64,000 nucleotides of DNA from Gemmatimonadales bacterium (GTDB taxonomy: Bacteria > Gemmatimonadota > Gemmatimonadetes > Gemmatimonadales > GWC2-71-9). Below, in pieces: positions 1 to 64,000 of this stretch. Under the pieces are notes generated by a model, which did no database searches, was not told where the DNA came from, and saw only the letters and a program-made list of their open reading frames with translations. The stretch spans positions 248 through 64,247 of the forward strand of contig DATEHG010000011.1 in NCBI GenBank assembly GCA_035279705.1, read 5' to 3'. Positions within the stretch are counted from its first letter, which is position 1. Every line of letters begins with the position of its first letter. The translations under genes were made by a program, and so were the position numbers.

Positions 1-561
1 CCAGAGCGCCGCCCGGTGCCGGGAGAGCCAGGGCTCGAGCTCGCTGTCCTCGGCGGGGATGACCGGCAGGCGGAAAGAGGAGCCCATGGCGCCACGCAGG
101 ACCTTGGGATTGGTCACGTCCGCGGTGCCCTTGAGCGCAATGACCCCCGCCGCGCCGAGTCCATGCGCGGTGCGGATCAGCGTGCCGACATTGCCGGGGT
201 CCTGTATCCCGTCGAGCACGAGCACCACACCGTCGGTCCCCGGGTTCAGTGCCTCGAGTGACCAGGCCGGCGGAGCGATGACAGCGACCACCCCCTGGGG
301 TTGCTCGGTGTCCGCGAGCTCCGCCAGATCGCGATCGGCGAGCTCGATGAGCGGGGCCCCGGTTCCGCTGAGCTGGACCTTGAGCGCCTGACCTCGGCTG
401 GTAGCTTCCAGCGCGGGGCCCACCGCGATCGCGCGAATGGGAATCCCGGCGGCCAGCACTTCCTCGACCAGCCGCACCCCCTCGGCGATGGCGAGGCCGC
501 GACGCTCGCGGCCGCGGCGCCGTTTCAGGTCCCTGATCATCGTCACGACCGGCTCAGCCAT
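1..561 (-). CDS. TrmH/SpoU-family RNA methyltransferase (N-terminal part; C-terminus lies beyond the window start)
   Basis: Own translation of the minus strand from the ATG at 561-559: [17 protein letters not shown]...[52 protein letters not shown], which are SpoU methylase motifs. Absent from the ORF track because no stop codon falls in the window. Confidence 0.7.
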
Positions 562-570
562 GGCATTTCC

Positions 571-1368
571 GTGAAGATCGCGTTGACCATTGCCGGCTCC
601 GATTCCGGCGGGGGCGCCGGCATCCAGGCCGATCTCAAGACCTTCCATCAATTCGGTGTCTTCGGCACCAGCGCCATTGTCGCACTGACGGCCCAGAATA
701 CCGTCGGCGTGCGCCTGGTGGAGCCCGCGTCCGCCGCCATGGTGGCGGCCCAGCTCGAGGCGATCGCCGAAGATCTGCCCCCGGACGCGATCAAGAGCGG
801 GATGCTCGGCACCGCGGCGACGGTGCGGCAGGTGGCGGCGCTGATCGGCCGCTTTCACTGGCGCCGCTTCGTGCTCGATCCGGTCATGGTCGCCACCTCG
901 GGCGACCGGCTGCTCACGACCGAGGCCGAGTCAGTGGTGCGGGATACCCTGCTGCCGCTCGCCGCCGTGGTCACTCCGAATCTTGGCGAGGCCGCGATCC
1001 TGACGGGACTCCGGGTGAACGACCCCGCCGACATGGAACGGGCAGGGCGCCGCCTGCTGGAACTCGGTGCGGAAGCCGCGCTGGTCAAGGGTGGCCATCT
1101 CGCGGGGGACCGTGTCACCGACATCCTCGTGACCCGTGAGGGTGCCCGGCATTTTACCCGTTCGAGGATTGCCACCACCTCCACTCACGGAACGGGCTGC
1201 ACGCTTTCCGCGGCCATCACCGCCGGCCTTGCCCTGGGCCACGAGTTGCCTCGAGCCGTCAGTGAAGGTCTCGACTATGTGCACCGCGCCATTGCCGCCG
1301 CCCCTGGTCTGGGCGCGGGCCATGGACCGCTCAATCACCAGGTGCCTGCCCGAGGGCCGGGAACCTAG
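571..1368 (+). CDS. thiD: Hydroxymethylpyrimidine/phosphomethylpyrimidine kinase
   Basis: GTG at 571 is in frame with ORF 301..1368. The product starts [25 protein letters not shown], the typical ThiD N-terminus. The upstream part of the ORF has no similarity to anything I recognise. Confidence 0.85.
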
Positions 1369-2177
1369 GCCGCGGTAATCACCCCTGCGAGAATCGGCAG
1401 CAGTGCTCCGCGGGCCCGGGCTCCGGTCTCGAGGACTTCGCGGTGGCTGAGCCGGCCACTCCCGAGTCCGGCGGCGAGATTGGTGATCGTCGAAATGGCC
1501 AGGCACCGCATCCCGAGTGCGCGGGCCGCGATCACCTCCAGAACCGTCGACATTCCAACCGCGTCCGCGCCCATCCGCTCCAGCATCCGGATTTCCGCCT
1601 TCGTTTCGTAGCTTGGCCCGGCGACGCCGGCGTAGATCCCTTCCTCCAGCCGGATCCCGTGCTCGCGTGCAGTCCGCCGCGCCGCCTCGGCCAGACCGGG
1701 ATCGCCCGGCGCCGACATGTCGGGAAAGCGAACCTCGCCCATCTCCGCCGGACCGACGAGGCCGTTGCGCGCCGTCAGATTGATCTGATCGGAGACCAGC
1801 ATCAGGCATCCCGGCTCGAGTCGGCGGTTGATGGCGCCGGCGGCGTTGGTGAAGAGTATCGCGCGGAGCCCGAGACGGGCCATGAGCCGGACGGGGCGGA
1901 CCACCGCGGCGGCGCTGAACCCCTCGTACAGGTGGTAGCGACCGCACTGGACGAGCACCTGGCGGCCGGCGAAGCGTCCCGAAACGAACGCGCCCTGGTG
2001 ACCGAGGACGCCGGGAAGGGGCCAGCCGGGCAGTTCACCGAAGGCAATCGAGGCGGGATGCTCGAGTTCATCCACCAGTCCACCGAGTCCCGACCCCAGC
2101 ACCACCCCGATTTCGGCCGGCGCCCCGCCCAGCCTCTCCTGCAGTTGTTCGACTGCGCGATCGAGACCGGCGGTCAT
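1365..2177 (-). CDS. Purine nucleoside phosphorylase (trimeric PNP family)
   Basis: 270 aa with GVVLGSGLGG, HxGxxxxG, FTNAAG and GPSYETxAE...GADAVGMS motifs. Confidence 0.85.
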   Translation of the reverse strand: MTAGLDRAVEQLQERLGGAPAEIGVVLGSGLGGLVDELEHPASIAFGELPGWPLPGVLGHQGAFVSGRFAGRQVLVQCGRYHLYEGFSAAAVVRPVRLMARLGLRAILFTNAAGAINRRLEPGCLMLVSDQINLTARNGLVGPAEMGEVRFPDMSAPGDPGLAEAARRTAREHGIRLEEGIYAGVAGPSYETKAEIRMLERMGADAVGMSTVLEVIAARALGMRCLAISTITNLAAGLGSGRLSHREVLETGARARGALLPILAGVITAA

Positions 2178-2195
2178 GGGCCGATCCTCCGCCGC

Positions 2196-2432
2196 TCAGG
2201 CCGGCGCATCGCCCTCATTGGTGTTCCGCCCGGCCCGGAGGACCCGGACGATGGCGCCACCGGTGAGCGGCGCATCGAGTGGCAGCGCGATGCCGCGTCC
2301 GTCCGTGACGGTCGGAGGCGTCCCGGCAGCCAGCGCGGGATCGAAGACGGCAAGGGCCGCGGCGACGGTGCTGCCGGCGGGCAGGGTGAACGGCTGCTCG
2401 TTGACGTACACCCGGAGCGGCAGGCCGCTCAC
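2196..2432 (-). CDS. Small hypothetical protein (beta-grasp-like), translationally coupled to the upstream 5'-nucleotidase
   Basis: 78-aa ORF that overlaps the nucleotidase stop by 4 bp (2429-2432) and sits 18 bp upstream of the PNP start. Has a loose ThiS/MoaD-like pattern but no C-terminal GG. Confidence 0.45.
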   Translation of the reverse strand: MSGLPLRVYVNEQPFTLPAGSTVAAALAVFDPALAAGTPPTVTDGRGIALPLDAPLTGGAIVRVLRAGRNTNEGDAPA

Positions 2433-4732
2433 GGTTCAACCGTGAGGCGGGCCCCGTCGGGCGGAGTGATGGGCTGGGGCAGAAGGCGGAGGTAGCCCGA
2501 GAATGCATCGAAGGTCGTCGTGCTCGACTGCTGGGCCGCCTCGGCTCCCGCCGGCAGAGTCAGCGTGCCGAGCAGTGCAGAGCTCAAGGCGATCGAGTAG
2601 CTGGCGTCGCGCGAGATCTTCTTGCCCGCGGGCAGCAGGGCGCTGCGGATCCGGTTGCCCGCCGGGCGATTCGGATCGTAGCGAACGGTCAGGCCGGAAA
2701 TCGCGGCGGATGGTGCGGCGCCGGCGACGAGCTGTTCGAGCACCGCCATGACCCCGCTGCCCTTGAGGGTGACCCGCTGCAGCTGTGACCGGTCTGGCCA
2801 CGAGGAGTTCAGGACTCCAGCAGTGATGGTGCCGGCGGCAAAGTCGCTGGTCAGCTCAGTGGTGGCCACGAAGCCGAAGTCCGCTCTGAGGGCGGTGCGA
2901 TAGGCATCCGCCACCAGCGCGCCCAGCGGCCCGCCGGCGGCGCCGCGGGTGAGCGGCAGCGCAAGACTCGCCACCGGGCGGTTGGCGGCCGAGTCGGCCC
3001 GGAGCGCGGCCTGGCGGAGCGAGTCACTGCGGATCTTGCGCGGATCGGGGCCGAACAGGGGCGTGGGATTGGGAGCGGCCCGGGCCGCGACCAGCGGCGC
3101 TCCCGCCTTCACATAGAGCGCCCGTGCCTGCGAGGCCTGTGCCTCCGGCTCGATGTGCCAGTGCGAGGTCCCGAAATCCTCGGGGCGGAGCATCTTGCGC
3201 GAGTGGAGATCGTCCATCAGCAGGTCGACGATGCGCTCGCCCTGGTCGTAGATCACCGGCGCATTCCGCAGCATGTCGTAGCCACCAACCCCGGCGATCC
3301 GCGCACTGGCGACGGCAAAGGTCAGTGTGTCCCAGGCGACGACGGCGCGGCCCCGCACCTTGACCCCGCGAATGCGACTGCCGGCCGGCTTGCTCAGATC
3401 GATGACGTAGTCGGCGCCGCCGATGACGTCATAGGACGAGCCCGGCAGGAAGAGATTGGTCGCCACCCTTCCGGTGGAATCCACATAGAAGTGGCGGGCG
3501 GAGCGCTCCAGGTAGGCCAGGAACTGGGCACCGGTCATTTGGACGGCCCGCAGCGTGTAGTCCTGGGGATAGAGAGCCAGCACCTGCCGGCGGGAAACTT
3601 CTCCCAGGTCCAGGCCGGCCCTGGTGTCGAACACCGTGATCGCGGCGACATCGGCTCCGGCCCGGCGCCTCATCAGATCGGTCATCCACTGGGTGAGTGG
3701 CGTGTCCTCGACCCTCGCGGAGGTGGCCCGCATCGAGGCCGAGAGGGTCCCCAGGATTTCATCGGTCCATCCCTGTACCACACGGTGCAGCTCCCGGAAT
3801 CGCCGCTGGAACGTGGCCGGCACGGAGAAGGCCTCGAGCGGCACACTTTCTCCGCGCACCCGAACCAGCGACCACCCCGATTCCCGGCGCACCATGTCGA
3901 CGTGGACGACCGCCAGCCGCTCCGCATCACGGCCGGCCTGCACGAAGTGGACACCATTGATGACCGTGTCGGTAATCGTGCGGCCGGTGTGCCCCAGGAT
4001 GACCAGGTCGGGCCGGATCTTTCCCGTTGCCAGGATACCGGCGCCGTTCTCGCCGCCGATGCCCGTGGTGTCGTAGGTCGACGGCTCGTCGAGCCCGGCG
4101 TGAGCCAGGACGACCACCAGATCGCCGTCGCGCCGCATTTCCGGCAGCACCGGCGTGATGGCGTCGGCAAAACGGGTGAGGCGGAGCCGCCCCTGCAGCT
4201 GCTCGCGATTCCACAGGCCGGCTCCCGGCGTCGTCAGCCCCGCCACCGCGATCCGGACCTCCTGGCGCTTGAGAACCAGATAGGAGCGGAAGGCCAGGGT
4301 ATCCTCCTTGCCCACCACGCGAAGGTTGGCGCTGACCATCGGGAAACGGGCGTCGGAGATCCGCCGGTTGAGCGTGGCGACACCCTGATCGAAGTCGTGC
4401 TCGCCCAGGGTCGCGACGTCGTACTGCAGCGTATTCATGGCGTCGACCACCGGGCTCGACTGCGGTGGCGCCACGTAGGTGTAGTAGGAGCCGAACGGAG
4501 TGCCGGTGATCGCATCGCCGGCGTCGAGCAGGATGACGCGGCCGGAGTAGGTATTACGGAGGAAGTCGAGCTCGGCGGCGGCCCGGGCGAGCCCGCCTTG
4601 GCCTGGCGCGTCCCGGAGGTAGTCCCACTCCGTGACCTGGCCCCGGACGTCGGTCGTGGCCACCAGCACCAGATGCACCGTGTCGGCCGGGCCCTGCGCC
4701 AGACCCGCGGCGACCAGCAATGGCATCAGCAT
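2429..4732 (-). CDS. Secreted bifunctional metallophosphatase/5'-nucleotidase (UshA-like) with extra C-terminal region
   Basis: 767 aa. N-terminal signal-like MLMPLLVAAGLAQG; calcineurin-like motifs (LVATTDVRG, LLDAGDAITGT, LGEHDFD, GHTG); a 5'-nucleotidase C-terminal-like middle part. Confidence 0.8.
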   Translation of the reverse strand: MLMPLLVAAGLAQGPADTVHLVLVATTDVRGQVTEWDYLRDAPGQGGLARAAAELDFLRNTYSGRVILLDAGDAITGTPFGSYYTYVAPPQSSPVVDAMNTLQYDVATLGEHDFDQGVATLNRRISDARFPMVSANLRVVGKEDTLAFRSYLVLKRQEVRIAVAGLTTPGAGLWNREQLQGRLRLTRFADAITPVLPEMRRDGDLVVVLAHAGLDEPSTYDTTGIGGENGAGILATGKIRPDLVILGHTGRTITDTVINGVHFVQAGRDAERLAVVHVDMVRRESGWSLVRVRGESVPLEAFSVPATFQRRFRELHRVVQGWTDEILGTLSASMRATSARVEDTPLTQWMTDLMRRRAGADVAAITVFDTRAGLDLGEVSRRQVLALYPQDYTLRAVQMTGAQFLAYLERSARHFYVDSTGRVATNLFLPGSSYDVIGGADYVIDLSKPAGSRIRGVKVRGRAVVAWDTLTFAVASARIAGVGGYDMLRNAPVIYDQGERIVDLLMDDLHSRKMLRPEDFGTSHWHIEPEAQASQARALYVKAGAPLVAARAAPNPTPLFGPDPRKIRSDSLRQAALRADSAANRPVASLALPLTRGAAGGPLGALVADAYRTALRADFGFVATTELTSDFAAGTITAGVLNSSWPDRSQLQRVTLKGSGVMAVLEQLVAGAAPSAAISGLTVRYDPNRPAGNRIRSALLPAGKKISRDASYSIALSSALLGTLTLPAGAEAAQQSSTTTFDAFSGYLRLLPQPITPPDGARLTVEP

Positions 4733-4733
4733 G

Positions 4734-4761
4734 GTAACAATATCCCTGTTTTGCGGTCACG
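4734..4761. promoter_or_regulatory. Candidate Pho-box-like pair (GTAAC ... GTCAC, 22 bp apart) in the nucleotidase/phoB divergent region
   Basis: GTAACA at 4734 and GTCACG at 4756, two helical turns apart. Same GTNAC core as the clearer site upstream of pstC. Confidence 0.25.
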
Positions 4762-4882
4762 GGCGCAACCGATGCCCTTGCTTCGCCGCAGGCCACAGGA
4801 TATTCGTTTTCCCCTTTATGAAATCCGACCACCGCCTGCATCCGGTCCACCAGTCCCGCGGCGCGCCGCGTGGGGGCCCCTC

Positions 4883-5590
4883 ATGAGCGCGCGCATTCTG
4901 GTCGTGGATGACGAGCCCGATATCACCGCGCTGGTGGCCTACCACCTGGCCAAGGTGGGCTTCCGGGTTTCCACGGCGGCAAGCGGAGCCGACGCCCTCA
5001 AGTCGGCCCAGGAGGAGCGCCCGGACATCGTGGTGCTGGACGTCATGCTGCCCGGGACGTCGGGGTATGACGTGCTCGCCGAGCTGCGCAAGCGCCCGGA
5101 GACGCGCGATGTCGGCGTCATCCTGCTCACCGCCCGGCGCGAGGAGGCCGACCGGATCCGCGGCCTCTCCCTCGGCGCCGACGACTACCTGACCAAGCCC
5201 TTTTCACCCCAGGAACTCGCGCTCCGGGTCAACGCCCTGCTCCGGCGCCTCGGCGCGCCGGCCGTGGCCACCGGGGCCATGCTCACCGCCGGCCCCGTTT
5301 CGATGGACCGTTCGGCGCACCGCGTCAGTGTGGGCGGGCGGGATGTGGAGCTCACCGCCACCGAATACAAGCTGCTGCTCATGCTGATCGAGCGCCGCGG
5401 CCGGGTGCAGAGCCGGCCCCAGCTCCTCGAGTCGGTGTGGGAGGCCCAACCCGATATCCAGACCCGCACGGTGGACATGCACGTGCAGCGCCTGCGGGCC
5501 AAGCTGGGCAGCGCCGGCGACTGGATCGAGACGGTGCGCGGCTTCGGCTACCGGTTCCGCGGCAACGAGAAGCCGGGGAAGACCCGGTGA
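4883..5590 (+). CDS. phoB: OmpR-family phosphate regulon response regulator
   Basis: ATG at 4883 in frame with ORF 3155..5590. MSARILVVDDEPDI...DVMLPGTSG...LTAR...KPF receiver plus a winged-helix output domain (TVDMHVQRLRAKL...VRGFGYRF). Context: next to phoR and pst genes. Confidence 0.85.
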   Translation: MSARILVVDDEPDITALVAYHLAKVGFRVSTAASGADALKSAQEERPDIVVLDVMLPGTSGYDVLAELRKRPETRDVGVILLTARREEADRIRGLSLGADDYLTKPFSPQELALRVNALLRRLGAPAVATGAMLTAGPVSMDRSAHRVSVGGRDVELTATEYKLLLMLIERRGRVQSRPQLLESVWEAQPDIQTRTVDMHVQRLRAKLGSAGDWIETVRGFGYRFRGNEKPGKTR

Positions 5591-7314
5591 GCTTCGTCGG
5601 CCGCCTGGTCACCGGCATGGTGGCGGTGCTGCTCGCTACCGTGCTGGTGCTGGGATGGTCGGCCGACGCGCTGCTGCGGGACCGGCTCGAAGCGGACATC
5701 CGCAGTTCGCTGGAACGCGACGCCCGCCTGGTGGAGCAGGCCCTTCCCCCCGATACCGCCCTGTGGCAGGCGACCGTCCACCGGCTGGGCGGCATCACCG
5801 GCCTCCGGATCACCGTCATCGATCCGACCGGGCGGGTCCGCGCCGAGAGCGAACTGGCCGGCGATTCCCTCAATCGCATCGAGAATCACCTCGGACGCCC
5901 CGAGGTGCAGCAGGCGCTGCAGAATGGCGTCGGATCCGACCGCCGGCTGAGCCGCACGGTGGGACGCCCGCTCATGTACCTGGCGCTGCGGAGCAGCGTG
6001 GGCTTCGTGCGGGTGGCCGCGGGACTCGAGCAGGTGGACGCCGTCGTGAGCCGGGCCCAGCGGGCCGTCCTCCTGGCCTCCATTGTGGCACTGGTCCTCG
6101 GTCTCGCCGTGGCCGTGCCGGTGGCCCGCTCCTTCGCGCGGCCTCTGACCGAACTGTCCGCCTCCGCCCGCGCGATTGCCGCGGGAGAGTTGCCCCGCTT
6201 TCCGCACGCGGGGGTCCCCGACATCGATGACCTGGTCTCGGCACTGCGTGAAATGCACGAAGAGCTGGACCGCCGCTTCGCCGAGTTGCGCCGCGAACAG
6301 GCCGAGAGCGCCACGCTGGTCGAGGCCATGATCGAGGGGGTCGTGGCCACCGATGCCCGGGGCCGCATCGTGACGGCCAATGCCGCTGCCCGGCGCCTGC
6401 TCGGCTACGGCGGAGATCAACCGATGCCGGATCTCCGCCAGCTGTTCCATCCCAAGCCGGCCCGGGCCATGGTCGACGCCGTGCTTTCCGGACAGAGCGT
6501 CGTGGACCAGGAACTCGAAATCGATGGCAGCATGGTCCTGGCCAACGCGCGGCCCCTGCCGGCGGGCGGCGCGGTCCTCGTGCTCCACGACGTCTCGGAC
6601 CTGCGGCGCCTGGAGACGATGCGCCGCGATTTCGTGGCCAACGTCTCTCACGAGCTCAAGACCCCGCTCACCTCGATCGCCGGCTACGCCGAGACGCTGG
6701 TGGGCGAGACCCCCGATGCCCCGACGACCCGGCGATTCCTCGAGGTCATCCTCGGCAACGCCCGGCGGATGCACCGGCTGGTCGACGACCTGCTCGATCT
6801 CTCGCGGATTGAATCAGGGGGCTGGCTCCCCGCGCCCGAATCGGTGGATGTCGGTGACACGGCGGCCGAGGTGCTCGAGACCTTCGCCGACCGGGCCCGC
6901 GCCGGTGGCGTCACGCTGCAAGTCGCGGTTCCGCCCGGCGCCCCTCCGCTGGTGGCGGATCCCCAGGCGGTGCGGCAGATCCTGACCAACCTGATCGACA
7001 ACGCGCTGCGCTATACGCCGAGCGGCGGACGGGTGGCCATCGCCTCGCGCCACGATCACGGCGACACGGTCATCGAGGTCCGCGACACCGGCAGCGGCAT
7101 CCCCGCCGAGCACCTCCCCCGCCTGTTCGAGCGGTTCTACCGGGTCGATGCTTCGCGCTCGCGGGCCGAAGGCGGCACCGGACTCGGCCTGGCCATCGTT
7201 AAACACCTGGTCGAGGCTCACGGCGGGATCTGCACGGCCGAGAGTACGCTCGGCCAGGGCACCGTGATCCGCATCCGCATCCCCGACCCCGCCCCCGAGG
7301 ACATCCCCGCCTAG
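5587..7314 (+). CDS. phoR: Phosphate regulon sensor histidine kinase
   Basis: GTG at 5587 overlaps the phoB stop (GTGA). Two TM segments, HAMP/PAS, H-box FVANVSHELKTPLTSI, and HATPase N/G boxes (NLIDNALRY, DTGSGIP, GGTGLGLAIV). Confidence 0.85.
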   Translation: MSFVGRLVTGMVAVLLATVLVLGWSADALLRDRLEADIRSSLERDARLVEQALPPDTALWQATVHRLGGITGLRITVIDPTGRVRAESELAGDSLNRIENHLGRPEVQQALQNGVGSDRRLSRTVGRPLMYLALRSSVGFVRVAAGLEQVDAVVSRAQRAVLLASIVALVLGLAVAVPVARSFARPLTELSASARAIAAGELPRFPHAGVPDIDDLVSALREMHEELDRRFAELRREQAESATLVEAMIEGVVATDARGRIVTANAAARRLLGYGGDQPMPDLRQLFHPKPARAMVDAVLSGQSVVDQELEIDGSMVLANARPLPAGGAVLVLHDVSDLRRLETMRRDFVANVSHELKTPLTSIAGYAETLVGETPDAPTTRRFLEVILGNARRMHRLVDDLLDLSRIESGGWLPAPESVDVGDTAAEVLETFADRARAGGVTLQVAVPPGAPPLVADPQAVRQILTNLIDNALRYTPSGGRVAIASRHDHGDTVIEVRDTGSGIPAEHLPRLFERFYRVDASRSRAEGGTGLGLAIVKHLVEAHGGICTAESTLGQGTVIRIRIPDPAPEDIPA

Positions 7315-7402
7315 CCGCGTTTCCCGATCGTTACCCCGCCATGACTCCTCCGTCTCGGCGTGGCTGGAAGTTCCCGCCACCCGAATCGTCGAGGAGCACT
7401 CC

Positions 7403-7720
7403 GTGTCGCTGCTGATCCTGAAGGGCCCGCTGGACCCCGTCGCCGTCGATCATGTCCGCCGCGCCGTCACCGATCTCGCCCCCGAGTCCCGCCGGGTGCG
7501 GCTGGTGTGCAGCCGCGTGACGACGCTGGATCCGATCGGGGTAGCCAGCCTGTGGCGGCTGTGCTGCGAGGCGCGCCTCCGGGGCTTCGAGATCGCGCTG
7601 GTGGGGCTGCCCGCGCGGCTGGCCCGGCGGCTCCGGCGCCACCCGATCATGGAGTTTGCCGGCCTGGAGGAGGAACTGTTCGGCAATCCGCTGGCCACGC
7701 TGGCGCCCAGTGACCGCTGA
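7403..7720 (+). CDS. STAS-domain protein (anti-sigma-factor-antagonist fold)
   Basis: 105 aa with an SpoIIAA-like pattern ...VRLVCSRVTTLDPIGVASLWRL.... The usual phosphorylatable Ser after the Asp is Pro (LDPIG). Confidence 0.6.
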   Translation: MSLLILKGPLDPVAVDHVRRAVTDLAPESRRVRLVCSRVTTLDPIGVASLWRLCCEARLRGFEIALVGLPARLARRLRRHPIMEFAGLEEELFGNPLATLAPSDR

Positions 7721-7736
7721 GGCCTCAAGGGCAGAT

Positions 7737-7775
7737 GTTACAGGTCCGATACTTTCCGGGCGCTCATTCGTGACG
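7737..7775. promoter_or_regulatory. Candidate Pho boxes upstream of porin-pstS (GTTACA / GATACT / GTGACG in 11-bp phase)
   Basis: Hexamers at 7737, 7748 and 7770 (offsets 11 and 33). Five GTNAC pentamers lie in 7721-7859, where about 0.5 would be expected by chance. Confidence 0.35.
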
Positions 7776-7810
7776 CGCCACGGGCTTTATGCTGCCCGTT
7801 GTAACGGACC

Positions 7811-7831
7811 GGCGTCACACCGGGTGACGCC
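7811..7831. promoter_or_regulatory. Perfect 8-bp inverted repeat GGCGTCAC-N5-GTGACGCC, 29 bp upstream of the porin ATG
   Basis: Read directly from the sequence. Could be an operator or a 5'-UTR hairpin. Confidence 0.4.
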
Positions 7832-7859
7832 CCGGCATATCACTCCTGGAGGTTTGCAG

Positions 7860-8942
7860 ATGGGTCTCTCCGCACGTTGGGCGATGCTCCTGGGTTCACT
7901 GGCCGTGCTGGCAACGGCACAGGAAGCCACCGCCCAGACGCCGTCCATCACGGTCGGTGGACTGGGCTACCTGCAGTACGCGTACCAGATGGAGACTGAC
8001 AGCAGCCTCAAGCCGAGCGGCGGGCACCAGAACAACTTCGACGTGACCCGGGCCTACATCAACGTGCTGGGCAAGCTGCCCCACGGCGTGTCGGCGCGGA
8101 TCACGACGGACATCGCCGGCCGGAACGGGACCTTTACCCAGCTCTACCTGCGGCTCAAGTACGCCTTCGTGGCGTGGACCCCCGAGAACTCCCCCCTGAC
8201 CTACAAGATCGGTGAAATCCATACGCCGTGGCTGGACTGGGAAGAGGCGCTGTGGGACTACCGCATGCAGGGGCAGATGGCGATGGAGCGGGCCGGCTAC
8301 CTCTCCTCGTCGGACTTCGGCGCCGGCATCGACGGCAACTTCGGCTACGACAAGCTGAACTTCCAGGTGGGCCTCTACAACGGCGAGAACTACAGCGGCA
8401 CCCCGGGCGACTTCCGCAAGGACGTGATGGGCCGCGCTTCGTTCAAGATCCTCAACACCGATCTCCCCGGCAAAGTCGGCGGTCTCCGGGTCTCGGCGTA
8501 CGGTCAGTACGGCAAGCCCAACACCGGCGGCGAGCGCTACCGCGCCATCGGCCAGCTGTCCTACAAGTCGAAGATGATCACCCTGGCCGGCGAATTCGGC
8601 TGGACCAAGGACAGCGTCTCGGGTGATTCCGTGGGCGCCGCCAACGTGTCGGCCGAGAAGAAGGGACAGGTGCTCAGCTTCTACGGGGTACTCAACATCC
8701 CCAACACGAAGGCCGCGATCATCGCCCGCTGGGACCAGACCGATCCGAATACCGCCAACAATTCGGCCGGCTCGACCAACGACAAGATCAGCCGGGTCAT
8801 CGCCGGCGTGTCGTACCAGCTGACGCCCAACCTCCGCCTGCTGGCCGACGCGGACGTGGCTTCGCGCGAGGGCGGCAACTACAACAACGCCTTCAACGCC
8901 ACCCGATCGACATTCTACTTCCAGACTCAGGTCAGCTTCTGA
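7860..8942 (+). CDS. Outer-membrane porin, probably phosphate-selective (OprO/P-like) by context
   Basis: ATG at 7860 gives the signal peptide MGLSARWAMLLGSLAVLATAQEATAQ. Alternating beta-strand pattern and C-terminal ...FYFQTQVSF. Immediately upstream of pstS. Confidence 0.7.
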   Translation: MGLSARWAMLLGSLAVLATAQEATAQTPSITVGGLGYLQYAYQMETDSSLKPSGGHQNNFDVTRAYINVLGKLPHGVSARITTDIAGRNGTFTQLYLRLKYAFVAWTPENSPLTYKIGEIHTPWLDWEEALWDYRMQGQMAMERAGYLSSSDFGAGIDGNFGYDKLNFQVGLYNGENYSGTPGDFRKDVMGRASFKILNTDLPGKVGGLRVSAYGQYGKPNTGGERYRAIGQLSYKSKMITLAGEFGWTKDSVSGDSVGAANVSAEKKGQVLSFYGVLNIPNTKAAIIARWDQTDPNTANNSAGSTNDKISRVIAGVSYQLTPNLRLLADADVASREGGNYNNAFNATRSTFYFQTQVSF

Positions 8943-8971
8943 TGTCTTTCCGCACTCAAGGAGATCGCCCC

Positions 8972-9997
8972 ATGCTTTCGAAAGCCTCGCGCCCGGTCCT
9001 GCTGGCCGTCGCCGCCCTCGCGGCCGCGCTGCCGCTGGCTGCGCAGGTGGCCCTGACCGGCGCCGGCGCGACCTTCCCGAACCCGATCTACAGCAAGTGG
9101 TTCGACGCCTACAACAAGAAGACCGGCGTGCAGATCAACTACCAGTCGATCGGCTCCGGCGGCGGCATCAAGCAGTACACCGAGGGCACCGTGGACTTCG
9201 GCGCCACCGACGGCCCGATGAACCAGGACCAGATGTCCGCCGTCCAGGGCTCGGTGCTGCATCTCCCCACCGTGATGGGCGCCGTGGTGCTGACCTACAA
9301 CCTGCCGTCGCTGGGTGAGACCAAGCTCAAGTTCGACGGCGCCACCATCGCCGACATCTTCCTGGGCCGCATCACCAAGTGGAACGACAAGCGGATCGCC
9401 GCGCTCAATCCCGGCGTCGAGCTGCCGAACATCGATCTCATCCTGGTGCATCGCTCCGACGGCTCCGGCACGAGCTACATCTTCACCGACTACCTGAGCA
9501 AGGTTTCGCCGACGTGGAAGGAACAGGTGGGCAAGGGCACGGCGGTGAACTGGCCGACCGGCCTGGGCGGCAAGGGCAACGAGGGCGTGACCGAGCAGGT
9601 GAAGCAGACCGAAGGCGGCGTCGGCTACGTCGAACTGATCTACGCCCTCTCGAACAAGCTGCCGTTCGCGGATGTGAAGAATCAGGCCGGGAGCTTCGTC
9701 ACCCCGTCGCTCGAGTCGGTCACGGCCGCCGCGGCCAGCGCCAAGTTCTCCTCGGGAACCGATTTCCGGGTGTCGATCACCGACGCCCCCGGTGCGGGCT
9801 CGTATCCGATTTCCTCGTTCACCTGGCTGCTGATCCGGCCCAAGATGAAGGACCAGGCCAAGGCCAAGGCGCTCAAGGAATTCCTGGTGTGGATGATCAC
9901 GCCCGAAGCCCAGGCCATGGCCAAGGATCTGTCGTACGCCCCGCTGCCGGCTGAAGTCGTGGCGCTGGAGCAGGCCAAGCTCAAGTCGCTCTACTAG
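8972..9997 (+). CDS. pstS: Phosphate ABC transporter substrate-binding protein
   Basis: AAGGAG (8958-8963) lies 8 nt before the ATG at 8972. Signal peptide followed by GAGATFPNPIYSKW...YQSIGSGGG, the PstS hallmark. Confidence 0.9.
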   Translation: MLSKASRPVLLAVAALAAALPLAAQVALTGAGATFPNPIYSKWFDAYNKKTGVQINYQSIGSGGGIKQYTEGTVDFGATDGPMNQDQMSAVQGSVLHLPTVMGAVVLTYNLPSLGETKLKFDGATIADIFLGRITKWNDKRIAALNPGVELPNIDLILVHRSDGSGTSYIFTDYLSKVSPTWKEQVGKGTAVNWPTGLGGKGNEGVTEQVKQTEGGVGYVELIYALSNKLPFADVKNQAGSFVTPSLESVTAAAASAKFSSGTDFRVSITDAPGAGSYPISSFTWLLIRPKMKDQAKAKALKEFLVWMITPEAQAMAKDLSYAPLPAEVVALEQAKLKSLY

Positions 9998-10098
9998 TCG
10001 AAACAGAAAACCGGCACCGGCCGGCGAGGTTCCGGAGTCCCGCGCGCCGCTGTTCCCTCTCTTTCGCGCTCCCGGAATTCCGCCGGCCGCTGTTCCAG

Positions 10099-10135
10099 CC
10101 CCTTCACTCCGACACCGGAGTGGAGGGGGCTTTTT
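10099..10135 (+). terminator. Intrinsic terminator/attenuator after pstS
   Basis: 13-bp stem CCCCTTCACTCCG / CGGAGTGGAGGGG (one G-U pair), 4-nt loop, then CTTTTTT. Confidence 0.6.
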
Positions 10136-10159
10136 TCGGGTCTCCGCCGCGATTCTACC

Positions 10160-10187
10160 GTGACCCGTTCGTTACATGTGCGTGACC
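10160..10187 (+). promoter_or_regulatory. Candidate Pho box: GTGACC-N5-GTTACA-N5-GTGACC, exact 11-bp phasing, upstream of pstC
   Basis: Hexamers start at 10160, 10171 and 10182. The last one ends 36 bp before the pstC start, directly after the pstS terminator. Confidence 0.5.
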
Positions 10188-10222
10188 GGTCCAATGGCGA
10201 CCCCCGGTAAACTCCCGCCCCT

Positions 10223-11203
10223 ATGGAAGCCACCTCGACCACCGCCTCCCCGGCCGCCCCCGGCATCGCGATCCGGGACCGGGCGCCCGTCGGCGACTGG
10301 ATCTTCCGGATCGCCCTGACCGCCGCGGCCCTGGTGATCCCGGTGCTGCTGGTGTTCCTGGGCCTCGAGCTCCATGACGGCGCGAGGCTGGCCATGCACA
10401 AGTTCGGGTTCGAATTCCTGACCCGGAGCATCTGGGACCCGGTGGCCGAGGATTTCGGCGCCCTGCCGCTCATCTTCGGCACCCTGCTGTCGTCGGCCAT
10501 CGCCCTGCTGATCGCAGTGCCGCTGTCACTCGGCGTGGCCATCTTCCTCACTGAATTCTGCCCCAAGGCGCTGCGCCAGCCGGTCGCGTTCATGGTGGAG
10601 CTGCTGGCCGCGATCCCGAGCGTGGTGTACGGCCTCTGGGGCATTTTCGTGCTGATGCCCATCCTGCGGAAACTGGTCTTCCCCCTGCTCCGGGATGTGC
10701 TGGGCTTCCTTCCCCTGTTCAAGGGGCCGATCTACGGCCCGTCGATGCTGGCGGCCAGCATCATCCTCTCGATCATGGTGATGCCGTACATCATGGCCGT
10801 TTCCCGGGAAGTCCTGCTGGCCGTTCCCGGCAGTCAGCGTGAGGCCGCACTGGCCTTGGGCGCCACGCGGTGGGAGGCGGTGCGGACCGCGGTCCTGCCC
10901 TACGCCCGCACCGGGATCCTCGGCGCCATCGTGCTCGGTCTCGGCCGGGCGCTCGGCGAGACGATGGCGGTCACGATGCTGATCGGCAACCGCCACGAAC
11001 TGGCGGCCTCGCTCTTTGCTCCGGGGTACACGATGGCGGCGGCAATCGCCAATGAATTCTCCGAGGCCGCCACCGACATGCACTTCTCGGCACTGGCCTA
11101 CGTGGCCCTGGTGCTCTTCCTCATGACCTTGCTGGTCAACGCGGCAGCGCGCCTGATGATCTGGCGGGTCTCCCGGTCCGGCTCCGCTGGAGGACGCCAT
11201 TGA
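10223..11203 (+). CDS. pstC: Phosphate ABC transporter permease
   Basis: 326-aa multi-TM protein with the EAA-type loop ([15 protein letters not shown]). Context supports the call. Confidence 0.9.
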   Translation: MEATSTTASPAAPGIAIRDRAPVGDWIFRIALTAAALVIPVLLVFLGLELHDGARLAMHKFGFEFLTRSIWDPVAEDFGALPLIFGTLLSSAIALLIAVPLSLGVAIFLTEFCPKALRQPVAFMVELLAAIPSVVYGLWGIFVLMPILRKLVFPLLRDVLGFLPLFKGPIYGPSMLAASIILSIMVMPYIMAVSREVLLAVPGSQREAALALGATRWEAVRTAVLPYARTGILGAIVLGLGRALGETMAVTMLIGNRHELAASLFAPGYTMAAAIANEFSEAATDMHFSALAYVALVLFLMTLLVNAAARLMIWRVSRSGSAGGRH

Positions 11204-12048
11204 TGGATCGCCGGGTCTGGCGCCGGATCAAGGACCGGATCATGGTGGGGCTGCTCTATGCGGCCGCCATCGTGGCGGTGCTGCCGCTCTTCTTCATCCT
11301 GGTCAACCTGGTGATCAAGGGAGCGGGCAGCCTGAACTGGGCCTTCTTCACCAGGACACCTGTACCGGCCGGCGAAACCGGCGGCGGCGTGGTGCATGCC
11401 ATCGTGGGTTCCGCCATCATGGTGGGGGTGGCCTCGCTGATCGGCCTGCCGATCGGGATCGCCGCGGGAATCTTCTGCGCCGAGTATCCCGGCAGCCGGG
11501 TGGCCAAGGTCAGCCGGTTCGTCTCCGACGTGCTCAACGGCACGCCATCGATCGTGGTGGGTGTCTTCGCATGGACCTGGATCGTGGCCCGGCAGAAGCA
11601 CTTCTCGGCGCTGGCCGGAAGCGCCGCGCTGGCCATGCTCATGATTCCGATGGTGCTCCGCACCACCGAGGAGATGGTCCGGCTGGTGCCCAATGCGCTG
11701 CGCGAAGCGGCGCTCGCACTGGGGTATCCGCGCTGGCGCACCTGCCTGGCCGTGGTGGCCCGCACCGCGCTTCCGGGCATCGTGACCGGCAGCCTCCTTT
11801 CGGTGGCCCGCATCGCGGGAGAGACGGCTCCCCTGCTCTTCACGGCCCTGGGCAGCCAGTACCTGAGCTTCAACGTGAACCAGCCGATGTCGGCGCTGCC
11901 GCTCACCGTCTACACCTATGTGACCGGGCCGTACGAGGAGTGGCACCAGCTGGCCTGGGCCACGGCGCTGGTCCTCATCTCGATGGTGCTGGTGCTGAGC
12001 GTGGCCATGCGCCTGGCTACCCGCCGACGCTTTGCCAGCAATGGCTGA
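11200..12048 (+). CDS. pstA: Phosphate ABC transporter permease
   Basis: 282 aa. 4-bp overlap with pstC. Motif [16 protein letters not shown]. Confidence 0.9.
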
Positions 12049-12856
12049 CGCCGCCATCCAGGTCGAATCCGCCGCTCCGGCCGCCCCGGCCGCCGAAGCC
12101 GCCGTCCATCTCGCGACCGTCGGGCTGACCGCCTACTATGGCACCAAGCCGGGGGTGCGGGACGTCACGCTTCGTTTCCCCTCGCACGCGGTGCATGCGC
12201 TGATCGGCCCCTCCGGCTGCGGCAAGTCGACCTTTCTCCGCACCCTCAACCGGATGCATGAACTCACCGAGGGTGGCCGGATCAGCGGAAAAGTGCTGCT
12301 CGACGGGCACGACATCTACGGGGCCGGGGTCAGCGCCATGGAACTCAGGCGCCGGATCGGCATGGTGTTCCAGCGGCCCACCCCCTTCCCGACGATGTCG
12401 ATCTTCGACAACGTGGCGGCGGGGCTCCGGATCGGGCGGAATCCGGGACGGGCGGAGGTCGAGGCCACGGTGGAGCGGGCACTCCGGCAGGCCGCCCTCT
12501 GGGATGAGGTCAAGGACCGCCTCAAGACGAGCGCCACGGCGCTCTCGGGCGGCCAGCAGCAGCGCCTGTGCATCGCGCGGGCGGTAGCCCCCGCTCCCGA
12601 GGTGCTGCTGCTCGATGAGCCCACCGCCTCGCTCGACCCGCTGGGGACCCAGCGCATCGAGGAACTGGCCTTCGAACTCAAGAACGAGTACACGATCGTG
12701 ATCGTCACCCACAACCTGCAGCAGGCGGCCCGGGTGTCCGACACGACCACATTCTTCTACCTCGGTCAAATGGTGGAAACCGGCCCCACGCGGCTGATGT
12801 TCACCACGCCCAGGGAAGAGCAGACCGAGGCGTATATCACGGGGAGGTTCGGATGA
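12041..12856 (+). CDS. pstB: Phosphate ABC transporter ATP-binding protein, copy 1
   Basis: ATG at 12041 overlaps the pstA stop (ATGGCTGA). Walker [10 protein letters not shown], signature LSGGQQQR, Walker B LLLDEP, H-loop VTHN, C-terminal EAYITGRFG. Confidence 0.9.
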
Positions 12857-13713
12857 GCCCGATCACCTTGAACCGCAAGCCGGAGGGCCCCGCCGCGACC
12901 ATGCTGCGACACACCCTGGCCACTGCCGCCCCCGCCGTGCCGCGCCCGGTTCCCGCGGGGCCGCCGGCCCTTGAAGCGAAGGACTTCCGCTTTTCCTACG
13001 GCGGCGCCGAGGTGCTGCACGGCATCTCGCTGGTGGTGCCCCGCCAGGCGGTCACTGCGATCATCGGACCCTCGGGCTGCGGCAAGTCGACCTTCCTCCG
13101 GGCCCTCAACCGGATGCACGACCTCGAGCCCAGGGCGCGCTACCAAGGGGAGATCCTGCTCGACGGCCAGTCGATCTTCGGCCCGGGTAGGGACCTGGTC
13201 GAACTGCGCCGCAAGGTGGGCATGGTATTCCAGCGACCCAATCCGTTCCCCAAATCGATCTACGAGAACGTGGCCTACGGCCCGGAGCTCAACCGGCTGG
13301 TCGCCAGGCGCGAGCTGCCCAGCCTGGTCGAGCGGTGCCTGCGCCAGGCGGCGCTCTGGGAAGAGGTCAAGGACCGGCTCGACTCCCCGGCCACCAGCCT
13401 GTCCGGGGGGCAGCAGCAGCGGCTCTGCATTGCCCGCGCACTGGGCAACTCGCCCGAGGTCCTGCTCATGGACGAGCCGTGCTCGGCCCTCGACCCGGTG
13501 GCCACGCAGAAGGTCGAGGAGCTGCTGGTCGAGCTCAAGCAGAACTACACGATCGTGATCGTGACCCACAACATGCAGCAGGCGGCGCGAGCCTCCGACT
13601 ACACGGGATTCTTTTTCAAGGGAGACCTTGTGGAGTTCGACGAGACGGCCACAATCTTCACCAGGCCGGCCCGCGAGGAGACCGAGGCCTACATCACCGG
13701 GAGGTTTGGATGA
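12853..13713 (+). CDS. pstB: Phosphate ABC transporter ATP-binding protein, copy 2 (tandem paralogue)
   Basis: 4-bp overlap with copy 1. Has the same complete set of ATPase motifs and the same C-terminal EAYITGRFG, plus an N-terminal extension of about 35 aa. Confidence 0.9.
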
Positions 13714-14420
13714 GCCTCGAAACCCATCGCCATTTTCACGACGAACTCAACGAGGTCAAGTCGCGGCTGCTCACCATGTCCGGTGAGGCCGAGGCGGCCC
13801 TCAGCGCGGCCGTCGATGCCCTGCTGCACCGGGACCTCCCGCGGGCCCGCGGCGTCATCGCGGGGGACCGGACGCTCAATTCGCTCGAGATCGAGATCGA
13901 GGAGCGCTGCATCAACCTGCTGGCCCTGCAGCAGCCCATGGGCAAGGACTTGCGGATGCTGACCATGGCGCTCAAAATCGCCAGTGACCTGGAGCGGGTC
14001 GGGGACCATGCGGTCAACATCGCCCAGTCCGCCGAGCGGTTGTCGAATACCCGGCCCATCGCGCCGGAGCCGGAAATCATCGAAATGGCCCGGCTGGCGC
14101 AGGACATGCTTTCCGACGCGCTCGAGGCGTTCATTCGCGGCGATTCGGTCGGGGCGCGGGAGGTCTGCCGGCGGGACGACCAGGTCGACGCCCTGCATCG
14201 TTCGCTGTTCCGGATTCTGCTCACGCACATGATGGAAGACCCGCATGTGATCGGGGCCAGCATGGAGCTCAACCTGGTCAGCCGGAACCTGGAACGGGTC
14301 GCCGACCTGGCCACCAACATCGCCGAAGACGTGGTCTTTCTGGTCGAAGGCAAGTCCATCAAGCATCACAACGAGGACGAGACTGTGGAAGCTGGAATCG
14401 GAGGGAACACCGGAGGATGA
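13710..14420 (+). CDS. phoU: Phosphate signalling complex protein PhoU
   Basis: ATG at 13710 overlaps the pstB2 stop (ATGA). Two PhoU repeats with the (E/D)xxxD patterns [13 protein letters not shown] and [15 protein letters not shown]. Confidence 0.9.
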
Positions 14421-16018
14421 CGGCCGTGCCCGTTCCTGAGCCGCGCGAGCGCCTGGCCGCGATCGACGTCGGATCGAACTCGATCCGCCTGCTGGTCGCG
14501 GAGTTGGGTGCCTCCTCGGGCCTCACGGTCATCGACGAGGTCAAGGAGCAGCCCCGCCTCGCCGCGGGCGTGGCGCGCACCGGCCGGCTCGATCCTGCCG
14601 CGATGGAGCGGGCCATGGAGGCGCTGGTCCGGATGCGGGACGTGTGTGAGCGGCGCGGCGTGAGCCGGATCGCCGCCGTGGCCACGTCAGCCGTACGGGA
14701 CGCCAAGAACGGGGCCGAGTTTGCCCGCCGGGTCCGCGAGGAAACCGGCATTCATCTCCAGATCATCGGCGCCGAGCGGGAGGCACAGCTGTCCTACCGG
14801 TCGGTGGCCCACCACTTCCCCCTGGAAGGGGGCCGGGTCGTGGTCGCCGATATCGGCGGCGGCAGCCTGGAGCTGATTGCGGCCGTTGATGGCCTGGTCG
14901 AAGAGGCCATCTCGCTGCCGTTCGGCGCCGTCCGGATTACCGAGCTCCACCTTCCCGGCGAGAACTCCCGCAAGGAAATCCGCCAGCTCCGTGAATGGGT
15001 CCGGAATCAGTTCCGCCGCAAGCTCGCGGTCCGGACCTGGCGCTCGCCCACGGTCATCGGCTCGGGCGGCTCATTCACCAACCTCGGCCGGATGGTCGTG
15101 GCCCGCCGCGGAGGCTCGGGATCGGAAGCGGTGCACGGCCTCACGATCACGGTGGCCGAACTGGAACAGCTGCTGGAATGGCTGAGCGGCCTCACGCCCG
15201 AACGGCGGGCCCAGGTGCCCGGACTCAATCCGCAGCGGGCGGACATCATCCTGGCCGGCCTGGCCATCACAGCCGAACTGCTTGACCGGATCGAAGCCCG
15301 GGAAATCAGGGTGAGTGCGTTCGGACTCCGGGAAGGGCTGCTGCTCGAGATGTCGGGGAGCGACGCCGTGCCCGCCGCCGCGGATCCGCTCCGGCTGGCC
15401 CGCGAATTCGCGGAGCGCTGCCATTGCGACCGGCGCCACGTCGAGCAGGTGCGGCTGCTGGCGCTGACGCTGTACGATCAGCTGGCCGGTCAGATCGGTG
15501 GCACTCCGGAGGACCGGGCGCTGCTGGAGGCGGCGGCCATCCTCCACGACGTCGGGCAGGTGGTCAGCTACCGGAAGTACCACCGCCACAGCTTCGACCT
15601 CATCATGCACGCCGAACGGCTGCACCTCTCGCCGCGGGAGCGGCTGCTGGTCGCGCTGATCTCGCGCTACCACCGCTCCCGCGGGCCCAGGAAGAAGCAC
15701 GAGGAGTATGCGGACCTCTCGCCCGAGGACCGCGCCCTGGTGCGCCGCCTCTCCGGGATCCTCCGCATCGCCGATGGTCTGGATCGCGGCTATACCTCGG
15801 CGGTGGAACGGATCACCCTCGAAGCCTGCCCCACCCGCCTCACCATCCGCCCGGTGCCCCGTTTTGCCGGTGCTGACCTCGGTCTCGAATCGTGGAGTGC
15901 GACGCAACTGGCCGATGTCCTGGCCAAGGTCCTCAAGCGCGAAGTGATCGTCGAGCCTGCTCCTGCGCCCAGGGACACCGCTTCAGTACCGGCCACTTCC
16001 GGTCCTGCCGCCGTCTAG
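14417..16018 (+). CDS. ppx: Exopolyphosphatase / guanosine pentaphosphate phosphohydrolase (Ppx/GppA) with HD domain
   Basis: 4-bp overlap with phoU. AAIDVGSNSIRLLVAE and DIGGGSLEL actin-fold motifs; C-terminal HD region (ILHDVG...HHRHS). Confidence 0.85.
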   Translation: MTAVPVPEPRERLAAIDVGSNSIRLLVAELGASSGLTVIDEVKEQPRLAAGVARTGRLDPAAMERAMEALVRMRDVCERRGVSRIAAVATSAVRDAKNGAEFARRVREETGIHLQIIGAEREAQLSYRSVAHHFPLEGGRVVVADIGGGSLELIAAVDGLVEEAISLPFGAVRITELHLPGENSRKEIRQLREWVRNQFRRKLAVRTWRSPTVIGSGGSFTNLGRMVVARRGGSGSEAVHGLTITVAELEQLLEWLSGLTPERRAQVPGLNPQRADIILAGLAITAELLDRIEAREIRVSAFGLREGLLLEMSGSDAVPAAADPLRLAREFAERCHCDRRHVEQVRLLALTLYDQLAGQIGGTPEDRALLEAAAILHDVGQVVSYRKYHRHSFDLIMHAERLHLSPRERLLVALISRYHRSRGPRKKHEEYADLSPEDRALVRRLSGILRIADGLDRGYTSAVERITLEACPTRLTIRPVPRFAGADLGLESWSATQLADVLAKVLKREVIVEPAPAPRDTASVPATSGPAAV

Positions 16019-16794
16019 CCCAGCAACACACCCAGCGTCTGATCAGTAACAAGCGCCTCGATTCCCGAGGCGCCGATCCGGTCCGCCCCCGCCGCGAGCA
16101 TCCGGGCCGCCAGTTCGAGGCTCCGGATTCCCCCCGACGCCTTGACCCCCATGCGTGCGCCTGCCACGGCACGAAGCAGGCGAACGGCCCCCACCGTCGC
16201 GCCGCCCGCAGGATGAAAGCCCGTTGACGTCTTGAGCCAGGCCGCACCTGCCTCCCGGGAAACGACGGCCGACCGCACCAGTGCCGCCGGGGTGATGGCC
16301 GCCGACTCGAGGATGACCTTGGTTCGGGCGGGAACACCCGCTTCGATCACCAGGCGCAAGTCGTCGTAGAGCTCGTTCCACTGGCCGGCCAGGATTAATC
16401 CCAGGGGTGCGACCACGTCGAGTTCGCGGGCGCCGTCGAGGACGGCCAGCCGGGCCTGACTCCTTCGCGCGGGGGTTCCCCCGGCCCCCAGAGGAAAGTC
16501 CACCACGGCGGCCACCACGGGCGTCCGGCCCCGGAGGTGCGCCGCGGCTGAACGCACCCAGACCGGGTTGACGCAGACCGCAGCCGCGTTGAGCGCCGCC
16601 GCCTGCTCGCACAGGTGGTGGATCTCGGGTCCGGTGGCCTCCGGCCGGAGCAGCGTGGCGTCGAGGTGGTCGGCCACTCCCCGCCGCTCGTGCCACCCGG
16701 CGCCAAGCCAGAACGGCTCGGCCTCCTTCGGGCGGTCGGCGCCTGCCTCTATGCCGGCTGCCTCTGCCTCGAGGGCGGAGAGGTCTAGGTCCAC
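16015..16794 (-). CDS. deoC: Deoxyribose-phosphate aldolase
   Basis: The C-terminal ~230 aa of ORF 16015..17223 match the DeoC pattern (VCVNP..., VVDFPLG, KVILE, FLKTSTGF, VKASGGIR). I place the start at the GTG at 16794 because the rhomboid gene occupies the rest of the ORF; this start is approximate. Confidence 0.75.
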   Translation of the reverse strand: MDLDLSALEAEAAGIEAGADRPKEAEPFWLGAGWHERRGVADHLDATLLRPEATGPEIHHLCEQAAALNAAAVCVNPVWVRSAAAHLRGRTPVVAAVVDFPLGAGGTPARRSQARLAVLDGARELDVVAPLGLILAGQWNELYDDLRLVIEAGVPARTKVILESAAITPAALVRSAVVSREAGAAWLKTSTGFHPAGGATVGAVRLLRAVAGARMGVKASGGIRSLELAARMLAAGADRIGASGIEALVTDQTLGVLLG

Positions 16795-17522
16795 GCCGCC
16801 ATCCGTCGGTGACTGGCCACGAGCGCCGGATCCCGGAAGAGCGGCAGGAGGACGATTCCGGCCAGAAACCCGCCGACGTGCGCCCAGAACGCCACCCCGC
16901 CCGCCTGATCCGACGAGAGGACGCCACCCAGGAGCTGAAGGAGGAACCAGTAGCCGATCATGAAAAAGGCGGGCACGGTGAAGGTCACCGGGAAGATGAT
17001 CAGCAGGAAGAAGAGGTGCACTCGCACCCGTGGATAAAGCATGATGTAGGCGCCGAGGATCCCGCTGATCGCACCGGAGGCACCGATCATCGGCAGAACA
17101 GATCCCGGCTGGAGCAGGACCTGGAGGGCCGCTGCCCCGAGTCCCGAGAGGATGTAGAAGGTGAAGAAGCCGAGGCGGCCCATCGAGTCCTCGACATTGT
17201 TCCCGAAGAGCCAGAGGAACCACATGTTCCCGATCAGGTGGCCCCAGCCGCCGTGGAGGAACATCGAGGTGAGCGGCGTATACCAGACCGGCCCTCGCCC
17301 GAGCACGCAGGACGCCCCATTCCCCATTTCGAACATCGTTCCGCCCGGTGCCTGGCGGAGTAATTCGGCCGGAATGAGTCCCAACTCACAAACCGACTTG
17401 GCGAGTGCCGGCTCCTGACCCATGGCCTGGACGAGGATCCAGCAAAGGACATTGGCCGCGATCAGCGCGCCGGTGACAATGGGGGTGCGGAAGAGCGAAT
17501 TGTCGTCCCGGTAGGGAATCAT
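16785..17522 (-). CDS. Rhomboid-family intramembrane serine protease
   Basis: 245 aa, 6-7 TM segments, [18 protein letters not shown] and the catalytic [12 protein letters not shown] motif. Confidence 0.85.
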
Positions 17523-17689
17523 GGCTCAATCTAGCCGATTTCGGGCCTGCCAAAGGCCTGCCAAAACGGCGCAAAAAGACGGTATGTCCTTTGCCCAAGC
17601 CACCGTCAGCACACAGGTGCGGGTCGGCGGGACGTGCCTTCGAGCATATCCGGCGGACCTATCTCAGTATCCCGAAAGGAAAGTCACTC

Positions 17690-19603
<1,914 letters not shown>

Positions 19604-19624
19604 GTCGTTAGTCGTTGGTCGTTG
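19604..19624 (+). repeat. Heptamer tandem repeat (GTCGTTR)x3 directly after the dnaK TAG stop
   Basis: Read directly: TAG|GTCGTTA GTCGTTG GTCGTTG. Confidence 0.8.
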
Positions 19625-19845
19625 GTGGGGTTTGTCCGATTGTGCAGCCTGAGCCGTTGGCCGTCCGCTAACTCCGGAGGGCCGGCGGCTTGAGGCTTTT
19701 TCGGCCATCCCGGACCGCGAGTAGGGGTTGTTACGGATTGCGACGGGATCGCCACCCCGTGCATCCATTGATTCGCTAGATTCGTAGGGCCGGGACGGGC
19801 GGGGTTCGCCCGGCTCCGCAAGCACAACTCAGAGGATCGGCTCCG

Positions 19846-21414
19846 ATGTCATCGCGCACACTGAACTGGCTCAAGTTCGGCGGGTTGGTTTCCCTGGCCT
19901 TCGTGCTGGGGCTTTTCTTTGCAGGATTGCTCAATCTCCCGTCCCGGTCAGCGGCGCAGGAGCGGGTGGTCCCGGCCTCGGTTGGGAGCGCCAAGGCGCT
20001 GCCGTCCTCCCAGGCGCTCCGCACGCTGGATGATCTGAGCGAGGCTTTCAGCTCGGTGGCCGAGAGCGTGAAGCCGAGCGTGGTCTACATCAAGGCGCAG
20101 CACACCGAGAAGGCCCAGACCCGCAAGGTGCCGCCCGGCATGGAGCAGTTCTTTCCGCATCTCAGGCAGGGGCCTGAAGTCGAGCAGGGCAGCGGCTCAG
20201 GGTTCATCGTCTCCAACGACGGCTACATCCTGACCAACAATCACGTGGTCGAGAATGCGGACCAGGTGACCGTGCGGCTGCTCGACCACCGGGAGTTCCG
20301 GGCCAAGGTCGTCGGCGCCGACCCCAATACCGACGTGGCCGTGCTCAAGATCGACGCGACCGGCCTCACGGCCGCCAATCTCGGCAACAGCGACAATGCG
20401 CACGTGGGCAGCTGGATCCTGGCCATCGGCAACCCGCTGGGCGAGGCGCTGACCTTCACCGTGACCTCGGGTATCGTGAGTGCCCGCGGGCGGCTGCTCA
20501 ACGACCTGCGGCGCTCGAGCGCGCCGATCCAGGACTTCATCCAGACCGACGCCGCGATCAATCCCGGCAATTCAGGCGGCCCGCTGGTCAATGTCCGCGG
20601 CGAGGTGATCGGGATCAACTCGGCCATCGCGAGCGAGAACGGGCTCAACGCCGGCTACGGCTTCGCCATTCCGATCAACCTGGCCCGCCGGGTGATGGAC
20701 CAGCTGATCGCCACCGGAAAGGTGCAGCGGGCGGCCCTGGGCATCGCGATCAACGACGCCTCGGCCACGGATGCCGCCTACGTGGGCCTCAAGGAGATCC
20801 GCGGAGTGAAGGTGGAGGACCTGCCCGATGATTCGCCGGCCAAGGCGGCGGGCATCGAGCCCGGCGACGTGATCATCGCGGTCGACGGGAAACAGATGGA
20901 CTACACCAGCCAGTTGCAGCAGGATATCGGCTTCCGGCGCCCTGGCGAGGTGGTCAAGGTGACCGTGGCCCGGAAGGGCGGCATCACCAAGACGTTCAGC
21001 ATCAAGCTGACCGAGCTCAAGGATGCGCCGCAGGTGGCCGCGAAGGGCAACGACAGCGACAATGACACCGCTCCGGACAAGGGCGCGGCAATCAGCCCGC
21101 TGGGGATCACGGTCCAGCCGCTGACCGCGGACATGGCCGACCAGCTCAACCTCGAGAGCACGATGAAGGGCCTGGTGGTGACGCAGGTCGAGCCCAACGG
21201 CCCGGCCTGGGAAGTGCTGAGCGACGGCACCCGAGGCGCCCCGCCGGACATCATCCTGTCAGTCGAAGGGAAGCCGGTCCGCACCGAGAGCGAGTTGCGT
21301 ACGGCGCTGCACGACGCCGGGAACGGCGCCATCGTGACGCTGCGGGTGTTCACCCCGACCCAGTCAGGCGGGGTGCGGCGGATTGAGCGGATCCAGCTGG
21401 TACCGGCCAAGTAG
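19846..21414 (+). CDS. Periplasmic serine endoprotease HtrA/DegP/DegQ family with two PDZ domains
   Basis: 522 aa. N-terminal anchor/signal and the catalytic triad context (TNNHVV, D...AVLKI, GNSGGPLVN). Two PDZ-like segments. Confidence 0.9.
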   Translation: MSSRTLNWLKFGGLVSLAFVLGLFFAGLLNLPSRSAAQERVVPASVGSAKALPSSQALRTLDDLSEAFSSVAESVKPSVVYIKAQHTEKAQTRKVPPGMEQFFPHLRQGPEVEQGSGSGFIVSNDGYILTNNHVVENADQVTVRLLDHREFRAKVVGADPNTDVAVLKIDATGLTAANLGNSDNAHVGSWILAIGNPLGEALTFTVTSGIVSARGRLLNDLRRSSAPIQDFIQTDAAINPGNSGGPLVNVRGEVIGINSAIASENGLNAGYGFAIPINLARRVMDQLIATGKVQRAALGIAINDASATDAAYVGLKEIRGVKVEDLPDDSPAKAAGIEPGDVIIAVDGKQMDYTSQLQQDIGFRRPGEVVKVTVARKGGITKTFSIKLTELKDAPQVAAKGNDSDNDTAPDKGAAISPLGITVQPLTADMADQLNLESTMKGLVVTQVEPNGPAWEVLSDGTRGAPPDIILSVEGKPVRTESELRTALHDAGNGAIVTLRVFTPTQSGGVRRIERIQLVPAK

Positions 21415-21437
21415 CAGAGTTCGATCCCCGACGACCG

Positions 21438-21468
21438 GCGCCCGCCCCCCGGCGGGCGCTTGTCGTTT
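21438..21468 (+). terminator. Candidate intrinsic terminator after htrA
   Basis: GCGCCCGCC-CCCC-GGCGGGCGC followed by TTGTCGTTT. Confidence 0.45.
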
Positions 21469-21516
21469 CGGGGCGGTCGGCCGTACATTCGCATCCAGCC
21501 CCAGAGGAGCCCCGGG

Positions 21517-22095
21517 ATGCGGTTGATGGACCGCTGGCCGACAACGCTGGTCGTTGCCTCGCTCCTCCTCGGAAGCGGGGTCTGCCGTCTTTCCGCCCAG
21601 GAAGAGTGGGCCGCCGCCGACCGTCAGACCCGCCGGCTCGCACCTGTCTCCTTTACCAAGATCCCCCAGAAGATCACCGAGGAGCTGGAGCGGCGGCGCT
21701 GCCTGATCCCGCAGGCGGGAGACGACACCATCCCTCACAGCGTGGTGAAGGGCTCCTTCTTCCGCGCGGGCCAGACGGACTATGCGGCGCTCTGCTCCCG
21801 GGCGCGGGCCTCGACGATCGTGGTCATCTGGGGAGGCCCCTCCGACTGCCCCGACGAGATGGAGGTCCGCCAGGACAAGAGCTACCTGCTCAAGGGCAGT
21901 GACGGGGTCATCCGTTACCTGCGCCGCATCGAGAGCATCGTGCCCAAGCGGATCAAGGCGCTGTTCGACCGCTACGGCGGCGATCCGCCGCCACCGCTCT
22001 CCCACGACGGGATCAACGACCGGTTTACCGGCAAGGGATCGGTGATCCGGTACTGTTACGACGGGAAGTGGCGGGAGCTGACAGGGGAGCAGTAG
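21517..22095 (+). CDS. Hypothetical secreted protein
   Basis: AGAGGAG lies before the ATG at 21517. Signal-like MRLMDRWPTTLVVASLLLGSGVCRLSAQ. Five Cys residues. No family recognised. Confidence 0.5.
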   Translation: MRLMDRWPTTLVVASLLLGSGVCRLSAQEEWAAADRQTRRLAPVSFTKIPQKITEELERRRCLIPQAGDDTIPHSVVKGSFFRAGQTDYAALCSRARASTIVVIWGGPSDCPDEMEVRQDKSYLLKGSDGVIRYLRRIESIVPKRIKALFDRYGGDPPPPLSHDGINDRFTGKGSVIRYCYDGKWRELTGEQ

Positions 22096-22175
<80 letters not shown>

Positions 22176-22195
22176 GGAATATCGACGGGTAGAAC

Positions 22196-22277
22196 GCGAG
22201 CGTGGCGGAACTGGCAGACGCGCAGGACTTAGGATCCTGTCCCGAAAGGGGTCCGGGTTCAACTCCCGGCGTTCGCA
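22196..22277 (+). tRNA. tRNA-Leu (anticodon UAG), class II with long variable arm, CCA not encoded
   Basis: Folded by hand. Acceptor GCGAGCG/CGTTCGC, anticodon stem CAGGA/TCCTG with loop CTTAGGA, variable arm CCC-GAAA-GGG, T arm CCGGG-TTCAACT-CCCGG. The D arm (GTGGCGGAACTGGCAGACGCGC) closely resembles E. coli tRNA-Leu. Confidence 0.9.
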
Positions 22278-22280
22278 TGC

Positions 22281-22312
22281 AAGCCGTAAGCTTTCAGCCA
22301 TAAGCCGTAAGC
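22281..22312 (+). repeat. Direct repeat AAGCCGTAAGC (x2, 10-nt spacer) downstream of tRNA-Leu
   Basis: Copies at 22281-22291 and 22302-22312. A third copy lies at 60969-60979. Confidence 0.8.
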
Positions 22313-22374
22313 CACTTCTTCGGCGAGACCCTGCCAACTCGAGCAGTTCCCTTCTCCTTTCTCCATTCTCCTTT

Positions 22375-23622
22375 CTACGTTTTGAGTACGTCAAGCAGTC
22401 TCTCGACGTCGGCCATGTCGTTGAACACCGATGGTGAGACACGCATGCGGTGGCCCGCCAGACTCACCTGAACATTCGCCTTCGACAATCGCTCCGCGTA
22501 GTCCCGCTCCGCATCCTTCCGGTGAAACGCAATCAGCGCCGAGGTGCAGTCCGCCGGGGTGATCGGCGCGAAACCGAGCCGCGGCATCTCCGCGTGCAGG
22601 CGGGCGAGGAGCGGCTGGCGATGGGCTTCGATCTGCTTCACGCCGAGGGATTCGAGGTACGGCAGTGAGAAGTTGAGGCAGTGCGCGGCGGACTGGGCAA
22701 AGCTGCCCACCTCGAAATGACCAGTCCCGTCCGGCCGCATCGACCAGGTAACGGGCCAATCGGCCGGCGCTTCCTCGGGTAGATAGTGCATCGCGGTCTC
22801 GGCCTGCTGATAGCCCGTCTGGGTCCGACGAATCACCCGGTCCAGCAGCTCCTCCTTCACATAGAGGAAGCCGAGGCCGAAGTCGCCCATGAGCCATTTA
22901 AAGGAGGAGCAGGCCCCGAAGTCGAGCCCTGTGGCGCGCACGTCGATGGGAGTGTTCCCGGCGGCCTGCACCAGGTCGGCGTAGACGTAAGCACCCTTCC
23001 GGTGGGCGAGGTCGCACACCGCCTTGAGATCATGCTGAAACCCGTTGTACCAGGACACCAGCGAGAGCATTACCAGCCTGGTCTTGCGGTCGAGGGCGTG
23101 TTCGATGTCCTCCAGGTGGATCCGCCAGTCCCGCGCAGCCACCATCCGCACATCGAGACCCTTGTTCAGGAGTTCTCCCAGCATGACCATCGACCCTTCG
23201 AAGTGAAGGGTATCGGTGACCACGTTGTGCTCGTGGTCGGGAAGCCCGACGCCGCGGAGCACCAGATTTTCCCCGGTACTGGTGTTGGGAACCAGGGCGA
23301 TTTCGGCGGGCCGCGCGTTGATCAGCCGGGCAAAGGCCGCCTTGATCTGCTCCGCGACCGCATCACCACTCTGGCGCGGCTCGCGCAGGCCGCGCTGATC
23401 GAGGTAGTGCCGGGCGGCGGCGGACGCACCCAGCGGCATCGGGTGGATGAAGGCACTGTTGAGATAGGTAAGGTCAGCGGGAATCGAGAAGCTGGCCTTG
23501 TCGGGGAGGGGACCCGTCATGACTGAAGGGTAGTCGAGTGCCGGCCATGCCGGCCGGGACACCGCCGCAGCGAGTCCCGCACCCCCGAGGCCGGCGAGGA
23601 GTTCGCGGCGTGAGAGCGTCAT
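22375..23622 (-). CDS. Class V aminotransferase-fold PLP-dependent enzyme with twin-arginine (Tat) signal peptide
   Basis: 415 aa. N-terminal MTLSRRELLAGLGGAGLAAAVSRPAWPA. Class-V fold pattern with the PLP-Lys context ACSSFKWLMG. Confidence 0.8.
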   Translation of the reverse strand: MTLSRRELLAGLGGAGLAAAVSRPAWPALDYPSVMTGPLPDKASFSIPADLTYLNSAFIHPMPLGASAAARHYLDQRGLREPRQSGDAVAEQIKAAFARLINARPAEIALVPNTSTGENLVLRGVGLPDHEHNVVTDTLHFEGSMVMLGELLNKGLDVRMVAARDWRIHLEDIEHALDRKTRLVMLSLVSWYNGFQHDLKAVCDLAHRKGAYVYADLVQAAGNTPIDVRATGLDFGACSSFKWLMGDFGLGFLYVKEELLDRVIRRTQTGYQQAETAMHYLPEEAPADWPVTWSMRPDGTGHFEVGSFAQSAAHCLNFSLPYLESLGVKQIEAHRQPLLARLHAEMPRLGFAPITPADCTSALIAFHRKDAERDYAERLSKANVQVSLAGHRMRVSPSVFNDMADVERLLDVLKT

Positions 23623-23669
23623 GCATTGAACATGACGCCCTCACCGCACTTGTCCAGCAAGACCTCCTG

Positions 23670-24221
23670 TCAGCGACCGGCGGCTGCCGGGGTTGGAATG
23701 GTGGCCACGAACAGCTGCAGCTCGGTTGATTCGTGGTTATCGAGATCGATGCCGCAGGCCGAATTGGTGAAGTTGGTCGCCGACGCCCCCGCAATGAGGT
23801 CGTAGGTCCCCGCGGCGAGGCCGGTGAAGCTGAAATGCCCCTGGTCGTCGCTGGTAACAATCCCAACGGTGTCGGCCGAAGTTCCGCAACCGCCCGGAGG
23901 GGGATTGCCCGAGCCACCGGAACTGGTGTCCGCCCCGCCATCAAACGCCAGGATGCCCGACCGTGGCCGGAGCACCGTCAGCACCGTCGAATCAGGTGGA
24001 ACCACTCCACCCCCGCTCGAGCCCTTGAGGAGCGTCAACCTGACCCCCGCTACGCTGACGTAGTGGCTGTCCGGCTTCATGTCGAGGGTGACAATCTGGC
24101 CGCTGATGCTGCGCGTCCCCCCTTCCCCGCTGTTCTTCTGCAGCCCCGCCTCGGGCGAGGTGCCGTCCCGGCAGCCGGCCGCCAGCGCCAGGCCGAGCAC
24201 TACTCCCCACTGAAACCGCAT
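23670..24221 (-). CDS. Lipoprotein with carboxypeptidase-regulatory-like (CarboxypepD_reg) beta-sandwich segments
   Basis: The ATG at 24221 gives MRFQWGVVLGLALAAGC (lipobox). Contains ISGQIVTLD... and TSDDQGHFSFTGLAAGTYDL patterns. Confidence 0.55.
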   Translation of the reverse strand: MRFQWGVVLGLALAAGCRDGTSPEAGLQKNSGEGGTRSISGQIVTLDMKPDSHYVSVAGVRLTLLKGSSGGGVVPPDSTVLTVLRPRSGILAFDGGADTSSGGSGNPPPGGCGTSADTVGIVTSDDQGHFSFTGLAAGTYDLIAGASATNFTNSACGIDLDNHESTELQLFVATIPTPAAAGR

Positions 24222-24334
24222 ACCACCTCCGATGAGTCGCTGGTGCACGCGCGGCCCGCGTGGGCCACCCGGTCCCGGCCGGCGTCTCCAGCCGTCGAGT
24301 GGCCACCCCATACGACCCTGCCGGCCCCGCCGGC

Positions 24335-24346
24335 GTCACATGTGAC
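24335..24346. promoter_or_regulatory. Perfect 12-bp palindrome GTCACATGTGAC upstream of the ECF sigma gene
   Basis: Read directly. Lies 30 bp before the ATG at 24376. The flanking CCGGCGTCACA 11-mer is identical to 7809-7819 upstream of the porin gene. Confidence 0.4.
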
Positions 24347-24375
24347 CTTGGCGGATGGAGCGGGGTCTATCGACG

Positions 24376-24915
24376 ATGAGCGAGACCGACCTGGAGCTGG
24401 CGCGGAGGGCCCGGCGGGGCGACCTGACCGCCTTTGGCACACTGATCAGCCGCCACCGGCTCGGACTGGAACGCTATGCCCTGCACCTCCTCGGCCAGCG
24501 GGAAGACGCCGAGGAAGCGCTGCAGGATACCCTGGTGAGGGCCTGGCGGTCGATCGGACAGTGCGCCCATCCCGACCGGTTCAAGGCCTGGCTGGTCCGG
24601 ATCCTGGTCAATCGGTGCCGCACGGCGCTGGTCCGGCGTGGACCCCAGGTGCGGCGGATGGCCGACGAGGAGGCGCTGACCCGCGTCTCGGTGGATCATC
24701 CGGCCCAGGGCGACGGCTGGCCCGACGAAATTCACAGGGCGCTGGAAACGCTTTCGATCGACGCGAGGGAGGCCTTTCTGCTCAAGCACGTCGAAGGGTT
24801 CAGCTACGAGGAGATGGTGGCGCTGACCGGCGCCTCGGTCCCGGCCCTCAAGATGCGGGTGAGCCGAGCCTGCGAGCAGCTCCGGGTGCAGCTGGAGAAT
24901 GGAGCCTATGACTGA
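24376..24915 (+). CDS. ECF (sigma-70 family, RpoE-like) RNA polymerase sigma factor
   Basis: Region 2 (FGTLISRHRLGLERYALHLLG...EDAEEALQDTLVRAW) and region 4 (EAFLLKHVEGFSYEEMVALTGASVPALKMRVSRA) are both recognisable. Confidence 0.85.
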   Translation: MSETDLELARRARRGDLTAFGTLISRHRLGLERYALHLLGQREDAEEALQDTLVRAWRSIGQCAHPDRFKAWLVRILVNRCRTALVRRGPQVRRMADEEALTRVSVDHPAQGDGWPDEIHRALETLSIDAREAFLLKHVEGFSYEEMVALTGASVPALKMRVSRACEQLRVQLENGAYD

Positions 24916-25390
24916 CCAACCCGACGAACCTGCCGGCGATTCGAAGCTTGGCCTGGCCATCGCCGAACTGCGGCGGCCGGTGAAATTGCCCGGTGATCCG
25001 GTCAACCGCACGCTGGAACGCCTGGCGCGGGACTCCCGCCATCGCTGGCAGACGCCCCTGCTGGCCGGTCTCGGAATCGCCGCGACGTTCGCACTGCTGG
25101 TCCTCAGTCATCAGGACCGCCAGCCGCCCAGTCGCGGGCGGGCGGTGCGATTCGCCCTGCAGTCGCAGGCGCAGCAGGTGGCGCTCATCGGCGACTTCAA
25201 TGATTGGGATCCCTCGGCAACGCCACTGACCCGCCAGGGAGGGGAATGGTCGGCCACGGTTGCCCTCAAGCCTGGCCGGTACCGCTACGCCTTCCTGGTG
25301 AATGGAAACCAGCTGGAGGCGGACCCGGCCGGTCCTGCCGCGACCGACGAATTCGGCGGGCCTGCGTCCGCCGTTACGGTGGCCAATTGA
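24899..25390 (+). CDS. Single-pass membrane protein in the anti-sigma position with a C-terminal CBM48/AMPK-beta glycogen-binding-like (E-set) domain
   Basis: Overlaps the sigma gene stop. One TM segment (LLAGLGIAATFALLVL). C-terminal ...VALIGDFNDWDP...GEWSATVALKPGRYRYAFLVNGNQLEADP. No zinc-binding HxxxCxxC motif. Confidence 0.6.
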   Translation: MEPMTDQPDEPAGDSKLGLAIAELRRPVKLPGDPVNRTLERLARDSRHRWQTPLLAGLGIAATFALLVLSHQDRQPPSRGRAVRFALQSQAQQVALIGDFNDWDPSATPLTRQGGEWSATVALKPGRYRYAFLVNGNQLEADPAGPAATDEFGGPASAVTVAN

Positions 25391-25983
25391 GGCAGATACA
25401 CCTGACGGTCCTCGCACTCGGGCTGCTGCTCGCACCGGGAGTGACGATGGCACAGGATCCACGACTGGCCGACCGGCTCCCCGCGGGTACGGCCGCGGCA
25501 GTCCAGCGCGTCGTCGACAGCGCCGGTACCGATTCGATACCGGCCGAGCCGCTGATCCGAAAAGCGCTCGAGGGCCAGAGCAAGGGCGCCGACTCGGCGC
25601 GGATCGTCGCCGCGGTCAGGACACTCGCCGGCAATCTCGCCACGGCGCGCGGTGCGCTCGGACCGACGGCACAGGAATCGGAGCTGGTCGCGGGTGCCGC
25701 GGCATTGCGCGCGGGCGCGCCGGCCGCTAGCCTGGCCGCGCTGCGAGGCCTCCGGAAGAAAGGACCGCTGGCCGTGCCGCTCAGTGTCTACGCCGACCTG
25801 CTGAGCAGCGGGCTGCCGCCCGACCGGGCGTGGGACGAGGTCCGCACGCTGGCCTCCCGCAATGTGCCCGACAGCGAATTCCTGGCGCTCAGGGACCGGG
25901 TCACCGGTCGGGCTGCTCCCGCCAGCACACCGCTGCCGCCGGAGCCGCGCGCCCCACCCGATCCCCTGGATCCCTCGCCATGA
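25387..25983 (+). CDS. Hypothetical secreted alpha-helical protein (third gene of the ECF module)
   Basis: TTG at 25387 overlaps the upstream stop (TTGA). Signal-like LRQIHLTVLALGLLLAPGVTMAQ. Pro-rich tail. Confidence 0.5.
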   Translation: MRQIHLTVLALGLLLAPGVTMAQDPRLADRLPAGTAAAVQRVVDSAGTDSIPAEPLIRKALEGQSKGADSARIVAAVRTLAGNLATARGALGPTAQESELVAGAAALRAGAPAASLAALRGLRKKGPLAVPLSVYADLLSSGLPPDRAWDEVRTLASRNVPDSEFLALRDRVTGRAAPASTPLPPEPRAPPDPLDPSP

Positions 25984-27173
25984 GACTGGCCTCGCGCCTC
26001 TCCGGGGTCCTGCTTGCGGTGCTGACCGGGCCGCTCGCTGCCCAGGTCCAGGGGCATGTGGATCTTGGTATGGGTGGCGCGCCGCTCGCCGGATCGGGAG
26101 TGGCCTCGCTCTGGGCGGTGGCGCCCGCCTTTCGCTGGGAACCCGCCCGCTTTCGCATCGACGGGAACGGCGAATACCGTGACTTCGGGGCGGCCGGGCA
26201 TGCCTGGTCTGGTGCGGCCAGTCTTTCCTGGTTTGTCCCTGCGGGACGCACGCTGCTGTTCGAGGCCAATGGGGCCGGCGAGGGCCGGCAGAATCCGGGA
26301 CTCCCCGGGGCCGTCACGTGGGATGCCGGGGCGCGCCTGCACCTCCGCAGCACCACCACCGGCGCGTGGCTCGGCCTCCGCGGCGGTCGTGATCGACTGG
26401 GCGCCCTGGAGCGCTGGGAGGTGGGTCTCTGGCGAAACCTGGGGCCGCTGTCGCTCCAGCTGCAGGGCCAGCGCACCTCGGGCGGGCTGCTCACCGGCTC
26501 GGGCGCCTCACCGATCGCGGACACGCTGGCCCGGCCCGACACGAACAGTGGGCAGACGCGAGTTCGGATCACCACCGATTTCGGCATGTGGGTGGGATGG
26601 AGCCTCGGCCGCCTGCAGCTCCGGGGCGGCCTCGGTTTGCGGGTGGGCCAGGCCGAACCGGCCAACTCGGGAACACTGGCTGATACGCCGCTCTCGGTTG
26701 CGACCGCGCGCTACAACTGGTGGACTGCCGAGGGCACCTACTGGCTGAGCGACAGGGTGGGGTTCACCGGAACCATCGGCACCCAGCCGCCCAATCCGTC
26801 CCTCTTTGTCTCGGGGGGGCAATTCATGCGCCTCTCGATCCGGGTGGCTCTCGATCGCCGAGGCGAGCGGGCGGCCCTCGAGGCACCGGCCGCGCCGGAG
26901 GGTCTCAAGGTGCGGCGCTCGGGCATCGAGGTCGAGTTTGCGCTGCCGGTGCCGCTCGCGAGCCGCGTAGAATTGATGGGCGACTTCACCGATTGGCAGC
27001 CCGTGGCGCTGGAACGGGGGGCAGACGGCAAGTGGCGCACCCGCCTGCTGGTGAGTCCGGGCGTGCACTATCTCGATGTGCGCTATGACGGCAGCGAGTG
27101 GCGGGCGCCGCCGGGCGCCCGCGTCGTGCGGGACGAGTTCGGCAAGGAGAGCGGGGTCATCCTCATCGAATGA
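25980..27173 (+). CDS. Putative outer-membrane beta-barrel protein with a C-terminal CBM48/AMPK-beta-like domain
   Basis: ATG at 25980 overlaps the upstream stop (ATGA). Signal MRLASRLSGVLLAVLTGPLAAQ, then about 300 aa with an alternating-strand pattern, then ...VELMGDFTDWQPVAL...GKWRTRLLVSPGVHYLDVRYDGSEW. Confidence 0.55.
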   Translation: MRLASRLSGVLLAVLTGPLAAQVQGHVDLGMGGAPLAGSGVASLWAVAPAFRWEPARFRIDGNGEYRDFGAAGHAWSGAASLSWFVPAGRTLLFEANGAGEGRQNPGLPGAVTWDAGARLHLRSTTTGAWLGLRGGRDRLGALERWEVGLWRNLGPLSLQLQGQRTSGGLLTGSGASPIADTLARPDTNSGQTRVRITTDFGMWVGWSLGRLQLRGGLGLRVGQAEPANSGTLADTPLSVATARYNWWTAEGTYWLSDRVGFTGTIGTQPPNPSLFVSGGQFMRLSIRVALDRRGERAALEAPAAPEGLKVRRSGIEVEFALPVPLASRVELMGDFTDWQPVALERGADGKWRTRLLVSPGVHYLDVRYDGSEWRAPPGARVVRDEFGKESGVILIE

Positions 27174-27185
27174 CCCGCGGGCGGG

Positions 27186-27575
27186 CTAGCGCGCCGCCTG
27201 GCCCGTGCGGGCGAGCAGCGCCACGCGGACGGCGTCGACCACCAGCCGGAAATCATTGAGCTTGGAAATGAGGGGCACCCCGCGCGCCTCGATCGGAGCG
27301 TGCACGTCGGGATCGCGGGCGGCCCCGGTGAGAAAAACCACCCGGCGGGCCAGGTGGGGGGCCCGGGCCACGATGGTGTCGTACAGCAGGACTCCGTTCA
27401 TTCCCGGCATCAGTACATCACTCACGACGGCATCCACCGGCTCGGGCGCTTCGAGGAGCCCCAGGGCATCTGCCGACGACCCGGCAGTCACCACGTCATA
27501 GCCGGCCCGGGCCAGGAATCCGCTCAGGGTACGGACCACCGACGGCTCATCGTCCACCACGAGGATTCTTGGCAT
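27186..27575 (-). CDS. Stand-alone response regulator receiver (CheY-like)
   Basis: 129 aa: MPRILVVDDEPSV...VVSDVLMPGMNG...FLTG... Confidence 0.85.
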   Translation of the reverse strand: MPRILVVDDEPSVVRTLSGFLARAGYDVVTAGSSADALGLLEAPEPVDAVVSDVLMPGMNGVLLYDTIVARAPHLARRVVFLTGAARDPDVHAPIEARGVPLISKLNDFRLVVDAVRVALLARTGQAAR

Positions 27576-27715
27576 GGCTCAAGTACCGCCGGGGGCTCCC
27601 GGGGGTCAAGAGGCGCGCCCCGGAAGCCGACTTTACGCTCCGTCCGCGAACCGGGTAAATTCCCGCCCGGTTGCCGGTAGCGTACCGGCGGCACGACTCC
27701 AGCCGGCCCATCAGA

Positions 27716-28969
27716 ATGTCCAGCATCACGATCCAGAAGACCAAGGCGGACGCCGCCTCGCAATCGCTTCAGGTCACCGTCCCCGCCGACCGGGTCAAGG
27801 CGGCGGAGGCCAAGGCCGTGCGTTTCTACAGCCAGCGGGCCAAAGTGCCCGGTTTCCGCCCGGGAAAGACTCCAGAGGCGGTCCTGCGGAAGCGGTTTGG
27901 CGATGCCATCCGCCAGTCCGTCCTGGAGGAGGTCATCCGGGAAAGCTGGGAGGAGGCGCAGAACACCGAAGGGCTCAAGCCGGTAGCCGAACCGCACATC
28001 CACAACCTCAAGTTCGAAGAGGGTGGACCGATCGAGTTCGAATTCCATGTCGAGGTCCGGCCTACCATTGCCCTGGGCAAGACCGGGGGGTTCAAGCTCA
28101 AGCGGAAAGTGGCGGCAGTGACGGCCGAAGCGGTCGAGGAGCGGCTGCGCGACCTGCGTGAGCGGAAGGCGACCTGGCTGCCGGTGGAAGGCGCCAAGCC
28201 CTCGCCGGGGCACCAGGTCCGGGTCGAAGTCGCCCCGCTCGAGGACGGCGTGGCCGGGCCGACGCAGCCGTACTCGATGGTGCTGGGCGAGGGGCGGGCC
28301 ATCCCGGAGCTCGAGGAGCGGATCATGGCGCTCCTCCCCGGCGAAACGGTCGACACCTCCGTCAAGTTCCCCGAGGATTTCTCGGATGAGAGCAAGCGGG
28401 GCCAGACCCGCCAGGTGCGGGTGACGCTGCACGAGGTCAAGCGGCAGGAACTGCCCGAGCTCAACGACGACCTGGCCCGTGAAATCGGCGATTTCGAGAA
28501 TCTCGATGCGCTGCGCGCCGCGCTGCGGCAGGACCTCGAGGAGGACGCGAAGCGCAACGCCGAGGCCGAAGTCCGCCAGGCGCTGGTGGAGGAACTGGTC
28601 AAGGCCAACGGGGTGGAGGCGCCGCCCTCGATGGTCGAGCGGTTCCTGCGGGGATACGCCCGGGGATACCAGATTCCCGACGAGCAGTTCGAAACGTTCG
28701 CCGCCGAATTCCGGCCGCTGGCCGAGGCGCAGGTGCGCCGGGACCTGGCGCTGGACGCGGTGGCGGAGGCCAACAAGCTGTACGCGACCGAGAGCGACAT
28801 GGATGCCCGGATCAAGGAAATGGCCGAGGCGCGCCATGTGTCCGAGGCCCAGCTCTATGCGTCCCTCGAGAAGGCCAACCGGCTCCGGGAACTGGAGCAC
28901 AGCATCACCGAAGAGAAGACTTTCGCCCACCTGCTGCCGCAATCGACCGTCGAGGAGAGCGCGTCATGA
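27716..28969 (+). CDS. tig: Trigger factor
   Basis: ATG at 27716. Ribosome-binding motif region ([10 protein letters not shown]) and conserved tig-clpP-clpX context. Confidence 0.9.
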
Positions 28970-29577
28970 CGCTGTACCCGCCCTATGTAATCGAACGCTC
29001 CAGCCGCGGCGAGCGGTCCTACGACATCTTCTCGCGCCTGCTGATGGACCGGATCGTCTTTCTCGGTTCGCCCATCAACGACGACGTGTCGAACATTATC
29101 ATCGCCCAGCTCTTGTTTCTCGAGGCGGACAACCCGGAGCGGGACATCTACCTGTATCTCAACTCGCCGGGCGGAGTCGTATCGAGCGGGCTCGCCATCT
29201 ACGACACGATGCAGTACCTCAAGGCGCCGGTGCACACCATCTGCATGGGCATGGCGGCATCGATGGGGTCGTTCCTGCTCGCGGCCGGCGCCAAGGGCAA
29301 GCGCAGCGCCCTCCCCCACTCCCGGATCATGATTCACCAGCCGTCCGGCGGCGCCCAGGGCACCGCGGCGGACATCGAGATCCAGGCGCGGGAAATCCTC
29401 TATCTCCGTTCCAAGCTCAACAGTCTCTACGCCGCGCACACCGGGCAGCCGATCGAGACGATCGAGCGGGACATGGACCGGGACCGGTTCATGAGCGCCG
29501 AGGAAGCGAAGGAATACGGACTGATCGACCACATCATCACCAAGCGGTCGGAACTCGTCCCAGCGAAGGTCCCTTGA
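28966..29577 (+). CDS. clpP: ATP-dependent Clp protease proteolytic subunit
   Basis: [27 protein letters not shown] (catalytic Ser), IMIHQPSGG. Confidence 0.97.
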
Positions 29578-29641
29578 CGCTCCCGACGGCCTCCGGCACC
29601 TTTCGAATGACCGCCTCACCCCGGTCCTGACTCGGAGCGTC

Positions 29642-30885
<1,244 letters not shown>

Positions 30886-30889
<4 letters not shown>

Positions 30890-31488
30890 GCCGGCACCTC
30901 CCCGCCCTGCCGGTCGAATTCGTCGGCAGTTTTCCCGATCCCCGCCACCCGCTGGATCCTCCGCTCCCCGAAATCGCCTTTCTCGGACGCTCCAACGTCG
31001 GCAAATCGAGTCTGCTCAACGCCGTGTCCGGCCGTCCCGGGCTCGCCCGCGTCAGCCGCACCCCGGGCCGCACCTCGGCGATGAACGTGTTCCGGTACCC
31101 CACCTTCTACCTCGTGGATCTTCCGGGATACGGCTACGCGCGAGCCAGTCATGAGGCGCGAAGTGGCTACGCGAAGCTCATCAACGATTATCTCGTCGAG
31201 CGCTCCAGGCTCCATGCCGTGGTCTGGCTGCTGGATATCCGCCATGGCCCCTCGGCCGAGGACCTGGAGCAGCGTGAGCTGCTGGCCGAGCGAGGAGTTC
31301 CGGTGCTCGTGGCGCTGACCAAGGCGGACAAACTGACTCGGCGGGAACAGATCAGGCAGGCCGCGGGCATGGCGGTGGCGCTGGACCTTCCGGAAGAGCA
31401 ATTTCATCTCACCAGCAGTTCCCGTGGCACCGGCATCGCGGACCTGGGTGACAGCATCCTTGCCGTACTCGCGGAGACCGCCCCATGA
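30886..31488 (+). CDS. engB: Ribosome biogenesis GTP-binding protein YsxC/EngB
   Basis: GTG at 30886 overlaps the clpX stop (GTGA). G1 [13 protein letters not shown]3 DLPGYGY, G4 TKADK. Confidence 0.85.
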
Positions 31489-32138
31489 GCTTTCGCCGCT
31501 GGACCGCAGGCCCCCTCCTGGCCGCCCTGCTGCCGCTCTGCGCCTGCGCGGCCAGGGCTCAGACGCCGGTCGACACCACGGGACTCCTCCCCGCCGGCTA
31601 CGGCACCCTGAGCATCGACGACATTACGGTGCTGCTCAGTACGGATGTACTCGACATCCGCTTCGTGCCGCTGGACGAGCGCGTGCTCCGGCTGGCCAAG
31701 CCGTCGGTGGACAGCTCGATGGACCAGCTGATCCAGCAGTACCGAGCCCAGATCCAGGAGGCCAGCACCCGGAACGGCATCAGCGCGCCGGGCCTGGCGC
31801 TGATCACCTTCTACTCACGGCAGACCGGCACCCGCTTCGAGCCGCAGGACTACTCGGTGCTGGCCCCGGGCCGGGAATACCGGCCGGTGGCGGTGATCCC
31901 GTACACCAGCAATTTCAACAACGGCCAGCTCGACCTGCGCCAGCGCGCATCGGCGATCTACGTGTTCGAGGAGCCGCTGCCGGTGGAAACCAATTTCGGC
32001 GTGCGGTACGGCAGCACGACGTCCACCGATGCGTGGAGCGGAATCCGGGTCAAACTGGACCGGGAAAAGACCCGGGTCATTTCGCGGTCCGGACAGCAGG
32101 CCACCCGCAACCTTCCCGATTCGGTGCCGCAGCACTAG
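31485..32138 (+). CDS. Hypothetical secreted/lipoprotein-like protein coupled to engB
   Basis: 217 aa. ATGA overlap with engB. Signal [26 protein letters not shown]. No family recognised. Confidence 0.5.
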   Translation: MSFRRWTAGPLLAALLPLCACAARAQTPVDTTGLLPAGYGTLSIDDITVLLSTDVLDIRFVPLDERVLRLAKPSVDSSMDQLIQQYRAQIQEASTRNGISAPGLALITFYSRQTGTRFEPQDYSVLAPGREYRPVAVIPYTSNFNNGQLDLRQRASAIYVFEEPLPVETNFGVRYGSTTSTDAWSGIRVKLDREKTRVISRSGQQATRNLPDSVPQH

Positions 32139-33089
32139 TCAGACGAAAATGGCCCGCTCCACTCCCGGGGCGGGCTTTCCCATCACGAGCATCGCGGTTG
32201 AACGGCTGTCCGCCAGGAGGCCGCTCCGCGCCACGGCGGTGGCCTGCACCTTCCGGTCGGCGGGATAGCCGCTGGCCGGATCCATCACGTGCCCCCGGAC
32301 TTCCCTGCCGTACCGGACCACGCTCACCGTGTTGGCACTCGTCGCAAGGGCGCGATCACGGAGGCGCACCATTCCCCTGGTCCCGTCGGGCACGAGCGGG
32401 TCAGCGATGGCGACGTCCCAGCCGGCCTTGCCGGGCGGCGACCCGAGCCCGAGGCAGTCACCGCTGATGTCGATGAAGGCGGAGGTCACGCCCTGCTGCC
32501 GCAGTACCGCGGCCATCCGGTCGAGCCCATAGCCGACTCCGACACCGCCGAGATCCAGCTGGGTATGCCTGGCGGGCAGCGCCACGCGATCGCCATCGAG
32601 AACGACCACCGCTGCCTCGACGGCCTCCCTCGCCTCCGCGATCTCCGCGGGTGCGGGCGCAGTCGCGCGCGGCCGATGGAAACCCCAGGTCCGCATCAGA
32701 GGGTCCACCGCGACGTTGAAGGCGCCGGCGGTGGCGAATCGCGCCTCTGCCGAGGCGGCCAGCACCGCCGCGAGATCGGTGTCCACCCGCATGGCGCGCC
32801 CGCCGGCGTGGCGGTTGAGCTCAACCAGGTCGCTCGCGGACTCGAACAGCGTGAGCCGCGATTCCACCCGGCGCAACTCGGCCAGCGCACCGGCCGCCGC
32901 TTCGTAACCCCGGTCATCGGAATCGGCATACAGCACGAGGTGAACCGGCTGCCCCATCGCCCAGGACCAGCGCTCGACGAGGCGCGCCGACGCGCGAGCG
33001 CGCCGGTGCGCGGGGGGGCCGGGGGGTGGGGGGGCAGCAAAGGCCATCACGCCTAGTCCTGCTGCGCCGAGGAACTCTCGCCGCTTCAC
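32139..33089 (-). CDS. apbE: FAD:protein FMN transferase (ApbE/Ftp) with Tat-type signal
   Basis: GTG at 33089 overlaps the upstream stop (GTGA) and gives VKRREFLGAAGLGVMAFAA. ApbE-like body (...FNVAVDPLMRTWGF..., ...DLGGVGVGYGLD..., ...ALATSANT...). Confidence 0.8.
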   Translation of the reverse strand: MKRREFLGAAGLGVMAFAAPPPPGPPAHRRARASARLVERWSWAMGQPVHLVLYADSDDRGYEAAAGALAELRRVESRLTLFESASDLVELNRHAGGRAMRVDTDLAAVLAASAEARFATAGAFNVAVDPLMRTWGFHRPRATAPAPAEIAEAREAVEAAVVVLDGDRVALPARHTQLDLGGVGVGYGLDRMAAVLRQQGVTSAFIDISGDCLGLGSPPGKAGWDVAIADPLVPDGTRGMVRLRDRALATSANTVSVVRYGREVRGHVMDPASGYPADRKVQATAVARSGLLADSRSTAMLVMGKPAPGVERAIFV

Positions 33090-33592
33090 GGACTGCCCCG
33101 TTCCCGCCAGCCGAGTTCGCGCAGGATCCACCAGGCCTGCACATAGAACACCACCGCCAGCGAGCCGCTCGAAAGGGCCAGGAGCCAGCTGAACCGGGGA
33201 TCCACGTATCGCATCAACCACATGGCCGTGAACGAGGTGAGCAGAGCCACGAACGGTTCCACGATCAGCCCGCCTCGCCAGCGTTCCGACGGCCGCTGAC
33301 AGAGCGCCAGGATCGCGCCGCTCAGCGCGAAGATGGCGGCCATCGACAACAGGTGGGTATGGGTAATCGTCAGCATCTCGGCGAAGCTCTTGGGAAAGGT
33401 CATCGCCGCGTCGGACGCGGACGGATCGGCGCCGCGATACCGCTCGGCAATGCCGCGCGGGACCATGTGCGTGGTGTACCAGACGAAGAGCAGCGAGGTG
33501 GTGTAGCCCACCAGCTGCACGATGGTCAGCCAGCGGGCCAGGGCGCGGAGGGGCCTGGGCAGCCCCGACCAGGTGAGCGGTTCGGCGTTCAC
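33086..33592 (-). CDS. Hypothetical four-helix membrane protein with intramembrane histidines
   Basis: 168 aa with four hydrophobic segments and the His-containing motifs VWYTTHM and LTITHTHLLSMA. 4-bp overlaps with both neighbouring genes. Confidence 0.55.
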   Translation of the reverse strand: MNAEPLTWSGLPRPLRALARWLTIVQLVGYTTSLLFVWYTTHMVPRGIAERYRGADPSASDAAMTFPKSFAEMLTITHTHLLSMAAIFALSGAILALCQRPSERWRGGLIVEPFVALLTSFTAMWLMRYVDPRFSWLLALSSGSLAVVFYVQAWWILRELGWRERGSP

Positions 33593-34149
33593 TTGAGCTT
33601 CCCCTCCGATTTCCAGCGGGCCAGGTCGGCCAGCGCGGTGCGGACGCCGAGTGTCACCGAGTTGGAGCTGATGGTGGCTCCGGAAATGGCGCGGATGTCC
33701 TTCCCGATGAGCAGCGGATCTGCGGCGGTCTTGCCCCGGAACTGCTTTCGCCAGGCGTCGTAAGCCACCTCACCGCCGTAGGGCTCGCGGTACACCAGGA
33801 TGTCCACATCGCGAAGCGTACCCGCCGTGTCGGTGGCCACCAGGAAGGTGATGGGCTGGTCCTTGCCAAGGACATTGCGCACGACGGCAAAGCCGGCCAC
33901 GCCCGCGGCGTCGTGAATCCGGAATACCGGGGACCCGTCGGTCTGGATCGTGTCCGTGGTCGCGGCCTTGCCGAAGAGGCGCGAAATCGAAGCGGCCACC
34001 TTGCCGGGCGGCGCCGACTGCGCGGGCGCGGGCAGCGCCGCCGATGCCGTCAGTACCAGAGCGACCACCGTGGTACTCAACCACGGTCGCGCGGCCGAGC
34101 AATTCATGGCACTGCACCCCGCGCCTGTCATGCCAGCGGATCGCTTCAT
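33589..34149 (-). CDS. Secreted FMN_bind-domain protein (ApbE substrate-type)
   Basis: C-terminal ...YREPYGGEVAYDAWRKQFRGK...IRAISGATISSNSVTLGV carries the (S/T)GA(T/S) flavinylation motif. The real start may be the ATG at 34107 (MNCSAARPWLSTTVVALVLTASAALPAPAQS). Confidence 0.7.
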   Translation of the reverse strand: MKRSAGMTGAGCSAMNCSAARPWLSTTVVALVLTASAALPAPAQSAPPGKVAASISRLFGKAATTDTIQTDGSPVFRIHDAAGVAGFAVVRNVLGKDQPITFLVATDTAGTLRDVDILVYREPYGGEVAYDAWRKQFRGKTAADPLLIGKDIRAISGATISSNSVTLGVRTALADLARWKSEGKLK

Positions 34150-34237
34150 TCAGGTTTCGCGCCAGGCCATCGTGCAGGAAGTTCGTGTGGCCGTTGACCG
34201 GCACCGTGAGGCCGATTCCCGAGAGAGGACGGGTGCG
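34130..34237 (-). pseudogene. 36-codon remnant of the C-terminus of a DUF1111/di-haem peroxidase-like gene
   Basis: Own translation, opening right after an in-frame TGA: RTRPLSGIGLTVPVNGHTNFLHDGLARNLNEAIRWH. As I recall it, the family C-terminal block is RTPPLWG(I/L)GL...GH..FLHDGRAR.LEEAI.WHGGEA. Downstream the frame becomes Arg/Gly-rich with no recognisable motif. Confidence 0.35.
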
Positions 34238-34259
34238 TCACTCGCTGCCGCTCGCCGCA

Positions 34260-35411
34260 TCAGAACTGCCATCCCAGACCGAGGTTCATCGTCTCGTCCT
34301 CGAGGAAGTGGGCGGCGTTCCGGCGAAGCTGATAGTCGCCCTTGAAGGCGAGACCGGAGATCGGCTTCCAGGTGATTCCCAGCGTCGTGGTATTGCGGTT
34401 GTAGGCGCCGTTGCGCGGCGTGCCATCGGGAACCGAGGCGTGGGTGTCCGCCTGGTCGTAGCGGGCGAAGAGAGCCAGGCGCTGCGTTGAGGAGGGGGCC
34501 AGGGCCGAGAGCGCATTCCAGGCGCCTTCGAGGTACCAGCCGGCGATACGATCGCCCACCGAGTTGTTGAAGAAGGCGTTGATCGCGGCGGCATCGCGGA
34601 TCGTCATGTTGCCCGCTTCGCCACGGAATGCGAACGCACCGACGTCGTAGCGCGCGTCGGCCGCGATCAGAAACACCGGGGCCGCGAAGAGACCCGTGCC
34701 GAGTCCGGGGGTGTTGGCCGCACTGCCGCCGTAATACGCCGAGGTGCCGATCTTGAGACCGGAGTGGGCCCATTCGAGGCGGCCGGTGAGCGCGGCGTTG
34801 GCAAAGTTGGCGTCCTGCCCCTCGCCGCTGCCTTCGCGGGTCCCCTCGGCGCCGGTGAAGCCCTCGGCGCGGAGTCCGTTGACGAAGTAGGCCCGATAGG
34901 CGAGGCCCTCAACCGGCGGAATCCGGCCGGCCAGGCCGACACCGATCTCGCGCCAGGTGGTGGGAATGACCAGCTGGTCATAGAGTGGGCGCTCGACACC
35001 GTTGAACGTGGGTGGTTCGTGCAATTCGTTGATGATGCCGGCGGGAATGAGCACCAGGCCTGCCCGGAGGGTAAACGGATCCGAAAGGCGGTAGTCGATG
35101 TAGGCCTGCTCGATCTCGAGTTCCCCCTTGCTGCCGCCCCCTTCGACCCGCGCATCCTCGACCTCCACCTCGGAGCGAAAGGTGATTCGCTCGTTGAAGC
35201 TGTGGCCGAGATAGAGCACGAACCTGGCGAGATTCACATGGCCCGTGCTGTCCGGCAGGCTGGAGTTCTGATACTGGATCTCACCGTATCCGCCGACGAC
35301 GGTGCGGGGCTGGTCGCTGTCCTGCGCCGCGAGGAAGCGCGGCGAGAGGGTGAGGAAGGCGATGGCGAGGAGCGAGGTGCAGCGGAGGAGGGCGGCCTTA
35401 TAAAGTCGCAT
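34260..35411 (-). CDS. Putative outer-membrane beta-barrel (porin-like) protein
   Basis: The ATG at 35411 gives MRLYKAALLRCTSLLAIAFLTLSPRFLAAQ. Alternating aromatic/Gly strand pattern and terminal ...NLGLGWQF. Confidence 0.6.
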   Translation of the reverse strand: MRLYKAALLRCTSLLAIAFLTLSPRFLAAQDSDQPRTVVGGYGEIQYQNSSLPDSTGHVNLARFVLYLGHSFNERITFRSEVEVEDARVEGGGSKGELEIEQAYIDYRLSDPFTLRAGLVLIPAGIINELHEPPTFNGVERPLYDQLVIPTTWREIGVGLAGRIPPVEGLAYRAYFVNGLRAEGFTGAEGTREGSGEGQDANFANAALTGRLEWAHSGLKIGTSAYYGGSAANTPGLGTGLFAAPVFLIAADARYDVGAFAFRGEAGNMTIRDAAAINAFFNNSVGDRIAGWYLEGAWNALSALAPSSTQRLALFARYDQADTHASVPDGTPRNGAYNRNTTTLGITWKPISGLAFKGDYQLRRNAAHFLEDETMNLGLGWQF

Positions 35412-35427
35412 AATGATAGTCAATATC
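35409..35427. promoter_or_regulatory. Fur-box-like operator CATAATGATAGTCAATATC
   Basis: 16/19 identities to the classical Fur consensus GATAATGATAATCATTATC, with the 9-1-9 dyad kept. Lies in the only strongly AT-rich island of the window and abuts the porin-like gene start. Confidence 0.55.
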
Positions 35428-35611
35428 AAGTGAGAATTAAACTCAGGCGAATGGCAACTAGATTACTCCCATTTAATCCCGCGGTCAACTCCCGCTGCCC
35501 TGCCCCTTTGCGCCCGACTCGACGACTCCACTAGACTCCCCCAACGACGCGAACTCTCCTTCCCGGCCCCACTCCCACGCCCCTCGAGGAGTCTCGGCGC
35601 TGACCACACCG

Positions 35612-37801
35612 TTGAACCCCCGCCCCTTCATCCGTGGCCTGGCCACTCACCTCCGCCTGGTGCTCGGCGGCGGTGCGATCGCGCTCTCCCTTCTCGCCGC
35701 GATCCAGCGGTGGCCACTCTGGCTCAGTGTCGTCCTGGGCGCGGCGGGAGTCGGGCTCCTCGTTCTCGCCAATCTGCGCCAGCGCCGCCTCATGCTGCGC
35801 CTGGAGCACGAGCGGACGACCCTGTCGCTGCAGCTCGAGCGCCGGATAAACGAGCTGTTTTCCCTCCAGGAGCTGAGTTACGTCCTCGCGGAGTCGCTGC
35901 AGCTGGAACGCATCGTGAGCCAGGTGGCGCGCTACGCTCTCCGGTTTCTGCAGGCGGAGGGATCGGCGCTGGTGCTGGTGGACGAGGAGAACCAGGGCCT
36001 CACGGTGGCCGCGGCGGAGGGTTCGCTGCGGCAACTGGCGGGGACGCGGGTCAGGGAAGAGGAAGAGACGCTACTGCTGCATGCGATCCGTCACGAGCGG
36101 ATCGAAGTGGGACACGAGCACCAGGGCACCAGGGTAAAGCTGCTCGGCGAGGCAACCGGCGCGTCCGGCGCCGCCGCGCCGCTCCGGGCCCATGGCCTCA
36201 CGATGGGGGCGCTGCTGGTGTCCGATCACCGCAGCGGGCCGTTCTCGACCGAGGATCTCTGGCTGCTCTCCACCATGACCACGCAGGTGGCCGTGGTGCT
36301 GGCCAACAGCCGCCTGTTCGAGCTCATCCGGGTCACGAAGGAAGAGTGGGAAACGGCATTCAACGCGCTGGCGGAAGGCATCGCGGTGGTGGATGGCCGG
36401 GGGCGTGTTCGCCGGGCCAACCACGCGCTGGCCCGCATCGTCGACATCCCGATTCCGGCGCTCATCGGTCAACGGTTCTGGGGCCTCGTGGTGGGCGAAC
36501 AGGAAATCCCCGCCCCGTCGGCCGAAGCGATGCGGCGCGGCAAACGCCACTCTGGAGCGATCGTCCAGAGCCCCACCCTTCATCGGACGCTGCGGCTGGC
36601 GGTCGCCCCGCTCACGGAGGCGGGCCCTGACCAGGAGGTCGTGGTGCTGGTGCAGGACGTGACCGAACAGCAGGCCTTCGAGCGGCAACTGATCCAGAGC
36701 GAAAAGCTCGCGGCGGTCGGCCAGCTGGTGTCGGGGGTGGCCCACGAGCTCAACAACCCGCTCACCTCGATCGCCGGCCTGTCGGAGCTGCTGCTCGAGC
36801 GGGCCCCCGCGGGAGATCCCGATCGCGAACACCTGCGGGTGGTGCACGAGCAGGCCACCCGGGCCGGCCGGATCGTGCAGAACCTGCTCACCTTCGCGCG
36901 CAAGGAACCGCTGGAAGCGGCGCCCTGCGACCTGGCCGATGTGGTGACCAGCACGGTGATGCTGATGAGCCACGAGCTCAAGCTGCGGGGCGCCGCGCTG
37001 CAGCAGGATCTCCCCTCCACTCCCGTGCGGGTCCTGGGCGACCGCTACGGCCTGCAGCAGGTGCTGCTCAACCTGCTCACCAACGCCAGCCAGGCCGTCG
37101 GCTCGCTGCCGGAGGGCAGGGCGCGGCAGATCACCATCCAGGTGGCGGAGGAGAACGAGAGCGCCGTGCTGCGGGTGCAGGATTCAGGCGCGGGAGTACC
37201 CGCCGAGCTGGTGCCGCAGCTCTTCACCCCGTTTTTCACCACCAAGGAACCGGGCCAGGGCACGGGCCTCGGACTCTCGATCAGCTACGGCATCGTCGAG
37301 TCCCATGGCGGTCGGCTGGCCTACGCCGTGCTGCCAGGCGGAGGATCGGAGTTCAGCGTCACGCTGCCGCTCGCCCAGGTGGCCGAGCGGCTCCCGGGCG
37401 TGCGGTTGTCCGGGGCCGCCGCGGCCATCCGGCGGAAGATCCTGGTGGTCGATGAGGACGCGGCCGTACAGCGCGCCGTCTCCGCCTTGTTCGTGAACGA
37501 GGGCCATGAGGTCGAAGGCGTGCGCGGCGGGGAGCTGGGACTCGCGGCGGCACGAAGTGGCTACTGGGACCTGGTGCTGGCCGATCCGCGTGCCCCGGGC
37601 CTGGGCGGCTCCGGGTTCGTCGACCTCCTCCTGGCGGACGGTGCCGGGTGGAAGGAACGGCTCATCGCGGTGCCGGATCGGAGCGACCGGCCGGCCGTGG
37701 AGCGACTGAAGTCCCGCGGGGTGGCGGTGGTGGAGAAGCCGTTCAAGTTGCGGGAACTCAAGGAAATGGTGGGACGCCTGCTGATTTCACAGGACGCCTG
37801 A
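35612..37801 (+). CDS. Hybrid sensor histidine kinase (TM-GAF-PAS-HisKA-HATPase-REC)
   Basis: 729 aa. H-box VSGVAHELNNPLTSI; N/G boxes LLNLLTNASQA, DSGAGVP, GTGLGLSISYGIV; C-terminal receiver KILVVDED...DLVLADP...EKPF. The TTG start is uncertain. Confidence 0.85.
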   Translation: MNPRPFIRGLATHLRLVLGGGAIALSLLAAIQRWPLWLSVVLGAAGVGLLVLANLRQRRLMLRLEHERTTLSLQLERRINELFSLQELSYVLAESLQLERIVSQVARYALRFLQAEGSALVLVDEENQGLTVAAAEGSLRQLAGTRVREEEETLLLHAIRHERIEVGHEHQGTRVKLLGEATGASGAAAPLRAHGLTMGALLVSDHRSGPFSTEDLWLLSTMTTQVAVVLANSRLFELIRVTKEEWETAFNALAEGIAVVDGRGRVRRANHALARIVDIPIPALIGQRFWGLVVGEQEIPAPSAEAMRRGKRHSGAIVQSPTLHRTLRLAVAPLTEAGPDQEVVVLVQDVTEQQAFERQLIQSEKLAAVGQLVSGVAHELNNPLTSIAGLSELLLERAPAGDPDREHLRVVHEQATRAGRIVQNLLTFARKEPLEAAPCDLADVVTSTVMLMSHELKLRGAALQQDLPSTPVRVLGDRYGLQQVLLNLLTNASQAVGSLPEGRARQITIQVAEENESAVLRVQDSGAGVPAELVPQLFTPFFTTKEPGQGTGLGLSISYGIVESHGGRLAYAVLPGGGSEFSVTLPLAQVAERLPGVRLSGAAAAIRRKILVVDEDAAVQRAVSALFVNEGHEVEGVRGGELGLAAARSGYWDLVLADPRAPGLGGSGFVDLLLADGAGWKERLIAVPDRSDRPAVERLKSRGVAVVEKPFKLRELKEMVGRLLISQDA

Positions 37802-37829
37802 GCGTCCGCTACCGCGAAGGAGCCGACCG

Positions 37830-38132
37830 ATGGGCGCCGTCGTCGCAGCTGCAATGGTCCGTCAACAGCGGGAAGTGGTGGAGACCTACCGGAAGGCGGG
37901 TGCCACCTCGCCCGCCAATGCCAGGACACCCGGATCTCTGGGACTGGATTCGAATCGCGCGGTGGGCCAGCTCAAGGGACACGCGGTGCTGCGCGAGACC
38001 GCCCCCGAAGTGTACTACCTGGACGAGCCCAGCTGGGAAGCGCTGGGGCGAATGCGGCATCGCCTTGCCCTGATGGTGGGGCTGATTGCGCTGCTGGCCC
38101 TCACGGCGGTGCTGATCGGCACCCGGAGCTGA
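37830..38132 (+). CDS. Small hypothetical tail-anchored membrane protein
   Basis: 100 aa with a C-terminal hydrophobic helix LALMVGLIALLALTAVLIG. 28 bp after the kinase gene. Confidence 0.4.
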   Translation: MGAVVAAAMVRQQREVVETYRKAGATSPANARTPGSLGLDSNRAVGQLKGHAVLRETAPEVYYLDEPSWEALGRMRHRLALMVGLIALLALTAVLIGTRS

Positions 38133-38135
38133 TCG

Positions 38136-40205
38136 CTACCAGACCCGCACTCTCCCCGCAGGGGCGAGGTACAGCTTGTCGCCGGGCTTCACATCGAAGG
38201 CCGCGTACCACGCATCCAGGTTCCGGACCGTATCGATGCGATAGTTGTCCGGAGCGTGATCGTCGCCGGTGACGCGCTTCCGCAGGTCCTCGTCCCGCAT
38301 TTTCCCCCGCCAGCTCGCCGCCCACGCCAGAAAGAAATCGCGATCACCCCGGCGCACCGCCGCGCTGTCCATCCCGTCCGATACGCCCCGCCACGCCTCG
38401 AACGCGGCCGTCAGCCCGGCCAGGTCCGCCACGTTCTCCCCCCGCGTCCTGGCGCCATCCACGGCCAGGTCGGGAAAGGGTCGATAGGCGGAAAACTGGC
38501 GGACGAGGGGCGCGGCCATCAGGGTGTACCCGCCCAGGTCCTCCGCGGACCACCAGTGCCGCTTGGCGCCGGTGGTGTCCCAGTCCGCCCCGAGCGGATC
38601 GATGTAATGGGACACATCGTGGCCGATGATGGCGCCGATTGAGCCATACACCGCCGCGAGGCTCGCGCTGGAATCGAACTTGGTGGGCTGCAGCAGGGCC
38701 GCCGCAAAGTCGTAACTGTTCTGCTGGAACACGAGGAGCGCGCCGACCGTCTGCGGCGTGATCGTCCACAGGGTCCAGTCCACCGGCTGACCCACCCGGG
38801 CGTGCACCAGGCGGCGGTTGTGATCCTCCAGGCGGCGGGTGTTGCCGAAGGCGTCATGGGCATCGATGGCGAGGTCGGCAAACTCCTGGCGGTGTTCCGG
38901 ATACCCGACACCGACGTAGAGGCGGCGGAGCTTGGCCAGCGCAATGGTGCGCGCGGCAGGAGTGAGCCACTCCACCGCTTCCACCCTCCGGGTGAAGGCG
39001 GCGGACACATTGGTCACCACTTCCTGGATCCGCTTCTTCTGCGCCGCGGAGAACCACCGGTCGGTGTAGAGCTCGCCGACGGCTTCGGCGAGGCCGCTGC
39101 GGGTGACTTCGACCGCGCGCGCCGGGCGGTCAGTGACGCCAGGGGCCCCAAGACTCTGGTGGAAGGCGTTCGCCGCTGCATCGAACGCCGCGGGCAGGAC
39201 TTCGGCGTACCGGTCCAGGAGGTGGAAGCGGTAGTAGTCCTGCCAGACCGCGAGCGGAGTCGATCCGATCTGCGCAGCAAGGCCGGTGAGCGCCCCCGGC
39301 TGCCAGGCCACCATGCCGGCCTCATGGCCGAGTCCGGCCGCAACGAACACGGCTTCCCAGTCGAGTCCCGGCGCCTTGCGGGTGAAGTCGGGCCGGGTCC
39401 AGTGATGTTCGGCGTTGCTGTCGCTGGCCGAGGGCTCCGCTCCCATCTGCCGCGCCGCGAGCCGGCGCTCGAGATCGAGCACCGCCTCGGCCCGCCGATC
39501 GGCGTGGTCGAACCCGGCCAGCGAGAGCTGCCTGGTGATGTACCCGAGGTAGGCCCTGCGCTTCCGCGTTGCTGCGGTATCAGAGGCCAGGTAGTCGTTG
39601 CGGTCCGCCAGCCCGAGTCCCCCCTGCACCAGGAAGGCAACATTGGCCGGTTCGCCGTGGACGCACTGCTCGACCGACAATCCGAGCAGGTGGCTCGACT
39701 GCACCAGGACGTAGTTCAGCGGGTCGACATCGAGTCCGATGTCGGTGCCGATGAAGCGGGCGAGGTCCTTCCTGTCTCTGAGGGCGGCCACGGAATCCAG
39801 CAGCGGCTGGAGCGGCGCAAGGCCGCGCGATTCGATCCGCTGGCTGTCGGCATAGGCGGCGCGGAAGTCCGCCACTTTCCGGCCCAGCGATCCGGCGGCT
39901 GCCGCTTCGGCGTCGACGAAGACCTGGGCGAGCTGCTGGCCGGTGCGGATTTCGATTTCGTTCCGGACGGTCCAGCGGTTCCGCCCGGCGGGGATTTCGG
40001 TGTTCCGGAGCCAGACTCCGTTGGCGTAGCCGAAGAAATCGTCGCCGGGCCTGATCGCGGGATCGACGCCCCGTTCAAGTGGCGACGCGGGCCGGTCATC
40101 CGGCGCCTGGGCGGCCAGGGAGGCGGTGGAAAAGAAGAGAAGAGCCGGAACCCACGCGACCGACAGGCGGCCCAGGACCAACTGACGAACTCCAGTGCCG
40201 CGCAT
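38136..40205 (-). CDS. M13 (neprilysin/PepO) family metallopeptidase homologue with non-canonical active-site motifs
   Basis: 689 aa with a signal/anchor and M13 N- and C-domain patterns. GENVADLAGL is conserved, but HExxH reads IGHDVSH and the NAYY block reads GALL. Confidence 0.8.
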   Translation of the reverse strand: MRGTGVRQLVLGRLSVAWVPALLFFSTASLAAQAPDDRPASPLERGVDPAIRPGDDFFGYANGVWLRNTEIPAGRNRWTVRNEIEIRTGQQLAQVFVDAEAAAAGSLGRKVADFRAAYADSQRIESRGLAPLQPLLDSVAALRDRKDLARFIGTDIGLDVDPLNYVLVQSSHLLGLSVEQCVHGEPANVAFLVQGGLGLADRNDYLASDTAATRKRRAYLGYITRQLSLAGFDHADRRAEAVLDLERRLAARQMGAEPSASDSNAEHHWTRPDFTRKAPGLDWEAVFVAAGLGHEAGMVAWQPGALTGLAAQIGSTPLAVWQDYYRFHLLDRYAEVLPAAFDAAANAFHQSLGAPGVTDRPARAVEVTRSGLAEAVGELYTDRWFSAAQKKRIQEVVTNVSAAFTRRVEAVEWLTPAARTIALAKLRRLYVGVGYPEHRQEFADLAIDAHDAFGNTRRLEDHNRRLVHARVGQPVDWTLWTITPQTVGALLVFQQNSYDFAAALLQPTKFDSSASLAAVYGSIGAIIGHDVSHYIDPLGADWDTTGAKRHWWSAEDLGGYTLMAAPLVRQFSAYRPFPDLAVDGARTRGENVADLAGLTAAFEAWRGVSDGMDSAAVRRGDRDFFLAWAASWRGKMRDEDLRKRVTGDDHAPDNYRIDTVRNLDAWYAAFDVKPGDKLYLAPAGRVRVW

Positions 40206-40384
40206 GGCTGTCGCCTCTCTTGGCTGTGCTGCCCGTGGGAACCGGCCCTTCCGTCATCAAGGTACGGGAGTGGCCGGCTGGCGTCGGGGCCAAGGACCGA
40301 CAGGAATGGATCACTTTCAGACCTGGAATCTGGCCGTTGGTGCACCGGGGCTGTATGCTATGGTACCCGAAACCATGTCCTGGA

Positions 40385-41392
40385 ATGATCGACCGCATCC
40401 GAGTCATCGACGTGCTGTTCGTGATTTCGCCCCACTCCCTGCTGCTCGACATCGCAGGGCCGGCCGAGGCATTTCGCCTGGCCAACCTGCATCGCCAGGC
40501 CCGGGGGCTGCCGTCGCGCTTCCGGCTGCGCTTTGCCGGCCCGATGCCCGCCGTGACCACTTCGGTCGGGCTCGGCCTCATCGAGCTCGAGCCGCTCCCT
40601 GAACGGTTCCTCGCGCCGACGTGGGTGGTCGTGGTCGGCCAGCCGAGTGCGCGAGTGGCCCAGCCCACGCCGGCGATCATGCAGGCGGCGGACTGGTTGC
40701 GGCGGACGCTGGGGCGGGCCCTCGAGCAGGGAGACGAGCCCCACCGGCTCGTCGGCATCTGCTCGGGCGCGCTGCTCGCCGCGCGGGCGGGGATCCTCGC
40801 CGGCCGGCGCTGCACCACCCATCACGAGCTGCTCAACCTGCTGCGCCAGATGGCGCCGGCGGCGCAGGTCATCGGCAACCGGGTCTTCGTGGTCGACGGG
40901 GCAATCGCCACCAGCGCGGGCATCACGGCCGGCATCGACCTGGCCCTTCACCTCGTCGCGGAGGAGTGCGGCGAAGCGCTGGCGGCGGCGGTGGCGGAGG
41001 ACATGGTGGTCTACATGCGGCGCTCCCCGCAGGACCCGGAGCTGTCGCCATTTCTCATCCATCGCCGCCACCTGCATGCCGCGGTGCACCGGGTCCAGGA
41101 CGCCATCATCGAGCGGCCGGACTACGACTGGAACATGGAGGCGCTGGGCAAGGTGGGTCATGCGACGGGCCGGCACCTGCTGCGCCTCTTCCTCGAGCAC
41201 GCAGGCGTCTCGCCACTGCATTACCTCCGCTCCATCCGGCTGGAGCGGGCCCGGCAGGCGCTGGAATGCGGCGCGAGCGTGGGTCAGGCGGCGGAGGATG
41301 CGGGTTTCAGCTCGCCGCTGCAGCTCAGGCGGGCGTGGCGGAGGCAGTGGGGCGGTTCGCCGCGCGAGGTGCTGCGGCAGGCACGCGCGTAG
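40385..41392 (+). CDS. GlxA-type transcriptional regulator (DJ-1/PfpI domain + AraC HTH)
   Basis: ICSGALLAARAGILAGRRCTTHH (DJ-1 nucleophile elbow) plus a C-terminal AraC-type double HTH (...SPLHYLRSIRLERARQAL...GFSSPLQLRRAW). Confidence 0.8.
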   Translation: MIDRIRVIDVLFVISPHSLLLDIAGPAEAFRLANLHRQARGLPSRFRLRFAGPMPAVTTSVGLGLIELEPLPERFLAPTWVVVVGQPSARVAQPTPAIMQAADWLRRTLGRALEQGDEPHRLVGICSGALLAARAGILAGRRCTTHHELLNLLRQMAPAAQVIGNRVFVVDGAIATSAGITAGIDLALHLVAEECGEALAAAVAEDMVVYMRRSPQDPELSPFLIHRRHLHAAVHRVQDAIIERPDYDWNMEALGKVGHATGRHLLRLFLEHAGVSPLHYLRSIRLERARQALECGASVGQAAEDAGFSSPLQLRRAWRRQWGGSPREVLRQARA

Positions 41393-41403
41393 CGGAAGGG
41401 CGG

Positions 41404-42831
41404 TCAGTAGCCGGCGGCGGAGGCCGGTTGCCAGGGCTGCAGCGAGATCTTGCCGTGCACCCGGCGCGCCGTGCTGTCCGCCCCCGGTTCATTCCAGAAG
41501 TTTCCCCCCGCCTGCAGCAGCGGCGCGTCGATGATCCAGTTGCGGGCCCGGAGGAAGACGTTGCCGTCCAGCACCGCGTCCGCTGAAGCCGAGTCGGCGG
41601 TCAGCGCGGTTTCCACTTCGTCGAAGAGATTGCCACGCAGCCGGGCGCGGCTCGTCCGGTCCAGCTCGATCCCGGTGCCGACCCGGATGATCCGGTTGTC
41701 GTCCACGAGGTAGTCGGAACTGGGATCATCTCCCTCGTGAGGAGCCATCAGGCGGATGCCCCACGCCCCGCCGATGATGGTGTTCCCGGCGAGCGCATTC
41801 CGGCCGCCATGCTCGATGGCCACTCCCGCCACCCGTGACCCCACGACCGAGTTGTGCTCGACGCGGGTACCCCGGCTGTAGCCCAGCCAGAAGCCGTACT
41901 CCGAACTGTCCGCCCGGTTCTCGAGGAAGACGTTGCCGCTGCTGAAGGTGGCCTCGAAGGCGTTGTGAAACGCCCACGAGGCATCGTTCCGCAGCACGAT
42001 ATTGCCGACGGAGGGTTCGAGGAGCGGGCGGTGGCCGCTCAGGAAGAAGCCGTCCCCCGACCAGGTGAGGTCGTTGTCGGCGATGAAATTCGAATCGCTG
42101 TGCTGGCGGAGCAGGAGGGCGGCGGCGTCACACCCACGGCTGTACCCCGCGGCTTCGCAGCGGCTGTTGTGGCCGGCCCGGTTCCGGATGATGAGGTTGC
42201 GGCTGGAGCGCCAAAGGTGGATGCCCCAGCCGGTGTTGCCCTGGACATCGTTGTCCCGCAGGATCGCCTCGCGGGTCTCGAACAGGCCGATGCCATTTTG
42301 CCCGTCGTGGACGGTGACCTGCTCCACCGTGACGCCGCTGGTCCTGCGGAGACTCACCCCAGAACCGTAGAGCGCGAAGGTGTCGGGGTGGAAGATGTCC
42401 AGCCAGTCCCGCTCGTCGTAGCTGGTCCGGGTCGACCGCAGCGCCTGGGCCCGCTGGCCGGAGAGATCGCTCCCCTCGATCCGGTGCCCCCGGCCTCCCT
42501 CCACCCAGATACCGAAGCGGTAGCCGCGGATCCGTCCGCCGTGAATCGTCACGCTGTCCACGTTTCTCACCATGACGCCGCGGCCCACGAACGCCGAGGC
42601 GAGCGTGTCACCGCTGTCGAGGGTCACCCCGGTGAGATCGATCGTCGTCCCCGACGTTGCCACGACGAGCACGCCGCGCTCCATCGGATCCGGAATCCGG
42701 TAGCGGCCCGGGCACACCCGCACCGTACCCTGGACCGAGGTGCCGGCCTTGAGGGGCCGCAGGCATGGCTCCGTCTCGACTCGACCGGCCGCGAGGCCAA
42801 GAACCAGGAGGGGAACAAGGGTGCGGATCAT
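41404..42831 (-). CDS. Secreted right-handed parallel beta-helix repeat protein (NosD/pectate-lyase-like fold)
   Basis: 475 aa. Signal [16 protein letters not shown]. Repeated ~22-aa units of the type ...N.I.GN....GI.L. Confidence 0.7.
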
Positions 42832-43580
42832 GGCCTGACGGGAACTCCCTGCGATCGGAGATACGCCCGGGCCTCGCCCAGCGAGGAGCCCCGGTCATGA
42901 AAGATGGAGGCGGCGAGGACACCGTGCGCGCCGGCGTCGAGCGCCGCGGCCAGGTCCGCCAGCGACCCGGCGCCGCCCGACGCGATGACCGGTATGGGCA
43001 CCGCCGCGGCAACGGCACGGATGAGTGGCAGATCGTAGCCCTGCCGCGTGCCGTCGCGGTCCATCGAGGTGAGCAGGATCTCGCCGGCGCCTCGATCAGC
43101 CAGTTCCGCGCACCAGGTCACGGCCTCGAGCGGCGTGGGTTCCCTGCCGCCCGTGACCATCACCTGCCAGCCGGTCCCGTTGTGCCGCACATCCACGGCG
43201 GCAACCACGCACTGGCGGCCGAAGCTCTCCGCCAGGCGGGTGGCGAGGCCGGGATCCCGGGCCAGCGCCGTGTTGACCGCAATCTTGTCGGCGCCGGCCC
43301 GAAGCACCTGGCCCGCATCCTCCACGGTGCGGATCCCGCCACCGACCGTGAACGGGATGAACACCGCATCGGACACCCGGGACACCATCTCCAGCGTCGT
43401 CTGCCGTCCTTCATGACTCGCCGAGATGTCGAGGAAGACCAGTTCATCGGCGCCCTCGGCGTCATAGCGCCGCGCCTGCTCGACCGGGTCCCCCGCGTCA
43501 CGCAGCTCCGTGAAGTGTACCCCTTTCACCACCCGTCCCCGGTCCACATCGAGGCAGGGGATGATCCGCCGGGCTAGCAT
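42828..43580 (-). CDS. hisF: Imidazole glycerol phosphate synthase cyclase subunit
   Basis: [20 protein letters not shown]...[13 protein letters not shown]...[10 protein letters not shown]... Confidence 0.95.
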
Positions 43581-44041
43581 ATGCGCAGAACGTCTTCCAG
43601 TGGACCGGCGTTACCGCCGGCCAGCAGCACCGCGATATCGTCGAGCGCCCGGCGCTCGCGGGGCCAGGCCAGGCGGGCCGCCGCGTCGCCGAATGGCAAC
43701 CAGGCCATGAGGTCGTGCTCCGGCCCCAGGACCGGCTCGGCCTCGGATTCGATCAGGGCGGCAAATACGGGGATCAGGGCGATTTCATCCTGACGGTGGA
43801 GATAGAAACTTTCCACCCGGCTCAGGTTGTACAGGGCGATCGGCGCCAGTCCGGTTTCCTCCTGCAGCTCCCGCAGGGCGGCCTCGACGGGGCGTTCACC
43901 CGTTTCGATGCGGCCATGCACCGACTCCCAGCTGCCGGGGCAGCGGCCCCCCGCCGCGCGCCGCAGCGTCAGCAGTTCAAGTCCTGACGCCGTCCGGCGC
44001 ACGGGGTACACATCCACCACCGATACCCGCACCCCGGTCAT
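43574..44041 (-). CDS. NUDIX hydrolase (NudB-like) in the slot usually held by hisA
   Basis: The ATG at 44041 forms an ATGA overlap with the hisH stop. Perfect Nudix box [23 protein letters not shown], and SWESVHG resembles the NudB pattern. Confidence 0.8.
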
Positions 44042-44658
44042 GGCTGCCACTCCGCAAAGGCGGCCAGCAGGTCGAGGCCCGCCTGCTGTGATTTCTCGGG
44101 GTGGAACTGGACGCCGATGATATTGTCCCGCCCGACGATGGTGGAAAACCGGCCGCCGTAGTCCCCGGTCGCCAGGACGACGTTTTCACCGGTTCCGGCC
44201 GGGTGGTAGCTGTGAACGTGATAGTAGAATTGCGGTTCGCCGCAGAACAGCGGGCCCACGAGCGGGTGGCGTTCCCCCGATGCGGTCACCCGCACTTCGG
44301 CCCAGCCCACATGCGGCACCGGCATTCCCGCTTTGAAGTGCACCACGCGACCGGGCAGGATTCCCAGCCCCGGCACTCCCGGCGCTTCTTCACTCTCCTC
44401 GAAGAACAGCTGCTGGCCGAGGCAGATCCCGAGCAGGGGGCGGCCAGCGGCCGCCGCCGTACGGATCGCTTCGTCGAGCCCCCCCTCCCTCAGATTGCGG
44501 GCCGCCTGCTGGAAATGACCCACGCCGGGCACCAGCACGTGGGAGGCGCGCCGGACGACCGCCGGATCGGCGGTGAGCTCCGCGGCGTGGCCTCCCGCGG
44601 CGAGCGCCCGCACGACGCTTCGCAGATTGTTGACACCGCAATCCACCACGGCGATCAC
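44038..44658 (-). CDS. hisH: Imidazole glycerol phosphate synthase glutamine amidotransferase subunit
   Basis: IAVVDCGVNNLRSV, LVPGVGHF, GICLGQQL (catalytic Cys), QFHPEKS. Confidence 0.93.
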   Translation of the reverse strand: MIAVVDCGVNNLRSVVRALAAGGHAAELTADPAVVRRASHVLVPGVGHFQQAARNLREGGLDEAIRTAAAAGRPLLGICLGQQLFFEESEEAPGVPGLGILPGRVVHFKAGMPVPHVGWAEVRVTASGERHPLVGPLFCGEPQFYYHVHSYHPAGTGENVVLATGDYGGRFSTIVGRDNIIGVQFHPEKSQQAGLDLLAAFAEWQP

Positions 44659-45245
44659 AGGCTGCCCTTGGTCGATGGCACGCCCTTGACCCGGGGATCA
44701 AGGTGAATGGCGTCCCCCAGCGCCCGGGCGAAGGCCTTGAACGCAGCCTCCACGATGTGATGAGGATTCTCGCCGTGCAGCAGTTCCATGTGCACGGTCA
44801 GGCCCGCGGCCTGGATCAGCGCCCGGAAGAATTCAGGAGTCAGGAAGACGTCGTAGTCGCCCAGCATCTGCCAGCGCGGAATGTCGATCCGGTAGTGGAG
44901 GAAGGGACGCCCCGAGACATCGACGACCGCCGCCACCAGCGCTTCGTCCAGCGGCACCATGGCGTGACCGTAGCGGCGGATGCCTTCACGGTTGCCCAGC
45001 GCCTGCGCCACGGCCTGCCCCAGGACAATTCCGGTATCCTCCACCGTGTGGTGGCCGTCCACCCGCAGATCGCCCCGGGCTTCGATCTCGAGATCGAGCA
45101 GGGCATGCCGGGCCAGCGCCTCGAGCATGTGATCGAAGAACCCGATCCCGGTCTGGATCCGGCTCGACCCCGCACCGTCGAGCTCCACGACCACCCGGAT
45201 ATCGGTCTCGCCCGTTTTCCGGGCGACATCCGCGCGCCGGCTCAT
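44655..45245 (-). CDS. hisB: Imidazoleglycerol-phosphate dehydratase (monofunctional)
   Basis: 196 aa: RKTGETDI, GIGFFDHML, DGHHTVEDTGI, ENPHHIVEAAFKA. Confidence 0.93.
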   Translation of the reverse strand: MSRRADVARKTGETDIRVVVELDGAGSSRIQTGIGFFDHMLEALARHALLDLEIEARGDLRVDGHHTVEDTGIVLGQAVAQALGNREGIRRYGHAMVPLDEALVAAVVDVSGRPFLHYRIDIPRWQMLGDYDVFLTPEFFRALIQAAGLTVHMELLHGENPHHIVEAAFKAFARALGDAIHLDPRVKGVPSTKGSL

Positions 45246-46348
45246 GAAGCCTCCCGCTGTTCAGTAAGCAGGATGGTCCGCAGCGCCGAATGCACCGCGT
45301 CCATGTCCTCCCGTGTGCCGATCGAGATCCGCAGGCATTCCTCGAGCGCCCCCGGTCCCGAGATGTCCCGGACCAGGATGCCGAATTCGCCGTGCAGGCG
45401 GGCAAATACCTGGCGGGCCGGGACGGCGCGGCAGCGGATCACGAAGAAGTTGGCCTGGCTGGGGTAGACCTCGAGTCCCGGCAGGGCCCGCAGCGCGTGC
45501 AGCATCCGCTCGCGCTCCGCGACAATCACGGCCACACGCTGTTCGAGTTCGGCGGTGTCGGCCAGGATTTCCTCCGCCGCCGCCAGCGTGATGGCGTTCA
45601 CGTTGTACGGCAGCTTGGCCTTGGCCACCTCCGCGATGACGGCGGGATGGGCAAGCGCATAGCCGAACCGCAGCCCGGCGAGTCCCATCGCCTTGGAAAA
45701 CGTCCGCAGCACGATCACCCGGGACGACTGCGCCAGGAGCGGCACCGCCGTCGGCCCCCCGAATTCCTGGTAGGCCTCGTCACAGACCACCATCGCCCGG
45801 GTTTCGGCCAGGAAGCGCTCGACGGCGAGTGCGGGCAGCGCCGAACCGGTTGGATTGTTGGGGGAATTGAGGACGACGAGCCGGGCGTCGGTTTCCCGCG
45901 CCCGGGCCACCATCGCGTCGATGTCATAGCTGAACCCCGGGCCCAGCGGCACCGGCACGTAGTGACCGCCGAGTACGGCCGTCAGCAGGCGATAAAGCGC
46001 GAAAGTGGGGGCCGGGGCCACCACCGCCGTGCCGGGACCGAGCGTGACTGCGAGGACCGCCTGGATCAGTTCATTGGAGCCGTTCCCCGTCAGCACTCCC
46101 TCTCCGACCCAGCCGTGGCGGGCCGCCAGGCGCTCCTGCAGCGCCGCGGGCAGGAAGGCCGGGTAGCGGTGCCACGGCAGGGCCGCCGCACGGCCGAGAA
46201 TCCTGGCCTTGAGAGCCTCGGGAAGATCCAGCGGGCTTTCGTTCTGGTTGAGCTTGCGGGGAGCGCTCAGTGCGGCGAGGGAGTACGCGGCCTGGGCACG
46301 GACGGCAGGTTTGACCAGCGCGAGGCCGGCTGAGGCATCGGGCAGCAT
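45242..46348 (-). CDS. hisC: Histidinol-phosphate aminotransferase
   Basis: 368 aa. LNQNESP, NGSNE, NSPNNPTG, the PLP-Lys context RTFSKAMGLAGLRFGY. Confidence 0.9.
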   Translation of the reverse strand: MLPDASAGLALVKPAVRAQAAYSLAALSAPRKLNQNESPLDLPEALKARILGRAAALPWHRYPAFLPAALQERLAARHGWVGEGVLTGNGSNELIQAVLAVTLGPGTAVVAPAPTFALYRLLTAVLGGHYVPVPLGPGFSYDIDAMVARARETDARLVVLNSPNNPTGSALPALAVERFLAETRAMVVCDEAYQEFGGPTAVPLLAQSSRVIVLRTFSKAMGLAGLRFGYALAHPAVIAEVAKAKLPYNVNAITLAAAEEILADTAELEQRVAVIVAERERMLHALRALPGLEVYPSQANFFVIRCRAVPARQVFARLHGEFGILVRDISGPGALEECLRISIGTREDMDAVHSALRTILLTEQREAS

Positions 46349-46361
46349 GGGGCGCCGCGGT

Positions 46362-48659
46362 TCAGCTCTTGCGCCGGGCCAGCACCGCCTCGAGCCGGGC
46401 CGAGAGAGCGCGGGCCCGGAACGGTTTGGTGAGGAAATCGTTGGCGCCCAGCTCGAAGACCCGCACTTCGTTGTCCTCGTCGCCCTTGGCGGTCAATACG
46501 ATGATCGGGACATTGCGGGTGGCCGGGCGGCTGCGGAGCTTGCCCAGCACGGTGTAGCCGTCCATGCCGGGCAGATTGAGGTCGAGCACGATCACGTCCG
46601 GCGCCCGACGGTCCACTTCGTCCAGCGCCTCCATGCCGTCCCGCGCTTCGGCCACGGTGTACCCTTCGCGCTCCAGCAGATCCTTCATGACCCGGCGGAG
46701 CGTATCCTCGTCATCCACGAGGAGCACGGTCGCATCCCGGATGCCTCCCGATACGGCCGAGTCGTCCAGCAGCTCGAAGGCGGAGGTGAGGTCGACCTCG
46801 GGACGGGTGGGCGCCGCCTGCGGCATCGGCAGGGCGAACTGCCCGGAGATCAGCTGCATGAGCCCCGGCGGCATGGCCATGGGTGGCTGCGATAGCGGTG
46901 GAGCCTGAGGCGTGACCGGCGAGGACGGCACCGCGGAAGGAACTGACACGGCGGCCTCCGTCGACGGCGGCTCGACCACGCGCAGCAGTTCCTCGACGCT
47001 CGTCTCACCCTGGAGGACGTGCGCCAGCCCGCTCTCGAACAGCGACAGCATCCCGTTCACCCGCGCCGCCTCGGCGATCTTGTCCGCCGTGGCGCCGGCA
47101 CCGATCCGCCGCTCCAGCTCGGGGTTCATCTTCAGCACTTCCACGATGCTGAAACGCCCGCGATAGCCGGTCATGGCGCAGTCGGGGCAGCCGACCGCCT
47201 TGTAGAAGGTGATGCCGTCGGGCATCCACTTCTTCATCCGGTCGGGAAAGACATGGTCGGGGCCGCAGACTTCACGGCAGTTGGGGCAGAGGCGCCGCAG
47301 CAGCCGCTGCGCGACCACGCCGCGCAGCGCCGAGGCGATCTTGTAGGCCTCCATGCCCATATCGACGAGGCGGGTGACTGCATTGGCCGCGTCGTTGGTG
47401 TGCAGCGTGGAGAGCACCAGGTGGCCCGTGAGCGAGGCCTGCACCGCGATCTGGGCCGTTTCCTGGTCGCGGATTTCGCCGACCAGCACGACGTCGGGGT
47501 CCTGTCGCAGGATCGAGCGCAGCGCGGCGGAAAAGGTCAGCCCGGCCTTCTCGTGGACCTGGACCTGCACGATGCCCTTGCCCAGCCTGAACTCGACCGG
47601 GTCTTCCACCGTCACGATATTCACCCCCTCGTTCTGCACCATGCGCAGGCACGAGTAGAGCGTCGTCGTCTTGCCCGAGCCGGTGGGCCCGGTGACCAGG
47701 ATGATGCCTTCCTTGTTGCTGAGCAGGTTCTGGATGGTGGTCTGCTCGCTGGTCGAAAGCCCCAGTGTCTGCAGCGACAGGACCGTCGCCTTGGCATTGA
47801 GAATCCGGATGACGACCTTCTCGCCGTGCGTGGCGGGGAGGGTCGAGACGCGCAGATCCACGGGCGAGCCGTTGACGGCCACCCGGGCGCGGCCGTCCTG
47901 CGGCCGCAGCCGGTCGGCGATATCCAGCCCCGACATGATCTTGATGCGGGAGATCAGCGGAGCGCCCGCCGAGCGCGGAATGTTCATCACCTGGCGCAGC
48001 ACACCGTCGATGCGGTAGCGGACGACGACGCCCCCTTCCCCCGGCTCCACGTGAATGTCGGACGCGCGGCTGATGATGCCGTCCGAGAGCATGAGATCGA
48101 CCAGCCGGACGACGGGAGGCTGGTTGGCCTGGTCGGGGCTGGCGCCGAGGTCCGCGCCCGGGTCATCGTCGGAGAGCTGGGTGACTTCCGCGCCGCCCGA
48201 ATCGAGGTTGCCCAGCAGCTGCGAGACCATTTCGGCGCCGGTGCGATACAGATCCTCGAGGCGCTCCTTGATCTTCCCCGGGCCGGCCAGGAAAATCCGG
48301 ACTTCCCGCCCGGTGGCAAAGGCGAGGCCCTTCTCGGCGTCGATGTCGAACGGATTCGAGGTCGCCACCTCGAGGTAGGAATCGGTGATCCGGATGGGCA
48401 TCACGTTGAACCGGCGCGCCAGCTGCTCCGGCACCGAGTCCTTCACTTTCGGATCCACCAGCTGGAAATCGGCGACCGGGAACCGGAATCGGGCCGCCGC
48501 GGCCTGCAGGATCTGATCCTCCGTGGCGTGGCGCGCTTCGACCAGCTTGGCCCAGAGACTGACTGGCGTGCTCGATTCCTCCTGGCGCAGCTTCGCCAGG
48601 GCGCCCTCGGGCACCATCTTCTCGATAATGGGAATGATCCAGTCGTCGGTGAAGCGCAT
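46362..48659 (-). CDS. Type II/IV secretion-system ATPase (GspE/PilB family) fused to a C-terminal response-regulator receiver domain
   Basis: 765 aa. T2SSE N-domain; Walker A GPTGSGKTTT; Asp/His boxes; tetracysteine CPNC...CPDC; Pro-rich linker; then a complete receiver (LLVDDEDT...DVIVLDLNLPGMDG...LTAKGD...KPF). Confidence 0.85.
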   Translation of the reverse strand: MRFTDDWIIPIIEKMVPEGALAKLRQEESSTPVSLWAKLVEARHATEDQILQAAAARFRFPVADFQLVDPKVKDSVPEQLARRFNVMPIRITDSYLEVATSNPFDIDAEKGLAFATGREVRIFLAGPGKIKERLEDLYRTGAEMVSQLLGNLDSGGAEVTQLSDDDPGADLGASPDQANQPPVVRLVDLMLSDGIISRASDIHVEPGEGGVVVRYRIDGVLRQVMNIPRSAGAPLISRIKIMSGLDIADRLRPQDGRARVAVNGSPVDLRVSTLPATHGEKVVIRILNAKATVLSLQTLGLSTSEQTTIQNLLSNKEGIILVTGPTGSGKTTTLYSCLRMVQNEGVNIVTVEDPVEFRLGKGIVQVQVHEKAGLTFSAALRSILRQDPDVVLVGEIRDQETAQIAVQASLTGHLVLSTLHTNDAANAVTRLVDMGMEAYKIASALRGVVAQRLLRRLCPNCREVCGPDHVFPDRMKKWMPDGITFYKAVGCPDCAMTGYRGRFSIVEVLKMNPELERRIGAGATADKIAEAARVNGMLSLFESGLAHVLQGETSVEELLRVVEPPSTEAAVSVPSAVPSSPVTPQAPPLSQPPMAMPPGLMQLISGQFALPMPQAAPTRPEVDLTSAFELLDDSAVSGGIRDATVLLVDDEDTLRRVMKDLLEREGYTVAEARDGMEALDEVDRRAPDVIVLDLNLPGMDGYTVLGKLRSRPATRNVPIIVLTAKGDEDNEVRVFELGANDFLTKPFRARALSARLEAVLARRKS

Positions 48660-48717
48660 CAGGGCCTGGTTCTGCAGGTGCGCGAAAGCTAAGCCGTTCC
48701 GGTAATTGGAGTAAGGC

Positions 48718-50766
48718 CTACAGGACGGGCCACCAGTCGGGCCGGAAATCGAAGCTCACGCCCACCTCGCCCGATCGCAGGCTCACCCCCGCTTCGACGC
48801 GGAGCAGCTGCATCAGGAAGTCCACCGCGACGCCGGCTACCGGCCGCACTCCAGCGGAGGGTTGCCAGGGAGCGCCGGTGACGTCTCCCCCAGCCCAGCC
48901 CGCCGCCACGAACGGAGCCACCGCCATCCCCCGTCCGCTCTCGGCCCATACCCCGAGTGGCAGCGGCGGACCGGCGAACGTGAAGCGCCAGTCGACTCGC
49001 GCGAGCGCGGCCGTTCTGCCGCCCCAGGTCCGGAAGTCCTCCCCCGGGAGAGTGCCGCGTCCGCCAAGCGCGAAGCTGCGCCACGCGGGAAGCGACGCCG
49101 TGCCCGCACCACCATACAGGGACCCCACCAGCACGCCGGGGCCAGCGGGAACCCGGCCCGAAAGGGAGAGCCGGACCCGCGCATAGCTGGCGTCCCCGGT
49201 GGCGCCCTCCAAGGCAAGCTCGCCATTCCAGTCGCGGCGGACATCGGCCGCGGCCACCCGTCTCAGCGAGAGTCGCAGCACGCCGAATGATCCCGCCCCC
49301 AGCGCCGGATTCGGACGGTACTCGTTCCGCGCCGGGACGGCGGCAGTGGCCAGCGACGCCGACCGCTCGTACGCCACTGCCGTGGTCACACTGGCTCGCC
49401 GGCCGGCGGGAAACTGATGCTCGAGACTCACCCGATCGAGGCGCAGGTAGTCGCCGAAATCGTCGCCCCACTCCTGGGCCGAAAAGCTGTTCACGAGGCG
49501 GGAGGCGGCGGGAAGATCGCTGAAGTCGACGACGCTGCGGCTGCCCTCGAGCGTGGTAATCGATCCCCCCCAGTGGTGTTCCAGGCGGAGCCCGCCGGTC
49601 AGCAGGTCGGCGTCGGTGGCGTACCCGGCCCTCGGCTTGAGGCGCCACGCTCCCGAGCCGAAGGAGACACCGAGTCCAGCCGTCAGTCCCTCGACGCGGT
49701 TGACGTGGATCAGGTCGCTGATGCCGTCGAGTCCGAGGCGGGTGGGCCGGACCCGCTCCATCATGCCTCGGCCCGCGACCCTGGCCACCTCGCCGCGAAG
49801 TCGCGAGAGATCGTCCTCGCCGACGGGCGGTGCCTCGCTCAGGACCTCGTCCGCCAGCGGCCGATCCCAGGTGCCGCCGGAATCCGCCGGGTGACGGAGT
49901 CCGCCGATGGCGGGACCGGCGAAGAGGCGCGGGGGCAGTGCAGGATTGAACTCGTAGTCACCGATCTCCCACCGGCCGCGGATGATGCTGGTGGCCGGAA
50001 AGTCGAGCCACGATACCCGGCGCCGAATCTCGATGACCTGGCGGACCGGCAGCCACCAGCGGGCCTCGAGCAGGGCGTTCTCCAGTTCCACGGTGATGTC
50101 GGCCAGCTGGGCGTCGAGGTAGGATGCCGGAGTGAAACCGAACCGGAACCGCACCACCGCCGCCGTCGTGGTGTCCACATACAGGGTACCGACGACGCCC
50201 GGCAGCGAGGAGTCACGCGGCCTGACTTCGAGGGCGCGGACCGTGACGCGGGCCTGTTCCATTGCCAGGGTGACCGACTCTCCCAGCGCAAAATCGTAGC
50301 GCTGCCTCCCCTCGGCCGAGAGCGGATGGGGCACGTCCCGGACTTCGTCCCCCTCGCCGATGATGATTCTCGGTCCGAAGTCGTTGGTGACGATGCCGAG
50401 GTGATCGCGGTGGTAGCGGATGTCGGTGGGGAGCCAGCGGCCGTCGCGCCAGGCCCGGATGATCTGCTTGCTCTGGCCGGGGGAGCGCCAATACACTTCG
50501 ACCGCCAGCTGATCGGCCTTGACCAGACGCGGCGGCTCGGCACCCAGCTGCGCCAGGAACAGGACGAACCCGCTGGCCTGCGCGTGGTAGGCCTCGAGCC
50601 CGGTATCCGGGCGATCAACCAGGCGACGGTCGCGGGCTCGTTCGGCCAGGGCCAGCGCCTCAGGGCTGTTCCACCGCTCCTGCGCGGCGAGCAGCCTCGG
50701 TCCCTGCAGTCCCACGATCAGCGCCGCGCCGGCCCAACGGCGCCACTTCAAACCCCGGCACGGCAT
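48718..50766 (-). CDS. Large outer-membrane protein, Omp85/bacterial-surface-antigen-like C-terminal barrel
   Basis: The ATG at 50766 gives MPCRGLKWRRWAGAALIVGLQGPRLLAAQ. The C-terminal third shows a barrel pattern (...FALGGRGTLPGEDF...AAGWAG...). The upstream part of the 825-aa ORF overlaps the divergent lipoprotein gene. Confidence 0.55.
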   Translation of the reverse strand: MPCRGLKWRRWAGAALIVGLQGPRLLAAQERWNSPEALALAERARDRRLVDRPDTGLEAYHAQASGFVLFLAQLGAEPPRLVKADQLAVEVYWRSPGQSKQIIRAWRDGRWLPTDIRYHRDHLGIVTNDFGPRIIIGEGDEVRDVPHPLSAEGRQRYDFALGESVTLAMEQARVTVRALEVRPRDSSLPGVVGTLYVDTTTAAVVRFRFGFTPASYLDAQLADITVELENALLEARWWLPVRQVIEIRRRVSWLDFPATSIIRGRWEIGDYEFNPALPPRLFAGPAIGGLRHPADSGGTWDRPLADEVLSEAPPVGEDDLSRLRGEVARVAGRGMMERVRPTRLGLDGISDLIHVNRVEGLTAGLGVSFGSGAWRLKPRAGYATDADLLTGGLRLEHHWGGSITTLEGSRSVVDFSDLPAASRLVNSFSAQEWGDDFGDYLRLDRVSLEHQFPAGRRASVTTAVAYERSASLATAAVPARNEYRPNPALGAGSFGVLRLSLRRVAAADVRRDWNGELALEGATGDASYARVRLSLSGRVPAGPGVLVGSLYGGAGTASLPAWRSFALGGRGTLPGEDFRTWGGRTAALARVDWRFTFAGPPLPLGVWAESGRGMAVAPFVAAGWAGGDVTGAPWQPSAGVRPVAGVAVDFLMQLLRVEAGVSLRSGEVGVSFDFRPDWWPVL

Positions 50767-51358
50767 GCGTCGCGTAGTCCGCCCCTCTGGCTGGTTGATG
50801 CTGTTCGCGGCCGCCGGCTGCGGCGGGTCCTCGAAATCGGCCGCCACTCCCGAAGGACCACCCCCGGTGCAGGTGGTCCAGGTCGCGCCGCTCACCGACC
50901 TGTTCGTGCTGGAACTGGACGGGGCGCCGCCGCTGGATACCGCCGTGGCCCTCAAGCCCGGCGTGGCCCGCACCGTGATTGTACGGCACGCCCCGCCCGA
51001 CAACAACACATTCGCCGAGCTCTCCTTCCCCGCCTCGGTGTTCGCGGCCGACTCGGGCCGGGATTCGGTCCGCCTGGTGGTGCGGCCGCGGCCCGGAGTG
51101 TACGGCCTCACGCTCGAGAGCGACACGCCATTGGGACCCGGCGCCCGCATCACGTTCAAGTACCCGGTCCACTTCCAGGCGCCGCAGGCGGCCACCGCGC
51201 GCTATGGCGGGGCGCTGGCGTTCGAGCGGGCGCTCATGGTGGCCGTCGAGCAGGAGGAGGGCCGCTACGGCCTGCTGGCCTCGACGCGTCCCGCCTCGGA
51301 TAATCTCTCCGGACCGATGCCGCGGGCAGGAACCTACCTGGCCGTGGCTCCCCGATGA
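50765..51358 (+). CDS. Hypothetical lipoprotein
   Basis: MRRVVRPSGWLMLFAAAGCGG (lipobox). 16 bp upstream of trpE. Confidence 0.5.
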   Translation: MRRVVRPSGWLMLFAAAGCGGSSKSAATPEGPPPVQVVQVAPLTDLFVLELDGAPPLDTAVALKPGVARTVIVRHAPPDNNTFAELSFPASVFAADSGRDSVRLVVRPRPGVYGLTLESDTPLGPGARITFKYPVHFQAPQAATARYGGALAFERALMVAVEQEEGRYGLLASTRPASDNLSGPMPRAGTYLAVAPR

Positions 51359-51374
51359 CCACGAACCCGACCTG

Positions 51375-52865
<1,491 letters not shown>

Positions 52866-52883
52866 AGGATGGGACGATGTTGG

Positions 52884-52930
52884 GATGGGGGGATGTGACA
52901 CCTGGTGCTGCCTGAGTACATCCCCCCATC
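52884..52930. repeat. G-rich hairpin element (13-bp perfect stem GATGGGGGGATGT / ACATCCCCCCATC, 21-nt loop); candidate terminator after trpE
   Basis: Read directly. Related to the element at 54587-54649. Confidence 0.7.
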
Positions 52931-52946
52931 GTCTATCCCCCCATCA

Positions 52947-52979
52947 CTGCCCCCCTGCCCCCCTGCCCCGCTGCCCCCC
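52947..52979. repeat. Octamer tandem repeat (CTGCCCCC)x4 just upstream of the cyclase start codon
   Basis: CTGCCCCC CTGCCCCC CTGCCCCG CTGCCCCCC, ending 11 bp before the ATG at 52991. Confidence 0.85.
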
Positions 52980-52990
52980 ATACTTCAGCC

Positions 52991-54583
52991 ATGCCCTTCC
53001 GCCTGACGAGCGTCGCCGGGGACCAGAAATACGAACTCGCAGGCGAGCACGTCTTCGTGGTCGGACGGGCGGTCACCAGCGACATCCCCATCTTCGATCC
53101 CACCATTTCCCGCCGCCACGCCGAGCTCAAGGTCGGCGCCACCGGCGTGCACGTGCGGGACCTCGGCAGTTCGAACGGCACCTTCCTCAACGGGGCCCGC
53201 ATCACCGAAGCGACGATGGTGGCCAACGACTCCATCACCTTCGGCAAGGTGGCGTTCCAGGTCACTTCCATCGAAACCAGCCGGCCCAACACCACCGGCG
53301 CCAACCTGGCTCCCCCCGCGGCGACCATCGTGCGCAAGGTGTCGGTGAGCGGCGCCGCGCAGGCCATGGTGCCGGGCCCGGACCAGGTGGAAGGGGGCGG
53401 GCAGCTCAAGGTCCAGGCGGCAACGACCGAGGAACGCCAGGCGCGGAAACTCTCGCTGCTGCTCGACGTGTCCCAGAAGCTCTCCGGCGAATTCGACCTC
53501 GACCGCCTGCTCGGCCGGGTGGTGGAAACCACCTTCGAAATCATGAACGTCGACCGGGTGTCCGTCCTCCTGGTCAAGGACGACGGGGAACTGGTGCCCC
53601 GGACGTCCAAGAGCCGCCTCGGTGAAGTCTCGGCGCAGCACGTGCCGAGGTCGATCGCCCGCAAGGCGGTGGAAGAGCGGATCGCGATCCTCACCGACAA
53701 TGCGGTGCAGGACGAGCGCTTCAAGGGCCAGTCCATCATGATGCAGAGCGTGCGCAGCGCCATCTGTGTGCCGCTCATGGCCTCCGCGGAAGAAGTCCTG
53801 GGGCTGCTCTATGTCGACAACCTGACCGCCACCAACAGCTTCAGTGACGAAGACCTCCAGTTCCTGATCGCCTTCGGGGGGCTGGCCGCCATGGGCATCC
53901 GCAACAGCCGCTACGCCCAGCGGCTGGAGCGCGAGGCCATCGTGCGCTCCAATTTCGAGCGCTACTTCGCGCCCAACGTGGCGGCGGAAATCGCCCAGAA
54001 CCAGGCGGCCGTGCGGCTGGGCGGGGACAAGCGGCCGGTCACCATCCTGTTCAGCGACATCCGCGGCTTCACCAGCATGTCGGAGACGATGAACCCCGAC
54101 GAAATCGCGGGGCTCCTGTCGGACTACTTCACCGAAATGGTGGACGTGATCTTCCAGCACACCGGCACGCTGGACAAGTTCATCGGCGATGCGATCATGG
54201 CGCTCTGGGGCGCGCCCATTGCCCACGAGGACGATCCCGACCGCGCCGTGCGCGCCGCGATCGGCATGCAGAAGGCGCTGGCGGGACTCAATCAGAAGTG
54301 GGCGTCCGAGGGCAAGGCGCAGATCGGAGTGGGGATCGGGATCAACCACGGCGAGGCCTTCGCCGGGAACATCGGCAGCCACCTCCGCCTCGAATACACC
54401 GTGATCGGTGACGCAGTCAACGTCGCCAGCCGCCTCTGCTCCAATGCCAAGGGCGGCGAGATCCTGATCAGCGACCAGTTGTACCAGGTGCTCAAGGAAA
54501 AGCCGCCGGTCGAGGCCATGATGCCGCTGGCGGTGAAGAACCGGGCCCAGGTGGTGGCGGTGTGGAAGGTGAAGCTGGATTGA
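52991..54583 (+). CDS. FHA-GAF-class III adenylate/guanylate cyclase
   Basis: FHA (VVGRAVTSDIPIFDPTISRRHAEL...DLGSSNGTFLNG), a central GAF-like region, and a cyclase domain (TILFSDIRGFTSMSE, FIGDAIMALWGAP, GIGINHGEAFAGNIGS, YTVIGDAVNVASRL). Confidence 0.88.
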   Translation: MPFRLTSVAGDQKYELAGEHVFVVGRAVTSDIPIFDPTISRRHAELKVGATGVHVRDLGSSNGTFLNGARITEATMVANDSITFGKVAFQVTSIETSRPNTTGANLAPPAATIVRKVSVSGAAQAMVPGPDQVEGGGQLKVQAATTEERQARKLSLLLDVSQKLSGEFDLDRLLGRVVETTFEIMNVDRVSVLLVKDDGELVPRTSKSRLGEVSAQHVPRSIARKAVEERIAILTDNAVQDERFKGQSIMMQSVRSAICVPLMASAEEVLGLLYVDNLTATNSFSDEDLQFLIAFGGLAAMGIRNSRYAQRLEREAIVRSNFERYFAPNVAAEIAQNQAAVRLGGDKRPVTILFSDIRGFTSMSETMNPDEIAGLLSDYFTEMVDVIFQHTGTLDKFIGDAIMALWGAPIAHEDDPDRAVRAAIGMQKALAGLNQKWASEGKAQIGVGIGINHGEAFAGNIGSHLRLEYTVIGDAVNVASRLCSNAKGGEILISDQLYQVLKEKPPVEAMMPLAVKNRAQVVAVWKVKLD

Positions 54584-54586
54584 GGA

Positions 54587-54649
54587 ATGGGGGGATGTGG
54601 GGATTGGGGGAGAGTCCCAGGACATCCCTACATCCCTCCATCCCCCCAT
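54587..54649. repeat. Second copy of the G-rich hairpin element (ATGGGGGGATG ... CATCCCCCCAT, imperfect inner stem)
   Basis: Read directly. Lies between the convergent cyclase and maf genes. Confidence 0.65.
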
Positions 54650-54664
54650 CGAGCCTCCATCTCA

Positions 54665-55228
54665 CTACCCAAACCGATAGGGAAACCCGGCTTCCTCCAG
54701 CAGCTGCAGCACCAGCCGCACCGGCAGTCCCATCACCCCGAAAAAATCGCCGTCCACCCGCTCGACCATCGCGGCGCCGTATCCCTGGATGCCATAGGCA
54801 CCGGCCTTGTCCATCGGCTCCCCGGTGGCGATGTAGGCGCGGAGGAACTCATCGTCGGCGGGACGGAAGGTGACCCTGGTGATGTCGGTGGCCTGGCGCA
54901 GGCGGCCATCGCTCACCAGGGCAACGCTGGTGATGACCTCATGCGTCCGCCCCTGCAGGCGGCGCAGCATCCGCAGCGCATCCGCGGCATCCGCCGGTTT
55001 TTCCAGCAGCTCGCCCTCCAGCAGCACGGTGGTGTCGGCGCCCAGGACGAGATCCCCGGGCACAGCCCTGGCTTTGTCGCGGGCCAGCCGTTCGGCGTAC
55101 GCCACCGGCGCCTCGCCGGGCCCGCGCACCTCGGGCACCGACGAAGGGCGCACCGTGACCGGAATGCCCAGCATCTCGAGGAGTTGCTTTCGCCTCGGCG
55201 AGGCGGACGCCAGGATGAGCACCGTCAC
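54665..55228 (-). CDS. maf: Maf-like nucleoside triphosphate pyrophosphatase
   Basis: [14 protein letters not shown]...GADTTV...KAGAYGIQG. Confidence 0.85.
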
Positions 55229-55695
55229 GCTGCCCCGCCGGCCCCCTGCCCGCCTGTCCCCCGCTCCAGCACCAGCGTCACCGGTCCGTCGTTGTGGATT
55301 TCCACCAGCATGTCGGCGCCGAACTGCCCGGCTTCCACCTTCAAACCGCGGGCCCGCAGCGCCGAGAGAAAGGCCTCATAGAGTGGAATGGCCACCTCGG
55401 GCCTGGCCGCGTCGATGAATGACGGGCGGCGCCCCTTGGCCGCGTCGCCGTAGAGGGTGAACTGCGAAATGACCAGCAGCGCGCCGTCCACTTCGGCCAG
55501 CGCCAGGTTCATCTTGCCCTGCGCGTCACTGAACACCCTGAGCCCTTCCACCTTTTCAGCCATCCACGTCACATCCGCCGGCGTGTCGGTGTGGGTAAAC
55601 CCGACGAGCAGGCAGAAGCCGCGGTCGATGGCACCTGTGACCCTGCCGTCGATGGTGACGCTTGCCCTGGAAACCCGCTGCAGCACGACGCGCAT
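55225..55695 (-). CDS. dtd: D-aminoacyl-tRNA deacylase
   Basis: [13 protein letters not shown]...GFCLLVG...[12 protein letters not shown]...GRRPSF...[16 protein letters not shown]. Confidence 0.92.
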
Positions 55696-55789
55696 GCCTG
55701 GTCCGGTTCGAGGTGCGACGAACTAACGGAACTTGAGCGAAAATGGCAACGTCCCTAGCCGATTCCGGCTTTGACGGTACACTACGGAC

Positions 55790-57628
55790 ATGCTCAACAA
55801 GATGCTTGCCCTCCTGCGGCGGTTCATCAAGCTGGTCGTCATCGCACTCACGCTAACCATCATACTGATCGTCGGCCTCTGGTTCGGCACCCGGGCGCTG
55901 GAAAAATCGCTGCGCGAGCCGATCAACGCCTACCTCAAGAGCCGCACCGAGACGTTCCTGAGCTCCAAGAATCTCGAGGGCCTGACGATCACCTTTCCCG
56001 ACCTCGACCTGTCGCTGCTCGAGCGCCGCCTGCTGATCCGGGATCTCAAGATCCGCTACGATCATAAGGAGGGCGGTCGCTACACCCGTTTCTCGGCCGG
56101 GGTGCCGCTGATCCGGGTCGACGGGCTCGACATCGGGGACATCATCTGGCATCGGCAATTCCGGATCAATGGCATCCAGCTGCAGCAGCCGCAGATGAGC
56201 CGGTACATGGAAATCCCGGACAGCGGCAAGCAGAAGCCGGCGCCTCCCGCGCCTCCCAAGGACGAGAGTGACGTCGCCACCCAGGCCCGGGCCATCGGCG
56301 GCGAGGTGCCCTCCCTCCCGGCGGTGGTGTACGGGCTGGTATCCAGCTGGCTGCCTGACGAAGTCCGCGAAGGCCGGATCGACCTGATTGGAGTGACCGG
56401 GGCGGTGGTGGTCTTCACCACCCGCAAGGGGGCGGACGTTTCCCGCGACTCGGCGGGTGGTCTCGACTTCACCATCCGCGGCCTCAGCCTCGATACCACG
56501 AGCAAGCGGGTGTTCGAGGCTGCGGATCTCAAGGCGGACGACCTGGTCCATGCCCGGCCGGGCAAGATCGATTCGATGCGGATCCGCTCGGTCGCCTTCT
56601 CGCTCGGCGCCGCGGATACCGTCATGACCATCAAGTCGTTCCGGACCTATCCGGAGCCGGGCGAGATGGGCGTTTACATGGGCGGCTTCAGGCGCTCGCG
56701 GAAGGACCGGAACTTTTCGGTGGATACCGTCTCGATGCGCCCCTCGCAGACGGACAGCCAGTACCTGAAGAAGCCGGAACTGCGCCGGACCCGGATCCGC
56801 CTCAGCGCCGCGAAGCTCACCGGTTCCCGCATCGATCTCGAGCAGCTCCTCGCCCGCCGGGTGGAGGGTGGCACGATCGCCATCGGCAGCTTCAGCCTCG
56901 ACGTCCTGGCCGACCGCCGGGCGCCCGGGCCCAAGGATGAGCCGGCCAAGGCCAAGACGTTCTGGCCCCAGAAGCTGGCCGACCTCGACTGGCGCCTGCA
57001 GGTGGACACCCTGCGGGTCGACAACGGCTCGCTGCGCTATGCCGAGTGGAAGCCCAACTGGCCCGATCCCGCCGCGATCTGGTTCACCGGCATTTCGGCC
57101 ACGGTCGCCGGGCTGTCCAACAACCCCGCCAGCGCCGCCAAACCTTCGAAGGCAGTGCTGTCCGTCAGCGGGCGCTTCCTGGACAGCGCCGCGGTGTCGA
57201 TGCGCATGGAAGTCCCGGTGGCCGACAAGTTCCAGCTCAACGCCCAGGGCAAGCTCGAACACATGCCGGCGGCGGCGCTGAACAGCTTCGTGCTGATCTC
57301 CGACGGAATCCGGATCAATCGCGGCCGGATCGACAGCGCCACCTTCAATTTCACGGTGAAGGACAAGAAGGCGGAGGGCTCGCTGATCGCGATCTACGAC
57401 AGCGTGTCGATCGATGTGGTGGACAAGACCAAGCGCAGTCAGAACGTCGGCAAGAAGCTGCTCTCCTTCGCCGCCAAGACCTTCTTCATCCGGGGCAGCA
57501 ACCTGCCGGACAAGGAGGGAAAGGTGAAGGAGGGGAAGATCGACTACGAGTACAAGGTGGGCGAGAGCTTCTGGGGCGGGTTCTGGCGGGCGATCCGGAG
57601 CGGCGTGATTTCGCAGGTGAAGAAGTAG
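55790..57628 (+). CDS. Large N-terminally anchored hypothetical protein (AsmA/DUF748-like by general appearance)
   Basis: 612 aa. N-terminal TM helix LVVIALTLTIILIVGLWF. The first ~150 bp have lower GC than the surroundings. The family assignment is tentative. Confidence 0.6.
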   Translation: MLNKMLALLRRFIKLVVIALTLTIILIVGLWFGTRALEKSLREPINAYLKSRTETFLSSKNLEGLTITFPDLDLSLLERRLLIRDLKIRYDHKEGGRYTRFSAGVPLIRVDGLDIGDIIWHRQFRINGIQLQQPQMSRYMEIPDSGKQKPAPPAPPKDESDVATQARAIGGEVPSLPAVVYGLVSSWLPDEVREGRIDLIGVTGAVVVFTTRKGADVSRDSAGGLDFTIRGLSLDTTSKRVFEAADLKADDLVHARPGKIDSMRIRSVAFSLGAADTVMTIKSFRTYPEPGEMGVYMGGFRRSRKDRNFSVDTVSMRPSQTDSQYLKKPELRRTRIRLSAAKLTGSRIDLEQLLARRVEGGTIAIGSFSLDVLADRRAPGPKDEPAKAKTFWPQKLADLDWRLQVDTLRVDNGSLRYAEWKPNWPDPAAIWFTGISATVAGLSNNPASAAKPSKAVLSVSGRFLDSAAVSMRMEVPVADKFQLNAQGKLEHMPAAALNSFVLISDGIRINRGRIDSATFNFTVKDKKAEGSLIAIYDSVSIDVVDKTKRSQNVGKKLLSFAAKTFFIRGSNLPDKEGKVKEGKIDYEYKVGESFWGGFWRAIRSGVISQVKK

Positions 57629-57630
57629 TC

Positions 57631-57692
57631 GCGAGCGGCGAGTCGCGAGTCGAAAGGTCCCGACCTGCGCAGACTCGCGACTCGTGACTCGC
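57631..57692. terminator. Bidirectional hairpin between convergent genes (12-bp + 5-bp stem built from GAGTCGC words, 20-nt loop)
   Basis: GCGAG-CGGC-GAGTCGCGAGTC ... GACTCGCGACTC-GTGA-CTCGC. Sits between the TAG at 57626-57628 and the glmS stop at 57695-57697. Confidence 0.55.
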
Positions 57693-57694
57693 AG

Positions 57695-59521
57695 CTACTC
57701 CACCGTCACACTCTTGGCCAGGTTCCTGGGCTGGTCCACGTTGCATCCCCGCCGCAGCGCCACGTAGTAGCTGTAGAGCTGCAACGGAATCACGGTGAGC
57801 AGCGGGCTCAGCAGCCCGATGGTCTCCGGGATTTCGAAGGTGGCCGCCGCCAGCCGGGCGATTTCCTTGTCGCCCTCATTGACCAGGGCAATGACCTGGC
57901 CGCCGCGGGCCCGGACTTCCTCGATATTCGACACGATCTTGCCGTGCACCGCATCCCGCGGCGCGATGAACACGACGGGCATCAGGTCGTCGATGAGCGC
58001 GATGGGGCCGTGCTTCATTTCCGCGGCGGGATAGCCCTCGGCGTGGACGTAGGAGATTTCCTTGAGCTTGAGGGCGCCCTCGAGCGCGACCGGGAAGTTC
58101 ACCCCCCGCCCCAGGTACAGCATGTTGTCGGCCCGGCCGAACCGCTCGGCCAGCGCCTCGATGTCCGAGGCCCGCGAGAGGATGTCCTGGATCTGGTCGG
58201 GAATGGCGTGCAGCGCCTGGATGATCTCGCGCCCCTGCAGGATGCTCAGGTTGCGCAACCGGGCGAAGCGAAGGGCGATCAGGGCGAGGGCCGTGACCTG
58301 GCTGGTGAACGCCTTGGTGCTCGCCACCCCGACCTCGGGACCGGCGTGCAGGTAGATGCCGCCGTCCACTTCCCGTGCGATCGTACTGCCCACCACGTTG
58401 ACCACGCCGATCGTCCGCGCGCCGCGCCGCTTGGCCTCGCGGATGGCCGCCAGCGTGTCGGCGGTTTCACCGGACTGCGAGATCCCGATGACCAGGGTCT
58501 TGTCGTCGATGACCGGATTGCGATAGCGGAATTCCGACGCGTACTCCACTTCGACCGGGATCCGCGCCCATTCCTCCATCAGGTGCTCGGCGATCAGGCC
58601 CGAGTGCCATGACGTCCCGCAGGCGGTGATGACGATCCGGGTGATCCGGTTGATGTCGTCGTCCGTCAGGTTGAGACCGGTGACTCGGGCCGTGCCCTCA
58701 TCCTCGAGCAGGTGGCCGCGCATCGTGTTGCGGACGCTCTCGGGCTGCTCGAAGATTTCCTTCAGCATGAAGTGGGCATAGCCGCCGCGCTCGATGGTGC
58801 TCAGGTCCCACTCGATGTGGCGGACCGCCTTTTCGATCCGCGTGGCGGCCAGGTCCCGCACGTGATAACCCTTGCGGTTGAGCACCACCATCTCGCCGTC
58901 GTCGAGGTAGACCACCGACCGGGTGTGGGCCAGGATCGCCGAGGCATCGGAGGCCACGAACCACTCCCCATCGCCGACGCCGACCAGCAGCGGTGAGCCC
59001 TTCCGGGCGGCCACCACGGTGTCGGGCTCGTCGGCGGAGATCACCGCGATGCCGTACGCCCCATCCACCTCGCGCAGGGCGGCGGCGACCGCTTCTTCCA
59101 GACTTCCCTCGTAGCACTCCCCCACGAGGTGCGCCAGCACCTCGGTGTCGGTCTCGGACTTGAAAGTGTGGCCCCGCTGCTCCAGCGCCTTCCGGATCAC
59201 CTGGCTGTTTTCGATGATGCCGTTGTGGATCAGCGCGATCCGTCCCGACTGGTCGGTGTGGGGATGAGCATTGGGCGTGGTCGGCGCGCCATGCGTGGCC
59301 CAGCGGGTGTGCCCGATGCCCAGCGTGCCGTGGGGCATCTTGCCGGCCAGCGACTTCTCGAGCACGGAGAGCTTGCCCGACTGTTTCAGGACGGTGAGAC
59401 CGTCACCGTTGACGACGGCGAGGCCGGCCGAGTCGTAGCCACGATACTCGAGACGCTTGAGGCCGGCGATCAGAATTTCGGCCGCCTGACGCGGCCCCAC
59501 ATACCCGACGATGCCGCACAT
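57695..59521 (-). CDS. glmS: Glutamine--fructose-6-phosphate aminotransferase
   Basis: MCGIVGY N-terminal nucleophile, two SIS domains, C-terminal ...NLAKSVTVE. Confidence 0.97.
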   Translation of the reverse strand: MCGIVGYVGPRQAAEILIAGLKRLEYRGYDSAGLAVVNGDGLTVLKQSGKLSVLEKSLAGKMPHGTLGIGHTRWATHGAPTTPNAHPHTDQSGRIALIHNGIIENSQVIRKALEQRGHTFKSETDTEVLAHLVGECYEGSLEEAVAAALREVDGAYGIAVISADEPDTVVAARKGSPLLVGVGDGEWFVASDASAILAHTRSVVYLDDGEMVVLNRKGYHVRDLAATRIEKAVRHIEWDLSTIERGGYAHFMLKEIFEQPESVRNTMRGHLLEDEGTARVTGLNLTDDDINRITRIVITACGTSWHSGLIAEHLMEEWARIPVEVEYASEFRYRNPVIDDKTLVIGISQSGETADTLAAIREAKRRGARTIGVVNVVGSTIAREVDGGIYLHAGPEVGVASTKAFTSQVTALALIALRFARLRNLSILQGREIIQALHAIPDQIQDILSRASDIEALAERFGRADNMLYLGRGVNFPVALEGALKLKEISYVHAEGYPAAEMKHGPIALIDDLMPVVFIAPRDAVHGKIVSNIEEVRARGGQVIALVNEGDKEIARLAAATFEIPETIGLLSPLLTVIPLQLYSYYVALRRGCNVDQPRNLAKSVTVE

Positions 59522-59539
59522 GTGCTTCTGGACTCCCGG

Positions 59540-60913
59540 TCAGTTCGATGGTGACCTGCAGATCCCGATCAATTCTTCGGCCGCCGCCCGGTCGGGCGCC
59601 TCGGCGATATAGCGGATGATCGGCTCGGTGCCGGACGGCCGGATGTGCACCCACCGGTCCGGCCATGCGAGACGCAACCCATCGCGGGTATCCGCCTGAG
59701 CCTCCGGGAACCGCTTCCGGATGGCGGCGTAGATGGGCCCCAAGTCATTGCCCCTCTGGGACTTCGACTTGACGATCGTGTACCGGGGAGCGGCGGAAAC
59801 CAGCTCGGAAACCCGCTTGCCGGACCGCGCCAGCAGATGCAAGATAAGCGCCACCCCGACCGGAGCATCCCGACCGATATGGAGGGAGGGGAGGATGACG
59901 CCGCCATTCCCTTCGCCGCCGATCAGCGCCTTCGATTCGGCGATGGTGCGGGCCACATTGGCCTCGCCGACGGGGGCCCGGAGAAAGGTGGCCCCACCAT
60001 CCCGCGCCGCATCCTCGACGACGAGAGAGGTCGAGAGGTTGGCGACCACAACCGGGTCACCGCCCGCCTGCCCGCCTGCCCGCCTGCCCGCCAGCACGGC
60101 CCTCACCGCGAACGCCAGCGTGTAATCCTCGCCGATCGGCTGGCCCAACTCATCCACCAGCGCCAGTCGGTCGACGTCGGGGTCCACGGCCATCCCGATG
60201 TCGGCCTTCGATTCGCGGACCAGGCGGCCCAGCTCGCCCAGATTTTCCGGTACCGGCTCCGGCGCGCGCGGGAACTTGCCATCGGTTTCGAGATTGATTG
60301 CGCTGACCTGGCAGCCGAGGCGGGAGAGCAGATCGGGAATGGTGGTGCCGCCGGCGCCCCGCACGCAATCGAGGGCGACGCGGAAGCGGCGCCCCCGGAT
60401 GGCGGCCAGGTCGAGCATCGGCAGCGCCATCACCTGGTCCAGATGCCGCGCAATGGCGTCCCGGTCCTCACGATACCCGCCGACACCCTCCCATCCAGTC
60501 CGCTCCGGGCCTCGCTCCGCCAGCGCACGGACCTGGGCTCCCGCCTCACCGTCGAGAAAGATCCCGTCCGGGCCGACGAACTTGAGCGCGTTCCATTCGA
60601 TGGGATTGTGACTCGCCGTAAGGATGAGGCCGCCGCCCGCGTGGTGATGCTCCACCGCGAGCTGCACGGTCGGCGTGGGCACCATCCCTACATCGATCAC
60701 CTCGGCGCCGACCGACATGAGGCCGGCCGTCGCGGCCCGGGCGTACATCGGGCCGCTGGTGCGCGCGTCCCGCCCGAGCACGACCGAGGGCTTGCCGTGC
60801 GCCCGAGCCCAGGCGCCCAGCGCGGCGGCGTGCCGGGCCACCAGCTCGGGGGTGAGGTCCTTGCCCACGATGCCCCGCATGCCCGAAACGCTGATCATCA
60901 GGGTGTCTGACAT
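59540..60913 (-). CDS. glmM: Phosphoglucosamine mutase (FCB-group type alpha-D-phosphohexomutase)
   Basis: The ATG at 60913 gives MSDTLMISVSGMRGIVGKDLTPE. Active-site TASHNP and metal loop AVDPDVDR. Lies 18 bp upstream of glmS. Confidence 0.8.
   Translation of the reverse strand: MSDTLMISVSGMRGIVGKDLTPELVARHAAALGAWARAHGKPSVVLGRDARTSGPMYARAATAGLMSVGAEVIDVGMVPTPTVQLAVEHHHAGGGLILTASHNPIEWNALKFVGPDGIFLDGEAGAQVRALAERGPERTGWEGVGGYREDRDAIARHLDQVMALPMLDLAAIRGRRFRVALDCVRGAGGTTIPDLLSRLGCQVSAINLETDGKFPRAPEPVPENLGELGRLVRESKADIGMAVDPDVDRLALVDELGQPIGEDYTLAFAVRAVLAGRRAGGQAGGDPVVVANLSTSLVVEDAARDGGATFLRAPVGEANVARTIAESKALIGGEGNGGVILPSLHIGRDAPVGVALILHLLARSGKRVSELVSAAPRYTIVKSKSQRGNDLGPIYAAIRKRFPEAQADTRDGLRLAWPDRWVHIRPSGTEPIIRYIAEAPDRAAAEELIGICRSPSN
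60062..60092. repeat. Octamer tandem repeat (GCCCGCCT)x3.9 inside the glmM coding region (encodes GRRAGGQAGG)
   Basis: Read directly. The coding strand reads AGGCGGGC repeats. Confidence 0.9.
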
Positions 60914-60968
60914 GGGCCGGAAGCTAAGGGAAGCGGTGGAAGGCGGTAAGCCGGGAGCCATAGGCTTT

Positions 60969-60979
60969 AAGCCGTAAGC
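60969..60979 (+). repeat. Third copy of AAGCCGTAAGC
   Basis: Identical 11-mer to 22281 and 22302. Surrounded by related words (TAAGCC, ATAGGC). Confidence 0.7.
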
Positions 60980-61026
60980 TCTAAGCCTTAGGCATAGGCC
61001 GATGGTGTGAGGTGAGACGTTTCGCC

Positions 61027-61050
61027 CGCCCGTCTGCCCGTCTGTCCGTC
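61027..61050 (-). repeat. Three units of the GACGGGCA/GGGCAGAC octamer, abutting the TAG stop of the HD-GYP gene on its coding strand
   Basis: The minus strand reads TAG|ACGGACAGACGGGCAGACGGGCGGGC. Same unit as 22096-22175. Confidence 0.8.
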
Positions 61051-62192
61051 TAAAGGTTCAGCGGCAGCTGGCCGGGATCGGGAAAGGCGCCCAGGAATGC
61101 GGCGACGACCTCGGGGTCGAACTGCGTGCCGGCGCTGCGGCGCAATTCCTCGTAGGCCTCAGGTGGCGTGAGCGAATTCCGGTACGGCCGGCTCGACGTC
61201 ATGGCGTCGAAGGCATCGGCGACACAGACGATTCTGGCTTCGATCGGGATCCGGTCTCCCACGAGACCGTCGGGAAATCCCCGCCCGTCCATCCGCTCAT
61301 GGTGGGAGCGGACGATCGACAGCACCACGGGACTCTCGCGCGCCAGCGGCGCCAGGATCTTCTCTCCCAGCACCGTATGCTCGGCGATGTGGGCGAATTC
61401 TTCGGCCGTGAGCGGCGCCGGCTTGTTCAGCACGGATTCCCGGGTGCCGATCTTCCCGATATCGTGGAGTTCGGCGCCGAGGCGGATGTCCTCCAGCCGG
61501 TCCTCGATCAGACCGAGGCGCAGGGCGGTCCGGGCTGCGTAGCGGCTGACCCGCCGCGAATGGTCGCGGGTATAGGAATCCTTGGCTTCGAGGGCGTGCG
61601 CGAGGGTCTGCACGCCCTCCAGGAAGAGCTCCTTGATCCGCTGGGCCTGCTGGCGGACACGGCTTTCAAGGATCCGCTGGTAGAACTGGCTCCGCAGCAG
61701 CAGTTCACGCTTTTCCAGGGCCTTGGCCACCCGGGCGCGGACTTCCTCGACCAGGGCCGGCTTCCCGATGTAGTCGAGCGCCCCGCGGTCGAGGCACGCC
61801 ACCGCGGTCTTCACGTCGGACACGCCGGTCAGCATGATCACGGCGGTGTTGGGCCAGCGACGGCGCACTTCGTCGAGCAGCGCGATGCCGTCGAGGCCCG
61901 GCATCTGGATGTCGCTGATGATGAGGGGCACCTCACCCTGGCGCTCCAGCCATTCGAGCGCCGACTCGCCGGACTCGATTTCGATCGCCTCGAGACCCTG
62001 GGTCCGGAGCAGCTTGGCGATGACGGCACGCACCTGGGCATCGTCGTCGACCACGAGGCAGCGGCTCGGCACCGTTGGCTCGCCGTCCCGGCCGGGCACT
62101 TCCCACGGGAGGAGCGACAGGGCCGCCGCCCGGGGGGGCGCCACCGATTCGCTTGCCCGCCCGCTGCCACTCCCGTAAGCTTCGCCGCTCAT
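61050..62192 (-). CDS. Response regulator with HD-GYP (RpfG-like) c-di-GMP phosphodiesterase domain
   Basis: Receiver (CLVVDDDAQV...IISDIQMPGLDG...MLTG...KP) plus HD-GYP (AHALEAKDSYTRDHSRRV, LHDIGK, HHERMDGRGFP). Start is either the ATG at 62192 or the GTG at 62072. The rest of the 796-aa ORF is antisense to the next gene. Confidence 0.85.
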   Translation of the reverse strand: MSGEAYGSGSGRASESVAPPRAAALSLLPWEVPGRDGEPTVPSRCLVVDDDAQVRAVIAKLLRTQGLEAIEIESGESALEWLERQGEVPLIISDIQMPGLDGIALLDEVRRRWPNTAVIMLTGVSDVKTAVACLDRGALDYIGKPALVEEVRARVAKALEKRELLLRSQFYQRILESRVRQQAQRIKELFLEGVQTLAHALEAKDSYTRDHSRRVSRYAARTALRLGLIEDRLEDIRLGAELHDIGKIGTRESVLNKPAPLTAEEFAHIAEHTVLGEKILAPLARESPVVLSIVRSHHERMDGRGFPDGLVGDRIPIEARIVCVADAFDAMTSSRPYRNSLTPPEAYEELRRSAGTQFDPEVVAAFLGAFPDPGQLPLNL

Positions 62193-62207
62193 CGAACCTG
62201 ATTGGCC

Positions 62208-63377
62208 ATGACGCAGATTCTCCCCGACGACGCATCCCACGGATTTGCGACCCGCGCGGTCCATGCCGGCCAGGTGGCCGACCCGCTGGCGGGCGCCGTG
62301 ATGACACCAATCTACCAGACCAGCACCTACGTGCAGGAGGGGCTGGGCCGCCACAAGGGCTTCGAGTACGCCCGGACCCAGAATCCCACCCGCCAGGCCC
62401 TCGAGAGGAACGTAGCGAGCCTTGAGGGCGCCCGGCACGGATTCGCCTTCGGCTCCGGGCTCGCGGCCACCGACGCCATCCTCAAGCTCTTTTCGTCCGG
62501 CGACCACGTGGTCTGCGGGGAGAATGTCTACGGCGGCACCCACCGCCTGATGACGCATGTGTACGCCCGGATGGGGCTCACCTTCACGTTTGTCGACATG
62601 CGGGACGTGGCCAACATCGAGCGCGCCCTGACGCCGGCCACGAAGCTCATCTTCGGCGAAACACCCACCAACCCGATGATGTTCCTCACCGATCTCCAGG
62701 CGGTGGGAGACCTGGCCCAGTCCCGTGGGCTGGTGTTCGCGGTCGACAACACCTTCGCCACGCCCTTCTTCCAGCAGCCGCTCGCCCTGGGGGCGGATGT
62801 GGTGATGCACTCGACCACCAAGTACCTGAACGGCCACAGCGACATGGTCGGCGGGCTGGTGCTCACCAGCCGGGACGATCTGGCCGAGAAACTCGGATTC
62901 CTGCAGAACGCATCGGGCGCGGTGCCTGGGCCGATGGACTGCTGGCTCGCGCTCCGCGGCACCAAGACGCTGCCGCTGCGGATGCGCCAGCACGATGCCA
63001 ACGGCCGCAAGGTGGCGCAGTGGCTCACCACCCAGTCCGCGGTCAAGAAGCTCTATTACCCGGGCCTCCCCTCGCATCCGCAGCACGAGCTCGCCTGCCG
63101 CCAGATGAAGGGGTTCGGCGGGATGATCTCGCTCGATGTCGGCGACACTGGCAAAGCCCGCCGGGTGGTCGAATCGACGAAAATTTTCCGGCTGGCCGAG
63201 TCGCTGGGCGGCGTCGAAAGCCTGATCGGACACCCCGCGAGCATGACGCACGCGTCGGTACCACCCGCGATGCGGCAGGCCATGGGACTGACCGACAGCC
63301 TGGTGCGCCTCTCCTGCGGTATCGAGGATGCCGACGACCTGATCGAGGATCTGGCCCAGGCGCTGGCCGCGAAGTAG
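62208..63377 (+). CDS. Cys/Met-metabolism PLP-dependent enzyme (cystathionine gamma-synthase/beta-lyase/gamma-lyase family)
   Basis: TRAVHAG, YARTQNPTR, FGSGLAA, DNTFATP, and the PLP-Lys context HSTTKYLNGHSD. Confidence 0.88.
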   Translation: MTQILPDDASHGFATRAVHAGQVADPLAGAVMTPIYQTSTYVQEGLGRHKGFEYARTQNPTRQALERNVASLEGARHGFAFGSGLAATDAILKLFSSGDHVVCGENVYGGTHRLMTHVYARMGLTFTFVDMRDVANIERALTPATKLIFGETPTNPMMFLTDLQAVGDLAQSRGLVFAVDNTFATPFFQQPLALGADVVMHSTTKYLNGHSDMVGGLVLTSRDDLAEKLGFLQNASGAVPGPMDCWLALRGTKTLPLRMRQHDANGRKVAQWLTTQSAVKKLYYPGLPSHPQHELACRQMKGFGGMISLDVGDTGKARRVVESTKIFRLAESLGGVESLIGHPASMTHASVPPAMRQAMGLTDSLVRLSCGIEDADDLIEDLAQALAAK

Positions 63378-63460
63378 CAGCGCCTCAACGCCGGATTTCA
63401 CTTTGAAACAACGAATCGGCTGCGGCGTAGGTAGCGCCACCCCCTGCGAGTGAGCTTGCC

Positions 63461-64000
63461 ATGAGTACCACGCTTCCCGCGGCCCGGCCCCGCCGGACCT
63501 TTCCTCAAATCGCGGCGGTCAGCTGGGAGCACCCGGCCGACCGCGCGGCGTTGCAGTCGCTCCGCTCCATCCCCGGATTCGAAGACATCGTGAAGAAAAT
63601 CCTCGCCCTGCTGGGAGGGGAACGGGGCATCCGCTTGTTGTTCCAGGCCAATGCGGTGCGGGTCGGACCGAGCCAGTTCCCGAAGCTCTGGACCGCGCAC
63701 GTGGAGATGTGCACCACCTTCGACTGGCCCGCGGTACCGGAGCTGTTCGTTTCCCAGACTCCCGTTTTCAATGCCGGCGCCTACGGCGTCGACCAGCCGT
63801 TCATCGTGCTGCACAGCGCGGCCCTCGAACTGCTCGATGACGACGAGGTCAAGGCGCTGCTGGCCCACGAGCTGGGTCACGTGATGAGCGGCCATTCCCT
63901 CTATCGCACCATCGCCGAGATCCTGCTCCAGGTGAGCCTCGGCGCGCTGCCCTTCCTGGCAAGCGTGGCGGTGTTGCCCATCCGCCTGGCGGTGCTGGAG
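63461..64000 (+). CDS. M48-family zinc metallopeptidase (N-terminal part; runs off the window end)
   Basis: Own translation from the ATG at 63461: [31 protein letters not shown]...VKALLAHELGHVMSGHSLYRT (HExxH). Absent from the track because there is no stop in the window. Confidence 0.75.
   Translation, partial: MSTTLPAARPRRTFPQIAAVSWEHPADRAALQSLRSIPGFEDIVKKILALLGGERGIRLLFQANAVRVGPSQFPKLWTAHVEMCTTFDWPAVPELFVSQTPVFNAGAYGVDQPFIVLHSAALELLDDDEVKALLAHELGHVMSGHSLYRTIAEILLQVSLGALPFLASVAVLPIRLAVLE

Follow-up and report, generated by a model that had tools for sequence, protein, structure and literature searches.

Background

Trans-envelope signalling to ECF sigma factors is known mainly from TonB-dependent transducers, from the RseA/DegS pathway and, recently, from the Dma proteins of Bacteroidota. 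The Dma protein is one polypeptide consisting of a head, a membrane helix, a disordered linker and an 8-stranded barrel, and its reported occurrence is restricted to Bacteroidota. As for the anti-sigma factors, the class I domain (ASDI, including ZAS) has four helices and a length of 101 +/- 33 aa, and the head of the class II type (CnrY/NepR) is shorter than 50 aa, has two helices and binds sigma-4 and sigma-2 (PMC7406223).

Here we describe an uncharacterised four-gene sigma-factor operon which is found across the phylum Gemmatimonadota, and on which no publication was found in the literature. The analysis started from a stretch of 64,000 nucleotides from a Gemmatimonadales bacterium (the window), and was extended to relatives in the phylum.

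Organization of the locus

The genes and other features of the locus are listed below with their positions in the window; the genes after the sigma factor gene are referred to as g2, g3 and g4.

23670..24221, minus strand: divergent lipoprotein gene, 183 aa from MRFQW..., with the lipobox LAAGC
24314..24339, minus strand: second promoter copy, GTGAC-N16-GGGTC, an exact match that faces the lipoprotein gene
24335..24346, unstranded: palindrome GTCACATGTGAC, formed by two back-to-back -35 elements, read from the sequence
24342..24368, plus strand: ECF-type operon promoter, TGTGAC (-35), 16-nt spacer, GGGTCT (-10)
24376..24915, plus strand: sigma gene, ECF (group IV) sigma factor, 179 aa
24908..25390, plus strand: g2, 160 aa, single-pass inner-membrane protein in the anti-sigma position
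25055-25108, plus strand: membrane span of g2, a hydrophobic stretch (aa 53-70)
25145-25381, plus strand: periplasmic CBM48/AMPK-beta domain of g2 (Pfam and 1z0n profile match)
25387..25983, plus strand: g3, TTG start, 198 aa, secreted all-alpha protein
25980..27173, plus strand: g4, ATG start, 397 aa, signal peptide, barrel and C-terminal E-set
25980..26849, plus strand: N-terminal part of g4, signal peptide (aa 1-21) and 14-stranded beta-barrel (aa 23-290)
26907..27173, plus strand: C-terminal part of g4, periplasmic CBM48-like E-set (aa 310-397), paralogous to the g2 domain

The initial annotation had described four serial genes with overlapping junctions at 24376-27173, and the genes and overlaps on the plus strand were found in the sequence as described. 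The locus extends past these limits, and includes the bidirectional promoter and the divergent lipoprotein gene. The sigma gene and g2 overlap by 8 bp if g2 starts at ATG 24908, or by 17 bp if it starts at ATG 24899 (163 aa). The former start was favoured because the homologues begin with MTDQ or MTDE; the overlap of 8 bp recurs in close relatives. TTGA is the overlap of g2 and g3, and ATGA that of g3 and g4. Homologues of g3 keep the signal peptide ahead of an invariant Q23, which speaks for the TTG start. The sigma start was placed at 24376, not at the upstream ATG 24355, since the conserved promoter would otherwise fall inside the gene.

The four components are kept in 66 of the 66 adequately flanked Gemmatimonadota loci, taken as one per GTDB species (61 by script and 5 on inspection), so that the four-gene synteny held throughout. 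At least five different neighbourhoods were distinguished (L001, L002/L005, L006, L088 and L089), in which the flanks are unrelated and the gene order is the same. The same order in every adequately flanked relative indicates that the arrangement is not due to chance. The protein with the head and the membrane helix and the barrel protein are encoded by separate genes in all loci, and the sole fusions seen were those of g3 with g4. A profile of g3 detected at least 139 species, of which 80 were kept, all from Gemmatimonadota.

Promoters and the divergent lipoprotein gene

The predicted promoter upstream of the sigma gene has the features expected of an autoregulatory ECF promoter (-35 element ending in AC and -10 element ending in GTC, about 16-17 nt apart). 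The end of its GGGTC lies 8 nt from the sigma ATG. From this distance, the transcript would be leaderless or near-leaderless and autoregulated, with a putative start site. The consensus TGTSAC-N16-GGGTCT is conserved at a fixed distance of 8 nt from the sigma start codon; 45 of the 75 loci share the exact motif and its offset, and a relaxed motif (GTSAC-N16-18-GGTC) was present in 65 of 75, with the 8-nt gap to the start codon in 51.

The promoter motif occurs twice in the 64-kb window (0.36 copies expected), and a minus-strand copy upstream of the sigma gene was found in 36/75 loci. The C-terminal domain of the lipoprotein is CarboxypepD_reg/transthyretin-like, with a match to Pfam CarboxypepD_reg (4.6e-5) that is below threshold. 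In many relatives, the same divergent slot is occupied by a homologous lipoprotein gene or by a DUF4382/DUF4397 lipoprotein gene. As judged from these sequence features, the divergent gene is probably a member of the regulon.

Sigma factor and the membrane protein in the anti-sigma position

The product of the first gene is an ECF sigma factor, as initially annotated, with matches to Sigma70_r2 (2.7e-14) and Sigma70_r4_2 (6.3e-13) in Pfam and to the ECF model TIGR02937 in NCBIfam (63.6 bits, cut-off 42.9). It consists of the regions sigma-2 and sigma-4 alone, with a length of about 180 aa, as in group IV. A finer ECF grouping, which the initial annotation had proposed, was not obtained: none of the specific NCBIfam equivalogs was reached at its cut-off, the best being SigM, PRK12513 and SigY (83-90 bits against 190-206).

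The initial reading of g2 as a single-pass protein with a CBM48/AMPK-beta fold in the anti-sigma position agreed with our results. Its domain matched AMPK1_CBM (7.9e-12; 45.7 bits, gathering score 26.8) and CBM_48 (2.2e-9; 38 bits, gathering score 22.4) in Pfam, and the family profile matched the CBM structure of AMPK beta1 (1z0n) with an E-value of 1.8e-9. Lys and Arg residues beside the span number 3.76 on the N side and 2.25 on the C side, which points to an N-in topology. The cytoplasmic head of about 47-50 aa carries the family motif L..RVI..LRRPV.LDP.LD.RVL..L. It evolves fastest after the barrel, with a mean pairwise difference of 0.68.

No Cys is present in g2, and therefore the head has no ZAS motif, as had been noted before. 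The head matched none of the Pfam anti-sigma families in 14 members at E-values up to 10, and no anti-sigma chain was matched in the PDB by the family profile. Together with its shortness (~47-50 aa), the lack of Cys and of a Pfam match rules out a class I anti-sigma domain. The length of the head and its two conserved amphipathic segments fit the class II type, although no sequence similarity to that type was detected; the head may thus be class II-like. The NCBIfam model 'anti-sigma factor' NF052375 gave sub-threshold matches in 10 of the 14 members, with a best E-value of 1.3e-6. We infer that g2 is the putative anti-sigma factor because it directly follows the sigma gene, is N-in, has a conserved head motif, shows weak matches to NF052375 and has a head of class II length.

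The barrel protein and the two E-set domains

In the AF2 model, g4 has 14 antiparallel strands with pLDDT values of about 72-93 in the strand blocks (overall pLDDT 76.6 and pTM 0.56, a model of moderate confidence), and loops of 11/5/6/2/19/15/10 aa alternate with turns of 4/3/3/2/2/4 aa. The barrel matched none of the sequence families, and Foldseek related it to OmpG (TM 0.55-0.62), OmpF, FadL and chitoporin with a probability of 1.00. The signal peptide, the even number of strands, the loop and turn pattern and the likeness to outer-membrane proteins are those of a predicted outer-membrane beta-barrel, so that the earlier suggestion of a barrel is borne out by the model and by the OmpG and OmpF matches. 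The even strand number places the C-terminal E-set in the periplasm.

The initial annotation had also proposed profile searches for the CBM48 fold in both proteins. The g2 domain was above the Pfam threshold, whereas the g4 domain of the window alone was below it (AMPK1_CBM, 2.1e-3; 18.7 bits against 26.8). A g4 relative (P0015) passes AMPK1_CBM at 38.4 bits, the g4 family profile matched the CBM48 domain of LSF1 (8e-4), and the g4 E-set folds as a beta-sandwich in the AF2 model. The proposed homology between the two E-sets was well supported, with 33% identity over 84 aa (BLASTP, E 3e-12) and reciprocal family HMM matches of 2.7e-13 and 5.3e-13.

Both families keep GDFxDW, a second Trp and a D(E/D)FG loop, which correspond in the alignment to Trp100, to Trp133 and to the loop with Leu146-Gly147 in AMPK beta1. 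The Trp100 equivalent is invariant (83/83 in g2 and 73/73 in g4). The Trp133 equivalent is Trp in 73/73 members of the g4 family and in 71/83 of the g2 family; g2 of the window has Leu at this position, and its closest relatives have Leu or Val. None of the sequences of the two families has Lys at the position of Lys126. In AMPK beta1, mutation of Lys126 abolishes glycogen binding and W133L weakens it (PMC6274970). As a ligand, a glycan would fit the invariant Trp pair no less well than a protein would.

The secreted helical protein

As initially described, g3 is a secreted helical protein with a TTG start, having a conserved signal peptide and an all-helical AF2 model (pLDDT 90.5, 9-10 helices). 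The signal peptide is cleaved after TMA, and the helical core (aa 25-173) is followed by a Pro-rich tail of 25 aa. There was no match in Pfam or NCBIfam and no structural neighbour in the PDB (best E 0.31), and the family comprises 1884 representatives at 50% identity; g3 founds a new protein family. Among the parts of the module, its conservation ranks next after the sigma factor and the g2 domain. The initial annotation treated g3 as a bystander and thus underrated it.

In at least five relatives (P0284, P0296, P0350, P0404 and L068), g3 is fused to the N-terminal side of the barrel of g4. The fused proteins carry one N-terminal signal peptide, and a long Pro-rich linker joins g3 to the barrel. 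Since g3 is fused to the barrel in these relatives, it is probably the partner of the barrel and a candidate go-between. In an exploratory comparison of pairwise distances, the highest partial correlation was that between the g3 core and the g4 barrel (0.40); the values of g3 with the two E-set domains were 0.25 and 0.06, and neither of these two pairings was singled out.

Proposed mechanism and alternative explanations

As to its parts and topology, the overall reading of the locus as an envelope signalling device stood up to Pfam, AF2, the charge bias and synteny. Our tentative proposal, for which and against which we see nearly equal weight, is that the module is a self-contained ECF envelope signalling system in which g2 holds the sigma factor and a shared ligand docks on either E-set. 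The sigma factor would drive both its own operon, yielding a leaderless mRNA, and the divergent lipoprotein gene, giving positive feedback. It would be held by the short, two-helix head of g2 in the class II (CnrY-type) manner, and g3 would be bound to g4 on the periplasmic side of the outer membrane. Speculatively, a single ligand could then dock on either of the two paralogous E-sets; the likeliest candidate is g3, through its core or its Pro-rich tail, and failing that a glycan of the periplasm. At rest, this ligand would sit on the E-set of the barrel. Perturbation of the barrel complex or of the outer membrane would change the occupancy of the g2 domain, and g2 would become susceptible (or resistant) to regulated proteolysis, by which the sigma factor would be released. 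It is a bolder and rather doubtful step to regard the module as undescribed envelope signalling in which the state of the outer membrane is read as occupancy of the anti-sigma sensor by g3 or a glycan, and which may be the main envelope-integrity response of the phylum.

Both E-sets may instead keep a carbohydrate site and bind a periplasmic polymer for sensing or tethering, which we consider unlikely. The polymer could be an imported or periplasmic alpha-glucan; g4 would then act as a 14-stranded porin for oligosaccharides, like OmpG or CymA, and g2 would sense the substrate in the way of RsgI. Alternatively, it could be the glycan of the cell wall, with g4 tethered to it in the manner of OmpA and with the integrity of the wall or envelope monitored by g2. 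The CBM48 homology is genuine (Pfam, 1z0n), and the Trp100 equivalent in both families and the Trp133 equivalent in g4 and in most g2 members speak for a sugar site, but the residue corresponding to Lys126, required in AMPK (PMC6274970), is consistently replaced, and g2 of the window and its closest relatives carry a W133L-type change to Leu or Val. OmpG and chitoporin are among the best structural matches of the barrel, and anti-sigma factors with a CBM ectodomain are known in Clostridia (RsgI; PMC10328401); however, no glycoside hydrolase or glucan-metabolism gene adjoins the module in five independent neighbourhoods, and the strictly conserved g3 and its fusion to the barrel would be left unexplained.

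In the model of the initial annotation, the E-sets of g2 and g4 would bind each other across the periplasm and g3 would be an accessory. The two domains are paralogous (33% identity), both face the periplasm, and beta-sandwich domains often pair. However, no more than about 10 aa separate the membrane span of g2 from its domain, and about 19 aa the barrel of g4 from its E-set; with linkers this short, direct contact would need both to be fully stretched across a periplasm of typical width (20 nm, a value not specific to Gemmatimonadota). The two domains also show a low partial correlation (0.14, weak evidence), and the long Pro-rich linker of the fusions makes g3 the part able to extend in the direction of the inner membrane; such pairing thus seems quite improbable to us. 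We give still less credence to the view that g2 has no anti-sigma role, and that the sigma factor is controlled elsewhere and has the products of the next three genes, a barrel complex with a partner in the inner membrane, as its main envelope targets. The small, fast-evolving head of about 50 aa without Pfam anti-sigma signatures would fit this view, but the position of g2 after the sigma gene and its overlap with that gene are invariant, the cytoplasmic motif is kept despite overall divergence, the topology is N-in, the weak match to NF052375 recurs, and anti-sigma heads with two helices and a similar size exist (CnrY; PMC7406223).

Comparison with known systems

The module would add a fourth solution to trans-envelope ECF signalling. 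It combines a small barrel of porin type, a new family of helical proteins (~1,900 clusters at 50% identity) and a CBM48-type domain duplicated on both membranes, and it is conserved across a poorly studied phylum of soil and sediment. It brings a clear promoter motif, which can be tested, and an anti-sigma candidate with a minimal head of two helices, and could thus serve as an orthogonal regulatory switch.

The module places CBM48/AMPK-beta domains in the periplasm, outside glycogen metabolism. They share the fold and the motif GxFNxW ... Y.F.VDG.W..DP with the known members, which are cytoplasmic or linked to enzymes, whereas those of the module are periplasmic and membrane-tethered, lack the Lys126 equivalent and, in g2, vary at the Trp133 equivalent. 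The RsgI-SigI system of Clostridia has an anti-sigma factor with a carbohydrate-binding module as its extracytoplasmic sensor (PMC10328401), and g2 would be of the same kind. It differs in being Gram-positive, in that SigI is not an ECF factor, in the RsgI-specific autoproteolytic domain, in other CBM families and in having no outer-membrane partner.

FecI-FecR-FecA resembles the module in its co-encoded ECF sigma factor, single-pass regulator and barrel with an extra periplasmic domain, and in the proposed route of the signal from the outer membrane to the cytoplasmic sigma factor. The barrel has 22 strands there and 14 in g4, and the E-set of g4 lies at the C-terminus and is a paralogue of the sensor domain of the regulator itself; the helical protein g3 is an additional, obligatory component in Gemmatimonadota. 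STN, Plug, TonB_dep_Rec and FecR gave no match in g2, g4 or four relatives, and there is no TonB box, in accordance with the departure from TonB-box/STN logic noted initially. FecIRA-type cell-surface signalling is ruled out by the absence of the STN, plug and FecR domains and by the 14-stranded barrel.

RpoE-RseA-RseB-RseC has four genes, as the module has, and its autoregulation by an ECF factor, its single-pass anti-sigma factor, its periplasmic accessory protein and its reporting of the state of the outer membrane match what is proposed for the module. No homology to RseA, RseB or RseC was found in the module proteins (Pfam, NCBIfam), and unfolded porin C-termini are sensed there via DegS, whereas here the outer-membrane component lies inside the operon. 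The CnrH-CnrY-CnrX operon encodes an accessory all-helical periplasmic protein, as the module does with g3. The putative anti-sigma head of g2 would also be like that of CnrY, with about 45-50 aa and apparently two helices (PMC7406223). However, no similarity could be detected between the sequences, CnrX is anchored in the membrane and senses metals, and CnrYXH has neither an outer-membrane barrel nor E-set domains.

The Dma proteins couple an ECF sigma factor physically to an outer-membrane beta-barrel via an anti-sigma factor with a short cytoplasmic head, as the module is proposed to do. A Dma-type protein is ruled out here by the gene separation noted above. In Gemmatimonadota, the barrel is a separate, 14-stranded protein, and the link to the membrane protein would be non-covalent, through the E-sets and/or g3.

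Organization and conservation of the four-gene module

Our in silico analysis confirmed four reading frames in series on the forward strand at 24376-27173 of the window (G+C content, about 68%):

24376-24915, + strand, ECF sigma factor (sigma), 179 aa
24908 or 24899 to 25390, + strand, single-pass membrane protein (g2), 160 or 163 aa
25387-25983, + strand, helical secreted protein (g3), TTG start, 198 aa
25980-27173, + strand, barrel protein (g4), ATG start, 397 aa

The junctions are those reported in the initial annotation: sigma and g2 overlap by 8 or 17 bp, g2 and g3 through TTGA, and g3 and g4 through ATGA. Assignment of the first gene to the ECF sigma factors was borne out by matches to Sigma70_r2, Sigma70_r4_2 and the general ECF model TIGR02937 (Pfam and NCBIfam), and no specific equivalog in NCBIfam was passed. 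The only NCBI protein names were 'isoamylase early set domain-containing protein', 'glycogen-binding domain-containing protein' and 'hypothetical protein'.

The nearest homologues comprised 16 clusters for g4, at least 395 for g2 and at least 164 for g3, and all source names that identify an organism were from Gemmatimonadota. A HMMER scan with the g3 profile found 1884 representatives at 50% identity; with one genome per GTDB species, the profile scan covered at least 139 species, from which 80 loci were kept, all of them from Gemmatimonadota. Synteny was examined in the 66 loci whose flanks extend at least 1.3 kb in either direction. By script, the complete set of four genes was detected in 61 of them, and inspection of the five scored as incomplete showed the four components in each, so that the module was complete in 66 of 66 loci. 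Locus L001 has the same flanks as the window (HtrA upstream; receiver, tig, clpP and clpX downstream), and L002/L005, L006, L088 and L089 represent four further, unrelated neighbourhoods. The order sigma, CBM48 membrane protein, g3 and g4 is the same in all of these, from which it follows that the module moves and persists as a whole unit. The module is real and phylum-wide, and we regard its anatomy as secure.

The surroundings of the module in the window include the following features:

19846-21414, + strand, HtrA/DegP-type serine protease, about 3 kb upstream of the module
22095-22173, perfect 8-bp tandem repeat GGGCAGAC, 9.9 copies, 100% matches
22196-22277, tRNA-Leu gene (anticodon TAG)
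27186-27575, - strand, stand-alone response-regulator receiver, 129 aa (Response_reg, 1.1e-17)
27671-31488, + strand, housekeeping cluster: trigger factor, ClpP, ClpX and EngB-like GTPase

The HtrA/DegP-type assignment is based on trypsin-like and PDZ domains in the sequence and on the annotation of L001. This gene adjoins the module in L001 and not in the other neighbourhoods; a link to an envelope-stress system is suggestive, though not conserved. The receiver gene converges on g4 with 12 bp between the stop codons and is kept in L001 only, where the order of the housekeeping cluster, which follows directly downstream, is also identical. The tandem repeat is 22 bp upstream of the tRNA-Leu gene and sits between a 211-aa ORF and an aminotransferase gene.

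Promoter pair and divergent gene

ECF promoters have the layout ..AC, 16-17 nt, ..GTC.., and a putative promoter with this layout, TGT(G/C)AC, 16 nt, GGGTCT, was found at a fixed position upstream of sigma (exact form in 45 of 75 loci, relaxed form in 65). In 51 loci GGTC ends 8 nt upstream of the start codon. With the usual spacing, transcription would start on the initial nucleotide of the start codon or beside it, which suggests a leaderless, autoregulated operon. The promoter position also settles the choice of 24376 over 24355 as the start of sigma.

In the window the motif recurs exactly on the minus strand (24314-24339), back to back with the first copy, and the two -35 elements make the palindrome GTCACATGTGAC at 24335-24346. 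The 64 kb hold no exact copies besides this pair, against 0.36 expected. Relaxed matches number three in total, modestly above the 0.77 expected; those at 1107-1133 and 2769-2795 both overlap long ORFs and were judged to be chance. Of the 75 loci, 36 have the divergent copy; in the window it faces the following gene:

23670-24221, - strand, lipoprotein gene, lipobox LAAGC, CarboxypepD_reg-like

Elsewhere the divergent gene differs by clade, encoding DUF4397, or DUF4382 with CarboxypepD_reg and Big domains. Genes occupy this slot at 936-1622 (-) in L089, 2738-4177 (-) in L002 and 3172-4332 (-) in L005, and the product is a lipoprotein in both sequences read, those of the window and of L002. The slot is conserved and the protein in it is not, and together with the divergent promoter it indicates that the module has a fifth, variable member.

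The barrel protein and its probable association with g3

The initial annotation described the body of g4 as barrel-like. The g4 model, based on a 15-homologue alignment (pLDDT 76.6), agrees: a signal peptide is followed by 14 antiparallel strands (residues 23-290), a low-confidence linker and a beta-sandwich (residues 310-396). Connections at odd positions are long (11, 5, 6, 2, 19, 15 and 10 aa) and those at even positions short (4, 3, 3, 2, 2 and 4 aa), which in the model is the loop and turn pattern of an outer-membrane protein. Since the strand number is even, both termini are predicted to be periplasmic. A Foldseek search against the PDB returned outer-membrane barrels only, and the best TM-score (0.55-0.62, probability 1.00) was with the 14-stranded OmpG.

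For g3, no Pfam or NCBIfam match was obtained. In its model (28 homologues aligned; pLDDT 90.5), nine to ten helices form a bundle and a Pro-rich tail comes after them. Foldseek detected no structural neighbour in the PDB, giving designed helical repeats only (best E 0.31) and hence no functional lead. In the homologues P0284, P0296, P0350 and P0404 and in the gene at locus L068, g3 and g4 occur as a single polypeptide. It has a single signal peptide, and a Pro/Ala-rich linker joins the g3 helical domain to the barrel, which is followed by the C-terminal E-set domain; L088 and L089 have a three-gene operon of sigma, g2 and the g3-g4 fusion. The fusions suggest that g3 works at the barrel, and probably on it, at its periplasmic face, and we infer that g3 and g4 form a complex at the outer membrane. 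In a mirror-tree analysis with partial correlation of six domains from 60 loci, in which shared phylogeny dominated, the g3 core and the g4 barrel gave the highest partial correlation of pairwise distances (0.40, exploratory). This mildly favours g3-barrel coupling; the correlations were otherwise uninformative and not decisive for the E-set domains.

Linkers of 40-60 residues tether g3 in the fusions. The g3 homologues P0270 and P0327 have C-terminal tails of 100-130 residues, nearly all Gly, Pro and Ser, compared with which the 25-aa Pro-rich tail of the window g3 is far shorter; the long tails may be spacers with adjustable length. P0137, a 96%-identical g3 from a near-identical NCBI genome, has 178 aa, a length consistent with a start assigned to the internal Met21, which would remove the signal peptide. 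Gene callers probably miss the TTG start at 25387 and with it the signal-peptide stretch (25387-25449). A stop-free frame through g2 and g3 at locus L058 (4395-5576) was rejected as a fusion because g3 there still has a Met and signal peptide of its own and g2 has a different sequence in place of its last strand; the read-through is probably an assembly indel.

The membrane protein as a putative anti-sigma factor

The gene for g2 is always directly downstream of sigma, and it overlaps the sigma stop codon in the window and close relatives. As the initial annotation had it, the protein is single-pass and lacks a ZAS motif, with zero cysteine and one hydrophobic span (residues 53-70). Lys and Arg beside the span average 3.76 per 15 residues on the N side versus 2.25 on the C side, with the N-side count higher in 60 of 83 sequences, suggesting that the head is cytoplasmic and the CBM48 domain periplasmic.

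The head, of about 50 aa, has the conserved pattern L..RVI..LRRPV.LDP.LD.RVL..L, which reads as two helices. The NCBIfam model NF052375 'anti-sigma factor' gave a sub-threshold match in 10 of 14 g2 members (best 1.3e-6); no Pfam anti-sigma family matched the head in the 14 members at E values up to 10, and the g2 family profile matched PDB sequences in its CBM part only, with no match for the head. Class I anti-sigma domains average 101 +/- 33 aa, while those of less than 50 aa may belong to class II, exemplified by CnrY, whose two helices bind sigma-4 and sigma-2 (PMC7406223). The shortness of the head and the lack of a Pfam anti-sigma match speak against class I, and we regard g2 as a probable class II-like anti-sigma factor.

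Two related E-set domains

CBM48/AMPK-beta-like domains had been proposed in both g2 and g4. The C-terminal domain of g2 passed both AMPK1_CBM (7.9e-12) and CBM_48 (2.2e-9) in Pfam, and the family profile matched the crystallised AMPK beta1 carbohydrate-binding module in sequence (E 1.8e-9). In g4, Pfam gave only a sub-threshold AMPK1_CBM match (residues 328-396, 2.1e-3), and the family profile matched the CBM48 domain of plant LSF1 (8e-4). The two domains are 33% identical over 84 residues (E 3e-12), and the family HMMs recover each other's domain at about 1e-13. The observation of two such domains is therefore confirmed, and the description of the module in the initial annotation is correct.

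We scored the sugar-site residues of 83 g2 and 73 g4 sequences through an alignment with AMPK beta1, in which glycogen binding is abolished by W100G and K126Q and weakened by W133L (PMC6274970). At the Trp100 position both families have Trp without exception. At the Trp133 position the same holds for g4, and g2 has Trp in 71 of 83 sequences, with Leu in the window g2; at the Lys126 position Lys occurs in none of the sequences. This pattern suggests that the canonical face persists as a surface, though in a form different from the known glycogen-binding one. A conserved D(E/D)FG loop aligned with the AMPK Leu146-Gly147 loop is common to g2 and g4, and the conserved face would fit one ligand common to both domains. 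The five independent contexts contained no glycoside hydrolase or glucan-metabolism genes close to the module, which argues against sensing of a nutrient alpha-glucan.

Proposed mechanism and comparison with known systems

The initial annotation proposed envelope signalling through a meeting of the two E-set domains, an idea that is plausible in outline and probably misses a central role of g3. About 10 aa separate the g2 domain from the membrane, and about 19 aa the g4 domain from the barrel; in a periplasm of ordinary width, direct contact between them would be a stretch. g3 could span the gap between the membranes by means of long linkers or tails. We suggest that the two paralogous domains may be alternative docking sites for a single ligand, which would be g3 or a glycan. 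The occupancy of the g2 sensor would then respond to a change at the barrel, and this could alter g2 stability and the release of sigma. We offer this specific mechanism as a whole tentatively, judging it slightly more doubtful than probable, and the competition between paralogues is its weakest link.

We found no paper on the module, on an anti-sigma factor bearing CBM48/AMPK1_CBM, or on ECF systems of Gemmatimonadota or Gemmatimonas, and the main text of the ECF re-classification paper mentions neither Gemmatimonadota nor a CBM48-type domain; the module is uncharacterised. In linking an ECF sigma factor to an outer-membrane barrel, as it appears to do, it resembles FecIRA cell-surface signalling and the Bacteroidota Dma proteins (PMC10927553). 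It fails the defining features of both. The STN, plug, TonB box and FecR domains of FecIRA are absent, and its barrel has 14 strands rather than 22; and whereas Dma is one dual-spanning protein, the module consists of separate polypeptides. Other likenesses are to CnrYXH in the short anti-sigma head and helical periplasmic partner, to the rpoE-rseABC operon in overall layout, and to RsgI in the carbohydrate-binding module on an anti-sigma factor. The module is best filed under ECF trans-envelope signalling, as a new variant.

Follow-up and report, generated by a model that had tools for sequence, protein, structure and literature searches.

ApbE-flavinylated periplasmic proteins with small membrane partners have been proposed to act as assimilatory iron reductases (PMC8238504). 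Clusters encoding PepSY-like, DUF2271, and ApbE proteins are Fur-repressed in Shewanella and Caulobacter (Meheust et al. 2021, PMC8238504) and often include an outer-membrane importer (PMC8238504); a FoxB structure is cited in PMC11334425. DUF4405/MsrQ-like proteins, small His-bearing membrane proteins encoded with apbE, have been proposed as electron feeders of flavinylated proteins (Huang et al. 2024, PMC11334425), and in P. aeruginosa and V. cholerae, Peptidase_M75 and DHOR genes are paired in clusters for iron uptake under Fur control (PMC3143127). The operon described here is most likely a hitherto undescribed form of flavin-based iron reduction and uptake in the periplasm.

Within the window, the entire 64-kb stretch of DNA analysed, the minus strand from 35488 to 32139 carries, after a promoter-like site, a tandem pair of 7-1-7 palindromes and then four genes encoding, 5' to 3', a predicted 16-strand porin, an FMN_bind protein, a four-helix membrane (4-TM) protein, and a Tat-signal ApbE (Table 1). 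This four-gene content, proposed in the initial annotation, is borne out by reading frames and Pfam/NCBIfam matches. Both 4-bp overlaps that it described are GTGA, one shared by the FMN_bind stop and the 4-TM start, the other by the 4-TM stop and the ApbE start. The operon is a conserved unit. The analysis directly supports its gene content, its motifs and folds, its synteny, the conservation of the operator, and the presence of iron-related genes beside it.

Table 1. Features of the operon and its upstream region, in window coordinates.
Feature	Position	Strand	Particulars
-35-like hexamer TTGACC	35483..35488	-	read from sequence; conserved in orthologous loci
-10-like hexamer TAATCT	35460..35465	-	17 nt past the -35; ortholog conservation
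Box A, 7-1-7 palindrome TGAGTTTAATTCTCA	35431..35445	-	aligns with the operator conserved across Gemmatimonadales
Box B, TGATATTGACTATCA (35428-35414)	35409..35428	-	core of the 19-mer Fur-box match; reaches the ATG at 35411-35409
Porin (barrel) gene	34260..35411	-	383 aa; C-terminal GLGWQF
DHOR (PF06537) gene remnant	34127..34279	-	~52 codons of the C-terminal region
FMN_bind gene	33589..34149	-	PF04205, 3e-10; ISGATISS
4-TM gene	33086..33592	-	PF27139 (Aq_1264_TM); 168 aa; GTG start
ApbE gene	32139..33089	-	PF02424, 8e-57, 193 bits; 316 aa; GTG start

The first gene product had been taken for a β-barrel, and the AlphaFold2 model (pLDDT 74) accordingly predicts 16 strands in an OmpF/OmpU/OmpT-type fold, with Foldseek matches to OmpT/U/F/C at E about 1e-13. 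Its match to Pfam Porin_O_P is weak (21.8 bits, 72 of 370 profile positions), as are those of the Ignavibacteria homologs. The signal peptide ends AAQ. A conserved loop motif, NE-x-HEPPTFNGV-x-RP...IPTTWRE, marks the protein; in the form NE-x-HEPP...RP...IPTTW it is specific to this module's barrels across phyla, and porin homologs adjoin FMN_bind and 4-TM genes in distant clades.

The FMN_bind protein is secreted and measures 186 aa counted from the first ATG, with an alternative start at 34131, where the L092 ortholog begins. Among solved structures RnfG is its closest relative (E 0.0017), with a score of 30 bits on the NCBIfam rnfG model, whose family cut-off is 102 bits. Orthologs carry the flavinylation motif [IV][SA]GA[TS][IL]S; a scripted scan for [ST]G[AS][TS] gave a match in 81 of 87 loci, and of the other six, two that were read directly have [VI]AGATISS. 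The motif suggests that the protein is flavinylated. The enzyme for this step would be the encoded ApbE, an FAD:protein FMN transferase that solved FMN transferases match at E 4e-24 and whose N-terminus, GTG-KRREFL, reads as a twin-arginine signal.

The Pfam family of the 4-TM protein has no function on record, and published accounts of membrane partners for flavinylated proteins do not include it. Neither a structural nor a profile relative was found, and the protein matches no DUF4405-, PepSY-, or cytochrome-b-like profile, in keeping with the initial annotation, which had not recognised it as a characterised family. Its description there as His-rich was overstated, as it holds three His of which H42 is not conserved; H78 and H80 (THTH) are invariant. 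The family-wide net charge, +2.1 at the N-terminus, -2.8 in loop 1, +1.9 in loop 2, and +1.1 at the C-terminus, assigns the HxH, like the rest of the conserved residues, to the periplasmic side. This face would comprise an acidic loop averaging 6 Asp/Glu, the invariant HxH, and a W-L-x-R-Y motif. A Glu in TM3 (EPF) is often conserved in the family and absent in several clades. The protein has two adjacent His, compared with four spaced ones in known transmembrane electron carriers, and lacks both a conserved Cys and any domain for binding NAD or flavin. We infer that it may be the membrane partner carrying electrons to the flavoprotein. Two 4-TM-ApbE fusions are present in the database, P0218 (531 aa) and P0260; P0218, known from one sequence on a 2.7-kb contig, may be a frameshift artefact of overlapping genes.

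Orthologous loci share TTGAC[AC], a 17-nt spacing, and a TAnnnT hexamer, with the -10 variants TAGTCT, TAAAGT, or TAAATT at equal spacing. The promoter assignment is putative, since its basis is this conservation and a generic sigma-70 scan gave no call at the operon's upstream site. In the window, as in L001 and L002, the right half of box A, ATTCTCA, keeps a fixed distance of 22-23 nt to the -10. A Fur box had been reported at 35409-35427 (+), where CATAATGATAGTCAATATC is indeed identical to the classical GATAATGATAATCATTATC at 16 of 19 positions. This is the sole match with at most three mismatches in 64 kb, and 0 of 100 whole-window shuffles yielded one. The AT-rich island noted earlier is equally real: 35399-35473 is the lowest-GC 75 nt of the window (34.7% GC; next lowest, 48%). 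AT-richness cannot account for the match, because shuffling of the AT-rich 75-92 nt alone gave a probability of 5e-5 to 8e-5 for three or fewer mismatches.

Between promoter and start codon, a Gemmatimonadales site TTGA[AT]AA[TC]NATTCTCAACTAG is found at 56 of 62 non-redundant loci, counted at a threshold of at least 20 bits on the operator matrix, and these 56 sites lie downstream of the conserved TTGAC[AC]-17-TAnnnT; the box is absent from the other 6 Gemmatimonadales loci. Across 1.2 Mb scanned, the sole other strong operator site is a duplicated promoter relic in L025. Conservation before orthologous operons, as envisaged in the initial annotation, thus holds for the operator and not for the copy singled out there, which is lineage-specific: a second box at the box B position occurs in the closest relatives (L002, L007, and L093) and is degenerate in L094. 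The window's two boxes score 15.7 and 19.1 bits, against 30-41 bits for ortholog sites on the same matrix. The conserved consensus is TTGAGAAT-N-ATTCTCAA-like, unlike the classical E. coli box, and the operator is positioned downstream of the -10 without overlapping it. We consider the operator putatively Fur-type, presumably bound by a Fur-family regulator in response to iron. The window contains no Fur-family gene, and at no Gemmatimonadales locus does one occur less than 8 kb from the module.

The trio of porin, FMN_bind, and 4-TM genes is kept in Gemmatimonadales, Kapaibacteria/Chlorobiota, Ignavibacteria, and a very divergent low-GC clade, usually adjoined by the ApbE gene. All four genes are present in every genome locus analysed that is long enough to show them (Gemmatimonadales, Kapaibacterium, Chlorobiota, and Bacteroidetes MAGs), and Ignavibacteria loci carry the trio without an adjacent ApbE. 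Even the most divergent 4-TM clade holds a barrel homolog (hhalign E 4e-51), FMN_bind, and 4-TM together. In nearly all loci the FMN_bind coding region adjoins or overlaps that of the 4-TM protein, and the 4-TM/ApbE GTGA overlap recurs in most; the tighter, universal coupling of the 4-TM gene is with FMN_bind, not with ApbE.

Gene neighbourhoods in other lineages independently support the link to iron that had been drawn from the Fur box. Genes of six kinds beside the module are suggestive of iron: a Fur-family gene, FTR1, ferritin-like genes, FeoB with DtxR/FeoA, and imelysin with di-haem peroxidase. In Kapaibacteria, a Fur-family gene (PF01475 at 1e-30), preceded by a related palindrome, leads the same co-directional string. 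Its product scores 85-94 bits on the NCBIfam Fur model, 68 on PerR, and 45 on Zur, shows by BLAST about equal similarity to B. subtilis PerR and E. coli Fur, and contains HHDH and Fur-type Glu residues. Glu where PerR has Asp, together with HHDH, presumably marks it as Fur rather than PerR. FTR1 lies in the same gene string as the module in L081, ferritin-like genes occur in L069 and L070, and FeoB and Fe_dep_repr_C/FeoA adjoin the module in L090. Gemmatimonadales loci encode no iron permease beside the module, and no electron donor is encoded near it. Because the operon stands next to iron genes in related genomes, flavin-based iron reduction and uptake is its most likely role.

In L092, L093, and L007, an imelysin (Peptidase_M75/EfeO-like) gene and a DHOR (di-haem oxidoreductase) gene are inserted inside the operon, where they separate the barrel gene from FMN_bind; of ~90 loci, only 3 have DHOR. 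The 110-nt gap at this point in the window is no plain spacer, as it is occupied by a di-haem peroxidase gene remnant with 75% identity to the L092 DHOR over 52 aa (tblastn, E 1e-14). L092 DNA is 91-93% identical to the window on both flanks and bears intact Peptidase_M75 and DHOR genes between them. The imelysin and DHOR pair was, by this comparison, deleted in the window lineage and the module retained.

On balance, and with somewhat better than even confidence, we favour an iron-responsive three-compartment module that would reduce iron in the periplasm by covalently bound flavin. Under iron sufficiency, a Fur-family repressor would occupy the two tandem palindromes and, since these lie between promoter and start codon, block transcription; under iron scarcity, the operon would be expressed. 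The specialised 16-strand porin, with its strictly conserved His/Glu constriction loop, would let iron species into the periplasm. Tat-exported ApbE would place FMN on the secreted FMN_bind protein, at the Thr of ISGAT, and this flavoprotein would dock on the periplasmic face of the Aq_1264_TM protein, receive electrons through it, most likely from membrane quinol, and convert Fe(III) or an Fe(III)-chelate to Fe(II). The substrate, like the origin and direction of the electron flow, is part of this proposal. Fe(II) would then enter through permeases encoded elsewhere in the genome or, in other lineages, through the adjacent FTR1 or FeoB, with the imelysin and di-haem peroxidase pair as accessories in some lineages.

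The 4-TM protein could itself be an inner-membrane permease for Fe(II) or another metal, leaving the purpose of iron uptake unchanged and the flavoprotein fed by an unlinked donor. A membrane-embedded HxH, the often-conserved TM3 Glu, and the acidic loop are typical of metal pathways, and no other permease lies near the module in Gemmatimonadales loci. We nevertheless think this unlikely, as the Glu is missing from several clades, all family-wide conserved positions are periplasmic-side with none across the membrane, and the gene is retained even beside FTR1 or FeoB; the permease model also fails to account for the membrane electron-transfer partner that, in the scheme of PMC8238504, a flavinylated periplasmic protein needs. 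Less likely again is a module for peroxide or oxidative stress controlled by a PerR-type regulator, in which the flavoprotein would pass quinol electrons to the di-haem peroxidase or a repair enzyme. The rarity of DHOR and its loss from the window with the module kept speak against this, as do the higher Fur than PerR score and Fur-type residues of the linked regulator and the iron-specific FTR1, FeoB, and DtxR/FeoA neighbours, even though PerR belongs to the Fur family, BLAST places that regulator about equally close to both proteins, the peroxidase gene sits between barrel and FMN_bind in the closest relatives, and ferritin/Dps-like neighbours exist.

A role of the 4-TM protein outside the electron path, as a flavin/FAD exporter or membrane tether of ApbE, is improbable: the frequent GTGA overlap with ApbE and the fusions P0218 and P0260 suggest such an accessory, but one fusion may be artefactual, Ignavibacteria keep the trio without adjacent ApbE, and it is FMN_bind to which the 4-TM gene is universally coupled. 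The boxes of several orthologs read TGAAAATCATTTTCA or TGAAAATCATTCTCA, which we take to match the actinobacterial Zur consensus TGAAAATNATTTTCA exactly or to differ from it at one position, so that the operator could be part of another metal regulon, controlled by a Fur paralog of Zur or Mur type, with the module serving zinc or manganese homeostasis. That reading is very improbable, given that all metal-specific neighbours found are iron genes (FTR1, FeoB, FeoA/DtxR, ferritin-like, imelysin/DHOR), that the linked regulator scores far lower on Zur than on Fur, and that redox-inert zinc gives a redox flavoprotein no obvious role. The least probable reading, one we scarcely credit, is a respiratory outlet for dissimilatory electron transfer to external acceptors rather than assimilation; Listeria PplA/FmnB are among the closest mechanistic precedents (PMC8238504, PMC9973259) and the unit includes an outer-membrane channel, but it has just one FMN domain, its porin of 16 strands is too narrow to enclose a protein, its operator is of a metal-regulator type, and its neighbours are genes for iron storage and uptake.

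As a module for periplasmic iron reduction, the operon would resemble the PepSY-like/DUF2271/ApbE clusters in combining ApbE, a secreted flavinylated protein, and a small inner-membrane partner. The PepSY-like partner, however, is a di-haem cytochrome with four conserved His, whereas the partner here has four helices, an HxH, and no PepSY-model match; the flavinylated domain is DUF2271 there and FMN_bind here, and the outer-membrane part is a TonB-dependent receptor there and a 16-strand porin here. DUF4405/MsrQ-like proteins differ in having six helices, four central His, and two haems, compared with four helices and two adjacent His predicted near the periplasmic end of one helix. P19/FTR1 clusters (PMC8238504) likewise place an FMN_bind protein, of undefined redox role in assimilating iron, beside an iron permease, as in L081, but they are mostly Gram-positive, contain P19, and are described with neither Aq_1264_TM nor a porin; the window, unlike them, has neither FTR1 nor P19. 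RnfG and NqrC carry ApbE-dependent FMN on the Thr of SGAT and dock on membrane subunits, as is proposed for the FMN_bind protein here, yet they are parts of six-subunit pumps, while that protein is a secreted stand-alone unit without RnfA/D/E or NqrB/D/E genes. The imelysin/DUF1111 (DHOR) clusters and EfeUOB (Xu et al. 2011, PMC3143127) offer the exact pair found in the closest relatives and as a remnant in the window, although published imelysin/DHOR clusters hold no FMN_bind, ApbE, or Aq_1264_TM. The module's porin shares with OmpF/OmpC/OmpU/OmpT and OprP/OprO a predicted 16-strand barrel and a long internal loop after strand 5, at a sequence identity of 9-14%.

The module comprises four co-directional genes on the minus strand, encoding in order an outer-membrane barrel protein, a secreted FMN_bind protein, a four-transmembrane (4-TM) protein and ApbE. 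The genes and their coordinates agree with the initial annotation, including the barrel start at 35411 and the 4-bp overlaps at both junctions of the three downstream genes, each of which reads GTGA. Sampling a single genome per species gave 80 loci, about 68 of them from Gemmatimonadales; in tblastn with the window's four proteins as queries, each locus of sufficient length contains all four genes. In the Gemmatimonadales loci examined, the module lies between genes for trigger factor, ClpP, ClpX and EngB and, at its other end, a gene for a GAF-PAS histidine kinase; the remaining loci belong to metagenome-assembled genomes labelled Kapaibacterium, Chlorobiota or Bacteroidetes, plus one Alphaproteobacteria. 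The barrel gene is divergently oriented in a set of orthologous loci, L069-L075, and Ignavibacteria, including the cultured Rosettibacter firmus, keep the barrel, FMN_bind and 4-TM genes with no adjacent ApbE. In the most divergent 4-TM clade, drawn from metagenomes, the FMN_bind gene again stands before the 4-TM gene. In L090, the gene upstream of this pair encodes an unambiguous barrel homolog (hhalign probability 100%, E 4e-51); in L088, a different barrel-like protein (DUF6662) precedes the pair and ApbE follows it. In almost every locus, the FMN_bind reading frame either abuts that of the 4-TM protein or overlaps it. From this linkage across clades, the core is a trio of barrel, FMN_bind and 4-TM genes, to which ApbE is in most cases joined.

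Two further genes adjoin ApbE. In L069, L072 and L073, which belong to one clade, the gene immediately after it encodes a flavin-containing amine oxidase with a Tat signal (PF01593, about 1e-60), which may be an additional periplasmic oxidoreductase of the module or a neighbour with no connection to it. In the window, a gene for a 217-aa protein with a signal-peptide-like N-terminus converges on ApbE, the two stop codons abutting; Pfam and NCBIfam searches with this protein gave no match, and a similar unannotated gene holds the same position in L001, L025, L092 and L093.

The AlphaFold2 model of the 383-aa barrel protein contains 16 strands with a long loop after strand 5 (pLDDT 74). Foldseek matches it to OmpT, OmpU, OmpF and OmpC-type porins (E about 1e-13, TM-score 0.55-0.68), general porins being best, so that a product first described only as barrel-like is now a predicted 16-strand β-barrel. 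The Porin_O_P profile (PF07396) matches at 21.8 bits against a cut-off of 20.9, covering just profile positions 20-91 of 370, and its matches in homologs are graded 'weak' or 'faint'. A TonB-dependent receptor was rejected: Plug and TonB_dep_Rec gave no match, and the protein has 16 strands and 383 residues rather than a Plug and a 22-strand barrel. The motifs GYGE-x-HY, N-[EQ]-x-HEP...V-x-RP and IP[TS][TS]W are kept across clades whose barrels are 33-43% identical, the second lying within the long, low-confidence loop; their retention in such divergent barrels argues for a specialised channel, not a general porin.

The FMN_bind domain (PF04205) is matched at 3e-10 and 40.9 bits (cut-off 22) over profile positions 1-76 of 77, with RnfG as the nearest solved relative (E 0.0017). 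The predicted flavinylation motif ISGATISS is present as originally noted, and a scripted scan for [ST]G[AS][TS] found a match in 81 of 87 orthologous loci. Among the six without one, two from Kapaibacteria (L078 and L081) were inspected directly and have AGAT, which preserves the Thr. ApbE matches PF02424 essentially at full length (8e-57, 193 bits, profile positions 1-248 of 266), and solved FAD:protein FMN transferases match it at E 4e-24. From a GTG start the protein opens KRREFL, and its N-terminus, M/V-KRREFLGAAGLGVMAFAAPPPP, reads as a twin-arginine motif ahead of a hydrophobic segment, in keeping with the Tat signal first proposed.

At E up to 1e-3, a 90%-identity collection contains 1,192 relatives of the 168-aa 4-TM protein, and 264 clusters emerge from an exhaustive HMMER search over 50%-identity representatives, which makes this a genuine family of modest size. 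All 120 homologs listed, one of them 96% identical, carry a precomputed assignment to PF27139 (Aq_1264_TM), and membership of the window protein, read via these assignments and not from a direct model match, is near certain. AlphaFold2 predicts four long helices spanning residues 13-41, 70-96, 103-129 and 132-164 (pLDDT 83). Family-wide, the sole invariant residues are H78 and H80, two apart in one helix; G29 and G54 are nearly invariant, and K68, E72, E112-P-F, W125 and R128-Y are common, not universal. H42, one of the intramembrane His residues originally pointed out, is not conserved across the family. Family-wide net charges of +2.1 at the N-terminus, -2.8 in loop 1, +1.9 in loop 2 and +1.1 at the C-terminus indicate an N-in, C-in topology, which would place the acidic 33-residue loop 1, the HxH and the W-L-x-R-Y motif all on the periplasmic side, the HxH sitting a third of the way into TM2. 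On this model, the periplasmic face could be a docking place for the secreted flavoprotein.

A Foldseek search of the PDB with the 4-TM model returned nothing better than E 1.3, these hits being generic four-helix bundles. Searching PDB sequences with a profile of 60 diverse members gave no match up to E 10, and the same members showed no consistent family against Pfam, matches to MHYT (3/60) and DUF2871 (2/60) being treated as noise. A cytochrome-like reading (MsrQ, PepSY, DUF4405) was rejected, since only two adjacent His are conserved, whereas these cytochromes need four conserved, spaced His in the membrane core to form two bis-His haem sites. Profiles PF01794, PF03929/PF16357 and DUF4405 were scanned against the 60 members and gave one PepSY_TM_like_2 match at E 0.096 and no others; the DUF4405, cytochrome-b-like and PepSY-like affiliations raised at the outset thus find no family membership here. 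Fusions of Aq_1264_TM and ApbE domains exist in two database proteins, P0218 (531 aa) and P0260 (340 aa); P0218 is represented once only, on a contig of 2.7 kb, and may be a frameshift across overlapping genes. A third, P0254 (2169 aa), was discarded as a fusion because its match is spurious and of low complexity.

The barrel gene is preceded by the window's lowest-GC 75-nt stretch, with 34.7% GC against 48% for the runner-up, and the AT-rich island is thus as exceptional as initially described. The Fur-box-like 19-mer reported there, CATAATGATAGTCAATATC, is the sole site in the 64 kb searched with no more than three mismatches from the classical Fur box (16/19 match). Whole-window shuffles, a null that ignores local AT-richness, yielded zero matches as good; when the AT-rich 75-92 nt alone were shuffled 200,000 times, an equally good match arose in 5e-5 to 8e-5 of shuffles. 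Read on the minus strand, the leader contains promoter-like hexamers and two tandem palindromes, box A and box B, with a 7-1-7 dyad, box B matching the classical Fur consensus half-sites at 6/7 and box A at 5/7. No Shine-Dalgarno sequence precedes the barrel ATG on this strand. A generic promoter scan calls no promoter at TTGACC/TAATCT nor elsewhere in the scanned region, so the promoter assignment rests on conservation. The terminator scan found one terminator-like site only, inside the barrel gene, which is likely due to chance, and no Rfam family, riboswitches included, matches 31900-35800 at E up to 1. The boxes do not overlap the promoter hexamers: they lie 14 to 51 nt downstream of the putative -10 and reach the start codon, so repression would need a roadblock, or a block of initiation at an unrecognised promoter.

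Coordinates of leader elements, operator candidates and neighbouring features in the window and in orthologous loci
Feature	Locus	Position	Strand	Remark
Lowest-GC 75-nt stretch	window	35399-35473		
Fur-box-like 19-mer CATAATGATAGTCAATATC	window	35409-35427		
-35-like TTGACC	window	35488-35483	minus	read from sequence and conservation
Spacer between TTGACC and TAATCT	window		minus	17 nt
-10-like TAATCT	window	35465-35460	minus	inferred
Spacer, TAATCT to box A	window		minus	14 nt
Box A TGAGTTTAATTCTCA	window	35445-35431	minus	
CT dinucleotide	window		minus	between box A and box B
Box B TGATATTGACTATCA	window	35428-35414	minus	core of the 19-mer
TT, then barrel ATG (35411)	window		minus	directly after box B
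DHOR 3' remnant	window	34279-34127	minus	52 codons
217-aa protein gene	window	31485-32138	plus	
Palindrome TATTAAGACT-C-AGTCTTAATA	L078	about 4290-4315		candidate operator
Palindrome TATTAAGACT-C-AGTCTTAATA	L080	4079-4102		candidate operator
Palindrome TATTAAGACT-C-AGTCTTAATA	L081	about 3335-3358		candidate operator
Palindrome TATTAAGACT-C-AGTCTTAATA	L082	4249-4272		candidate operator
PD40 propeller protein gene	L078	4993-6201		
PD40 propeller protein gene	L081	4850-6109		
Second promoter-plus-box region	L025	10730-11010		promoter-plus-box 10730-10811
Second promoter-plus-box region	L054	10763-10933		
TATTTATATTTAGTCTAAATAA	L083	6340-6365		
TATTTATATTTAGTCTAAATAA	L085	6322-6345		
Amine oxidase gene	L069	9548-10924		
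Amine oxidase gene	L072	9780-11132		
Amine oxidase gene	L073	9886-11406		

Comparison of Gemmatimonadales upstream regions revealed that TTGAC[AC]-17-TAnnnT precedes the barrel gene in both promoter types, and that a conserved operator, TTGA[AT]AA[TC]NATTCTCAACTAG, lies some 10-25 nt beyond the -10. On a matrix built from these sites, 56 of 62 non-redundant Gemmatimonadales loci have a site of at least 20 bits. Some sites are extended to CTAGTTGAGAAT-N-ATTCTCAACTAG; the operator of L041 is an almost perfect 25-bp palindrome, and that of L059 reads TGATAATCATTATCA, the classical Fur core. The expectation that the box be conserved before orthologous operons is therefore borne out, but the conserved element is a Fur-family-type 7-1-7 or 8-1-8 palindrome that departs from the E. 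coli consensus. In the window's subclade (L002, L007, L093, L094), two boxes lie in tandem and extend as far as the ATG; the copy first reported, box B, is the second of these and specific to the lineage. The window boxes score 15.7 and 19.1 bits on the operator matrix, against 30-41 for most orthologs, and box B is, judged by its sequence, drifted from the conserved operator. A matrix scan of 1.2 Mb, which says little about the regulon as nearly all of it is flanks of this operon, found no further regulated genes and a sole further strong site, in L025.

Other candidate elements were observed beside these. L025 and L054 carry, between engB and clpX, a second TTGAC-17-TAnnnT promoter with a 28.9-bit box, oriented toward the clpX 3' end, with a 45-60-codon C-terminal fragment of a di-haem oxidoreductase (DHOR, PF06537) behind it; this copy is probably a rearrangement relic, and may alternatively mark a Fur-controlled small transcript. 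In L069, L070 and L072-L075, a conserved inverted repeat, TATTTGGAC-AAA-GTTCAAATA, lies between the divergent barrel and FMN_bind genes, where it overlaps a promoter pattern of Bacteroidetes type, TTTG...TAnnTTTG; this repeat is a possible operator for the L069-L075 clade. The Ignavibacteria loci L083 and L085 have TATTTATATTTAGTCTAAATAA in common, some 50 nt ahead of the barrel start; it contains the inner palindrome TTTAG-T-CTAAA and could be an operator or promoter element.

A Fur-family gene is absent from the window and from the 8 kb around the module in Gemmatimonadales loci. Such a gene (PF01475, about 1e-30) leads a co-directional string in four Kapaibacteria loci, the only clade in which this linkage is seen, the order being fur, a PD40 propeller protein, barrel, FMN_bind, 4-TM and ApbE, with an FTR1 permease gene after fur in L081. 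The regulator scores 85-94 bits with NCBIfam Fur models, 68 with PerR and 45 with Zur, every score lying below the curated cut-off. In an alignment with E. coli Fur and B. subtilis PerR, it retains H33, the HHDH motif and two CxxC pairs, and has Glu at both positions where PerR has Asp, positions that separate Fur from PerR. Directly before each Kapaibacteria fur gene lies a perfect or near-perfect palindrome, TATTAAGACT-C-AGTCTTAATA, each half-site of which agrees with the Gemmatimonadales half-site TTGAGAAT at 6/8 positions; it is a candidate autoregulatory operator. The Gemmatimonadales operator is itself a candidate Fur-family-type palindrome and a putative iron-responsive site. The product encoded between fur and barrel in L078 and L081 is a secreted protein of ~400 aa with PD40 (TolB-like) propeller repeats.

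Iron-related genes adjoin the module in several lineages. In addition to the FTR1 gene of L081, ferritin-like genes adjoin the divergent barrel in L069 and L070, and FeoB with a DtxR-type repressor carrying a FeoA domain lies immediately upstream of the barrel in L090. Genes for Peptidase_M75 (imelysin, EfeO-like) and DHOR are inserted between barrel and FMN_bind in the nearest relatives of the window, L092, L093 and L007. The intact pair in L092 spans about 2.5 kb within DNA that is 91-93% identical to the window on both sides, and the supposed barrel/FMN_bind spacer of the window holds a 52-codon remnant of the DHOR 3' end (75% identity, E 1e-14), indicating that the window lineage deleted the pair recently. 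In P. aeruginosa and V. cholerae, operons of imelysin and di-haem peroxidase are under Fur control and have been linked to iron uptake (PMC3143127).

The best-supported reading, which we hold with moderate confidence, is an iron-responsive periplasmic flavin reductase module. The porin would admit iron species into the periplasm, and ApbE would load FMN onto the secreted FMN_bind protein. The flavoprotein would dock at the periplasmic face of the 4-TM protein, take electrons there, most likely from quinol, and reduce Fe(III); Fe(II) would be taken up via permeases encoded elsewhere, FTR1 or FeoB being adjacent in some lineages. The scheme follows the logic already described for other flavinylated systems (PMC8238504). 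The interpretation originally put forward, a candidate iron-starvation flavin redox and uptake module, is supported within the reach of sequence analysis.

Competing readings concern the signal sensed and the role of the 4-TM protein. Several Gemmatimonadales boxes are one base off the actinobacterial Zur consensus, so the box alone does not fix the metal; membership in a Zur or Mur regulon nevertheless appears very unlikely, and a PerR-type peroxide system feeding the di-haem peroxidase rather improbable, because the iron-gene neighbours, seen in independent lineages, speak against both zinc and peroxide and make an iron role much more likely than either. The 4-TM protein might instead be a metal permease, which we regard as unlikely, or serve flavin export or as an accessory of ApbE, a role at which the P0218 and P0260 fusions faintly hint and to which we assign little probability. 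That the module is a respiratory electron outlet is the alternative to which we give the least credence.

Returning to the flavin reductase reading, we tentatively propose, as possible though short of probable, that Aq_1264_TM represents a further, previously unrecognised membrane-partner class for ApbE-flavinylated proteins. It would lack a di-haem core, relying for example on a quinol site that faces the periplasm or on one metal or haem centre at the invariant HxH, and would be joined with an NE-x-HEPP-loop porin and a stand-alone RnfG-like flavoprotein in TonB- and siderophore-independent reductive iron uptake across both membranes, widespread in Gemmatimonadota and in Bacteroidota/Ignavibacteria relatives. 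Flavinylation surveys left about 2,600 genomes with ApbE machinery and no assigned electron-transfer system (6,230 minus 3,635; PMC8238504), and the module may be one of these missing systems. It also offers a testable role for an uncharacterised Pfam family of about 264 clusters at 50% identity and >1,000 at 90%. Gemmatimonadales are abundant soil bacteria for which the literature searched holds no described iron regulon, and the module provides a first candidate iron-responsive operator and iron-acquisition route for them. It is unusual for a redox system to be paired with a dedicated porin carrying an invariant His/Glu loop, and this porin could show how iron species pass the outer membrane independently of TonB; the cultured trio carrier, Rosettibacter firmus, makes direct testing possible.

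The flavinylation literature searched mentions neither Aq_1264_TM, nor a porin partner, nor Gemmatimonadota; searches for 'Aq_1264' or 'PF27139' returned no papers, and no paper in the literature searched links the arrangement of FMN_bind, porin and Fur box. Flavinylation-linked iron-assimilation systems are a known class, and the module shares their logic; new here are an undescribed candidate membrane-partner family and a dedicated outer-membrane channel. Published partners of flavinylated proteins are NapH-like, MsrQ-like, PepSY-like, DsbD, Nqr/Rnf-like and DUF4405, whereas that of the module would be Aq_1264_TM; cytochromes of the MsrQ, PepSY and DUF4405 types carry four spaced His, whereas Aq_1264_TM has the invariant HxH alone.
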